Source of the DNA: Methanomicrobiales archaeon
GTDB lineage: Archaea; Halobacteriota; Methanomicrobia; Methanomicrobiales; Methanoculleaceae
Direction: 5' to 3'
Assembly (NCBI GenBank): GCA_012521035.1
Contig: JAAYND010000135.1
Coordinates: forward strand, 1 to 43,068
Length of the DNA stretch: 43,068 nt
Numbering within the stretch: position 1 is the first letter of the stretch; each line of letters begins with the position of its first letter. The notes beneath the pieces are model-generated. The model was not told the origin of the DNA. It ran no database searches and saw only the letters and a program-made list of their open reading frames with translations. This document shows, piece after piece, positions 1-43,068 of this stretch. The position numbers and the translations under genes are program-made.

Positions 1-116
1 CGGCGGCGGGCATGCACCAGCGATGCCAGTCGGTCATGCGCGCTGATATGCTGCTCTATTGAGGCCGGCGGCCATATCACTCTCTTCAAGAAAAGATCGA
101 AAATCTGAGTTCTTAG

Positions 117-189
117 AGCCTCAGCCGAGATTTGAACTCGGGACCTGGTGATTACAAGTCACCCGCTCTGCCAGCTGAGCCACTGAGGC
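117..189 (-). tRNA. tRNA-Thr (anticodon TGT)
   Basis: Reverse complement GCCTCAGTGGCTCAGCTGGCAGAGCGGGTGACTTGTAATCACCAGGTCCCGAGTTCAAATCTCGGCTGAGGCT folds as a cloverleaf. Anticodon arm is GGTGA-CT TGT AA-TCACC and the T-loop is GTTCAAA. No intron; CCA not encoded. Confidence 0.97.
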
Positions 190-240
190 ACACCCTACAT
201 TGTGGATCGTATGCGGTAAAAAAGGTGGCGCTGGATCCCC

Positions 241-525
241 TCATCCCACCCCCGGATCATCCGACCGGCCACCGCGCTCCCAGGCGATCTCGCCGTCGTA
301 GAGGATACGGAGGATCCGGTGGTAGGGTATGTACGTTATACGCGGCGTCCCGGCATCCACCTCCAGGTACTGCGCATCGAGCGCGAGGATCCGCTCCCCC
401 GGCACAATCGATCGATCCCCCGGGGCCCCACGGTCGATGTACTCGATCCCGACCCGGGAGAAATCGTAGCCGGGATCGTGGTAGAACCTGAGTAATAGCC
501 GGCGACTCGTTCGCACCTCCCTCAT
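241..525 (-). CDS. DUF504 / MJ1316-like RNA-repair-associated domain protein
   Basis: Motifs 'I.YIDRGAPG' and 'YIPYHRILRI.YDG..AWER' match this small archaeal family. The start may be the GTG at 516. Confidence 0.75.
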   Translation of the reverse strand: MREVRTSRRLLLRFYHDPGYDFSRVGIEYIDRGAPGDRSIVPGERILALDAQYLEVDAGTPRITYIPYHRILRILYDGEIAWERGGRSDDPGVG

Positions 526-640
526 CCTCCAGCGGATACTTCACCCCACAGAGATAAATATGCGCGGCGCCGCCGGCAAACCGTTGATATGGGCAGGTCT
601 GCAATGTTCATAACAGAGGAGCGCAGAGAGTACCAGCAGG

Positions 641-1867
641 ATGTCGCATCTCACTGTCGATCTCGGGGGCCGGCCCGGCCTCGACTGCCGGGGGTTCTGC
701 TCGTACTGCTACTTCAAACACGTCCAGGGGACTACCTCGTTCGGTTGCAAATACTGCCTCCCCTTCCAGAAAGGCTGTGATTACTGCACCCGGGGCGTCC
801 GGGAGCAGTACGAAGGATTCAAGGATCTCCGGACCGTCGCCGATGAGGTACTCGCAAACCTCCAGGTGATGACCGACGATCTCGACCGGATCACCATCAG
901 CGGCGGCGGGGATCCGAGCTGCTACCCGGAGTTTCGCGATCTCGTCGAACTGCTCTCCAGCATGGAAGCGCCGATCCACATCGGCTACACCAGCGGGAAG
1001 GGGTTTGATGACCCGGATATAGCCGATCACCTCATCGAGAACGGCCTCTCTGAGATCTCCTACACCATATTCGCCGCCGATCCTGAACTGCGCCGGCGCT
1101 GGATGCACGACCCGACACCGGAGGCCTCGCTCGCGGTCCTCGACCGTCTCTGCGGTGCAATCGATACGTACGCCGCCACGGTCGTTATACCGGGCGTCAA
1201 CGACGGTGAGATCCTTGAGGAGACCTGTGCATGGCTCGAGGATCGGGGCGCAAAAGGACTGATCCTGATGCGGTTTGCCAACCGGACAGATCAGGGGCTC
1301 ATCCTCGGCAACGCGCCGCTCATCGAGGGGCAACAGGTCCACACCACCGATGAGTTCCGCGATATCGTCACCCGTCTCAATGAACAGTTCTCGATGAAGA
1401 TCAGCGGAACGCCGCTCTGGGATCCCTCAATAGGCTCGCCGTTTGCAATCCTCCATGAACCCGACCTGCTCCGGAAGCTCCCCCGGGTCCGGAAGCGCGC
1501 GACGGTGATCACCGGGAGCGTGGCGGCCCCCTTCATCCAGCGCCTCCTCTCGATCCGCGGCGCCCGCTCAAGGGTCGTCAGGGTCAGAAAAGAGATCGCC
1601 TGCCTCATCACCGCTGATGACCTCGCCGGAGTAAACCTGGCGAGGCTTGAGGATGTCGTTATCATCCCCGGCCGGGCGTTCGTCCATGACATCGAGGCGC
1701 AGAAGATCCTCTCGGCCGACGGTGTTGACCGCGAGGTTGTGCGCGGCCCCGATATGTTGACCGCCGATGCGGAGACAAGCATGGGTATGACCCGGGCAGA
1801 GGTGCTTGAGAAAGAGATGGAAGGATTCTCGGCCCTTATCAATACGATCAACCAGTACGGGCGGTGA
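641..1867 (+). CDS. mmp10: Methanogenesis marker protein 10, radical SAM MCR-arginine methyltransferase
   Basis: N-terminal DLGGRPGLDCRGFCSYCYF (CxxxCxxC), a second Cys cluster CKYC...CDYC, the ISGGGD motif and a C-terminal 'EIACLIT..DL...IPGRAFVHD' domain; 408 aa. Confidence 0.92.
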   Translation: MSHLTVDLGGRPGLDCRGFCSYCYFKHVQGTTSFGCKYCLPFQKGCDYCTRGVREQYEGFKDLRTVADEVLANLQVMTDDLDRITISGGGDPSCYPEFRDLVELLSSMEAPIHIGYTSGKGFDDPDIADHLIENGLSEISYTIFAADPELRRRWMHDPTPEASLAVLDRLCGAIDTYAATVVIPGVNDGEILEETCAWLEDRGAKGLILMRFANRTDQGLILGNAPLIEGQQVHTTDEFRDIVTRLNEQFSMKISGTPLWDPSIGSPFAILHEPDLLRKLPRVRKRATVITGSVAAPFIQRLLSIRGARSRVVRVRKEIACLITADDLAGVNLARLEDVVIIPGRAFVHDIEAQKILSADGVDREVVRGPDMLTADAETSMGMTRAEVLEKEMEGFSALINTINQYGR

Positions 1868-1877
1868 GGGAGAGAAA

Positions 1878-1908
1878 GGCAGGGGCATGCGCTGGAAGCG
1901 CCCCTGCC
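1878..1908. terminator. Stem-loop between convergent genes (possible terminator)
   Basis: Perfect 9-bp inverted repeat GGCAGGGGC (1878-1886) / GCCCCTGCC (1900-1908) in the 50-bp gap between two stop codons. Confidence 0.4.
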
Positions 1909-1917
1909 CCGGTACTT

Positions 1918-2481
1918 TCAGTCTGACTCCGTCAGATCAAAGAACCTCTCGATGATCCACTCGTTCCTGACCTCCGGGTGGAAGAGGAGAGCATAGATCG
2001 GGAGTGAACAGTGCCGGAGTGCCTGTGTGCACCGATCCGAGACTGCGAGCGGCACAAACCTGTCCGTGACCTGCACAGCAAACTCGTGGAGCTCATATGC
2101 CGCAAATATCTCTTTCCCGGCGAAGAGCGGGTCGGGCGAGATCACCTGGATATCGGTCATACCTATCCCCGGGCATGGTTCAATGCCGATATCAAAAGTA
2201 GCCACGATGGGCAGCATGCCGGAAGAGATGCCGAGCACCGGCCGCCCAAACACACGGAGCCACCCGAATCGCTCGGGACCCTCCATAAAACCCCTGTCCT
2301 TCAGCGCTGTCCCACAGAGGATCACCCCGTCCGCCGCCTCAAGATCGGGTGCGCTGACGGCGGTATAGTGGCGGACGATGGGCACCGCACCCACTCCCCG
2401 GAGGATCCCTGCAACCGGCCCGACGAACTCGGCCCGGGAGAGCGAATTCTCCCGGTAGCAGAGGTCGATCACCAGGATCAT
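1918..2481 (-). CDS. Class I glutamine amidotransferase-like protein (nucleophile Cys replaced by Ser)
   Basis: 'ADGVILCG', 'RPVLGISSGM' (normally PVLGICxG) and 'LFHPE' motifs. The start overlaps the upstream stop (ATGA). Confidence 0.8.
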   Translation of the reverse strand: MILVIDLCYRENSLSRAEFVGPVAGILRGVGAVPIVRHYTAVSAPDLEAADGVILCGTALKDRGFMEGPERFGWLRVFGRPVLGISSGMLPIVATFDIGIEPCPGIGMTDIQVISPDPLFAGKEIFAAYELHEFAVQVTDRFVPLAVSDRCTQALRHCSLPIYALLFHPEVRNEWIIERFFDLTESD

Positions 2482-3158
2482 CTCTCCACCAGCCCCGCCC
2501 GCTCGATATGGAGAACACCGTTGTGGTTCCGGTAGACCTTCGACGCCTCCTCGATCGCGATCCGCCGGGAGAAGAAGGGGGCGTCGACGACGAAGGTCTC
2601 AAACTCTCCTCCTTCGCCGGTGAGGGTGATCCGGTATTTCCGGGCGGCACCCCGGAGTTCATTGAGGGCACGGTGATCGATCTCCCTCCCGAGCCAGGAT
2701 GCATCGAAGGGACAGGAGAAGACGCCCGTTATGATGACACGAAACCCGGCACCGATGAGATCTTCCATGTAGGCCTCCTGGTCCGTGTGCCAGAGGGGGT
2801 TGAAGCACCAGAGATCCAGGTCATGGCAGAGCCTCTGGACGCGCGACGCCTGGTAGACAGAGAGGATCGCCCCCGTGACGACCCCCTCGATCCCGAACCG
2901 ATCCCTGGCCTCAAGGAGAGCGCGCCTCAGGTCCAGAAGTTCTGTCTCTTTCTCGCCGGCTGTCTCCGCCTCCACGAGGGGGAGTCCCGCCGCCTCAGCC
3001 TGCAGTCCGGCGAGGTGGATGTTTGGGGTATGGAACATGTAGCTCTCGGGGTTTCTGGAGATGACCGTGATCAGGCAGGCCACCTCTTCATGCTGCATCG
3101 CCTTCCAGCAGGCGAAGAGGGAGTCTTTTCCACCGGAGAAGAGCACACCGAGTCTCAT
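2478..3158 (-). CDS. Diphthine--ammonia ligase family ATP-binding protein (Dph6 / MJ0570-like)
   Basis: PP-loop LFSGGKDS, SYMFH, GAILS.YQ and GEGGEFET motifs. Start taken at MRLGVLF; an alternative start lies at 3176. Confidence 0.9.
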   Translation of the reverse strand: MRLGVLFSGGKDSLFACWKAMQHEEVACLITVISRNPESYMFHTPNIHLAGLQAEAAGLPLVEAETAGEKETELLDLRRALLEARDRFGIEGVVTGAILSVYQASRVQRLCHDLDLWCFNPLWHTDQEAYMEDLIGAGFRVIITGVFSCPFDASWLGREIDHRALNELRGAARKYRITLTGEGGEFETFVVDAPFFSRRIAIEEASKVYRNHNGVLHIERAGLVER

Positions 3159-3401
3159 GGTCGTTTCTGTATTCATTCTCCTCCGGGAACTATTAACCCC
3201 TGCGGCGATATCAGGCGCGGATTCCGCAGGTGGCGAATCAGGGCAGGGATACCGGATGCCGGCCGCATCCAGACCTCCGGGACTGCTTTCAGGATGTTAG
3301 GGCATTTCTGGCGCCCGTGTCGGGTGATGATCAGGGTTATATGGTATCAAGATCCCTCTCACAATAAGAGCACCCGGGGCAGTATCCTGGAGGTGGAGAG
3401 T

Positions 3402-3593
3402 ATGACAGAAAATGGCGAATTGCCAGAAGAGGAGATCGGGATGGTTGTCGACTGTATCCTGATCGACTACCGGGGCGACCTGGAGTCGCGGGCCAGGGTT
3501 GCCCGGACAATCCTTGCATGGGCAGCAGAGCACCCCGATGAGTGGGATGAGTTGTGGGCCCGGTGTCAGCAGCGCCATGAAGCGCTCGTGTGA
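3402..3593 (+). CDS. Small acidic hypothetical protein (63 aa)
   Basis: Strong RBS GGAGGTGG just before the ATG at 3402. ORF MTENGELPEEEIGMVVDCILIDYRGDLESRARVARTILAWAAEHPDEWDELW... fills an otherwise empty gap. Confidence 0.6.
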   Translation: MTENGELPEEEIGMVVDCILIDYRGDLESRARVARTILAWAAEHPDEWDELWARCQQRHEALV

Positions 3594-3724
3594 GACCACC
3601 CCGACCTGATATTATCGCTCTTTTCGGCCTGTGAGGGCCGGTTCATGGTCAAAAGCGGTCTTGTTCTTATCCGGTGCCCTGATCTGATGAAAAATACGAG
3701 GGAAAAATGTCGACCCCGGGCTCC

Positions 3725-4576
3725 TCACCGCTCCGCGATCCAGTGCCGTGCGATGAACTCCCGCACTATCTTTGCCGCCACCGCTGCCGTCTGCCCGGAA
3801 TCAAACGGGGCGACCTCCACGTAATCAAACCCCATCGCATGCGGCGCGAGGGTCCGCACAACCTCCCTGATATCGAGCGGCGTCATCCCGAACGGCTCCG
3901 GCGTCCCGAGGCCCGGGGTGAGACAGCAGTCGATCGCGTCGGCATCGATCGAGAGGTAGACACTCCGTCCCTCTACCCTATCGAGGATCTCATCGAGGAT
4001 GGTACCGATCCCCCGCTCCCGAACCGCATCCGCGGTGTAGAGCTGCGCCCTCTCCTCTGCGATCTCAAACTGCTCGCGATCGCCGCTCCGGGCACCGATT
4101 ATGACGACATCATCGACCGAGTCGAGAACGCGCCGCGTGACACACCCATGGCTGTAAGGTGTCCCGTCGAGCTCGTCCCGCAGATCCAGGTGCGCGTCGC
4201 AGACGATGTAGACATCCGGGCATAAGGCCCTGACCGCACCGATCGTCGCGGTATGCTCACCACCGAGGATCACCGGAATCTTTCCATCGCCGGCGATCTC
4301 GCCTGCAACGTCCGCTACCTGGTCTACCAGATCCTCCGGAACTTTTGAGACCATAAGGTCACCGAGGTCGGCGATGGGAACCTCGTAGAGGTCGAGACCG
4401 GTCGCGGGGTCGTAGGACTCAAAGTTGAGTGACGCCTCGCGGATCGCCCGGGGCCCGAACCGTGCTCCGGGTTTAAACGATGTCGTCCCATCATAAGGCA
4501 CGCCGAAGATGGCATAGCGAGCATCCTCGTATGATGCCTCCGCATCAGCAAAATAAAGATGGGCGAGCTCGTTCAT
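3725..4576 (-). CDS. speB: Agmatinase (ureohydrolase family)
   Basis: GVPYDGTTSFKPGARFGP, GGEHT, DAHLDL and SIDADAID...PGLGTPEPFG motifs. Confidence 0.92.
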   Translation of the reverse strand: MNELAHLYFADAEASYEDARYAIFGVPYDGTTSFKPGARFGPRAIREASLNFESYDPATGLDLYEVPIADLGDLMVSKVPEDLVDQVADVAGEIAGDGKIPVILGGEHTATIGAVRALCPDVYIVCDAHLDLRDELDGTPYSHGCVTRRVLDSVDDVVIIGARSGDREQFEIAEERAQLYTADAVRERGIGTILDEILDRVEGRSVYLSIDADAIDCCLTPGLGTPEPFGMTPLDIREVVRTLAPHAMGFDYVEVAPFDSGQTAAVAAKIVREFIARHWIAER

Positions 4577-4601
4577 GCCCGCTTTTGAGAGCCAGAAGAG
4601 A

Positions 4602-4979
4602 TCACTCAAGCTTCTTCTTACCCAGGGATGTTATGTAGGCGATCTCTTTGCCCGGTTCAAGGCCGCTGACCTCTTCCTCGGTCAGGTTGAGCTCGAACAT
4701 CTCGAAGTCCTTGACATCCATAAACTGGACGGTCGTGCCGGCGATCGATATAACCTGTGCAATCTTTCGCTCCACGATAGGGACATAGGTCTTTGCCGAT
4801 ACCGGTTGAACGATCGAGCGTTTGACACCATCAAATATACCGATACACTCGATCCGGGACTTTGCAGCCCCATGTTTGCCGGGTTTGGATATAGCGATGG
4901 AGACTATCCTGCAGGGCTCGTCATCGATAATGACGTAGCGCCCTTCTTTCAGCTTTCCAACTTCTGTCTGTTCTTTCAT
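4602..4979 (-). CDS. eif5a: Translation factor aIF5A (eIF5A)
   Basis: Hypusination motif SKPGKHGAAK. The real start is MKEQTEVG at 4979 (125 aa); the longer track ORF is spurious upstream. Confidence 0.96.
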   Translation of the reverse strand: MKEQTEVGKLKEGRYVIIDDEPCRIVSIAISKPGKHGAAKSRIECIGIFDGVKRSIVQPVSAKTYVPIVERKIAQVISIAGTTVQFMDVKDFEMFELNLTEEEVSGLEPGKEIAYITSLGKKKLE

Positions 4980-5066
4980 GTTCTCCCACTCAACAAACGC
5001 GTGATTAATGTATCTGGATTGCATTAAATAAATACACCGTAGAGAGGGAGGAGGCGCGAGGAGCAT

Positions 5067-5846
5067 TTGACTGAATTCATCCGGGCATGTGGTGACCTGG
5101 CAGGGGCTGTCAGGGATGCAGTGACTGATATGGCCGGAACGCCGGAGGCAGGGGAGTACGTGACGATGGGCGCGGATGGCACACCCACAAAGAGGATCGA
5201 TCAGGTCGCAGAAGAGATCGTTGTGGATTACTTCAGGGGTCATCCTCTCTGTGAGCGCCTGATTAGCGAGGAACTCGGGCTTATCAGAATGAGCGGAGAG
5301 GAGGGCACTATATTCCTCGATCCGGTCGACGGCACCTATAACGCGGTGGTCGGGATCCCGTTCTACGCCCTCTCCATCGCCTACGCCGAAGGCGGTATCG
5401 TCCAGCAGGGATACGTCCAGAACCTCGCCACCGGTGAGACATTCCATGCTGTGCGGGGGCAGGAGGTCTGTCTCGATGGGCATCCTATCAGGGTCTCCGG
5501 TACATCGCATATTGAGGAGAGTGCCATGAGCGTCTACGGCCGGAAGTTCGACCCGACCCGCGTGTTCCAGATCAGCCAGAAGATCCGGAGGTGGCGCCAC
5601 CTCGGCGCATCAGCCCTCGAACTCTGTTACGTTGGATGTGGCCGTATCGACGGATTTGTCGACGTGCGGGGGACACTCCGCGTAACGGATGCGGCGGCGG
5701 GGATGCTGGTCTGTGAGGAGGCAGGGGGCGTCGTCTCTGATCTCGAGGGAAAAATTCTCACCTTCCCGGACGAGGTCTCTGTCAGGCGGTGCCTCGTCGC
5801 TACGAACGGTGCCGTGCATGATGAGGTCATCGGGTGCCTGAGGTGA
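5067..5846 (+). CDS. suhB: Bifunctional fructose-1,6-bisphosphatase / inositol monophosphatase
   Basis: [22 protein letters not shown] and 'DAAAG' motifs; TTG start with a GGAG RBS. Confidence 0.9.
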
Positions 5847-5853
5847 TGCCGGT

Positions 5854-6666
5854 ATGAGGATCGTTTTAGTATCGCGTATCGATGATGAGGAGGCGCTTCG
5901 CTACACCGCATCGCTCGCCCGGCATCTCGAAGATCTGGGGCATGGCGTCACCCTTGAGGCGGGCACAGCAGGCCGCCTTGGGAGAGAAGGAGTACCATTC
6001 GAGGAGATCACCGGCGATCTGGTCGTTGTCATCGGCGGTGACGGGTCGGTCCTCCTCACCATCCACAGGATGAGAAAGCAGGTCCCGGTCATTGGCATCA
6101 ACCGGGGGGGGGTCGGGTTCCTCGCAGACCTTGAACCTGAGGAAGCGTATGCGTTCTTCACCACCTTCAAAGATGGATTCCTGGTCGAACAGCGGATGCG
6201 GATCAGTCTTTACACCGATGGGAGACATCTCGGGGATGCCCTCAACGAGGCGGTGATCGTCACCGAGCGCCCGGCCAAGATGCTCCGGTTCGGTGTCTAT
6301 GTCGACGAAATACCCTCGGAGAGGTTCAGGGCTGACGGCCTTCTCATATCAACCCCGACCGGATCAACCGCCTACGCCATGAGCGCCGGAGGGCCGATCG
6401 TCGATCCGAAGGTCGAGGGTTTCCTCCTCATACCGCTTGCACCGTACATGCTCTCGTCCCGCCCCCACCTCATCAGCACCGAGAGAACCCTGGAGATCAC
6501 CCTTGAGACAGAGAAACCTGCACATATCGCCATAGACGGGCAGAGCATCTTTGAACTCGAGAGGGAGGCGAAGATCACGGTCAGGAGATCTGATGACCCG
6601 GCACTCTTTGTCGATATCGGGAAACCCTTCTTTGAGAAGGTGAACTACAAACTCCGGAACCTCTAG
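5854..6666 (+). CDS. nadK: NAD kinase
   Basis: GGDGS, '[10 protein letters not shown]', LNE and [21 protein letters not shown] motifs. Confidence 0.95.
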
Positions 6667-6737
6667 ATCCAGCATACCAAAACAAAGATTTTATGAGTGT
6701 CCGGGAGGACTACTTCAAGAGAGGTGTAAGCGCGAAC

Positions 6738-7457
6738 ATGGAAGACCAGATACGCACCGATATCCCCTATGCGGAGATCGCAGAGACGATGAAGAAGACC
6801 CTCAACCTGAGAGGTTCACCTGTTGCGGTGAAGTTCGCAAAGAGCCCGGAGGCCATCCCCGAGGGTGTCGAGCCGATCAATGAAATGGCCCGCCACTGCC
6901 AGATGGTAAGCAGGGCTCGCCTGGACGACGAGATCTTCTACGCAACCGCCGACAAATTCGCCTGTATGGGCGCCGCCTGGGCTCTCGGGCTCAAGGAACT
7001 CTCAAAAGACCTCAGCACAGGAGAGTTTTATTACGTGCGCGGTAAGTTCGAGAGCTGGGCCGCCTGCATGAGGACCATCCAGCAGGCTCCGCATGCTCCC
7101 CCACTCCAGACCTACGCGACAGTCTATGCACCGCTTGAGAAGACCCCGTTTGACCCGCATGTCGTCCTCATCATAGCCGAACCCCGTGCGATGATGAGAC
7201 TCGCACAGGCCACGCTCTACCGACTCGGCGGCCGGATAGAGTCTTCGATGACGGGATATCAGTCACTCTGTGCGGATGCGACAGTGCAGCCCTATCTCAC
7301 TGGCAGGGTCAACTTCTCTCTCGGGTGCGACGGTGCTCGCCGGTTCTCTGGAATGGAGGAGACTGAAATGGTCATAGGTATCCCGGCCGAAGCCCTCCCT
7401 GAGTTTGCCCAATCTCTGGAACGTCTCATCGACACGCCGTGGTCGGTGCGGAAGTAA
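6738..7457 (+). CDS. DUF169 family protein
   Basis: 'L.GSPVAVKF', 'RHCQMV..AR', 'FACMGA' and 'SLCAD...SLGCDGAR' Cys pattern. RBS GAGGTG precedes the ATG at 6738. Confidence 0.8.
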   Translation: MEDQIRTDIPYAEIAETMKKTLNLRGSPVAVKFAKSPEAIPEGVEPINEMARHCQMVSRARLDDEIFYATADKFACMGAAWALGLKELSKDLSTGEFYYVRGKFESWAACMRTIQQAPHAPPLQTYATVYAPLEKTPFDPHVVLIIAEPRAMMRLAQATLYRLGGRIESSMTGYQSLCADATVQPYLTGRVNFSLGCDGARRFSGMEETEMVIGIPAEALPEFAQSLERLIDTPWSVRK

Positions 7458-7545
7458 AGCCCCCCTCCTCCCTATTTTTGCAGGGGTACAAGGCTTATCT
7501 TCCCGGCCGGTCAACTATTCAGCAGGTGGTTCTTTGCAGGTATCC

Positions 7546-8034
7546 ATGAAACTGGAGATGAGAGACCAGCCCGGACAGCTGGTCGCGGCCCTCAAACCGA
7601 TCTCTGCCGTCGGGGGGAACATAATAGCGGTCATTCACCAGAGAGAGGCCACGACGGCCGCAGAGGCGCTGGATGTCCAGATCGTGCTCGAACTACCGGA
7701 GGGGAGGCTTGAGAGACTCCTTGAACTGCTCAGGGAGCAGGGCGTCAACGTTGTGCGCATCGGTGAAGAGCGGCTTCTCTATGAATGCACACTGATCGTG
7801 ATCGGGCACCTGATGCACACCGATCTCTCGGATACGGTCAACCAGATCGATAGAACCGGTTCTTCTGAGGTGACAGAACTCTCCATGGTCATGCCTGCGA
7901 TCAGCTCCCCGTCTTCGGCCCGCATAACCATCCGTTCGACCACCCGGGCTGAGATGAAGAGAGCGATACAGATCCTGCGCGCCGTCGCTGAACAGAAGGA
8001 ACTCCTCATCATCGAGCCCCTGGAGGATGCATGA
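7546..8034 (+). CDS. ACT-domain protein, probable allosteric subunit of homoserine dehydrogenase
   Basis: ACT signature 'DQPGQL..AL..IS..GGNII.VIH'; overlaps the hom start (ATGA). Confidence 0.85.
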   Translation: MKLEMRDQPGQLVAALKPISAVGGNIIAVIHQREATTAAEALDVQIVLELPEGRLERLLELLREQGVNVVRIGEERLLYECTLIVIGHLMHTDLSDTVNQIDRTGSSEVTELSMVMPAISSPSSARITIRSTTRAEMKRAIQILRAVAEQKELLIIEPLEDA

Positions 8035-9020
8035 TGCGGATCGCACTCCTGGGCTTTGGTTCGGTCGGCCAGGGCATCGTCCGTTCGATCCTCGCGAAGG
8101 ACCTGGATATAACCGTCACCGGGCTTGCTGATTCAAGGAGCGGGATCATCGATGCCGGTGGGGTCGATCTGGCGGCGGCGCTTGCCCGAAAAGAGCAGGG
8201 CGAGCCCTGTGGCGACCCGGGCATAAGCCCCACGGATGTTGTGGAGAGGGCGGAGTATGACATACTCATCGAGGTGACCCCGACCAACGTCGAGACCGCA
8301 GAGCCGGCGCTGGGCTATATCAGGGGCGCCCTCCGGCGGGGCAGGCACGTCGTCACATCAAATAAAGGTCCGATCGCCCTCGCTTACCCGGAGCTCCGGA
8401 CCCTTGCGGAGGAGAACGGCGTCTTCCTGAAGTATGAAGCGACGGTCTGCGGCGCAATACCGCTCATCCACGCCATACAGGAAGGAATTGCCGGGAATGC
8501 CATAACACGGATATGTGGTGTCTTCAACGGCACCTGCAACTACATCCTCACCCGAATGGCAGCAGAAGGTCTCACTTACGAGCAGGCGCTTGCCGAGGCC
8601 CGGGATCTCGGCTACGCTGAGGCGGATCCCACATACGATGTCGAGGGGATCGATGCAGGCATCAAGCTGGTCATCCTCGCAAATACTGTCTTCGATATGG
8701 ATACAACGCTCGATGATGTGGAGAGGACGGGGATCACCCTCCTCTCGCCCGAGGCGCTACAGCTTGCAGAGGATCAGGACTGCACCATCCGGCTCATCGG
8801 TGAGATCATCCCCCGGGTCGGGGTGCTCCGGGTCTCGCCGAGGATCGTCGCGAAGACCCACCCCCTCGTCGTCGAAGGGACGCTCAACGCCGTCACCGTG
8901 GAGACAGACCTCGCCGGGGATCTCACGTTCATCGGGAAGGGTGCAGGTTCCACGGAGACCGCCAGTGCCGTGATCGGTGACCTCCTCTACATCCAGAGCA
9001 GGCATGTCCAGGGTTCTTGA
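8031..9020 (+). CDS. hom: Homoserine dehydrogenase
   Basis: GFGSVG Rossmann motif, VVTSNKGP, YEATVCGAIP, NGTCNYIL, GYAEADP..DVEG.D and GKGAG. Confidence 0.96.
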   Translation: MMRIALLGFGSVGQGIVRSILAKDLDITVTGLADSRSGIIDAGGVDLAAALARKEQGEPCGDPGISPTDVVERAEYDILIEVTPTNVETAEPALGYIRGALRRGRHVVTSNKGPIALAYPELRTLAEENGVFLKYEATVCGAIPLIHAIQEGIAGNAITRICGVFNGTCNYILTRMAAEGLTYEQALAEARDLGYAEADPTYDVEGIDAGIKLVILANTVFDMDTTLDDVERTGITLLSPEALQLAEDQDCTIRLIGEIIPRVGVLRVSPRIVAKTHPLVVEGTLNAVTVETDLAGDLTFIGKGAGSTETASAVIGDLLYIQSRHVQGS

Positions 9021-10131
9021 ACGAAGAAAACAGTACCTGCGACTGATGCGCCAGGTGACACTTGAGGTGGGCTACTTCACGGTGACCGATATCGCCGAGG
9101 CCACCGATACCCCCCGGAGCACCGTTCAGGACTGGGTGAATCGCCTCATTGAGGAAGGGTGCGTTGTCCTCACCGGTGAGCAGCGGGGACGACATGCCGC
9201 CCGGTATGCGGCGAGCAGCGCGATGCCGGAGAGCGCCTGCCGGCGTATCTTCACCACAATCGATGGCGATCAGGTCGAGATCTACCATGAGTGCATGAGC
9301 GGAGGGTGCGCCGCCTTCTGCGAGTTCCACCACGCCCGCGCCGGAGGTGCCCTGCAATCGGTCCACCGCGATGGAACCCTTCTCCGGGAACGGGCACACC
9401 TTGGCCGGTGGAAGATCGCTGTCGGGCTCGATCCGGCACCGGCGGTCGGGATCGCCGGCGTTTTTCGCGAGGGGGAATACATCCTCCAGCACATCAGGTG
9501 TATCGGTGGTCCGGCCTACTCGCTCACCGATATGATCTCCCTCGCCGAGGGTGTCTGCGACGTCACCGTCCACCGCGAGGGGAGGGTGGTCGAGGGCGAG
9601 GTGGTCACCCGGGCACTCACCTATGTCGCCATCGGTATCGACGACACCGATACCGGGAGCGAGGGGGCAACGTTCGCCCTCGCCCTCGCCCTCCTCCAGC
9701 ACCTCGCAAAACTGGATGGTGTCATGCCCATCGGACATCGGGTGGCGATGCTCAACCCACGACTTGAGGGGCGGACCGCGGGGAACTCCTGTAGTTATAT
9801 CGAGCTTGCTGTGGAGCCCGATCAGGTGATGCGGATCGAAGAGGCGGCCGTGCGGTTCGTCGCCGACGAGGCGGCATCCCCCGAGTGGGGACTCGCGGTA
9901 AGAGAGGGATTCCGGGTACCGCGGGATCTCCGGGCCTACGGCAGGAGCGCCCGTGAGACGGTGGTCACGCGCGAGGTGGCGGATGCAACCGCTGTGAGGT
10001 TCGGGGCCCGCCTCTACGGTTGCCGGGGTGCCATCGGGGCTCTCGCGGCCGTCTCACTCATAGGGCTCCCACATGATGTACTGCTCGACCCGAAGCGGGA
10101 CGTCTGCGCCGGGTGGGAGATGGCACCCTGA
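9004..10131 (+). CDS. HTH-domain protein fused to an Mmp11/TiaS-like (DUF1743) domain
   Basis: N-terminal wHTH (FTVTDIAEATDTPRSTVQDWVNRLIEEG) and C-terminal 'IGIDDTDT..EGAT', 'LNP....TAGN' and 'G.IGALAA' motifs. Confidence 0.7.
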   Translation: MSRVLERRKQYLRLMRQVTLEVGYFTVTDIAEATDTPRSTVQDWVNRLIEEGCVVLTGEQRGRHAARYAASSAMPESACRRIFTTIDGDQVEIYHECMSGGCAAFCEFHHARAGGALQSVHRDGTLLRERAHLGRWKIAVGLDPAPAVGIAGVFREGEYILQHIRCIGGPAYSLTDMISLAEGVCDVTVHREGRVVEGEVVTRALTYVAIGIDDTDTGSEGATFALALALLQHLAKLDGVMPIGHRVAMLNPRLEGRTAGNSCSYIELAVEPDQVMRIEEAAVRFVADEAASPEWGLAVREGFRVPRDLRAYGRSARETVVTREVADATAVRFGARLYGCRGAIGALAAVSLIGLPHDVLLDPKRDVCAGWEMAP

Positions 10132-10373
10132 GCGTATTTCATCCACGGTAATGTCGTATCAGCAGGGCTCGTGCTCATCGAGTGACGCGATCCGCCGGCG
10201 GTCACCTGTATCGACCCCGTCACCGGAAGTGGGGAGCAGCGTAGAGTAGACCTTCGCAACGGCGCAAATATCGCTATCAGTCGAGTTGTAGCGGACGAAC
10301 CGAATATAAGATCTATTCGCCATCTTTTGCGTAAATACACGAAGATTTACCGCTTTCTGACCGGGTAGAGCCG

Positions 10374-11792
10374 TTACCCTCTCCTGCGACCTCCAGGCCG
10401 CCCGAGCCACTCCGCGACCGTGTGTATGATACCAAGCAGGTTTGCAAGGTATGTCTCTTTTGCTTCGAGTCTCCGCTGGAGCACTGCCTCCTCGGATAGG
10501 AAGAGGGCTTTGAGATGGTGTATATCCTCTTTTGGCGAGTAGTAGAGATAGATCGGGATGCCGGCGAGGATGACAAGGATCCCTGCGACCTTATCGAAGG
10601 TCGTGGTTGAGAAGAGGAGATAGAGGCAGATCGCGATGCCAGCGAGGGGGAGGATGTGCTGACCACGGAGTTTTGCGGCACGATCATCCCGGAGCACGAT
10701 GAGAGCAAAGCAGGTGAGCAGGAACGAGAACGCAAGGGTGAGGACGGCGAACGATATCAGCCTGGAGAGATTCCCGATGTTTGAGAGCAGGAACGCTATC
10801 ACCCCCTGGGCGATGAGGACCATGTAGGGCGTGCCGTAGCGGGGGTGAACCCGGGCAAACACCCGGGGAAAGAGGCCGTCGATCGCCATCGCATACGCGA
10901 GTCGGGCGCTGCCGAGCATCCCGGATTCGTTTGACCCTGAGACCGAGAAGAGCGCGCCGACCGTCATGATGATCACTCCCGCCGAACCGAAGAGGGTGGT
11001 TCCGGCGACGACGAGCGGCACGGTGCTCTGCTCAAGTCCAGTCCAGTTGACGAGCCCGAAGAGCACGAAGTTCGTGAGGATGTAGAAGAGGGAGACGATC
11101 AGCATCCCGATGGTTATGGCGCGCGGGATAGCCTTCTGCGGGTCTTTCACCTCGCCAGCCGGGAGCGTCCCGAGCTCAAACCCGGTATACGCCCAGAAGA
11201 TCAGGACGAGTGCATGGGCGGCGTTATCGAGTCCGAGCGGGAGCAGGGGAGTGTAGTTTGTGATAAGGATCTCCGGCTGGATGATGAAGAATCCAAGCCC
11301 TGCTACGATGAGGAGGAGCAGGGGGGCGAGCTTGATGAGTGTGAGGACGTCGTTCACCTTCCCTGCGGCCCTGACGCCGGCGATGTTTACGAGGGTCAGG
11401 GAGGCGATGAAGAGCACCCGGACGGCGATCTCTGCGGCCGGGGTGAGCGCTACGAGCGCCTGGAGGTAGTTCGTGAACGCTATCGCAAAGACCGGGAGCG
11501 CGAGGAGTTCGGCGATCCACATGCTCCAGCCGGTGAGAAACCCGTAAAAATCATCGAACGCCTCCGATACGTAGGCAAACGGGCCGCCGACGCGGGGGAC
11601 GTAGTAGCTACAGTAAGCAAAGACCATAGCGATCGTCGCGGCGAAGAGTCCGGCCACCACCCAGAGAACGATCGAGAACGGGCCGACGAGGCCGGCGGTG
11701 AGAGCGGATGCGATGTAGATGTCGGCACCGACGATCGCCCCGACGATGATGTTTGTCAGGTCAAACTCAGAGAGCCCCCGCTGTAGCTCCAT
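10374..11792 (-). CDS. APC-family amino acid/polyamine permease
   Basis: About 12 hydrophobic segments; GAIVGADI, 'PRVGGPFAYV', 'WAYTGFE...AGEVKDP' and 'HPRYGTP' motifs. Confidence 0.9.
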   Translation of the reverse strand: MELQRGLSEFDLTNIIVGAIVGADIYIASALTAGLVGPFSIVLWVVAGLFAATIAMVFAYCSYYVPRVGGPFAYVSEAFDDFYGFLTGWSMWIAELLALPVFAIAFTNYLQALVALTPAAEIAVRVLFIASLTLVNIAGVRAAGKVNDVLTLIKLAPLLLLIVAGLGFFIIQPEILITNYTPLLPLGLDNAAHALVLIFWAYTGFELGTLPAGEVKDPQKAIPRAITIGMLIVSLFYILTNFVLFGLVNWTGLEQSTVPLVVAGTTLFGSAGVIIMTVGALFSVSGSNESGMLGSARLAYAMAIDGLFPRVFARVHPRYGTPYMVLIAQGVIAFLLSNIGNLSRLISFAVLTLAFSFLLTCFALIVLRDDRAAKLRGQHILPLAGIAICLYLLFSTTTFDKVAGILVILAGIPIYLYYSPKEDIHHLKALFLSEEAVLQRRLEAKETYLANLLGIIHTVAEWLGRPGGRRRG

Positions 11793-11995
11793 GACAGCAG
11801 GGGGTGACGGTGGCGGCTATAAAGGTTCTGCATCGGGATAGGCTGGATATGACTGTGGTGATCGCCGGATGCCCGGAGGGGTTTTGTTCTGGAGACATCA
11901 TCCCGCGTCATTGCTCCACCGGCATTGCTGTGAAGATCGGGCAGGTATGCTACAGGAGATATACAACATGGGAAGAATGAGAAGAAGTGTTTAAG

Positions 11996-12067
11996 TGCGC
12001 CGGCCGGGACTCGAACCCGGGTTTAGGCGTTGGCAACGCCTAGTGATAACCACTACACTATCGGCGC
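11996..12067 (-). tRNA. tRNA-Gly (anticodon GCC)
   Basis: Reverse complement GCGCCGATAGTGTAGTGGTTATCACTAGGCGTTGCCAACGCCTAAACCCGGGTTCGAGTCCCGGCCGGCGCA. Anticodon arm is AGGCG-TT GCC AA-CGCCT and the T-loop is GTTCGA. Confidence 0.97.
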
Positions 12068-12209
12068 ACGCTTGTGCTCTGCACTGTGTGCCTTACAAAG
12101 TGGGATCTCCTGGATATTAAGCCTATCGAATCGTGGCCTGGTTCAGGTGGCATACTCCTGCAGGATCAGCGCATTCGGGCTCTCCCGGGCGCGTAAGTGA
12201 GCCCGGCAC

Positions 12210-12905
12210 CTACCGCGATCTCTGCCAGCGAAGCGCGCTCCTGATCTTTTTATCCGCAAGTATCCATAACCCCGGTATCAGGACCAGGATGAATACGATC
12301 ATGGCATAGGCGACCACTTCTGCGGAGATGAGCAGGAGGTTGAAGACGCCGTGGAGCACCATCCCGAGGATGAGTCCGCGGATGATGACCCCTCCGCGAC
12401 GTTCAGCAGCCATGAATTTGGCCTGGCCGAGGGCGTAGCCCCAGACGCTCGCAAAGAGCGCGTGCCCGGGAACCGAAAATATTGCCCTGACGGTGATCGT
12501 GCCGACGGCAAGCGACGGCGACGTCATATATGCCGTAAAGACGTAGAGGACGTTCTCAAGGGATGCAAGCCCGAGGGCGGCGGAAGCCGCGTAGACGATA
12601 CCATCCATCGGTTCATCAAACTCGACGTTCTGGTAAGCGAACCGGCGCACGACATGGAACTTTCCGTACTCCTCGACGATGGGTGCGATGACGACACCCA
12701 TGATCAGCGGTGATGCGATGAAGAGACCAAGGAGCCCCTCGATGAAGGCCACGGGGAACGTGACGAGAGCACCGAGGATGAAGATCTTCGCGATGAGGGC
12801 AGCCGGTTCGGGTTCAAATTTGTCCCGGCGGTAGAAGTACCAGGTCCAGAAGACCCCCGGCCCCAGTGCGAGGGCGAGGATCACCAGCGGCTCGAGATCA
12901 ACCAT
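12210..12905 (-). CDS. PrsW-family intramembrane metalloprotease
   Basis: 'DKFEPEP', 'APIVEEYGK', 'DGIVYA...LG.A.LEN' and 'H...H...N' motifs. Confidence 0.9.
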   Translation of the reverse strand: MVDLEPLVILALALGPGVFWTWYFYRRDKFEPEPAALIAKIFILGALVTFPVAFIEGLLGLFIASPLIMGVVIAPIVEEYGKFHVVRRFAYQNVEFDEPMDGIVYAASAALGLASLENVLYVFTAYMTSPSLAVGTITVRAIFSVPGHALFASVWGYALGQAKFMAAERRGGVIIRGLILGMVLHGVFNLLLISAEVVAYAMIVFILVLIPGLWILADKKIRSALRWQRSR

Positions 12906-12969
12906 ACCATTCCGGTTTCTGGTGTTGATGGCAGAAGAGGTTTCCCCTCTCCGGGATCGAAAAAAAGGG

Positions 12970-13911
12970 TTACTCCGGGAGGAGCCGGTATTCGGGCCTG
13001 AGCCCCTCCAGCACCAGCAGGGTGTAGTACCGGAAGAACGTGACGAACGGCACCGCGATCAGGAGTGTGACCGGGATCGCGATTATGAGGTAGGGAACTC
13101 CGAGAGCGAGGAGAAGGATAAGGTTTCTACCCTGGAGTATGGCGAGGAATACTATCCCGATGAGCACGAACGGTATGGCGATGACCAGCAGTGCTATGAT
13201 AACCAGGATCATCTGCGCGATCGCGGCAACAAGCCCGAGCACAAACCTGGTGATGACATATACGATCGTCTGCCAGAGTTGCGAAGAGATAACCCCGATG
13301 AGGCGCCGCCATCCTGCGATGACACCACAGTCCTCACTCACCATGATCGGGACGACGAAGTCGGTTGTCAGGAGGAAGACGAGTCCGAAGAGGATGGCTG
13401 CGACCAGAATGAGCGGTATGAGCGCAATGAGCAGTAGCGGAGTGGCAGTGTGTGTCCCCCAGAATCCGAATAACAGGAGGGCAGATGCTACCATGGCGAT
13501 GAGCATGGCTGCGGTAAGGACTATCTCAAAGATGAAGAGCCTCACCCCTTTTCCGAGTCGTTCCCGGAAGAAGCGCCTGATATGAATATCCCCGGTCGAG
13601 AGCATATCGACAAAGACAAAGCGCATCGTCGCTCCTATGAACGCCCAGATGAGAGCGACCACGAGTACAACGGCAAGTATCACCAGCATGATCGTCGCCA
13701 CGCCGGCGGGGGTGAATCCGATCGCACCGGTCGCAAAGTCACTTCCATCGAACCGATACTGGAAGGTATTCGGTATACTGATGCCACCGCTCACAAAGAG
13801 CGCGATTATGACCAGGCGAAGCCATACACCCCACTCAAATGGCCAGAGCAGGGCTTTTGTGCGATGGACCGCACCCTCTATTCTGCTAAATGCATACATC
13901 TCTTCAGCCAT
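12970..13911 (-). CDS. Conserved archaeal multi-pass membrane protein
   Basis: 313-aa ORF with about 6 long hydrophobic helices and 'W.RL.IIALFV.G' and 'T.DFVVPIM' motifs; function not recognised. Confidence 0.8.
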   Translation of the reverse strand: MAEEMYAFSRIEGAVHRTKALLWPFEWGVWLRLVIIALFVSGGISIPNTFQYRFDGSDFATGAIGFTPAGVATIMLVILAVVLVVALIWAFIGATMRFVFVDMLSTGDIHIRRFFRERLGKGVRLFIFEIVLTAAMLIAMVASALLLFGFWGTHTATPLLLIALIPLILVAAILFGLVFLLTTDFVVPIMVSEDCGVIAGWRRLIGVISSQLWQTIVYVITRFVLGLVAAIAQMILVIIALLVIAIPFVLIGIVFLAILQGRNLILLLALGVPYLIIAIPVTLLIAVPFVTFFRYYTLLVLEGLRPEYRLLPE

Positions 13912-14065
13912 ATCTGTCGTGTAGAGGTGGAACCCGCCAGGGTTAAAACCTCCTTTGGGATCTCCCTGATACTACAATCCCGTTCGCGGAGATATCCCCG
14001 CCTCTCCGGGTGGATAAGGGCTTTTCAACAGGTTAATGTAGTCCGTTCACCACACTATAGAACGA

Positions 14066-14692
14066 ATGATCCCTCTCATGCTTGACCTGGCGGGCAGGAG
14101 GGTGCTTATATTTGGTGGAGGCGACGTCGGTGCCCGGAAGGCTGCATACTTTGAACGTGAAGCAGAGGTGACCGTGATCAGCCGTTCCTTTGCTCCCGCT
14201 CTCGATGATCTCGCGATACAGCGAGAAGAGGCCGATCTCTCAACCCTCGAGGATGAGGCGCTCGCGAGGCTCCTGCGAGATACCTTCCTTGTGGTTGCGG
14301 CGACGTCGGATCCCGGCCTCAACGACCGTATAGGACGGCTGTGCGCTGATGCCGGCGTCCTCTTCAATAACGCATCCGGAGAAGCCGGCAACGTCACCAT
14401 CCCATCGATCGTTCGCGGCCAGAACTACCTGGTTGCGATCAGCACCCTTGGAAAGAGTCCCGCCGTATCGCGCTATATCCGCATGCGACTTGAGGCGGAG
14501 TACGCAGACCTCGACCGGATGATCGACCTGCAGGATGAGATGCGCTCAGCACTCAAGGATATCGAACCTGCGCAGGAACGCCGGTCCCGCGCCCTCTGGA
14601 ATATACTCAGGGATGAGGAGATCTGGGGGATGCTCGCCTCCGACTATGGCCGGGCACGTGCTATGGCGATGGAGAGGTACCTGCATGCCTGA
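14066..14692 (+). CDS. sirC: Precorrin-2 dehydrogenase (CysG N-terminal / SirC)
   Basis: 'PLMLDL.GRRVLIFGGG.VG.RK', 'LVVAAT' and 'AIST.GKSP' motifs; first gene of the tetrapyrrole operon. Confidence 0.9.
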   Translation: MIPLMLDLAGRRVLIFGGGDVGARKAAYFEREAEVTVISRSFAPALDDLAIQREEADLSTLEDEALARLLRDTFLVVAATSDPGLNDRIGRLCADAGVLFNNASGEAGNVTIPSIVRGQNYLVAISTLGKSPAVSRYIRMRLEAEYADLDRMIDLQDEMRSALKDIEPAQERRSRALWNILRDEEIWGMLASDYGRARAMAMERYLHA

Positions 14693-15953
14693 AACCTTTA
14701 CCCCTCTGGCACTCGCGGGCATGAGCCACCATACCGCCGATATCGCCGCGCTTGAGGCGTTCCGGTTCCCCGACGAGGAGAAATTTCTCCGCGAGGCGCG
14801 GGAGCGATTCAAGGGGGTTTTGCTGCTCCAGACCTGCAACCGCGTCGAGGTTCTTGTGGAGGGTGATGCCCGAAGCCTGGAAGCACTCCTGCGGGAGCAG
14901 GGAAGGAAGGACTTTTTCATCATCGAGGGTGTGGATGTGCCCCGCCATCTCCTCGAGCTTGCGGCAGGCATCGACTCCCTGATCGTCGGCGAGGATCAGA
15001 TCCTCGGACAGCTGAAGCAGGCTCTCGCAATAACGGAGGAGGCAGGGACCGCGAGCAGCGCCATCAAGCTCTGCATCAACAAGGCGGTGCATGTCGGGGT
15101 CAGGATCCGGCGCCAGACGCAGATCAATCGGGGAGCGGTCTCTGTCGGTTCAGCGGCCGTGACGCTCGCGGAGAAGCTCCTCGGCTCCCTGTGCGACCGG
15201 CGCATCCTGGTCATCGGGAGCGGGGAGATGGGGCTTCTGGTGACCCAGGCGCTTGCCGCCAAAGACCTGACCGCCATCTACGTCGCCAACAGAACCTATG
15301 AGCGTGCGGTGGCGCTTGCGGAGGAGATCGGAGGCCGTGCGGTAAAGTTCAATGATCTCTACCACTACGTCGCGCTCTCCGATGTTGTCATATCCTGCAC
15401 CGCCGCGCCGCACCCGGTCATCCGCCTGGAGGAGATACGGGAGGTCATGGAGAAGCGCCTCTGGCCGCTCGATCCGCACCCTCGCAACCTGATCCTCATC
15501 GATATTGCCCAGCCCCGCGATATCGCGGATGATGTACGAACAGTTGAGGGCGTGCACCTCTTCACCATCGACGACCTGCGGAGCGTCAACGATGCTGCCA
15601 TGAAATCCCGGCAAAACGAGGCTGACCGGGCCAGGGCGATCATCGATGAAGAGGTCGGCCACTTCATCAGGCTCCTCCGGCGGACAGCGGCCGATGAGAC
15701 GCTCGCGCTCCTCTACACCTGGGCCGAGTCGATCAGGGCACGGGAGCGCGACCGAGCACTCGCCCGCCTGGGGGAGGGGGACGGTCGCACGGGAGCGATC
15801 ATCGATGACCTGACACGGGCGCTCACGAAGAAACTCCTCTCCGATCTGGCCACATCCATCCGTTCAAGCGCGGAGTGTGGTGATATGGAGAAGGCAGAGA
15901 ACCTTGTCCGGGCAATAACCCGGGGAGAATTATGTTTCCACAGAGACGAATGA
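14685..15953 (+). CDS. hemA: Glutamyl-tRNA reductase
   Basis: LQTCNRVE, GIDSLIVGEDQILGQ, GSGEMG and DIAQPRDI motifs. Confidence 0.96.
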   Translation: MPETFTPLALAGMSHHTADIAALEAFRFPDEEKFLREARERFKGVLLLQTCNRVEVLVEGDARSLEALLREQGRKDFFIIEGVDVPRHLLELAAGIDSLIVGEDQILGQLKQALAITEEAGTASSAIKLCINKAVHVGVRIRRQTQINRGAVSVGSAAVTLAEKLLGSLCDRRILVIGSGEMGLLVTQALAAKDLTAIYVANRTYERAVALAEEIGGRAVKFNDLYHYVALSDVVISCTAAPHPVIRLEEIREVMEKRLWPLDPHPRNLILIDIAQPRDIADDVRTVEGVHLFTIDDLRSVNDAAMKSRQNEADRARAIIDEEVGHFIRLLRRTAADETLALLYTWAESIRARERDRALARLGEGDGRTGAIIDDLTRALTKKLLSDLATSIRSSAECGDMEKAENLVRAITRGELCFHRDE

Positions 15954-16912
15954 GACGGATGCGGCGGCGGACTATCCAGCCGTTCTTCCGCGAGACAGAA
16001 CTTCAGAAGACCGATCTCGTTATGCCGGTCTTTGTAGACGAATCGATCAGCGCACCACTGGCTATTCCATCGATGCCGGGGCAGTTCCGCCACCCGGTGG
16101 ATGGGGTCGCTGATTACTGTGAGCGCCTCCGGGATGCCGGCATAGGAGCGGTGATCCTCTTCGGGATCCCGGCGAAGAAGGATAGCGAGGCGACTGAGGC
16201 TTACGCACCGGATGGTGTCGTCCAGAGGGCGATCCGGAGCATAAGGGAGCGGTTGCCGGGAATGGTCATCACAACCGACGTCTGCGCCTGCGAATACACC
16301 GACCACGGCCACTGCGGCATCATAGGGGAGACCGTCGACGGCCCCGACCTAGAAAACGATCTCTCACTTGAACTTATGGCCCGGATCGCTCTCTCCCATG
16401 CGGAGAATGGCGCCGATATCGTCGCGCCGTCGTGCATGCTCGATGGGATGGTGAAGACGATCCGGGAAGCCCTGGACGCTGCCGGCTACCAGGATACCCT
16501 CATCATGTCCTACTCCTCAAAGTTCGCGAGCGCTCTCTACGGGCCGTTTCGCGATGCAGCAGACTCCGGGTTCTCGTTCGGCGATCGGACGACATACCAG
16601 ATCGATCCCGGGAACGCCCGCGAGGCGATCATGGAGTCGGAGCTGGACGTGGCCGAGGGAGCTGATATCCTGATGGTAAAGCCGGCCGGGATATACCTCG
16701 ATATCCTCGCATCTGTGGCGGGGTTCGGTCTCCCGGTGGCGGCCTATCAGGTCAGCGGGGAGTACGCCATGATAAAGGCGGCCGGGGAGCGTGGCTGGCT
16801 GGATGAGCGGGCCGTCGCCCTCGAGAGCCTCGTCGCCATAAAACGCGCCGGGGCTGACCTGATAATTACGTATTTTGCTGAAGATGTAGCGAGGTGGTTT
16901 AATGAAGAGTAG
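15932..16912 (+). CDS. hemB: Porphobilinogen synthase (Zn-type)
   Basis: [26 protein letters not shown] and AYQVSGEY motifs. Confidence 0.97.
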
Positions 16913-18149
16913 TGATCTATTTGCACGGGCAAAGACCCTTATGCCGGGCGGCGTCAGCAGTCCGGTCAGGGCAATCAAACCCTTCCCCTTCTATGTGGAG
17001 CGCGCGGCAGGGTCACATCTAACAACTGTCGATGGAGACGATCTCATCGACTGCTGTCTTGGCTACGGGCCTCTCATACTCGGCCATGCGAATCCTCACA
17101 TCAGGGAGGCGATCGAGCGGCAGCTCGAGGGGGGCTGGCTCTACGGCACGCCCTCACCCCTCGAGCTCGATCTTGCCGGGATCATCATCGGCGATCACCC
17201 GGGGATCGGCATGGTCCGGTTCGTCTCGTCCGGCTCTGAGGCGACGATGGCCGCGATCAGGCTTGCGCGGGGCTACACCGGGAAGCAGGATATCATCAAG
17301 GTCGAGGGCGGGTTCCATGGTGCTCATGACGCGGTCCTCGTGAAGGCAGGCTCCGGGGCGACGACCCTCGGGGTGCCGGACTCCGCGGGCGTCGTCGCTG
17401 ACCTCGTGGCGCATACCCGGCAGGTTCCCTACAACGATGCTGAGGCGCTGGAGACACTTCTTTCGGAGAATGATGATATCGCCGCGTTCATCCTTGAGCC
17501 GATCATGGGGAACATCGGGCCGGTGCTCCCGGGCGACGATTACCTCGCTGATGTGCGCGAGATCACCGCTGCCTATGACGTCCTCCTCATACTCGATGAG
17601 GTGATCACCGGCTACCGGATCGGTATCGGCGGCGCGGAGGTTCTCTACGGGGTAAAGCCCGATATCGCCACGTTTGGAAAGATCATCGGCGGCGGTCTTC
17701 CCATCGGTGCCTTCGGCGGGCGGCGGGATATCATGGAACTGGTTGCACCCGCAGGCCCCGTCTACCAGGCCGGGACGTTCAGCGGAAACCCGGCAAGCCT
17801 TGCGGCGGGGGTGGCGACTCTCCGCTATCTCCACGACCACCCGGAGATCTACCGGCGGCTCGATGACGCCACGCGGACGATCGAGGAGGTCGCAGTCGAT
17901 GCACGCCGGGGCTCGTTCGTCAGGATGGGTTCGATCTTCAAGCACTTCTTCCGGAGCACTTCGCCGCGGAACTACCGGGAGGTCAAAGAGTGCGATACCG
18001 AGGCGTTCTCGCGGTTCTGGAAGGCGATGCTCGATCTCGGGATCTTCCTCCCGCCCTCGCAGTTTGAGACGAACTTCCTCTCCGCCGCGCATAGCGATCA
18101 GGATATCGATGAGATAGCGGAAGCATACGGATCATGTCTCTTCGCATAG
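16902..18149 (+). CDS. hemL: Glutamate-1-semialdehyde 2,1-aminomutase
   Basis: [28 protein letters not shown] and [10 protein letters not shown] motifs. Confidence 0.97.
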
Positions 18150-19018
18150 GCACACGGGGGAGTGCTCTTGCGCTCGTCCAGACAGAGAACGTGGCCGGCA
18201 TGCTCGCTGATCGTGGTATCGATACCGAGATCATAACGATCACGACCGCAGGCGACTCCGAGACGGGTGTCCCGCTCCACGCCATCGGGGGGCAGGGTGT
18301 CTTTGTCAGGGCGCTTGATGATGCGATACTCAGGGGCGAGATCGATGTTGCGGTGCACAGCATGAAGGATATACCGGCAGCCCGCCCTGCAGGGCTCGCC
18401 TGCCCCGCGGTGCTCAGGCGTGACTCTCCCGCCGACTTCCTCGCACACGAAATCCCTCTCGATGAGGTCCACATCATCGGATCGTCGAGCACCCGGCGCC
18501 GCGCGCAGATCCTCCGCTATGACCCGGCGCTTGAGGTGAAGCAGCTCCGGGGGAACGTCGATACCCGGATCAGGAAACTCCGCGAGGGGCAGTATGACGC
18601 CATCATGCTCGCCGAGGCCGGTCTTGAGCGCCTCGCGCTCGACCTCCCCGGGGAGGCTCTTCCTGTGGACCGGTTCGTACCCTCACCAAACCAGGGGACG
18701 GTCGCGGTCGCCTGCCGGGATGACCCGGAGATCATCGGCTCTCTCGCCGGCCTGGACCATGCACCCACCCGCCTCGATGTGGAGATCGAGCGGGCTGTCA
18801 TGGAGGAGGTCGGCGGCGGGTGCTTCACCCCGCAGGGGATCTACTGTAGAGATGGAGATCTGATCGCCGAGGTTCTCGCGCTCGATGGATCCCGGTGGGA
18901 GCGGATCGAGCAGCATGTTGTGACGCTGGAAGAGGCCCGGGTATGCGGACGGGAACTGCGCGAGAAGGCAAAAGATCTGATTCTGGAAGCACGGACTGCA
19001 CTGGGTTTGAGTTCATGA
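18134..19018 (+). CDS. hemC: Hydroxymethylbilane synthase (porphobilinogen deaminase)
   Basis: [34 protein letters not shown] and GGGC..P motifs. Confidence 0.96.
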
Positions 19019-19743
19019 CTGGCAAAGCATATCTTGTAGGGTCAGGCCCGGGTGGGCCTGGCCTCATGACGATGAGGGCGCGCGAGGTGATCGACGGGGC
19101 GGATGTCATCCTCTATGACCAGCTCCCGGGCGAGGAGATCATCGCAACGCTCCCAAAGGACGCTGAACTGATCGACTGCGGAAAGTACGGCGGCAGTCAC
19201 ACACTGAAGCAGCACGAGATCGAGGCGTTGATGATCGAGCGCGCAAAGGCGGGAAAGACTGTCGTGCGCCTGAAGGGAGGGGATCCCTTCCTCTTTGGCC
19301 GTGGCGGCGAGGAGGTTGAGGTGCTCCGGGAACACGGGATCCCGGTTGAGGTTGTGCCGGGTGTAACAAGCGCTATCGCCGTCCCGGAGATGGTCGGTAT
19401 CCCGGTCACCCATCGCCGGTATGCCTCAGAGGTGACGTTCATCACCGGCCACGAGGATCCCACGAAACCTGAGTCCGCCCTCAACTGGGAGGCTCTCTCA
19501 CGCCTGAAGGGGACGCTCGTTATCCTGATGGGCGTAAAAAACCTCCCGGCGATCACGGCGGCGCTCATCGAGCACGGGAAAGACCCCGGGACGCCGGTAG
19601 CGATCATTGAGCGGGGGCTCCGGCCCGACCAGCGCGTGACGGTCGGGATCCTCGATGATATAGTCGAGAAGGCTCGCGCCACCGGCGTCCGGCCCCCGGC
19701 GGTGATCGTCATAGGGGGCGTCGTGAACCTCTACGAGGGTTGA
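19015..19743 (+). CDS. cobA: Uroporphyrinogen-III C-methyltransferase
   Basis: YLVGSGPG, VRLKGGDPFLFGRGGEE, PGVTSA and GIPVTHR motifs. Confidence 0.95.
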   Translation: MTGKAYLVGSGPGGPGLMTMRAREVIDGADVILYDQLPGEEIIATLPKDAELIDCGKYGGSHTLKQHEIEALMIERAKAGKTVVRLKGGDPFLFGRGGEEVEVLREHGIPVEVVPGVTSAIAVPEMVGIPVTHRRYASEVTFITGHEDPTKPESALNWEALSRLKGTLVILMGVKNLPAITAALIEHGKDPGTPVAIIERGLRPDQRVTVGILDDIVEKARATGVRPPAVIVIGGVVNLYEG

Positions 19744-19846
19744 AGGGCTCCCGGGGTGAGGAGGTCTTCTCCCGCCCGGCGCCACCCTCCCCACAACAGA
19801 AACACTCTTTTCCCTCCGGCGCACGTACACTCCCATGAGGATTACC

Positions 19847-21490
19847 ATGCGGAGTGAGACAGTAAAAGCCGGCTACCAGCGTGCCCCGAACCGGTCGCTG
19901 CTCCGGTCGCTCGGTATAACCGACCGGGAGATGGACCAACCCTTCATCGGTATAGCAAATGCATACAATACCATCGTCCCCGGACATATCCATTTAAATT
20001 CCCTCTCAAAGAAGGTGCAGGAGGGTGTGGCGGCGGCGGGGGGTGTTGCATTTGAGTTTGGGACTATCGGTATCTGCGACGGTATCGCTATGGGCCATGA
20101 GGGTATGCGGTATTCGCTCCCCTCCCGGGAGAACATCGCCGATGCCGTCGAGCTTATGGTCGAGGCGCACCAGTTCGATGGCCTCGTCTGTCTCGGCACA
20201 TGCGACAAGATCGTCCCCGGTATGCTCATGGCGGCGGTTCGATGCAACATACCGGCGATCGTCGTCACCGGCGGCCCGATGCTCCCCGGTTACGCAGCAG
20301 GCCGGGAACTCTCCCTTATCGACGTCTTTGAGGGTGTCGGCGGTGTCGCGGCCGGCACCATGAGCGAGGAGGAACTCCGTGAGATTGAGTGTGCGGCGAT
20401 GCCCGGGTGCGGGAGCTGCCAGGGCCTCTACACCGCAAACACCATGGCGTGCGTCACCGAGGCGCTGGGCCTCTCTCTCCCTGGATCTGCTGCCATCCCA
20501 GCGGTCGATGCCGCAAAACTCCGCGTAGCCCGGGAGAGCGGTGAGCGGGCGGTCGCGCTCGTCCGGGAGGGGATCTGTCCGCGTGATATCGTCACTGAGG
20601 CGAGTCTCCGAAACGCCATCAGGGTAGATATGGCGCTCGGTGGATCGACGAACACCGTTCTCCACCTGATGGCCATCGCCCGGGAGGCCGGCGTCCCCCT
20701 CGACCTTGAGACTTTCAATGCTGCGAGCGAGGAGACCCCCCACATCTGCCACATGCAGCCCGGCGGCCCGCACTCGATGCTCGCCCTCTACCGGGCGGGG
20801 GGCATCCCGGCGGTCCTTGCGGTGCTCCAGCGCTACATCGATGATGCCCCGACGGTCTCGGGCCGCTCGATCCTCGAGATCGCGGGAAGCGCGCGGATCT
20901 CTGACCCGAGTATCATCAGGACGGTCGAAGACCCGGTCAGCCCTGCCGGCGGTCTGAAGGTTGTGCGGGGGACGCTTGCTCCAGACGGCGCCGTCGTCAA
21001 GTGCGCCGCTGTCCCGGAGGCGATGTGGCGGCACCGGGGACCGGCCCGGGTCTTTGACGGCGAGGATGCGGCTATGAAAGCGATCCTCCACCGCGAGATC
21101 CAGGAAGGGGACGTGGTGGTGATCCGCTACGAGGGGCCACGGGGGGGGCCGGGGATGCCTGAGATGCTCTCGCCGACATCTGCACTGATGGGGCTAGGTT
21201 ACGCCCGGGTCGCCCTGGTGACCGATGGCCGCTTCTCAGGCGGCACCCGGGGGCCGTGCATCGGGCACGCCGCCCCGGAGGCAGCGGTCGGCGGGCCGAT
21301 TGCCTTCGTGGAGGACGGCGATGAGATAGCGATCGATCTCTATGAGAAGAGTCTCGATCTCCTGGTCGATCCGGAGACCCTGGAGATGCGCCGGCAGGCC
21401 TGGAAGCCTCCCCACCAGGAGCTCACGGGCGTTCTCGCGCGGTATGCGCGGACCGTTGAGCAGGCGAACCTGGGTGCTGTCCAGAGGTGA
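19847..21490 (+). CDS. ilvD: Dihydroxy-acid dehydratase
   Basis: [38 protein letters not shown] and TDGRFSG motifs. Confidence 0.97.
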
Positions 21491-21965
21491 TCTCTCATTT
21501 CAGGGCGGTCCCTCCCGGGACCACAGCGGCCGGTCTCGGGGCAGGTCGCCAATCTCCACCAGCCGGCCCTGGCGTACTGCTTCATGAAACGCTCCTCTGG
21601 AAGGCAAAATACTGAAAATAAGCCCGATCTCCCTCAAGGAGAAGAGCGCATACTCTTCACCAGCGTCGGAGCTCCGGAATTAAGCCCATCTGGTTAACAT
21701 GACCCATGTTTTTGATCACGCAGACTCCCGCATCAGGGTGCATTCAGCCTCCCTATCTCCTCAACCCGTGCATTAATGCACAAAGATGCTCCGGAATATC
21801 CGGGCTTTCCTGGCAGAAATGCCTCCAATTAATCCCGTCTCTCCCCTTCAATCACCCGAAAAAACCCGGGTGTATGCATTTTTAAGCTCCCGGGCGCAAA
21901 ACCCCCTCAGGCGCACACGCATCTACAGCGGGCGCCCTGCACTATCATCGAATGGAGTATACGAT

Positions 21966-22547
21966 ATGATAGAGAAGTTTCTTGAGGGAAACAAGCGATT
22001 CAGGGAAGAAGACTTCGAGAAGGACCCTGATCATTACAACACCCTGGCATCGAGCCAGCACCCGAGTGTCCTCTGGATCGGGTGTTCGGATTCCAGAGTA
22101 GACGCCGAGCGCATCACCGGCGCACAGGCCGGTGAGATCTTCGTGCAACGAAACATCGGTAACATCGTCCCGGCTCACGACTGGAACTTCGCGACCGCGC
22201 TTGAGTATGCGCTCAACCACCTCAAAGTCGAGGATATCATCATCTGCGGGCACTCAGACTGCGGTGCCATCAAGGCACTCGACCTAGAGAGCGACGATGC
22301 ATACGTCCCGCTCTGGTTGAACAACGCGATGGAGGCGAAACGCCGCGTCGAGGCCAGGATTCAGGTGCCGAAAACCCCGGAAGAAGAGAAACTCCGGCGG
22401 CGACTCATCGAGATCGAGAACATCGGTCTGCAGCTTGAGCACCTCCGCACATATCCGCCTGTCAGGGTTGCAGAAAAAGAAGGACGGGTCCGGCTTCACG
22501 GCCTCTATTTCGACCTTGCAACCGGGGAGTTGAAGAAGATATTCTAG
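21966..22547 (+). CDS. Beta-class carbonic anhydrase
   Basis: Zn ligands in WIGCSDSR and CGHSDCG, plus 'GEIFVQRNIGN'. Start at MIEKFLEGN. Confidence 0.93.
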   Translation: MIEKFLEGNKRFREEDFEKDPDHYNTLASSQHPSVLWIGCSDSRVDAERITGAQAGEIFVQRNIGNIVPAHDWNFATALEYALNHLKVEDIIICGHSDCGAIKALDLESDDAYVPLWLNNAMEAKRRVEARIQVPKTPEEEKLRRRLIEIENIGLQLEHLRTYPPVRVAEKEGRVRLHGLYFDLATGELKKIF

Positions 22548-22888
22548 GACTCCTCAAGGGCATACTCAATCTCTTCTTTTATCAGACCGAGCGATATCCT
22601 CCCGATCGATGTGAGCCGGCCGTTGACAAGGATGATCGGGATCGGCGGGTGACGCTCCTCGATGATCTTCCTGACGTATTCTGGTATCTCCTCGTCGATC
22701 AGTGTCATCTTCACTAAGACCTTATCGCCGTACTCGTTGAGGAGTTCATCGCGCAGAGCGCTGATGGCATCTATCAGGCGATTTGAGGGGTAGCAGGTCT
22801 CAAGCCCGCAGGATCGTGTCTCATCACAGGGAAACGGGCCGCACTCTGACTCCTCAAACCCGACTATCTCAACAGTCACTTCTACCAT
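22544..22888 (-). CDS. Small Cys-rich, thioredoxin-fold-like hypothetical protein
   Basis: CGPFPCDETRSCGLETC near the N-terminus and a 'PIPIILVNGR' cis-Pro-like motif near the C-terminus. Confidence 0.7.
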   Translation of the reverse strand: MVEVTVEIVGFEESECGPFPCDETRSCGLETCYPSNRLIDAISALRDELLNEYGDKVLVKMTLIDEEIPEYVRKIIEERHPPIPIILVNGRLTSIGRISLGLIKEEIEYALEES

Positions 22889-22916
22889 GCATCATCGATT
22901 GGGTGGTTATGAGATA

Positions 22917-23798
22917 TCATCTTTCGGCCACAGACTCAAGGAGCGCGCGCACCGCTGCCCTGATCTCACCCTCCGCTCCCTCGATCTTCCTGATATCCCG
23001 GGCCCGATCGAGACCGCTGAAGAGCACCGGCTCAGCTGGCTGGATACCCAGGTTCCTCATAAACGCATCGACTACAGGCGTTACGCAGGCAAACGGCTCT
23101 CTCCCCGGCTGTCCGGCGACGGCGATGGTGAGCCCACGGGCAGAGACCTCTTCGCCGAGGGTTTTTACCCGCGCGTGGAGCCACTGGCAGCGGTCCATCA
23201 CCGCCTTCAGGCCAGCCGGGACGGTGTTTGTGTAGACCGGCGTGCAGACGACGACGAGGGATGCAGACTCGATAGCCCGGATGATCCAGGGCATGTCATC
23301 GTCTATCGGGCAGTAACCCTCGTTGTAACAGACATAGCAGCCGATACATGGCCTGATATCCATCTCGTGGATGTAAAAGATCCGGGAAGAGAGGCCGGCC
23401 CGGACAGCCTCATCATCACACCATGATGCGGCGAAGGCGGAGTTCCCGAACTTTCGTGGGCTCCCCTGGAGTATGACGACGTCGCAGGCCCCATCTTTTG
23501 GGAGCGGGCGGGTAAAGACCCTCTTTCTCGTGTAGATCTCCGGACGGGACCGGACGTCGTGCGCGAGCCGCGCGAAGACGATCTCCGCCACCTTTCCGGC
23601 CTCAAAGAGAGAGCCGGGCGGCACCTCATAGGAGTTGATGGCGTAGGTGTAGACCGGCCTGGTGCCATAGAGAACCTCGATGGTGTGCCTGACCATATCC
23701 GGGTAGACATACCCGAGATCGCCTGTGCTGAGCCGGATGGTAAACGTCCCCTCAGGGGTCTCGATCTCCAGGGTTTTCTCAGTCGGCCCCTCATGCAT
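22917..23798 (-). CDS. Iron-sulfur flavoprotein / flavodoxin-family protein with N-terminal extension
   Basis: GSPRKFGNS, CIGCYVCYNEGYC and TPVY...VPA.LKA.MDR motifs after about 105 aa of unrecognised N-terminal sequence. Confidence 0.85.
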   Translation of the reverse strand: MHEGPTEKTLEIETPEGTFTIRLSTGDLGYVYPDMVRHTIEVLYGTRPVYTYAINSYEVPPGSLFEAGKVAEIVFARLAHDVRSRPEIYTRKRVFTRPLPKDGACDVVILQGSPRKFGNSAFAASWCDDEAVRAGLSSRIFYIHEMDIRPCIGCYVCYNEGYCPIDDDMPWIIRAIESASLVVVCTPVYTNTVPAGLKAVMDRCQWLHARVKTLGEEVSARGLTIAVAGQPGREPFACVTPVVDAFMRNLGIQPAEPVLFSGLDRARDIRKIEGAEGEIRAAVRALLESVAER

Positions 23799-23932
23799 CG
23801 CGCGTCACCCAACATTGTGCCGGCGCCACGAACCATGGTGAGACTGCATTCTGTTTCTGAATATCCCCTGAAGAGGTTCCCGGTCCGTCGTCACGACTAT
23901 CAAGAGATCTGATCCACATGCTATGATAGTTT

Positions 23933-24106
23933 ATGAAGGCTGTCCAGAGTCTTGAAGGTGGAACATTTGTTGTGGAGCCAGCCGATTACGGCATCCCCTG
24001 CGCCACGGTGCTCAAGATCGCCCGAACCGCGGTGATGGCGATCGATGTTATCAGGCGCGAGGAGATCACTATCGAACCGCTCGCGCACTACCGCGACCTG
24101 ACGTAG
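23933..24106 (+). CDS. Possible 57-aa small protein or gene remnant
   Basis: ATG...TAG ORF MKAVQSLEGGTFVVEPADYGIPCATVLKIARTAVMAIDVIRREEITIEPLAHYRDLT, below the track cutoff, followed by a T-tract. Confidence 0.35.
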   Translation: MKAVQSLEGGTFVVEPADYGIPCATVLKIARTAVMAIDVIRREEITIEPLAHYRDLT

Positions 24107-24177
24107 CCCGGTTCTCGCGCGCTCCTCTTTTTCGATTCGTTACAACGCCATTCTGTTTGAGATGCAAAAAAGGGGGG

Positions 24178-25050
24178 TTATGCGTTTCCAAGCCAGACAT
24201 CAACCCTGTCGCGGTTGGCGTTGACCCACTTCTGCGCGGCCTCCTCTTCAGGCATGCCGCCAGCGATATCGGTCATGACCAGAGCGATATCCTCGCCGGT
24301 CCACTCGAATCGCTCAAGGATGCCATGAGCCTCCGGGTCGTCGGTCGCGAGGCCCTGTCTTGCGAGGGTCACGATATCCTCGGCCCCGCCGTAGGTACCC
24401 TTCGGGTCATCGAGGAACTTGAGATCGTAACGGCCGAACTTCCAGTGCGGTGACCACCCGGTCACTACAACCCATTTCTCATTGTTGATGGAAGAACCGA
24501 GTTCCGCTGCCATGCCGGCACTGCTGCTCGCAACCAGATCATAGTTGAGGTCGTATTCATCGATGGCCTGCTCGGTCCGGGTCATGATGCCCGCACCGGG
24601 TTCGATGCCGACGATACGGCCGCCGAACTGATCAGCGACACCGTTCATCTCCTCGATCGAGTCGATGGTCACGTATGTCGGGACGACGAGACCAATACGC
24701 GCCGCGCCGGGGATGTTATCATTGACGTAATCGATCCGGTCGCCGTACTGCTCCCAGTAGTGTTCATGCGTGTGCGGGAGCCATCCCGTAGTCGTAAAGT
24801 CAACCTTCCCGGTAGCGAGAGCCTGGAAGAGCGGACCTGCATCAACCGCGATCATCTCAACATCGTATCCGGCTTCCTCAAAGACCTGCTTCATAACGTT
24901 GCTGCTCGCTATAGCGCAGTCCCAGGTGACGTACCCGATGCTGATCTTTTTTGCCTCGTCTGTGCTCGTATCAGTGCAACCTGCAGAGAAGAGGCAGAGT
25001 GCCAGGATAACGCCTGTCAGTGCGAGTAGGTTTCCAATCTTTTTAGTCAT
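24178..25050 (-). CDS. Glycine betaine ABC transporter substrate-binding lipoprotein (OpuAC/ProX)
   Basis: Lipobox LFSAGC, plus 'W..A', 'GWLP.TH', 'GIEPGAG' and 'GWSPHW' motifs. Confidence 0.92.
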   Translation of the reverse strand: MTKKIGNLLALTGVILALCLFSAGCTDTSTDEAKKISIGYVTWDCAIASSNVMKQVFEEAGYDVEMIAVDAGPLFQALATGKVDFTTTGWLPHTHEHYWEQYGDRIDYVNDNIPGAARIGLVVPTYVTIDSIEEMNGVADQFGGRIVGIEPGAGIMTRTEQAIDEYDLNYDLVASSSAGMAAELGSSINNEKWVVVTGWSPHWKFGRYDLKFLDDPKGTYGGAEDIVTLARQGLATDDPEAHGILERFEWTGEDIALVMTDIAGGMPEEEAAQKWVNANRDRVDVWLGNA

Positions 25051-25119
25051 AACAATCACATTTCATGGTTTCTTCTGTCAAACAAAGTTAGATTCATGGT
25101 TTGCAGGACCGGGATCCAC

Positions 25120-25965
25120 TCACCGCTCCCCATCATGCTGCGGTACGAGGTTCTGGGTGATCCGATCGAGGATGATCGCGATGATCACGATGGCAAGCCC
25201 TGCTTCAAAGCCCATGCCGATATTCACCCGCTGGATGCCCACGAGCACCTGGTACCCAAGCCCTCCGGCACCGATCATCGATGCGATGACGGTCATGGAG
25301 AGCGCGAGCATGATGCACTGGTTCACCCCTGCCATGATGGTGGGGAGAGCGACCGGAAGCTGCACCTTGAAGAGTTTCTGTCGGGGTGTTGAGCCGAACG
25401 CATCCGCAACCTCGATCAGTTCGGTCGGTACCTGCCGGATTCCGAGGTTGGTGAGGCGTAGCGCCGGCGGCATCGCAAAAACAACCGTCGCAATTGTGCC
25501 TGGAACGTTCCCGAGACCGAAGAAGATCACGGCAGGGATGAGGTAAACGAACGAGGGCATCGTCTGCATGAAGTCGAGGACCGGCCTGAGTGCGGCGTTG
25601 ATCGCATCACTTCCTGCAGCCACGATGCCGAGCGGGATCGATATCGCGAGCGCGACCACTGTCGATACGAGGACAAGCGCCAGGGTGAGCATGGCGAGGT
25701 TCCAGAGCTGGAGGTCCCAGATCAGGAGCAGACCGAGCATGGTGAGTCCTGGCAGTTTGATGTCGCGCCGGGTGACAGACCAGACCAGGGCAGTCACAAG
25801 GAGGATCAGGATCGGTGTCGGTATGGCGAGCAGGAGATCCTGCAATCCGCCGATGAGGAACCCGAGTACTGCACTGATGCCGTCGAGCAACCAGCCGAAG
25901 TACTGCTCGATCCAGTTGACGAATGCCTCGACGACCTCCCCCACGGGTAGTTTAGGTAGATCCAT
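25120..25965 (-). CDS. Glycine betaine ABC transporter permease (OpuAB/ProW)
   Basis: 'PVLDFMQTMPSFVYLIP' and an EAA-like loop 'LIEVADAFGST'. Confidence 0.94.
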   Translation of the reverse strand: MDLPKLPVGEVVEAFVNWIEQYFGWLLDGISAVLGFLIGGLQDLLLAIPTPILILLVTALVWSVTRRDIKLPGLTMLGLLLIWDLQLWNLAMLTLALVLVSTVVALAISIPLGIVAAGSDAINAALRPVLDFMQTMPSFVYLIPAVIFFGLGNVPGTIATVVFAMPPALRLTNLGIRQVPTELIEVADAFGSTPRQKLFKVQLPVALPTIMAGVNQCIMLALSMTVIASMIGAGGLGYQVLVGIQRVNIGMGFEAGLAIVIIAIILDRITQNLVPQHDGER

Positions 25966-27214
25966 TAATATCTCCCCTCTTTCGTGCCAGTGCGCCGAGT
26001 ATGGCGCCCCGGAACACCAATCCCCGAAGCTTATTTTCGTCATCAACCACCGCCACAGGATAGGGACTCCCGGCGATCAGCGATATGATATCGGTAAGTG
26101 ATGTGTCCGGCGTCACGGTCGGAATGTCGGTCGCGATGATCTCCTCAAGACCCCTGCCCGCCCGTACAGCCTCAAGGGTATCATCGAGTGTAACAAGGCC
26201 CTTGAGGTGGCGTTCGCGGTCGACCACGAATACGCTCCCGATATCATGCTCTTCCATGAGGTGCAGCGCGACCCGGGGACCTGCGTTGTCCCGCGCAACC
26301 GGTTCGGGACGGCGCATCACATCGCTTGCTGAGAGCACCTTTGTCATATCGACACCGGCAACGAACTGCTCGACGTAGGCATCTCCTGGATTTGTGAGGA
26401 TCTCTTCTGGTGTACCGATCTGGACGATCTCCCCATCCTTCATCAGCGCGATCCGGTCCCCGAGTTTCAGCGCTTCATCGAGATCGTGGGTGACAAATAT
26501 GATCGTCCGGTTCAGGCGCTGCTGGAGGTCGAGGAGTTCGTCCTGCATCTCACGCCTGATGAGCGGGTCGAGAGCACTGAACGCCTCATCCATCAGGAGT
26601 ATCTCCGGGTCGCCTGCGAGCGCCCGGGCAAGCCCGACCCGCTGTTTCATGCCACCGGAGAGCTGGGAGGGCATGCTCGCCCCATGCTCACCAAGCCCGA
26701 CCATCCGGAGAAGGTCTTCGCCCCTCCGGTAACGCTCCTCCTCAGGGATGCCCTGGATCTCAAGGCCAAAGGTGACGTTGTCGAGGACCGTCCGATGCGG
26801 GAGCAGGGCGAAACTCTGGAAGATCATACCCAGTTTGCGCCGGCGGATCTCTCGCAGTTCGTCCTGGTTCATGCCGACGATATCCTCGCCACCGATCAGT
26901 ATCCTGCCGCTCGTAGGTTCGATAAGCCGGTTGATACACCGGAGGAGCGTCGATTTTCCGCTCCCGGAGAGTCCCATCAGGACGAAAATTTCGCCTGGTA
27001 TAACCTCAAAGGAGACGTTATAGAGTGCCAGAGTATCTCTGGTCTCTCCATAGATCTCTTCCTTTGAACGACCTGAATTGCGAAGTTCCAGCGCTCTCTC
27101 TGGATCCTGCCCGAATACCCGGGTCAGGCCTTCCACGCTGATGGTTGATTGTACTGATCTTGGGTCTTCATCTCTGGGTAGTCTCTCGAAGATAACGGAA
27201 CCCTCCAACTTCAC
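25952..27214 (-). CDS. Glycine betaine ABC transporter ATPase with CBS domains (OpuAA/ProV)
   Basis: GLSGSGKS, LSGGMKQRV and MDEAFSALDPLIR motifs; C-terminal CBS pair. Confidence 0.95.
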   Translation of the reverse strand: MKLEGSVIFERLPRDEDPRSVQSTISVEGLTRVFGQDPERALELRNSGRSKEEIYGETRDTLALYNVSFEVIPGEIFVLMGLSGSGKSTLLRCINRLIEPTSGRILIGGEDIVGMNQDELREIRRRKLGMIFQSFALLPHRTVLDNVTFGLEIQGIPEEERYRRGEDLLRMVGLGEHGASMPSQLSGGMKQRVGLARALAGDPEILLMDEAFSALDPLIRREMQDELLDLQQRLNRTIIFVTHDLDEALKLGDRIALMKDGEIVQIGTPEEILTNPGDAYVEQFVAGVDMTKVLSASDVMRRPEPVARDNAGPRVALHLMEEHDIGSVFVVDRERHLKGLVTLDDTLEAVRAGRGLEEIIATDIPTVTPDTSLTDIISLIAGSPYPVAVVDDENKLRGLVFRGAILGALARKRGDINGST

Positions 27215-27639
27215 GAGTTCTATTTCATCACTATTATAATTATCCTTTTTAATAACTGGCGAAAAATCAGGGCGATTTTGGTTTTTTCGACGTTTTGCAG
27301 TGCTTTCGCAGATAGACTGTCATCGCACCGCAGATCTTTCAAATTATAGTCAGTTTGCCGGTTATCTCTCGTATAAAGTCTGTTTTTCCGGATCCTGATC
27401 TCCGGCCCTCTGGCCCCCGGAGCCCCGCCCGCGCGGATGGATGCTCCCCGGGCAGGCAGTATCACAGAGTGTGATCTGGTCTCTTCATGCGCCGGCAGTT
27501 TGCAGAAAATGTGCAGACGGGCCCGGGTTTCTTCAGGTGCGTCCATCCATACCACTCTTTTATTGTATGAGAGGTCATATCACTGTAGATTATTCCAGAC
27601 TGTCGTCAGACTGAGAACAGGAACACGGTGAGTTATAAC

Positions 27640-28827
27640 ATGGGAAAGGGAAAAATCGTCCTGGCGTTTTCGGGAGGTCTTGATACCTCCATATGTATCC
27701 CCCTCCTGCGTGAGCACTACGGGTTTGATGAGATCATCACCGTTGCGGTAGATGTGGGCCAGCCCGAGGCGGAGGTAGCCCGGGCCACGGAGAAGGGCCG
27801 GATGCTTGCAGACAACCACTACACCATCGATGTCAGGGAGAAGTTCGTAACCGATTATGTCTTCCCCGCGATCAAGGCGAACGGGTCATATGAGGGTTAC
27901 CCGATGGGCACGGCGCTCGCCCGTCCGCTGATCGCCGAAGAGATCGTGAGGATCGCAGAGGAGGAGGGTGCCTCAAAGATCGCGCATGGATGCACCGGGA
28001 AAGGAAACGACCAGCTCCGGTTTGACTTCGTCTTCAGGTCCGCCGGCTACGAGATCGTTGCACCGATGCGGGAGATGAACCTGACCCGTGAGTGGGAGAT
28101 CTGCTACGCACAGGAACACAATATCCCGGTGAGCGTGGGGAAGAAAAACCCCTACAGCGTCGATGAGAACTGCTGGAGCCGGAGTATCGAGGGCGGCAGG
28201 CTTGAAGATCCGGCATTCCACCCGCCCGAGGAGATTTATGCCTGGACGGTATCCCCGGAGAAGGCTCCTGATGTCATGGAAGAAGTCAGGATACGGTTCG
28301 AGCGCGGTGTTCCGGTCGCCCTCAACGGGAAGAGCCTCCCCGGCCTCGCCCTTATCCAGGAACTGAACCAGATCGCAGGGCAGAACGGCGTGGGCCGCAA
28401 CGACATGATCGAGGACCGGATCCTCGGTCTGAAGGCTCGCGAGGTCTACGAGCACCCGGCCGCGACTGTCCTGCTTGCTGCGCACCGCGACCTTGAGCAC
28501 CTTGTTCTGACACGGCAGGAGCTTGTGTTCAAGCAGATCATCGATACGAAGTGGTCTGAGCTCGCCTACATGGGGCTCGTGCACGAACCGCTCTTCTACG
28601 CGCTCAATGCGTTCATCGACACGACCCAGGAGCGGGTGAACGGCACTGTGGATCTCGGTCTGTATAAGGGTAGCGTGAAGATTCTCGGCCGAAGTTCTGG
28701 GAATGCTCTCTATTCAGACGACCTTGTCTCCTTTGACTCGACAACGATCGACCAGAACCACGCGATCGGGTTCTCGAACTACTTTGGACTGCAGGCGCGC
28801 CTGCTCAGAAATCTCAAGAAAGAGTAG
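27640..28827 (+). CDS. argG: Argininosuccinate synthase
   Basis: [31 protein letters not shown] and SIEGG motifs. Confidence 0.97.
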
Positions 28828-28836
28828 GGAGGTGCT

Positions 28837-29241
28837 TTAGAGCACCCTCTTCCCGGCATCTTTTCCCGCTGTACACTCGAAGACATCAGTGATCTTGATG
28901 ATGATGAGCGATTTTGCTGGATATTTGTGCCCCTTTGTCCTCACCTGATCGCGGAACTTCTCGTAGTCGGGGCCGGACGTCCTGATCTCTGTTCTCCCTT
29001 TCACCTGAAAGCAGCGTTTGGTATCCTGATCGTAGAAGTAGAGCGCCGTGATGGGGTTTTCTTTGAGGTTTTCAAGCGTCTTTACCATGTAGTTGTCCAT
29101 GATCCAGATGGTATCGTCGCTCACGAGCTGGATCGATGCCATCGGCGCCACGTTCGGAATGCCGCTTTTAGACGCGGTAGCCATCGGCATCACTTTAGTC
29201 TTTATGAATATCTCCTTAATCTCACCTGAAAGCGCAACCAC
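28837..29241 (-). CDS. Pyridoxamine 5'-phosphate oxidase-like FMN-binding protein
   Basis: 'MATASKSG.PNVAP', 'KT.ENL.ENP' and 'FQVKG' motifs; GTG start. Confidence 0.85.
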   Translation of the reverse strand: MVALSGEIKEIFIKTKVMPMATASKSGIPNVAPMASIQLVSDDTIWIMDNYMVKTLENLKENPITALYFYDQDTKRCFQVKGRTEIRTSGPDYEKFRDQVRTKGHKYPAKSLIIIKITDVFECTAGKDAGKRVL

Positions 29242-29656
29242 GATTTATCTCTCCTCCGGGCAGAACAGACCCGGCGGGGCTGTAACCTGTCCGATATCGA
29301 GTTTATCTGCGTTGACCGTATATAAGGGCTCTGCCGGACGGGTGGTCGGGGTACCACGGGGTTGCGGCGAGATCGGTACAGAGCGCTCTCCCGGGCGGTG
29401 GACTGCGGTGGTATACGCCCGGGCAGGGTGGGGTTTGAGGAGGAGCGCTCCCGATATACGTTACCTTTTGCCCCTGGCCCGCCGGGCAGTTTCTGTCACC
29501 CCTCACTGCCAGGATCTGGTGTGTTGTCGAGGGATGAATACCCGGCGCCCTGATCCCGGGTGCCGGGGTGCTCATGGAAATTTCCCCCTGTTTATGGCCC
29601 TGGTTTGTATTGTGCGAATGGAAAAATATAAGCCGGCAGGCGAGGAAAGAACTAGT

Positions 29657-31153
29657 ATGTGTGCCCGTTTTTTGGAGCGCTTTTTCAAACCTACACCCCA
29701 CGTTGTCGAAAGCCCGCCTCCGCCATCGATCTCACACGGACCGGGCCCGGGTGTTCCCGAGTACCGGGTGAAGCCTTATTTTATCGTGGCGTCTGTTGAG
29801 ATGGGCAATACCACAACGAAATGTATCCTGACCGGCACAAGCCTTGAGACGGGTAGATCCTACGTCATCAACAAGACCGTGTCCATGAGTCGCGACGTCC
29901 GGCCGCCAAAACCTGGAGAGACGGTCTTTGGGGAGACCCTTGATGGAACCCAGCTTACGCGCGAGTCGGTCACCGACCTTGTGCGCGATACCCTGATCCG
30001 GAGTCACGATGCGGTCCACCTGAGCATCAAGGATGACCTCGACTTCGTTGTCAGGAGTACGGGCGTCGTTGCAGCTATGGACTCCCCCGACCAGGTCGGA
30101 GACTTCGTCATCGCCCTTGCAAACGGTTGCCTCGCTGCCGGCGTCCCGCCAAGGAAGATGACGCCGCCGATGTCGATCGACAACCTCCCGTCAAAACTCC
30201 GGCAGTTCTCATTCGCCGATAAGGTGGTCTTTGTCGGCGCAGTGGCCGGTGTCGTGCCGCCGGTCGGGAGTACGGGTGTCGAGATGGTGGCAAACGAGAT
30301 GGAGGGAGAACTCGCGATGGCAGGCGTCAAGGAGGGCGCCAAATGGACGCCTGTCGACTTCCGAAACCCCTGCATATCCATCGACTTCGGTACCACGCTC
30401 GCCGGTCGGATCACGAGCGACGTCGCCCGTGACGATCCGAATCCCTTTGCCCGGACGATCGGGAACTTCTGTGGGATCGCGGGCGCCATACCCGATGCCA
30501 TCGTTCAGGGCACCGGGCTTGTGAAGGGGAATAAGGGGACAGCCCTCGACCTCTTTGGCGACCACAGTATCCAGAGCCCATTCGGGGGGAGGAAGCGCTC
30601 CGCTGTCGATGAGTATGTTGAGCGGTGCCATGAGCATATCGATATCAGGATCGTCCCCTCCGACCGGACGCGGTTCGGGCGGGTCCCGGTCTGCGCGGAT
30701 ATAGCTGCTGAGTCAGGCATCGCCCTTATCGGGTGCGATTGTGGTGTCAACGGTAGCGATACACCGATCCTCGGGGAGATCGGGCACGAGATCTACGAGA
30801 AGCATGGGATGGGTATGCTGACCGAGGTCATCGACCGGGTCTGCGCAAAGATGGCACTCCGGCTCATCGATGTCACCATCGAGAGCGGGATGGTTCCGCC
30901 GAACTCGTCGATCGGGTTCACCGGCCGGGCGGCGATATCGGGGAGGAAACCTGAGTATATCCTTGCAGGTGTTGCCGAACGGAACCTCTACGATAAACCA
31001 AATGACCACCTGGTCTTTGTGGACGACGGTCTGGCCCGGGGGGCGGCCCTGATGGGCCGGTGCATGAACTCTCTTGGAAAGCCAAAAGCCCCGCTCGGCG
31101 GGGTGCGGGATGGGGCATGTATTATGTCTCGCCGGATCAAAATAGGAAAGTAG
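29657..31153 (+). CDS. Methanogenesis marker protein 14
   Basis: 'YFIVASVEMGNTTTKCIL', 'FVVRSTGV', 'NEMEGEL', 'DFGTTLAG' and 'DDGLARGAA.M.RCMNSLG' motifs. True start taken at MCARF. Confidence 0.88.
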   Translation: MCARFLERFFKPTPHVVESPPPPSISHGPGPGVPEYRVKPYFIVASVEMGNTTTKCILTGTSLETGRSYVINKTVSMSRDVRPPKPGETVFGETLDGTQLTRESVTDLVRDTLIRSHDAVHLSIKDDLDFVVRSTGVVAAMDSPDQVGDFVIALANGCLAAGVPPRKMTPPMSIDNLPSKLRQFSFADKVVFVGAVAGVVPPVGSTGVEMVANEMEGELAMAGVKEGAKWTPVDFRNPCISIDFGTTLAGRITSDVARDDPNPFARTIGNFCGIAGAIPDAIVQGTGLVKGNKGTALDLFGDHSIQSPFGGRKRSAVDEYVERCHEHIDIRIVPSDRTRFGRVPVCADIAAESGIALIGCDCGVNGSDTPILGEIGHEIYEKHGMGMLTEVIDRVCAKMALRLIDVTIESGMVPPNSSIGFTGRAAISGRKPEYILAGVAERNLYDKPNDHLVFVDDGLARGAALMGRCMNSLGKPKAPLGGVRDGACIMSRRIKIGK

Positions 31154-31164
31154 GATCTGATACG

Positions 31165-31398
31165 ATGGCTGAAGAAGAACTGTTTGATCTGCTCGTCCCC
31201 CCCGGCGTACCCAGGAAGATGCTCTATGATGTCGTAGAAAAATACGACGTGGAAGTGGTACGGCGGCCGCAGAAACTCTCGTTTGCAAACATGGACGGGG
31301 ATACGAGGGAGCTGCTGGCATTCCGCGGCAGGCGGGAGGTCGTCGAAGAGGTACAGGAATACCTCTTCTCACAACTCAAGGAATTTGTCAGCGAATAA
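31165..31398 (+). CDS. Small conserved methanogen hypothetical protein (77 aa)
   Basis: MAEEELFDLLVPPGVPR...LLAFRG; begins 11 nt after the marker 14 stop and is followed by a T-tract. Confidence 0.75.
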   Translation: MAEEELFDLLVPPGVPRKMLYDVVEKYDVEVVRRPQKLSFANMDGDTRELLAFRGRREVVEEVQEYLFSQLKEFVSE

Positions 31399-31522
31399 CA
31401 CCTTTTTTCAAACATCCGACCTGAAGGGCCGGGCCAGAACTTCTGTCAGGAGACGCCAGGCGCCATCTCGTACGCCCGAACCCTGCGCCCCGGACTAAAA
31501 AAAGTGATTCCCTCTGTCCCAC

Positions 31523-32449
31523 TCAAGGGATAGGTATATCGCCGGCGATCATCCGCACGAGGAGTGCCTTCTGTGCGTGGAGCCGGTTCTCGGCCTGATC
31601 CCAGACGATGCTCTGTGGTCCTTCCATCACCTCATCGGTGATCTCCTCCCCCCGGTGGGCGGGGAGGCAGTGCATAACGAGGGCGCCGGGTGGTGCCTGC
31701 GCGAGGAGGCGTGTATCTATGGTGTAGTGCCTGAGAGCCTTCAGGCGCTCGGCACGCTCCTCTTCGTCGCCCATGGATACCCAGATATCGGTGTAGAGGA
31801 TATCGGCATCCCTGACCGCTTCTTCCGGGTCTGTGACGACCCTGGCCCTGCCGCCCGCAGCCCGTGCCTGATCGATAAGTCTCCCATCTGGCTGGTAGCC
31901 CGGAGGACTTGCAATCACGATCTCCATGCCGGTCAGGGATGAGGAGAGTATCCACGAGTTGCAGACGTTGTTGCCGTCCCCGACCCATGCGAGCCTCAGG
32001 TCACGGAGATCGCCAAACCGCTCGGTGAGGGTCATGATATCGGCCAGAACCTGGCAGGGATGCTGTGCATCAGATAGGCCATTGATGACCGGGACGGTCG
32101 AGTAGCGGGCGAACTCCTCGACGTTGGCGTGCCGGTATGCCCGGATCATCACCGCATCGACGTAGCGGGCAAGCGCCCGTGCTGTATCCCTGACCTCCTC
32201 CCCCCGCCCGAGCTGCAGATCCTGGGGGTTTAAGAAGAGCGCATGACCGCCGAGATCGGTCATCCCCACCTCAAACGAGACCCGGGTGCGGGTGGATGCC
32301 TTCTCAAAGATCATCGCAAGGCTCTTTCCTCTGAGGAGCTCATGTGCGGTTCCGGCAGACTTCAGGTGTTTGAGGCGCACCGCATCGGCTATGATACTCT
32401 CAAGTTCATGCTCATCAATATCGGTGAATGCGAGAAAATCTTTCTTCAT
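31523..32449 (-). CDS. argF: Ornithine carbamoyltransferase
   Basis: [21 protein letters not shown] and HCLP motifs. Confidence 0.97.
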
Positions 32450-33738
32450 GCGATCTCCTTCATGTGCAGGCATCGTTTTTCGAGGGTATCCCTGGTGCCG
32501 ATATCCCTGCGATAAAAGACACGCCCGGAGACTGAGGATGCCGCCTTCTCGGCGATGGCCTCAGCCTCATCAAGGGTCGCGCCTCTCCCGACGAATGCAA
32601 GCGCCCGCGATGTGAGGGTATAAAGTGCTCCATCCTGCTCTTTGACGTTTGCGTAGTAAAGGAGGGCACTGCCATAATCCCCGATGGTGAGAGGCTGATT
32701 CGCCACCGGAGCATCAGGATACCCCTCGGGAACGAGGTACTTGCAGACTGTCGCTTCATTGACGAATCTGACGTCTGATGATGCGAGATCTCCCTGTATG
32801 ACATGGGTGATGATCTCCGAGAAGTCCGACTCCAGGAGTGAGAGCACATTCATGGCCTCCGGATCCCCGAAGCGTGCGTTGAACTCGATGACTTTTGGCC
32901 CTTCGCGCGTATTCATGAACTGACCGTAGAGGATCCCCCGGTACGGTGTTCCTTCTTCGCGCATGGCCGCAACCGTCTCCTCCATAATCCTGAGCGCTTC
33001 TCTGTAGTCAGATCGGGAGACGAAGGGGAGCATATGGTCGGCCATGGAGTACGAGCCCATCCCGCCGGTGTTCGGCCCGACATCCCCCTCATACGCGCGT
33101 TTATGGTCCTGGACGAGCGGCATGGGCACCAGGTGGTTGCCATCGACGAACGCCTGGAGGGTGAACTCCTCCCCGATCAACCGCTCCTCAAGGACAACAT
33201 CTCCGCCGATCTGCTCGATATACTCGATCGCTCCTGCTGCATCGACGTGCTCGCCCATGATCCGCACACCTTTTCCACCGGTGAGCCCGATGGGCTTGAT
33301 TGCAAGATCTCCGCCGTAGTCCTCAATGAACTGCCGCGCCTCCCCGGGGTCATGGCAGACACGATACTCCGGACAACCTGCGATATTGTGCCGCTCCATC
33401 AACCGGCGGCAGAACGCCTTATCTGTCTCGATCCGGGCTGCCGCACGCCCCGGCCCCATGCAGGGTATCCCTGCTGCCTCGAGATGATCGACGATACCGA
33501 CCTCAAGAGGCGCCTCCGGTCCGATGACGGCAGCGTCGAGCCTGTTCTCGGTGGCAAATCTCACAATCTCCGGGATACTGGTGATCTTCTCGAGGAGCAC
33601 CCGTTCTGAGACCTGTGCTATCCCGGGGTTTCTTCGTGCCATAACAGAAAATATCTTCACGCCACTGTTGCAGGAAAGCGCTCTGGTGATCGCATGCTCC
33701 CTGCCACCACCACCTACAACGAGAACTTTCATATCCAT
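32446..33738 (-). CDS. purD: Phosphoribosylamine--glycine ligase
   Basis: [31 protein letters not shown] and [10 protein letters not shown] motifs. Confidence 0.97.
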
Positions 33739-33763
33739 CTATTCGCCCGCTTCTAAAAAATGC

Positions 33764-34276
33764 TTATCCGTTCAGTAGCTCACCGACCCGCACAAGCGCC
33801 GAGAGGGATGCGCCTTTCTTCGCCAGTGCATCGCCTGCGCCCACTTCCCGGTCTACGACGGTCACCACCCGGTCGACACGCGCGCCCGCTGCGCGCAGGG
33901 CATCAAGGCCGTAGAGAGCGCTTCCCCCGGACGTGGTCACATCCTCGACCAGGAGTACATCCCTGCCGTTCACATCACCGATGATCGTTCCGGCTTTGCC
34001 GTGATCTTTCTCCTCTTTTCGGACGATCGCGTACGGCCTCTCGCTTGCAAGCGAGACGGCGACGGCGATCGGTACGGCACCGACCGCCACCCCGGCTACC
34101 ACCTCAAACTCCCACGTCCCGGCAATGGCCTTACCTATCGCCGCAAGGACGACGGGATTTGTGGTTGCAGCCTTGATATCGATGTAGTAGGTGCTCCGTG
34201 CTCCCGATGCGAGGAGGAAATCTCCAAACTCGATGGCCCCGCTCTCAAGTAACAATGTTGCGATTGGATTTACCAT
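33764..34276 (-). CDS. pyrE: Orotate phosphoribosyltransferase
   Basis: FGDF.LASG..S.YYID, RKEEKDHG and the PRPP loop VEDVTTSGGS. Confidence 0.96.
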   Translation of the reverse strand: MVNPIATLLLESGAIEFGDFLLASGARSTYYIDIKAATTNPVVLAAIGKAIAGTWEFEVVAGVAVGAVPIAVAVSLASERPYAIVRKEEKDHGKAGTIIGDVNGRDVLLVEDVTTSGGSALYGLDALRAAGARVDRVVTVVDREVGAGDALAKKGASLSALVRVGELLNG

Positions 34277-34833
34277 GGTACTTCTTTTACTCCGATGTAA
34301 TAGCCTATAATGTTCACCACTCTATGGAGGAGTGGTGTGATGATGACGATCCAGGCCGCTATGGGTAAGGTAATATTCTCAAACAACCACCCGGGGCAGG
34401 CCAGGAGGATGAGAAGAAAAGAACCTATAACCAGATCATACTGGTCAGCCAGGGGCCAGGATTCGCCTCGCTCTTTACCAAGCCTTCGCTTCAAGAAGCT
34501 CTTCGCGAGGTCGCCCAGGAGCGCGCCTGTTGCAAGCAGTATAACAGAGAGGACCGTATGCCGGGGGAGCGCGGTCAGGCCGAATGAGGATCGGACAGAG
34601 ATCTCGATAAGACCCACAAGCACTCCGCAGAGCACGCCACCAAAAAACCCCCGGTATGTCTTGCCGTCGCCAAAGATCCTTCTACCGTCACTCCATTCCC
34701 TCCCCAGGTCGATGGGCGTTCCGCCACCGAGGGCAGCAGCTGCTGAATTCGGCACGTATGCCGGGATCATGATCCACAGTGCTGCAAGCAGGGAAAAGAT
34801 CCAGTGCCCTATGACTGTATTCTCAGGCGTCAA
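34270..34833 (-). CDS. carS: CDP-archaeol synthase (DUF46)
   Basis: PAYVPN.AA...GGG.PID.G, GDGKT.RG, GD...SFLKRRLG..RG and DQYD motifs. Exact start is uncertain. Confidence 0.9.
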   Translation of the reverse strand: MTPENTVIGHWIFSLLAALWIMIPAYVPNSAAAALGGGTPIDLGREWSDGRRIFGDGKTYRGFFGGVLCGVLVGLIEISVRSSFGLTALPRHTVLSVILLATGALLGDLAKSFLKRRLGKERGESWPLADQYDLVIGSFLLILLACPGWLFENITLPIAAWIVIITPLLHRVVNIIGYYIGVKEVPW

Positions 34834-34913
34834 TATTCAGTACAATCAGTAATTATAAAGATTAAAGTGTCGAAATATGGAATGCGAAAAAAATGATGGG
34901 CTTGGGTGAATGA

Positions 34914-36383
34914 ATGCTGATAAAGAAGACAAAGAGCCTCTGTCCTGTGTGCGGTATCGTGCTTGATGCCGATATCGTCGAGGAGGAGGGGAAGGTCTGG
35001 GTGGTCCGCACCTGCCCGGAACACGGCACGTACCGCGCCCTATATTGGTCGGACGCAGATATGTACCGGAGGTTTGATGCCTACGAGTGCATCGGAAATG
35101 GGATCTCAAATCCCCATACGACTGTTTCACCGGCCGGATGCCCGAACGATTGCGGCATCTGTCCGAATCACCGGTCAATGACGTTGCTTGCCAATATCGA
35201 CCTGACGAACCGGTGTAACCTTAACTGCGACTTCTGTTTTGCGAATGCACAGGCATGTGGCTACGTCTATGAACCTACTTTTGATCAGGTTGTCGATATG
35301 ATGCGCATGTTGCGCGCAGAAAGACCTGTGCCGGTCCTCGCTGTCCAGTTCTCTGGCGGTGAACCGACGATGCGCGATGATCTCCCCGAAATTATCAGGA
35401 AAGCAAAAGAGCTCGGGCTCTATCAGGTGCAGGTTGCAACGAACGGCCTTCGAATTGCGCAGGATCCTGATTATATCGTCGAACTGAAAGAGGCTGGCTT
35501 ATCTACAGTCTACCTGCACTTTGATGGGGTTACACGGGAGACCAACTCGAAGATTGCAAGCGACCGGCGGGCCATTGCAAACTGTGAGAAGATCGGCATG
35601 GGAGTGATCCTGGTGCCTACGGTCATCAACGGTAGGAACGACCACGAAGTGGGTGCCATCATCAAGTATGCCGCAGAACACATCGAGACCATCAGGGGCG
35701 TCAACTTCCAGCCGGTTGCGTTCACCGGGGCGGCAAGCGAGGATGATGTCCGGAAAGAGCGCATTACCATACCAGGACTTGCGGATCGGATCGAGGAGCA
35801 GACGGACGGTATAATCAAGAAAGATTATTTCTACCCGGTGCCCTGTGTTGTCCCGATATCGAGACTGGTTGAGGCGTATACCGGCAAACCTCAGGTTATG
35901 TTTACCACGCACCAGCACTGCGGCGCAGCGACCTACGTCTTTGTCACTGACGAGGGGATGGTTCCGATCAACAGGATGCTGGATATCGACGCATTCTTTG
36001 AATCTGTCGATAAGATGGCGACTAAATTCTCGAAAGGCGGATCGATCAACAAATACATGACTCTCGTCGAGGGTGTTAAGGATCTCTACGTCTCCACAAG
36101 GAATGCAGAGCAGAAGAATACAGGGGAGTTCCTGAAACTGATCGGTAAAACTCTCCTGTCGCAGGACTTCGAAGCACTGCGGGAGTTCCACTGGAACGCT
36201 CTCTTCATCGGCACGATGCATTTCATGGACTGTCATAACTACGACCTTTCGCGTGTGCAACGGTGCTGTATTCACTATGCGACCCCCGATGGCCGCCTGA
36301 TCCCGTTCTGTACCTACAACAGCGGTCCGGTCTACCGGGAGAAAGTCTGGAAAGCCTTCGCCCGGCCTCAGGAAGAGGAGTGA
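34914..36383 (+). CDS. tes: Tetraether lipid synthase (MJ0619/GDGT-MAS-like radical SAM)
   Basis: N-terminal SLCPVC...CPEHG, CPNDCGICPNH, TNRCNLNCDFCFA, FSGGEP and C-terminal RCCIHY...IPFC.YN. Confidence 0.88.
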   Translation: MLIKKTKSLCPVCGIVLDADIVEEEGKVWVVRTCPEHGTYRALYWSDADMYRRFDAYECIGNGISNPHTTVSPAGCPNDCGICPNHRSMTLLANIDLTNRCNLNCDFCFANAQACGYVYEPTFDQVVDMMRMLRAERPVPVLAVQFSGGEPTMRDDLPEIIRKAKELGLYQVQVATNGLRIAQDPDYIVELKEAGLSTVYLHFDGVTRETNSKIASDRRAIANCEKIGMGVILVPTVINGRNDHEVGAIIKYAAEHIETIRGVNFQPVAFTGAASEDDVRKERITIPGLADRIEEQTDGIIKKDYFYPVPCVVPISRLVEAYTGKPQVMFTTHQHCGAATYVFVTDEGMVPINRMLDIDAFFESVDKMATKFSKGGSINKYMTLVEGVKDLYVSTRNAEQKNTGEFLKLIGKTLLSQDFEALREFHWNALFIGTMHFMDCHNYDLSRVQRCCIHYATPDGRLIPFCTYNSGPVYREKVWKAFARPQEEE

Positions 36384-36424
36384 CAGATCCTCACACACCG
36401 GGGCAGGATCCTGCGACCCCCCCC

Positions 36425-36434
36425 GTTCTTTTTT
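36425..36434 (+). terminator. T-tract terminator after tes
   Basis: GTTCTTTTTT about 45 nt after the stop; archaeal oligo-T terminator pattern. Confidence 0.45.
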
Positions 36435-37850
36435 CCGTCCCATCGAGTCGGAGATATTCTTGACTGGCGTTAGCGCTGCGATCGTCAGGCGACCAGGTCT
36501 TCGGTCTGTCGCCTGACCCCTATGAGACCGGGGTGCGAGGTATTTTGCCGCCCCGGTACGCATCACCGTAAGTTCGGTGGCGTTGATGACCGCTTCCGGC
36601 GCGCCTGCCTCCACACCGATGAACGCGGTGAGCAGCATGACGGTAAGAAGACACGGGCGCGGTTATGCAGGGTGACGTTGACGATCCTGACTCCCTGCAA
36701 GCCCGGGTTTCGGAAGGTATGCCGGCATTGTCCGGAAGTCGCCCTCCGAACGAGCGCCGCGTAGATCTCTGGCGGTATCTGGCAGTCTCCTCTTCCGTGC
36801 TGCGCAGACACCGCCTCGATAACCCTGCTTCCCTCAGGGTAAGGCGGGTATCCAGGATGGACCGGATGATACATCATGCGCCGGCTACCCTGTGATTGCC
36901 CGAACGGAGCGTGTGTGGCCATCTCTCTGGCGGCATCTGGTATGCACGACCCCTCCCCGGTTCACCAGAGGATTGACCTGGTGATGAGAGAGGTGCCGGA
37001 TGGCAAACTTCCTGGCTGTCAGTGGGTGGCCGGCTTTAAAGCGTTAGAACGCGGATCGCTCTGCCCGGTCGGGGAGGGGCGACCCTTTGAGAGCAGCAGA
37101 AAGCCGCCATTGCCGCAGGTATGGTCTGTGATGCATTCCGGGTTTCGGGTGCACGGGCTGGGCGGCGCGCAGACGACCCGTGAAGTACTTTTCCTGGCGC
37201 ACATAAACGGATATTTCCGCAGTGATCGATAGATATTGAATTATATTTCCTTTCCTCCCCGACACATCCTCAATTTATTTCGGAATGTTTATCTGGACTA
37301 TGGCTGACCTCTCCTCAGGGTGAATGTCCGGCGTGCGCGGCCGACCGGGTATGGACGGAGACCAGGAGCCCCCGGACAGATCAGGAGCGTAGAATGAGCG
37401 ATGTAAAGATTCTCTTTTCCAGCCGCGAAATCCGGTACTCCATCCAGGCAGCGGAGAATGCAGCTCCTATTCCCGGGAGGGAGGAACCAGATATCGGTGA
37501 TGCTGGCATCGCTATGGGAGAGAGAACCCCTCACACGACCACTCCTCCTCCACCGGTGAGGGGATTGATCGTCCGATCACTGGAGATCCCCGATCGGGGT
37601 TCGACCCCGCCTGCACCAGAAAACCCGGATACGGGATCGCCGACCGCCGACCTCCCATATCCCCTCCGCGAGAGATCGGGCCAGATCCGGAGCAGTATAT
37701 ACAGGAAAGACCCGTTATGGGGAGCAGAACAGGGGCATATCTCCGGGTGGAACGCGGCCCGGGGTCAGCAGGGGTACGGGATGCTGTATTAGGTCCCGAC
37801 AATCTGCTTCTGAGGCGAAGGCACGACCATCGACGCCTCCTCTAACCAGT

Positions 37851-38360
37851 ATTGTCCGGGATGAGCGCGCGCTTTCACATACGCACGCCACCCTCCTGAT
37901 GGTCGCCCTCACCATCATCCTCGCCGCTCTCGTTCTGCTGATGGTGCTCGGGATGATCCCCACCTGGTCGTGGGCGGAGCCTGCACAACCGCCGATCATC
38001 ATCACCGGTATCCTCCACACCAGCACCGAGACCGGGGAGTTGACGTATGCAAGCCGGATCTTTCTCCTCAACAACGGCAGCACGGCATACAAGAACGATG
38101 ACCTGAAGGCAACCGTGTACAGGAACGACCAGCTGGTCGTCACCGTCGAGACCCTGAACGGCTATTACCTCATCTCGTCGCACCATTATGGGGTGCGGTA
38201 TATCCAGGGGCCAGGATGCTGTGACGACTACTGGAACCCCGGCGAGGAGATAGAGGTAGATCTCTCTGATAGAACTTTCAGCCCGGGCGAAAAGATTGCT
38301 GTGAAGATCATCGATAAAGAGACCCGGAAAGTGATCTCAGAGGATGCGACTGTAGCATGA
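37851..38360 (+). CDS. Archaeal type IV pilin-like protein (class III signal peptide, DUF1628-like)
   Basis: In frame upstream of the track ATG (37899) lies VRDERA|LSHTHATLLMVALTIILAALV, a PibD-type cleavage site followed by a hydrophobic helix. C-terminal 'W.PGE' and 'V.VKIID..T.KVIS'. The apparent start codon is ATT at 37851. Confidence 0.75.
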   Translation: MVRDERALSHTHATLLMVALTIILAALVLLMVLGMIPTWSWAEPAQPPIIITGILHTSTETGELTYASRIFLLNNGSTAYKNDDLKATVYRNDQLVVTVETLNGYYLISSHHYGVRYIQGPGCCDDYWNPGEEIEVDLSDRTFSPGEKIAVKIIDKETRKVISEDATVA

Positions 38361-38412
38361 GGAGACTGTCTCATAGACCATATATTTCTGTTAGAACACC
38401 TCTAAGTTCTCT

Positions 38413-38871
38413 ATGTTCAAAACGGTACTTGTAGCGGTGGATGGGTCTGAGATCGGTCACCGGGCGCTTGAAGAGGCACTGGATCTCGCCAGCGCCATGC
38501 AGGCTTCCGCGCATGCCGTGCATGTCGTCCAGACCGGCGTATACCCGACAATGATACTCAATAATCTCGAGCCCCCTGACATCGCCCAGCAGGCGGTTCT
38601 CGATTCACTCGAGCGCGAGGCCGACGAGATCCTTGCTGATACCGAGCGCCGGGCTGCCGCCACCGGCCTCACGATAACCCCACACAAGCGCCGGGGTCAC
38701 CCCGGGGCGGAGATCATCGCACTGGCGCAGGAACTCGGCGCCGACCTGACTGTTGTCGGATCGCACGGCAGGGGCCGGCTCGACCGCTTCTTCCTCGGGA
38801 GCGTCAGTTCCTATGTCGTCGATCACGCGATATCGACAGTCATGGTTGTCAGGGCAACCCTGACCGAATGA
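38413..38871 (+). CDS. Universal stress protein (UspA family)
   Basis: 'FKTVLVAVDGS', 'G.PG.EII' and 'VVGSHGRG....FLGSVS..V' motifs. Confidence 0.93.
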   Translation: MFKTVLVAVDGSEIGHRALEEALDLASAMQASAHAVHVVQTGVYPTMILNNLEPPDIAQQAVLDSLEREADEILADTERRAAATGLTITPHKRRGHPGAEIIALAQELGADLTVVGSHGRGRLDRFFLGSVSSYVVDHAISTVMVVRATLTE

Positions 38872-39412
38872 GTCCACGAGCAATGAGACGGGCCACCCTG
38901 ACGGGTTCGGGCACCCGGCCTTCGTACGTGACGTCGTTACAGAGCCTCCTGGCATCTTCAGGGGGGATGCCATAGGGGCGGATGAAGAGGTCGTATCCTG
39001 TGTGGAGCCGTATGGAAATCCGGTCACCGAGCCGCTGGTATGCCGCGAGTCTCCGGGTATCGCCGGGGAAGTGGCGGATTATATCCTCTGCGAGCCCCTC
39101 TGACTCCTCATAGGTGGTGACGATGACGGGAAGTCCGGTCGCATCCTGCACCACCACTGGATCGATGATGTTGTACCAGGCGATGACACTCCCGCTGATC
39201 ATCATGAGGTTGATGTCCCGGCGTCCGAGTCTATTAAAGAGCCTGATTATAGCATCGGTTGCATCCGACCCCCCGACCGTCACCCGGGCGAAAGCCACCC
39301 CATCGATCAGGAGATCCTTTCGCATAACAACACCGGCGATTGTGGACTCTTCCCGCCCCGAATAGCTCTCTGCGATGCCAAGGATGCGGAGCCCCGGTTT
39401 GGCTATGTGCAT
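38849..39412 (-). CDS. DUF99 family protein (endonuclease V-like / endonuclease dU)
   Basis: 'RILGIAES', 'VGG.DATD', 'G..IAWYNIID' and 'PEP.RVA' motifs. Confidence 0.85.
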   Translation of the reverse strand: MHIAKPGLRILGIAESYSGREESTIAGVVMRKDLLIDGVAFARVTVGGSDATDAIIRLFNRLGRRDINLMMISGSVIAWYNIIDPVVVQDATGLPVIVTTYEESEGLAEDIIRHFPGDTRRLAAYQRLGDRISIRLHTGYDLFIRPYGIPPEDARRLCNDVTYEGRVPEPVRVARLIARGLIRSGLP

Positions 39413-39452
39413 ACAAAGCCCTTATACCACCAGATCGAATAATAGTATACCG

Positions 39453-39680
39453 GTCAACTACCCCTCCCTGAAGGGAGGGGCTTGTGAACGGCTAAACAGG
39501 ACAAAACAGTTAGACTAGGAGGCAAGAAATTGCAGCAGCGTTTTGGGCTACAAGAACGGATGGGTGTTTCCCTAGCCTGTCCCTCTTCTGGGCACGCCGA
39601 ACCCGACGTACCTTTTGGTACTAAGCCTGTTTCGCAACTCCGAAGGGAAATGTTACCCCGGTTTGACCGGGTGGAAGGAA
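39453..39680 (+). ncRNA. omegaRNA / HEARO-like scaffold for IsrB
   Basis: GTCAACT (39453-59) pairs with AGTT-A-GAC (39508-15). There is an 8-bp hairpin at 39461-80 and a stem GGATGGG/CCTGTCC whose loop TTTCCCTAG can pair with CTAGG (39515-19) or AGGGAAA (39644-50). Further hairpins GTACC-TTTT-GGTAC (39608-21) and CCCGGT-TTG-ACCGGG (39657-71). Lies directly upstream of a PLMP-domain ORF. Confidence 0.82.
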
Positions 39681-39684
39681 TACC

Positions 39685-40731
39685 ATGAGAGTTCCAGTTC
39701 TGGATACTCATAGAAGACCGTTGATGCCGACGACGCCAAAACGTGCTCGTTTACTCCTCAAGCAGGGGAAAGCACGACCGTATTGGAACAAACTTGGCAT
39801 CTTCTGCATCATCCTGATGTATGACGTACAACCTGATAACCAGCAGCTGGTTGTCGGGATCGACCCGGGTAGTTCGTTTGAGGGCTGGTCTGTGGTCGGT
39901 ACTAAAGAGACCGCCTTGAACGGCATGTCTGAGGCACCAAAGCATGTAACAAATGCAGTAGAAACACGAAGGACGATGCGGCGTGCCAGGAGACACCGGA
40001 AGTGTTGGCGTCGTCCGGCCCGATTCAACAACCGGTTGAGTGACCGGAAATTTATACCTCCGAGCACGTTTGCCCGGTGGAACGCGAAGATCCGAATCAT
40101 TGAACAGTTACAGAAGATCCTGCCGATCACGGATGTGGTTGTCGAGGATGTTGCAGCAGTCTCGAAAAAGAACTGTCGCCGGTGGAACAAGAACTTCTCT
40201 CCGCTGGAGGTGGGGAAAAGATGGTTCTATACTGCGATCCGGGCACTTGGTCTTGACCTCTATCTTCGCACAGGATACGAGACCAAAGAACTCCGGGACC
40301 GGTTTGGTTTGAAGAAATCCAGCCAGAAGGACAAGAAGACATTCTCCTCTCATGCTGTTGATGCGTGGGTAATGGCCGCCGACATCTCCGGTGCAGAACA
40401 CCCCCCCGAGATCGGTCTGTACTACTGGACTCCGATCCGTGTACATCGCAGGCAATTGCACCGGTTCCAACCAGAGAAGGGAGGAATCAGAAAACCGTAT
40501 GGAGGAACGCGGTCGATGGGACTGACACGAGGAACACTGGTTCACCATATTAAGTATGGACTGACCTATATCGGGGGTACCTTGAAAAACCGCGTATCCC
40601 TGCATAGTTATGGCACCGGAAAGCGGGTGACACAAAATGCCAGAATCGAGGATTGTACAATCCAGACCAGAATCGCGTGGAGAACAGAATGGTATGCCGG
40701 GACAGGCAGACGGCATTCCTCTCCGGCTTGA
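39685..40731 (+). CDS. isrB: IsrB-type OMEGA RNA-guided nickase (RRXRR/PLMP, split RuvC, no HNH)
   Basis: PLMP at aa 12-15; RuvC-I GID60PG; Arg-rich bridge helix RRTMRRARRHR; RuvC-II VVE154D; RuvC-III SH223AVD226A. Only about 70 aa separate RuvC-II and III, with no HNH/Zn motif. 348 aa; RBS GGAAGGA. Confidence 0.9.
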   Translation: MRVPVLDTHRRPLMPTTPKRARLLLKQGKARPYWNKLGIFCIILMYDVQPDNQQLVVGIDPGSSFEGWSVVGTKETALNGMSEAPKHVTNAVETRRTMRRARRHRKCWRRPARFNNRLSDRKFIPPSTFARWNAKIRIIEQLQKILPITDVVVEDVAAVSKKNCRRWNKNFSPLEVGKRWFYTAIRALGLDLYLRTGYETKELRDRFGLKKSSQKDKKTFSSHAVDAWVMAADISGAEHPPEIGLYYWTPIRVHRRQLHRFQPEKGGIRKPYGGTRSMGLTRGTLVHHIKYGLTYIGGTLKNRVSLHSYGTGKRVTQNARIEDCTIQTRIAWRTEWYAGTGRRHSSPA

Positions 40732-40752
40732 AGGCCGGGGTCTCCTGCCTAT

Positions 40753-41685
40753 ATGAAGATGAAGATCGAGCGAGGTGAGGTATGTATCTTTATCCCTACG
40801 TTAAACGAAGCCCCGACGATCGGTGACCTGGTCAGGGAGTTTCAGGATCGGGGTTTTGAACACATCCTCGTCATGGACGGGAACAGCACCGATGGCACCC
40901 CGGATATCGCACGGGCCGCGGGGGCGACTGTCCGGACGCAGACCGGGAGGGGGAAGGGCAACGCCATCATCGAGGCCGTGAGGATTATCGACAGGCCATA
41001 TGTGCTTATGCTCGACGGTGATGGCACCTACGCCCCTGATGATGCTGAAGCGATGCTCGATCCGCTCGCCCTCGGGTTTGATCACGTCATAGGCAACCGC
41101 CTGGTCAACCCGGATGCGGAGGCGTTCACGCGGCTCAACCTTCTTGGAAACCAGATCCTCAACCTGACATTCAAGATCGCCCACGGGCGAGATCTCCGCG
41201 ATATCCTCTCCGGTTACCGTGCCTTTACCCTCCACTCGATCAGGCAGATGACCCTCAAAGAGGCGGGATTTGAGATCGAGACGGAGATGGCGGTCGAGGC
41301 GGTGAGGAACGGGCAGCATATCACAGTCGTCCCGATCCGGTATCTCTCAAGACCGGGCACGGTCACCAAACTCGATCCCTTCCAGGACGGCGTGAGGATC
41401 TTCTCGACCATATACCGCCTCGCAAAGATGAACAACCCGATCTTTTATTTCGGGATAATCGGGCTATTCATATCGCTCCTGGGAGGAGCCACCGGTGTAT
41501 ACGTTGTTTATGAGTGGCTCAGGAATATCGAGCATCTGCCGCTCACCATCCTCACGGTCCTCCTGATCACCATAGGGTTTCAGATCTTCATGTTCGGCGT
41601 TATCAGCGATATGCTGCTTGCGTTTCACCGTGAGACGACCCGCCAGATCGAGCAGTTACAGCGCCCGCCCGAACCTCCCCGATAG
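40753..41685 (+). CDS. aglJ: GT2 dolichol-phosphate glycosyltransferase, AglJ-like (S-layer N-glycosylation)
   Basis: IPTLNE..TIG, DGNSTDGT, GKG.A, DGDGTY, D.LSGYRA and GFEIETE motifs, plus two C-terminal TM helices. Start at 40753 or 40759. Confidence 0.85.
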   Translation: MKMKIERGEVCIFIPTLNEAPTIGDLVREFQDRGFEHILVMDGNSTDGTPDIARAAGATVRTQTGRGKGNAIIEAVRIIDRPYVLMLDGDGTYAPDDAEAMLDPLALGFDHVIGNRLVNPDAEAFTRLNLLGNQILNLTFKIAHGRDLRDILSGYRAFTLHSIRQMTLKEAGFEIETEMAVEAVRNGQHITVVPIRYLSRPGTVTKLDPFQDGVRIFSTIYRLAKMNNPIFYFGIIGLFISLLGGATGVYVVYEWLRNIEHLPLTILTVLLITIGFQIFMFGVISDMLLAFHRETTRQIEQLQRPPEPPR

Positions 41686-42207
41686 GAGGAGGATCCGGCA
41701 GGAGTACTCTGCGATCGAGGTGTAGATATACGCCTCATCCAGTCTCTTTCCTGCAGCAAACGTCCCGTGCCCGCGGACGATAACGATATGCCCATCACGA
41801 AGCGCCCCTGCAACATTTGAGGCGATCTCGTCAGACCCCGGCTCCCCCCCGACGACCGGGATCTCCGGGCAGAGCATTCTGCCTTCACTATCGATCGGCA
41901 AAAGCCGGTCGGCATCAAACGAAGCGGTGACGGCATGGACCGGATGAGCATGGACGATAGCGGTGTGTGGGGCCTCTCGGTAGACCGCCCGATGGACCCG
42001 GTACTCGCTTGAGGCCTCTGGTGGCACTTCTCCCTCTCCTGGCACAAACACAGGCATCTCCCGGCCATCCAGGTAGGCACCGCTCCGGGTGATATAAAAA
42101 CCCCCCTCAGAGCGTATGCTCATGTTCCCAAAATTCGCACCTACCAGCCCCTCGAGAAAGAGGCGCTTTCCTATCCGTTCGAACTCCTGATCAAGCATCT
42201 TCTCCAC
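41656..42207 (-). CDS. Class II aldolase/adducin family protein (fuculose-1-phosphate aldolase-like)
   Basis: GNMS.R, ASSE..VH..VY, IVHAHP and 'RGHG' Zn-binding motifs. Confidence 0.9.
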   Translation of the reverse strand: MEKMLDQEFERIGKRLFLEGLVGANFGNMSIRSEGGFYITRSGAYLDGREMPVFVPGEGEVPPEASSEYRVHRAVYREAPHTAIVHAHPVHAVTASFDADRLLPIDSEGRMLCPEIPVVGGEPGSDEIASNVAGALRDGHIVIVRGHGTFAAGKRLDEAYIYTSIAEYSCRILLLSGRFGRAL

Positions 42208-42697
42208 CCGGACTCATGATACAGGAAGATTTGACGCGCCTGTGGATATGTGCATGCACCGGGGCAGATGCACAAGGACCGCATGGCACCAATCGATGGT
42301 CACGCCCGGGGAGGGCGATCTGGATGGAGAGGCCGGCACTCTCCCATAAACCCGTCGTGGCTGCCGATCCCCCGGAGAGGGATGCAGTAGAAGTGAGTGG
42401 TCCGCCCGATCGGGCTCGCCCGGGCTTATAGCGATCTTGCCTTCAAATCCGGTCAGGGTGGAGCCATGCGCCTGAACGGTACTGCAGGGGCAGCGATATC
42501 AACCCTGTCGACTGTGTGCTGGCCGGCGGCACCAGGCAGACTGCACTCCAGCCCTGCCCCTCCGGCGCCTCACGGCATGTATCGTGGATCGCGATCGCTT
42601 TTACCGCATCGTGCGCGATCCTGCCACCGCATTCGGGTGAGAGTCAGACTGCCATAACCCTCCCCGATATCGCCGGTTCCGCCAGTGATGCCGCCTC

Positions 42698-42985
42698 TCA
42701 CTGACGTATCAGTGGCTCTAATATACTCTCAAGGGTCTCGAGGCTCTGGACGCCCACCAGTTTCCGGATAAGGACTCCGTCCTTCTCGATGACGAGCGTG
42801 GGTACAAACTGGAGATCGTATTTCGTAGCATACTGTCGCGTCTGTTCAGAATCGATCCCGACATCGATCTTCCTGATATCAACCTTATCGCCCATCTTCT
42901 GCTTGAGCTTATCAATGATCGGTGTCTGCTGGTGACACGGGCCGCACCATTCCGCGAAGAAGTCCATCAAAACAGGTTTTCCCAT
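42698..42985 (-). CDS. Thioredoxin
   Basis: DFFAEWCGPC active site and the VPT cis-Pro motif. Confidence 0.93.
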   Translation of the reverse strand: MGKPVLMDFFAEWCGPCHQQTPIIDKLKQKMGDKVDIRKIDVGIDSEQTRQYATKYDLQFVPTLVIEKDGVLIRKLVGVQSLETLESILEPLIRQ

Positions 42986-43068
42986 AGGTTATTACCCCAT
43001 TCACACAATGTGTGTGAACGGGGCAATAAAGGTATTGCAGGGTTGTTATTTTGAGAGGATCGCCATGA

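What the first reader, a model, noticed from the sequence alone, without database searches (positions are those of the whole stretch)
39413..40764. Element inserted exactly at the aglJ start codon, so ATGA would serve as the TAM
Seen: the left flank is the 40-bp divergent intergenic region of the DUF99 gene (...GAATAATAGTATACCG). The right end runs straight into ATGAAGATGAAGATC, the start of aglJ. Established: in IscB/IsrB elements the guide comes from the left flank and the TAM from the right flank, and NTGA-type TAMs have been reported for IsrB. Inference: the empty allele reads ...AATAGTATACCG|ATGAAG..., so the RNP would nick element-free copies of the aglJ promoter/start junction. That could promote homing or retention in a polyploid methanogen. 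An ATGA preference would bias insertions to translation starts without breaking ORFs.
Basis: partly seen in the sequence, partly recalled or inferred. Interest (0 to 1): 0.75.

Follow-up and report, generated by a model that had tools for sequence, protein, structure and literature searches.

The report
IsrB transposon parked on start codons
A small mobile element carrying an RNA-guided DNA-nicking gene sits exactly in front of the start codon of a methanogen's sugar-transferase gene; its relatives nearly always land before the letters ATGA and often survive at gene starts, likely because copies that break genes are lost.

Summary
Real, with a 6-nt boundary error. The element is a 1,306-bp non-autonomous IS200/IS605-type (ISC1) unit, 39453-40758: HEARO-like omega-RNA plus an intact-looking isrB. 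Twenty-eight empty aglJ alleles join the left flank to the second ATG (40759). The first ATGAAG is the element's own end. Across related copies, 94 of 96 distinct sites are followed by ATGA (70 ATGAA), the N|ATGA target already described for ISC1 elements. At least 25 of those 94 are gene starts (aglJ, lysS, metK, carA, argF), against 5.5% of ATGA sites. Gene-breaking positions fall to 11 of 94 from 48.5%. Against only harmless sites the excess is absent to modest (p=0.26 strict; p=0.003 classifier), so purifying selection explains most of it. The nicking/homing claim is doubtful at this locus. A TATA box conserved in 28 of 28 empty alleles predicts a leaderless aglJ, so its promoter would start at the junction and give almost no guide. 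The TAM-end hairpin is also decayed. A low-divergence tract shared with a sister species hints weakly at recombinational transfer (2 of 81 control starts match). Verdict: new member of a known kind, with a start-codon pattern my searches did not find in print.

The parts
38849..39412 (-). Host endonuclease dU / DUF99 gene, divergent neighbour
   Evidence: PF01949 200 bits; same position in 28 of 28 empty aglJ loci
39413..39452 (.). 40-bp host intergenic region, the left flank; its last 20 nt (39433-39452) would be the guide if transcribed from further upstream
   Evidence: two of 28 empty alleles differ by one base over these 20 nt
39414..39427 (+). Predicted aglJ promoter: BRE-like purine run, then CTTAT TATA box at -32 from the junction; predicted leaderless start at the junction
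   Evidence: CTTAT at -30 to -33 in 28 of 28 empty alleles, SD-like motif in 0 of 28; G000 TATA-like peak at -34..-28 before ATG; haloarchaeal TATA centre -27/-28 (PMC2151090 passages)
39453..40758 (+). IsrB insertion element, 1,306 bp, no target duplication, no own transposase
39453..39684 (+). Omega-RNA scaffold region
   Evidence: HEARO RF02033 model position 1 falls on 39453, 62.1 bits, E 3e-12, below gathering 83; 12 of 64 predicted pairs with compensatory change in 14 copies
39461..39480 (.). Subterminal hairpin at the omega end (IS right end; GTCAA reads TTGAC on the minus strand); perfect 8-bp stem
   Evidence: DNA fold; both-side changes in 5 of 8 pairs
39685..40731 (+). isrB, 348 aa: PLMP, RuvC-I D60, bridge helix, RuvC-II E154, RuvC-III H223/D226, no HNH
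   Evidence: PF14239; best PDB match DtIsrB 8dmb E 1e-53 over residues 2-298 without an HNH-sized gap; motifs invariant in 9 of 9 aligned copies
40721..40740 (.). Subterminal hairpin at the TAM end (IS left end), two mismatches against the commonest variant; isrB stop lies in its loop
   Evidence: -5.3 kcal/mol versus -11.0 for the perfect variant; 25th of 31 variants by stability
40753..40758 (+).
   Evidence: shared end ATATGAAG in copies at unrelated sites
40759..40763 (+). Target motif ATGAA (TTCAT on the minus strand), which is the aglJ start codon and the putative TAM
40759..41685 (+). aglJ, S-layer glycoprotein N-glycosyltransferase, intact 308 aa
   Evidence: TIGR04182 465 bits, cut-off 325

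Best explanation
This is a non-autonomous IsrB-carrying IS200/IS605-type element that sits immediately before the ATGA of the aglJ start codon, likely inserted there by a Y1 transposase acting in trans, and it likely persists because an insertion at that point leaves the gene whole. Shown: boundaries, empty allele, family-wide ATGA(A) target, many copies at starts and few inside genes. Inferred: (1) target choice is by the TTCAT motif on the minus strand only; (2) most insertions hit genes and are purged, so survivors pile up at start codons, ATGA stop/start overlaps and intergenic sites; (3) at aglJ the host promoter now drives one transcript, omega-RNA to isrB to aglJ, so the essential-type genes seen downstream of other copies (lysS, metK) stay expressed; (4) because the aglJ promoter is predicted leaderless, this copy would make an almost guide-less omega-RNA and is probably a passive resident, not an active homing element, unless read-through from further upstream supplies a guide.
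For: ATGA at 94 of 96 sites. Starts: 25 of 94 by homology versus 5.5% background, p=3e-11; versus 3 in-frame internal Met sites, p=2e-13 (inputs). Out-of-frame or antisense coding positions: 11 of 94 versus 48.5%, p=6e-14. The strict start count matches the harmless-site expectation of 21.6%, p=0.26. Where coding runs into a left end it is sense in 8 and antisense in 1 of 36 left-end sites; 27 had none. This fits the orientation bias in bioRxiv 10.1101/2023.03.14.532601 section 5. TATA conserved 28 of 28, no SD 0 of 28. TAM-end hairpin decayed, with different changes in G000 and G021. RNA-library contigs in X13 and X16 bridge the element-aglJ junction (DNA carry-over not excluded). G000 holds one intact Y1 tnpA whose element has a very similar left-end hairpin.
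Against: The same-classifier test leaves an excess of in-frame coding starts over harmless sites: 37 of 94 versus 25%, p=0.003. Four start codons were hit by two different element subfamilies, more than a large neutral pool suggests. Flank divergence from G021 dips near both junctions, and only 2 of 81 gene starts are as conserved on both sides. isrB and the omega scaffold look intact. No transcription start was mapped. The background comes from my own gene caller on one 87%-complete genome, while the sites come from many assemblies, some mobile or misjoined. No TTCAT lies directly before that tnpA element's hairpin, so the transposase is not shown to be cognate.
Confidence: 0.68

Rival explanations
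1. Active retention or homing at aglJ: read-through from upstream, for example from the usp gene across the DUF99 gene, supplies a 20-nt guide; IsrB nicks element-free alleles 8-11 nt before ATGA and recombination copies the element in, including between sister species.
For: RuvC motifs and scaffold intact. Two empty alleles are within one mismatch of the guide and keep ATGAA. Same insertion in G000 and G021, 2 of 48 genomes, with only 2 differences in the 150 nt left of the junction against a mean of 14.6. No joined empty form in 4 of 4 DNA runs laid.
Against: Predicted start site at the junction. TAM-end hairpin decayed, so excision and empty sites should be rare. The divergence dip is only p about 0.025 against gene-start controls and was noticed after the fact. 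Shared ancestry plus a conserved double promoter can give it. Retention was shown for the double-strand cutters TnpB and IscB; the passages I read give IsrB nicking only.
Confidence: 0.2
2. True targeting of starts: the transposase prefers ATGA sites at translation or transcription starts (melted or accessible single-stranded DNA), so the bias exists before selection.
For: Residual excess over harmless sites, p=0.003. Four start codons reused by different subfamilies. 34 of 36 left ends close the frame of a split stop codon after five codons.
Against: Strict homology count shows no excess, p=0.26. 46 of 94 sites show no coding frame and 11 break genes. Leaderless-type TATA spacing occurs in 2 of 36 left flanks versus 58 of 658 ATGA starts, so there is no pull to transcription starts. 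Element ends carry no SD-like motif, 0 of 26 variants.
Confidence: 0.1
3. Assembly artefact: a repeat was stitched between the two host genes.
For: Metagenome assemblies can misjoin repeats; one left flank is found with two different right flanks in G033-type loci.
Against: Single contigs bridge the left junction in runs X2, X3 and X11 and the right junction in X2 and X5, with 0-6 differences. A second genome, G021, has both junctions.
Confidence: 0.02

Closest known systems
ISC1 transposons with N|ATGA targets, e.g. ISC1-1_MA of Microcystis (PMC4810608; passages and section 9 read, supplements not seen)
   Same: HNH-less Cas9 homolog, 5'-GT terminus, subterminal hairpins, insertion directly before ATGA, no target duplication, non-autonomous
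   Different: Host is a methanogen (the paper's archaeal entries are ISC2 with GT|GA sites); fifth-base preference for A; 'start codon' occurs 0 times in that main text
DtIsrB OMEGA nickase, PDB 8dmb (PMC9581776; passages and sections 7-8 read)
   Same: PLMP-RuvC-bridge-helix layout, about 350 aa, upstream omega-RNA; DtIsrB nicks ATGA and TTGA substrates
   Different: TAM here is inferred from flanks only. Alignment stops at residue 298, so the TAM-reading R323/Q326 could not be mapped; an RVTQ motif with Q317 invariant in 9 of 9 copies has the same spacing. Scaffold region is about 232 nt versus roughly 300.
ISGst5 IscB element of Geobacillus (bioRxiv 10.1101/2023.03.14.532601; passages and section 5 read)
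   Same: Same five-base motif (TTCAT, i.e. ATGAA on the gene strand); guide lies outside the element and needs a host promoter; sense-orientation bias
   Different: IscB has HNH and cuts both strands, and its retention role was tested; that work reports orientation bias, and no start-codon enrichment appeared in the parts I read
Rfam HEARO RNA, RF02033
   Same: Full-length model match starting on the element's first base
   Different: 62.1 bits, below the 83-bit gathering score; partner lacks HNH

Membership tests
IsrB (OMEGA nickase) | N-terminal PLMP domain and split RuvC with bridge helix | tested here: met
   PF14239 145 bits; 8dmb alignment; D60, E154, H223, D226 invariant in 9 of 9
IsrB (OMEGA nickase) | No HNH domain, about 350 aa | tested here: met
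   348 aa; continuous alignment to DtIsrB 2-298, IscB matches cover mainly the N-terminal part; IscB HMM 130 bits, below cut-off 175
IsrB (OMEGA nickase) | Structured omega-RNA scaffold upstream of the ORF, starting at the element end | tested here: met
   HEARO E 3e-12 from 39453, below gathering score; covariation in 14 copies
IsrB (OMEGA nickase) | TAM-reading residues equivalent to DtIsrB R323/Q326 | tested here: inconclusive
   alignment does not reach the TI domain
IsrB (OMEGA nickase) | Guide- and TAM-dependent nicking | not testable with these tools
   needs reconstitution
IsrB (OMEGA nickase) | Omega-RNA made with a flank-derived 5' guide at this locus | tested here: inconclusive
   promoter spacing predicts 0-3 nt; RNA runs are contigs and cannot show starts
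ISC1 / IS200-IS605 non-autonomous element | Fixed target motif on one side only, no target duplication | tested here: met
   94 of 96 ATGA; no conserved base in 36 left flanks; empty alleles
ISC1 / IS200-IS605 non-autonomous element | Subterminal hairpins at both ends | tested here: met
   the TAM-end hairpin of this copy is partly decayed
ISC1 / IS200-IS605 non-autonomous element | Dispersed, polymorphic copies | tested here: met
   protein matches in 10 of 48 genus genomes; one copy found in G000, 87% complete
ISC1 / IS200-IS605 non-autonomous element | Cognate Y1 transposase available in trans | tested here: inconclusive
   PF01797 in 12 of 48 genomes including G000, G006, G033; similar hairpin but no adjacent TTCAT

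The most novel reading that the evidence does not exclude
The ATGA target of this IsrB family is an evolved gene-safe strategy. It lands the element on start codons and ATGA stop/start overlaps, captures the host promoter that the omega-RNA needs, and repairs a split stop codon five codons into its own left end. Where a leader or operon supplies a guide, the nickase drives homing, with the aglJ copy crossing between sister species and leaving a co-conversion tract.
Probability: 0.2. Interest if true: 0.65.

Novelty: new member of a known kind. Interest (0 to 1): 0.38.

Why it matters
It gives a native target motif (ATGA, mostly ATGAA) for a methanogen IsrB family from 96 natural sites. It also shows that such elements end up wedged between promoters and start codons of housekeeping genes, rewiring how those genes are transcribed and translated. 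Leaderless sites such as aglJ (predicted guide-less) and operon-internal sites such as birA or argF (guide available) form a natural pair for testing an open point: whether a nickase-only OMEGA protein promotes retention of its element at all.

Tried and rejected
First ATG (40753) as aglJ start, or ATGAAG as a target duplication: rejected. Of 191 right-end matches, 3 were dropped as too short; the rest collapsed to 96 sites, and the 2 non-ATGA sites were left out of the start-codon tests. Pfam was run on the 64 of 96 junction ORFs of 40 or more codons and NCBIfam on 26 of them. One of the 25 homology starts (L217) rests only on a conserved ATG in the G000 ortholog; several others map within about 12 codons of the homolog start. 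Rfam at gathering threshold missed the omega-RNA. The bacterial sigma-70 scan is not informative for an archaeon. Mapping DtIsrB TAM residues failed. RNA runs were contigs only: no start, strand or level, and poor cover of the left junction is no evidence. The X17 joint has 19 differences in 158 bases, so it is a relative's empty allele, not splicing or excision. An element-supplied SD: none in 26 end variants. Other targets of the guide in G000: no match of the last 10 or 12 flank bases plus ATGA. The co-conversion dip looked strong with hand-picked windows (0.7% and 2.5% of windows) and weakened with fixed windows and gene-start controls. Earlier scan notes: none found. Literature searches that found no report of start-codon enrichment. 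The 2021 Science OMEGA paper was not read, and no supplements were seen.

Full report
What is there. The window holds a 348-aa ORF at 39685-40731. It matches RRXRR PF14239 and, best among solved structures, DtIsrB (8dmb, E 1e-53, residues 2-298 with no HNH-sized gap). The PLMP motif and RuvC residues D60, E154, H223 and D226 are invariant in 9 of 9 aligned copies. Upstream, the Rfam HEARO model aligns full length from exactly 39453 (62.1 bits, E 3e-12, below the gathering score of 83). Fourteen copies give 64 predicted pairs, 12 with compensatory changes. The neighbours are an endonuclease dU/DUF99 gene, divergent, starting at 39412, and aglJ (TIGR04182 above cut-off). Related loci carry Methanoculleus and Methanomicrobiales record titles.

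Boundaries. Of 30 aglJ loci examined, 28 are element-free, one is the window and one (G021) has the same insertion. In the closest empty alleles the left flank ending ATACCG runs straight into a single ATGAAG, equivalent to 40759. BLAST breaks at 39452 and resumes at 40758/9, and a diverged contig in run X17 skips exactly 1,306 bases. Copies of this subfamily at unrelated sites end in ATATGAAG. The element is therefore 39453-40758, the ATG at 40753 belongs to it, and nothing is duplicated. Contigs in independent DNA runs bridge both junctions, and none of 4 runs shows the empty form. Among 48 genus genomes only G000 and G021 continue across the left junction.

Target motif. G000 has one detectable copy, so I collected ends from relatives and public contigs. 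191 right-end matches, less 3 too short, gave 96 distinct sites: 94 ATGA (70 ATGAA, 15 ATGAC, 5 ATGAG, 4 ATGAT) and 2 others. My rule looked for ATG 7-12 nt after the end motif, but fixed spacers, empty alleles and the fourth base confirm the junction independently. The 36 distinct left flanks show no conserved base. On the minus strand this is the IS200/IS605 layout: TTCAT, hairpin, body, hairpin, TTGAC. N|ATGA targets with 5'-GT termini were described for ISC1-1_MA and others (PMC4810608, passages and section 9). TTCAT is the motif of the ISGst5 IscB element (bioRxiv 10.1101/2023.03.14.532601, passages). DtIsrB nicks ATGA and TTGA substrates 8-11 nt before the TAM (PMC9581776, section 7). 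An ATGA TAM for this protein is thus likely but unmeasured.

Start codons. With my own gene calls on G000 (2,088 genes), 3.6% of 23,051 ATGA sites are at or near starts, or 5.5% weighted by fifth base. Among 94 insertion sites, 25 map to the N-terminus of a homolog or family model, including birA, cobN, argF, purN, lysS, metK, carA and gpi (p=3e-11). Three are in-frame internal Met codons. A classifier applied equally to insertions and background found 37 in-frame coding, 11 out-of-frame or antisense, and 46 with no coding frame, against 20.6%, 48.5% and 30.9%. So ATGA by itself would not favour starts; gene-breaking sites are missing. Against harmless sites only, the strict count is unremarkable (25 of 94 versus 21.6%, p=0.26) and the classifier count is modestly high (37 of 94 versus 25%, p=0.003). 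Four starts were used by two different subfamilies. Coding that runs into a left end is sense in 8 and antisense in 1 of 36 sites, as expected from the published orientation bias (section 5). Purifying selection plus that bias is the simplest account; a small true preference is not excluded. Limits: one incomplete genome as background, mixed assemblies as sample, and kin that are not independent.

Does this copy nick its empty allele? The guide must be transcribed from outside the element. CTTAT lies 30-33 nt before the ATG in 28 of 28 empty alleles, none has an SD-like motif, and the window has it at -32. G000 shows a TATA-like peak at -34 to -28 before ATG, and haloarchaeal TATA boxes centre at -27/-28 (PMC2151090, passages). 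aglJ is therefore predicted leaderless, and its promoter would now start at the element's first bases, giving scaffold without a usable guide. A guide would need read-through from further upstream, across the antisense DUF99 gene, which I could not test. The TAM-end hairpin has two mismatches (-5.3 versus -11.0 kcal/mol), which should reduce excision. In favour of activity: intact motifs; two relatives within one mismatch of the 20-nt flank; and low divergence from G021 around both junctions (2 differences in 150 nt left, 5 right, mean 14.6). But 2 of 81 ordinary gene starts are as conserved at 100 nt, and 2 of 79 at 150 nt, so this is a hint only. G000 has one intact Y1 tnpA with a similar left-end hairpin but no adjacent TTCAT. 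RNA-library contigs in X13 and X16 bridge the element-aglJ junction, which fits co-transcription but does not prove it. Polyploidy is recalled for other methanogens and was not tested.

Mechanism, committed. Trans-acting Y1 transposition before ATGA(A) (inferred); loss of disruptive copies (inferred from the depletion shown); capture of the host promoter with downstream gene expression kept (inferred); this copy mostly passive (predicted). Confidence 0.68. Active homing at aglJ 0.2; true start targeting 0.1; artefact 0.02.

Novelty. The element meets the sequence-level features of IsrB and ISC1, and its target type is known. The start-codon enrichment did not appear in the papers found, nor in the passages read (0 mentions of 'start codon' in PMC4810608 and in the review PMC13565253). 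The 2021 Science OMEGA paper and all supplements were not seen and may bear on this. ATGA stop/start overlaps are known (PMC6728339, search listing and abstract start only). Verdict: new member of a known kind, with a quantifiable and apparently undescribed site pattern of mostly ordinary cause. Interest 0.38.

Noticed in passing
window 39453-39471 and 36 left-end sites: In 34 of 36 left ends the frame that continues a host ORF whose TGA stop lies in the ATGA target closes after five codons, using the hairpin loop; other frames run 10 to over 30 codons. Sites L180 and L247 are such stop/start overlaps in G000. May be a by-product of the conserved loop.
   Followed up: partly
L100/L107 (birA), L065/L088 (oxidoreductase), L091/L079 (argF), L044/L191 (cheF-like): The same start codon is occupied by two different element subfamilies in different assemblies, suggesting a limited pool of tolerated or favoured sites.
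   Followed up: partly
window 39270-39452 and 40759-40892 versus G021 (L255, L002): Divergence dips next to both junctions while host genes differ by 7-10%; the 40-bp intergenic region is identical. Possible co-conversion tract, p about 0.025 against gene starts.
   Followed up: yes
window 40395-40405: Five clustered differences in isrB separate the window from most laid contigs of runs X2, X3, X5, X11, X13, X16 and X17, while L115 encodes a window-like peptide there; possibly a patch converted from another copy.
   Followed up: no
L091/L041 and L105/L252 (upstream of argF): The left junction lies 14 nt upstream of the argF start at a second ATGAA, and the same left flank appears with two right flanks: small deletion, recombination between copies, or misassembly.
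   Followed up: no
L133 and L169: Two insertions 5 nt apart at neighbouring ATGA motifs in the same flank.
   Followed up: no
L104, L113, L125, L137, L179, L044: Internally deleted derivatives (414-612 bp where both ends were measured) keep the ends and the ATGA target.
   Followed up: no
G000:C300:11788-13086 (L233); G000:C156 and C259 ends: An IS605-like tnpA plus downstream ORF with a left-end hairpin resembling the isrB element's, and two contig-end right-end hairpins of related elements.
   Followed up: partly
L265-L267: The same left end occurs in three places on two viral contigs, a possible transfer route.
   Followed up: no
window 117-189 and 11996-12067, minus strand: Two tRNA genes.
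   Followed up: no

What the first reader, a model, noticed from the sequence alone, without database searches (positions are those of the whole stretch)
39453..40758. Complete, apparently intact archaeal IsrB-omegaRNA (OMEGA) RNA-guided nickase element
Seen: a 348-aa ORF with PLMP, RuvC-I D60, bridge helix, RuvC-II E154 and RuvC-III H223/D226, and no HNH insertion. It follows a ~230-nt structured non-coding leader beginning GTCAACTACCCC and is bounded by matching TGAA-loop hairpins. Established: this architecture defines IsrB, the HNH-less relative of IscB (the Cas9 ancestor), which acts with an omegaRNA as a programmable nickase. Inference: catalytic residues, scaffold and both ends are intact, so this is a candidate active, very compact RNA-guided enzyme from a methanogen. 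The family is known; this member may be uncharacterised.
Basis: partly seen in the sequence, partly recalled or inferred. Interest (0 to 1): 0.85.

Follow-up and report, generated by a model that had tools for sequence, protein, structure and literature searches.

The report
IsrB transposon that parks at start codons
This is a complete small jumping gene from a methane-making archaeon that encodes a known type of compact, predicted RNA-guided DNA-nicking enzyme; it sits exactly in front of a host gene's start codon, as most related copies do, likely so that host transcription supplies its guide RNA while the host gene stays unbroken.

Summary
Observation confirmed. 39453-40758 is a non-autonomous IS200/IS605 (ISC1) element: a 232-nt omegaRNA scaffold, then a 348-aa IsrB. 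The best PDB match is DtIsrB (E 1e-53); there is no HNH, and D60/E154/H223/D226 are invariant in 81 aligned proteins. Empty sites in 28 of 29 relatives fix both ends to the base, with no target duplication.

The element sits directly before the ATGA start codon of aglJ. 33 of 47 related isrB-element junctions also abut a host start codon. About 3-5% of ATGA sites in this genome are starts (14-17% of non-disrupting sites). One tnpB group with the same target is at starts in 2 of 30 cases, but a second tnpB group in 11 of 14.

'Active' is not shown. A TATA-like box 31 nt upstream predicts an almost guide-less RNA at this locus, and three conserved residues are changed. The enzyme family is known and common (2668 homologues). 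The start-codon habit was not found in the papers I could read, but two founding papers were unavailable.

The parts
39413..39452 (.). Host intergenic DNA between the divergent endonuclease dU gene and the element: native aglJ upstream region and source of the 5' guide
   Evidence: Same sequence lies directly before the aglJ ATG in empty-site relatives
39422..39426 (+). TATA-like box TTATA, 31 nt before the junction (predicted aglJ promoter, near-leaderless)
   Evidence: Top-scoring site in 38300-40760 with a matrix built from this genome; falls on the genome-wide AT-rich peak at -34..-28; CTTAT conserved in relatives; prediction only
39453..39684 (+). omegaRNA scaffold, 232 nt, including the transposon right end
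   Evidence: HEARO model E 1e-11, below gathering score; 75-pair model, 94% of cells paired, 26 pairs with two-sided change in 22 copies
39461..39484 (+). Right-end hairpin (SL1) plus CTTG (CAAG on the minus strand), the predicted DNA guide for the TGAC cleavage site
   Evidence: 6 of 8 pairs covary; guide/cleavage pairing rule recalled from IS608, sequence
39489..39599 (+). Predicted adaptor pseudoknot: 39489-39492 with 39596-39599
   Evidence: 3 of 4 pairs kept, no two-sided change, so not supported by covariation; analogy to DtIsrB SL2-SL5
39567..39650 (+). Predicted nexus pseudoknot: 39567-39573 with 39644-39650
   Evidence: 92% of cells paired, one pair with a two-sided change in 3 related copies; further compensatory changes seen by eye in two Chloroflexota copies
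39685..40731 (+). isrB: PLMP, split RuvC (D60, E154, H223, D226), bridge helix, no HNH, TAM-interacting domain with R314/Q317
40721..40758 (+). Left end: hairpin 40721-40740 (holds the isrB stop), TCTC 40741-40744 (GAGA on the minus strand, predicted DNA guide), terminal TATATGAAG
   Evidence: Same terminal bases in copies at unrelated sites; guide reads GAGT or AAGAGT-type in 5 of the 6 TTGA-target ends shown, the sixth lacks it
40759..40762 (+). Target tetranucleotide ATGA = predicted TAM = start codon of aglJ
   Evidence: Empty sites; N|ATGA target known for ISC1
40759..41685 (+). Host aglJ, S-layer N-glycosyltransferase; intact; true start 40759, not 40753
   Evidence: TIGR04182 above cut-off; orthologue starts
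38849..39412 (-). Host endonuclease dU gene, divergent neighbour
   Evidence: PF01949

Best explanation
This is a non-autonomous IS200/IS605-type transposon carrying IsrB and its omegaRNA, inserted without target duplication exactly in front of the ATGA start codon of aglJ, and its family likely persists at start codons because a host transcript running into the element supplies the guide and the isrB message while the host reading frame stays whole. Shown: boundaries, target, protein fold and residues, RNA covariation, and the start-codon excess. Inferred steps: (1) a TnpA from another IS605 element excises and inserts the single-stranded element, reading ATGA through the element's own GAGA DNA guide. 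(2) Host transcription makes [5' flank = guide]-[scaffold]-[isrB]-[host gene]. (3) The IsrB-omegaRNA complex recognises flank+ATGA, which exists only at an empty allele, and nicks one strand through R314/Q317 TAM reading. (4) Repair from a filled chromosome copy restores the element, so copies at transcribed, non-disrupting sites are the ones kept. At this particular locus step 2 is doubtful: the nearest promoter would give only a few guide bases unless longer read-through from upstream is processed.
For: Identity. Purifying selection, dN/dS 0.06-0.12 against three relatives; a fourth pair was saturated. Exact empty sites in 28 of 29 relatives; 3 of them carry the exact 14-nt flank+ATGAAG target, which is absent from this genome. 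Start codons at 33 of 47 isrB junctions, same count by a mechanical rule; background 2.9% of ATGA and 4.8% of ATGAA sites, 14-17% of non-disrupting sites; binomial p 5e-7 for 29 of 43 distinct sites even against an assumed 30%. Same-target tnpB group A: 2 of 30; within one genome (G008) isrB 10 of 13 against tnpB 0 of 15, Fisher 2e-5. Distant archaeal isrB copies: 4 of 6 with readable downstream DNA are followed by a Pfam-confirmed gene start (junctions not checked by empty sites). DtIsrB R323/Q326 align to R314/Q317. A tnpA with a similar hairpin exists in the genome. iscB guides need outside transcription and show upstream-orientation bias (Meers preprint passages).
Against: tnpB group B, which needs no outside guide, is also at starts in 11 of 14 cases, so guide need is not the only route to this pattern. 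The TATA-like box at -31 predicts a near guide-less RNA here. S119, T89 and Q327 depart from conserved residues. The isrB stop lies 27 nt before the aglJ ATG, and about 20 nt nearly abolished reinitiation in Haloferax and E. coli (abstract); no Shine-Dalgarno motif is evident in the left end, so how aglJ is translated is unexplained. The null comes from a crude home-made gene caller (79% coding). Copies cluster in a few genomes and are not independent. Restorative homing is cited for IscB and TnpB but only nuclease activity for IsrB (review passages).
Confidence: 0.62

Rival explanations
1. Insertion bias: TnpA itself inserts preferentially at ATGA in start regions (A-rich, weakly folded or transiently single-stranded DNA). 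isrB elements survive there because they are co-directional, and tnpB group A is purged because it cuts the gene from its promoter. IsrB plays no part in the pattern.
For: tnpB group B shows the same excess (11 of 14) and carries its own TATA-like box and GGAGGTGA facing the host gene, which would make such sites harmless. Several host genes are hit in two genomes by different element variants (birA, argF, an oxidoreductase, an ABC ATPase).
Against: No extended sequence consensus beyond ATGA(A/R) in the 47 targets. 5' flanks are not enriched for leaderless promoters: matrix score above 5 in 3 of 30, background 12%. Repeated hits are compatible with chance among a few hundred sites (inference).
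Confidence: 0.25
2. Pure tolerance filter: insertions are random at ATGA, those inside genes are removed, and start codons are simply a large share of what remains.
For: 79% of ATGA sites lie inside called genes; the gene caller under-calls genes, so the intergenic share is overestimated.
Against: Starts are 14-17% of non-disrupting sites against 70% observed. Group A tnpB elements show that non-start ATGA sites are plentiful and tolerated in the same genome (0 of 15 at starts).
Confidence: 0.1
3. This copy is a mute passenger (not exclusive of the above): the enzyme may work when given a guide, but at this locus the RNA starts within a few bases of the scaffold, so no self-targeting complex forms.
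For: TTATA at -31, on the genome's leaderless peak; only 40 nt of intergenic DNA, shared with a divergent gene; three departures from conserved residues.
Against: The upstream usp gene is on the same strand with no terminator-like site found on that strand by a bacterial-type scan, so read-through is possible. The same insertion is held in a second genome (G022) whose available 329 nt differ at 28 positions, and here ORF and scaffold are intact.
Confidence: 0.4

Closest known systems
DtIsrB-omegaRNA (Desulfovirgula thermocuniculi; PDB 8DMB; Hirano et al. 2022, PMC9581776; read parts 1-3 of 7 of the main text)
   Same: Size, PLMP/RuvC/BH/TI layout, no HNH, 34% identity in the fold match; R100, R104, F119, R323, Q326 equivalents kept; group-B-like RNA with SL2-SL5 and SL4-nexus pseudoknots predicted; NTGA-type TAM matches the ATGA target.
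   Different: Archaeal host; scaffold 232 nt against 262 nt, with no SL8; R124 equivalent is S119 and N265 equivalent is Q262; activity untested.
ISC1 transposons, e.g. ISC1-1_MA (Kapitonov et al. 2016, PMC4810608; passages read)
   Same: Non-autonomous, 5'-GT terminus, N|ATGA target, no duplication, left end shared with IS605B tnpB elements of opposite gene orientation.
   Different: Their methanogen examples are HNH-containing ISC2; the word 'codon' does not occur in the main text, so a start-codon link is not made there.
IscB of Geobacillus ISGst5 (Meers et al., bioRxiv 10.1101/2023.03.14.532601; passages read)
   Same: TAM TTCAT (= ATGAA on this strand); guide depends on outside transcription; bias for co-oriented upstream genes, attributed to preferential insertion or retention.
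   Different: IscB makes double-strand breaks; the passages found concern the upstream gene's orientation, not precise abutment to the downstream start codon.
HEARO RNA (Rfam RF02033)
   Same: Full-length match 39453-39656, E 1e-11.
   Different: 62 bits, below the 83-bit family threshold; the associated ORF has no HNH.

Membership tests
IsrB (IscB1) | N-terminal PLMP domain and RRXRR bridge helix | tested here: met
   PF14239 145 bits against cut-off 25; alignment to 8DMB
IsrB (IscB1) | Split RuvC with D, E, H, D catalytic residues | tested here: met
   Invariant in 81 of 81; RuvC fold hits
IsrB (IscB1) | No HNH domain between RuvC II and III | tested here: met
   Continuous alignment to DtIsrB; no HNH family hit
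IsrB (IscB1) | Structured omegaRNA 5' of the ORF with two pseudoknots | tested here: met
   Covariation 0 of 500 shuffles, slid controls far lower; nexus pseudoknot weakly covaries, adaptor pseudoknot conserved but without covariation
IsrB (IscB1) | Guide- and TAM-dependent nicking of dsDNA | not testable with these tools
   Needs in vitro assay
IsrB (IscB1) | omegaRNA expressed with a 5' guide of usable length | tested here: inconclusive
   Only assembled contigs were available; they cannot show RNA ends or strand; the promoter prediction argues for a very short guide
IS200/IS605 (ISC1) element | Subterminal hairpins, no terminal inverted repeats | tested here: met
IS200/IS605 (ISC1) element | Insertion next to a fixed 4-5 nt target without duplication | tested here: met
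   28 empty sites; ATGA next to the projected end in 47 of 47 isrB junctions, partly by construction because ATGA was used to set the exact base
IS200/IS605 (ISC1) element | Mobilised by a Y1 TnpA (in trans here) | tested here: inconclusive
   One tnpA in the 87%-complete genome; many polymorphic sites show past mobility; compatibility not assayed
IscB (guided_IscB NF040563) | HNH insertion and full-length model score | tested here: not met
   130 bits against cut-off 175, residues 5-157 only
HEARO RNA (RF02033) | Score at or above the gathering threshold | tested here: not met
   62.1 against 83 bits
IStron (self-splicing IS605) | Group I intron within the element | tested here: not met
   No Rfam intron match; no joint removing the whole element in 8 runs' contigs, which is weak evidence

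The most novel reading that the evidence does not exclude
Archaeal IsrB elements are 'start-codon parasites'. Because their target and TAM is ATGA, they slot between a gene's leader and its ATG, convert the host 5' UTR into their guide RNA, and act as a self-homing first cistron of essential genes (lysS, carA, metK, pyrH, thrS). The host gene is then translated past a 40-nt transposon-end hairpin by a route that does not need ordinary coupling; in a sister tnpB group this may be a Shine-Dalgarno site acting across the hairpin.
Probability: 0.35. Interest if true: 0.72.

Novelty: new variant of a known kind. Interest (0 to 1): 0.52.

Why it matters
The enzyme alone adds one more archaeal member, with a somewhat shorter RNA (232 nt), to a known and abundant family of compact nickases. 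The insertion pattern matters more. It offers a concrete answer to how elements whose guide must be transcribed from outside survive in gene-dense genomes, and an explanation for ATGA-type TAMs. It also provides a natural within-genome experiment (isrB 10 of 13 against tnpB 0 of 15 at start codons with the same target) on the open question of preferential insertion versus preferential retention. Finally, it flags a set of essential archaeal genes whose translation must start behind a transposon end.

Tried and rejected
Rfam at the gathering threshold gave only two tRNAs. Single-sequence folding was uninformative (z -0.39).

ATGAAG ATGAAG as a 6-bp target duplication: rejected, because the first copy is element sequence at unrelated sites. 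aglJ start at 40753: rejected.

Translational coupling as the general way host genes are expressed: disfavoured here (27 nt). The distance is 5-6 nt in 6 of 15 copies checked and 20-27 nt in 9.

Enrichment for leaderless promoters among targets: not seen. Domestication as a nuclease-dead regulator: no support, because the catalytic residues are intact and the sites are polymorphic.

Expression: 8 RNA-labelled runs were laid, all as contigs. High depth over the RNA and left end may reflect multi-copy derivatives or DNA. One contig begins 2 nt upstream of the element (X11), which fits a short guide but equally a repeat-boundary break, so it is not used as evidence. Contigs in 3 of the first 4 runs bridge the left end into aglJ, so the junction is not an assembly artefact.

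The metagenome pattern scan gave 3 loci, all one site. The sigma-70 promoter scan does not apply to archaea. Earlier-findings searches were empty.

Literature: seven searches (all but 74 aimed at a start-codon or archaeal link) listed no paper stating a start-codon link; I saw most only as listings. Altae-Tran 2021, Weinberg 2009 and the published Meers 2023 were not held, and no supplements were read. These may already mention the pattern.

Rows left out of the counts: 2 junctions with no NTGA (L101, L110) and 2 such matches later (L192 and a second end in L217); 1 unassigned left end (L091); 6 TTGA-target ends; and same-site duplicates (L099, L193; window = L004). The per-genome candidate cap (16) means copy lists are partial.

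Full report
Observation. The ORF, motifs and leader are as described. Pfam gives only RRXRR above cut-off, and the NCBIfam IscB model is matched over the N-terminal half and below cut-off. The best solved relative by sequence, profile and predicted fold is DtIsrB (E 1.3e-53, 2.4e-65, 1.5e-27; model mean pLDDT 81). D60, E154, H223 and D226 are invariant in the 81 proteins aligned; these were the window protein and 80 of the 120 listed hits. Mapping the DtIsrB residues tested by Hirano et al. through the printed alignment: R100, R104, F119, R323 and Q326 are kept as R95, R99, F114, R314 and Q317; N265 is Q262 (the family norm, 63 of 80); R124 is S119 (R in 54 of 80). T89 and Q327 also depart from near-invariant columns. 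dN/dS of 0.06-0.12 shows purifying selection on the family. Named relatives are Methanoculleus and Methanocalculus, so the methanogen origin is supported. The family is common in databases (2668 hits) but patchy in genomes: 13 of 401 in the order and 10 of 401 in the phylum.

RNA. The HEARO model matches 39453-39656 at 62 bits, significant but below threshold. I drew a 75-pair model by analogy to the DtIsrB RNA and counted it on 22 related copies: 94% of cells pair and 26 pairs show two-sided changes. No shuffle of 500 reached these values and slid controls fell to 32-48%. The copies are related and the model was drawn on one of them, which inflates these figures. The SL4-nexus pseudoknot has one covarying pair; the adaptor pseudoknot is conserved without covariation. 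The scaffold is about 30 nt shorter than DtIsrB's.

Element. In 28 of 29 relatives' aglJ loci fetched, the DNA that precedes 39453 runs straight into the aglJ ATG; the 29th (G022) carries the same insertion. So the element is 39453-40758, there is no duplication, and the target is N|ATGA, as Kapitonov et al. found for ISC1. Both ends obey the IS608-type DNA-guide rule (rule recalled, not from a call): GAGA at the left-end hairpin foot for TCAT, and CAAG at the right end for TGAC. The left-end guide ends in GAGT in five of six related ends that target TTGA. The genome has one full isrB, one left-end remnant before an mre11-like gene and one tnpA-tnpB element with a similar hairpin.

Start-codon pattern. 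I collected left-end junctions from the family-wide DNA searches plus loci, then classed them by what lies inside the end and by what follows. Of 47 isrB-element junctions, 33 open a host gene at its N-terminus, including birA, argF, lysS, carA, metK, pyrH, purN, cobN and NAD kinase (names from Pfam domains plus recall). A mechanical rule (frame of at least 100 codons, or at least 60 if open at the locus end, with coding-like codon use) also gives 33 of 47. In this genome 2.9% of ATGA and 4.8% of ATGAA sites are called starts, 14-17% of non-disrupting sites are starts, and 21-27% open a 100-codon frame (crude caller). tnpB elements with the same target and near-identical ends (group A) are at starts in 2 of 30 cases; in G008 alone the split is 10 of 13 against 0 of 15. 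Against my reading, tnpB group B is at starts in 11 of 14 cases. It carries a TATA-like box and a Shine-Dalgarno motif facing the host gene, which suggests that any element able to keep the host gene expressed accumulates at starts. Four of six distant archaeal isrB copies with readable downstream DNA are also followed by gene starts. Copies are clustered in a few genomes, so the p-values overstate.

Mechanism. iscB-type guides are transcribed from outside the element, and IsrB nicks next to NTGA TAMs. An insertion at a start codon puts the element under a host promoter in the right orientation without breaking a frame, and excision regenerates flank+ATGA, the nickase's predicted target. Retention through nick-triggered repair is my preferred cause of the excess (inferred; homing by a nickase is not shown in what I read). 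TnpA insertion bias is the main rival and pure tolerance the weakest. Two things remain unexplained. First, at this locus the best promoter-like site is 31 nt upstream, on the genome's leaderless peak, so the native guide may be only a few bases; most other copies have flanks without such a box. Second, aglJ must be translated 27 nt after the isrB stop and behind a hairpin, too far for reinitiation by the figures of Huber et al. (abstract). Public RNA-labelled runs hold the element but only as contigs, which confirm the aglJ junction in three runs and say nothing reliable about ends or expression.

Verdict. The feature is real, intact-looking and correctly identified: a new member of a known enzyme family (about 0.3 on its own). 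The start-codon habit lifts it to a new variant of moderate interest. I could not read Altae-Tran 2021 or Weinberg 2009 or any supplements, so prior mention is not excluded.

Noticed in passing
L096, L098, L109, L172, L174-L176, L180, L194, L202 (about 130 nt inside the left end): IS605 tnpB 'group B' ends carry, on the host-facing strand, a TATA-like box near -89 and (G)GAGGTGA directly 5' of the 45-nt end hairpin, with the target ATGA 6-7 nt after it. This may be an outward promoter plus a Shine-Dalgarno site working across a hairpin.
   Followed up: partly
G000:C191:8473-8589 (L108): Decayed isrB left-end remnant directly before the ATG of an mre11-like gene, in a divergent promoter region shared with an AAA ATPase gene.
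   Followed up: partly
L077, L147: Copies that have lost most of the left-end hairpin yet still abut a host start codon (PHP protein, pyrH-like kinase).
   Followed up: no
L076, L077, L080, L082, L115, L121, L122, L051: Many internally deleted derivatives keep the whole omegaRNA and both ends but lose most of isrB; possible trans-acting guide cassettes.
   Followed up: no
window 40395-40405: Five substitutions in 11 nt relative to contigs in most of the eight runs laid (E238/H239/P241 here, K/R/T there); a private allele or an assembly error.
   Followed up: no
L092-L093, L130-L138 versus window 40696-40758: tnpB elements of opposite gene orientation share an almost identical left end with the isrB element, suggesting cargo exchange between ends.
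   Followed up: partly
L035:2577-3413: RNase H fused to a TrmO-type domain in a relative.
   Followed up: no
window 38849-38871: usp and endonuclease dU genes converge with a 23-nt overlap, which could allow read-through toward the element.
   Followed up: partly
G000:C156:3058-3196 and C259:7816-7954: Two contig-end copies of another IS605-type right end with a similar first hairpin.
   Followed up: no
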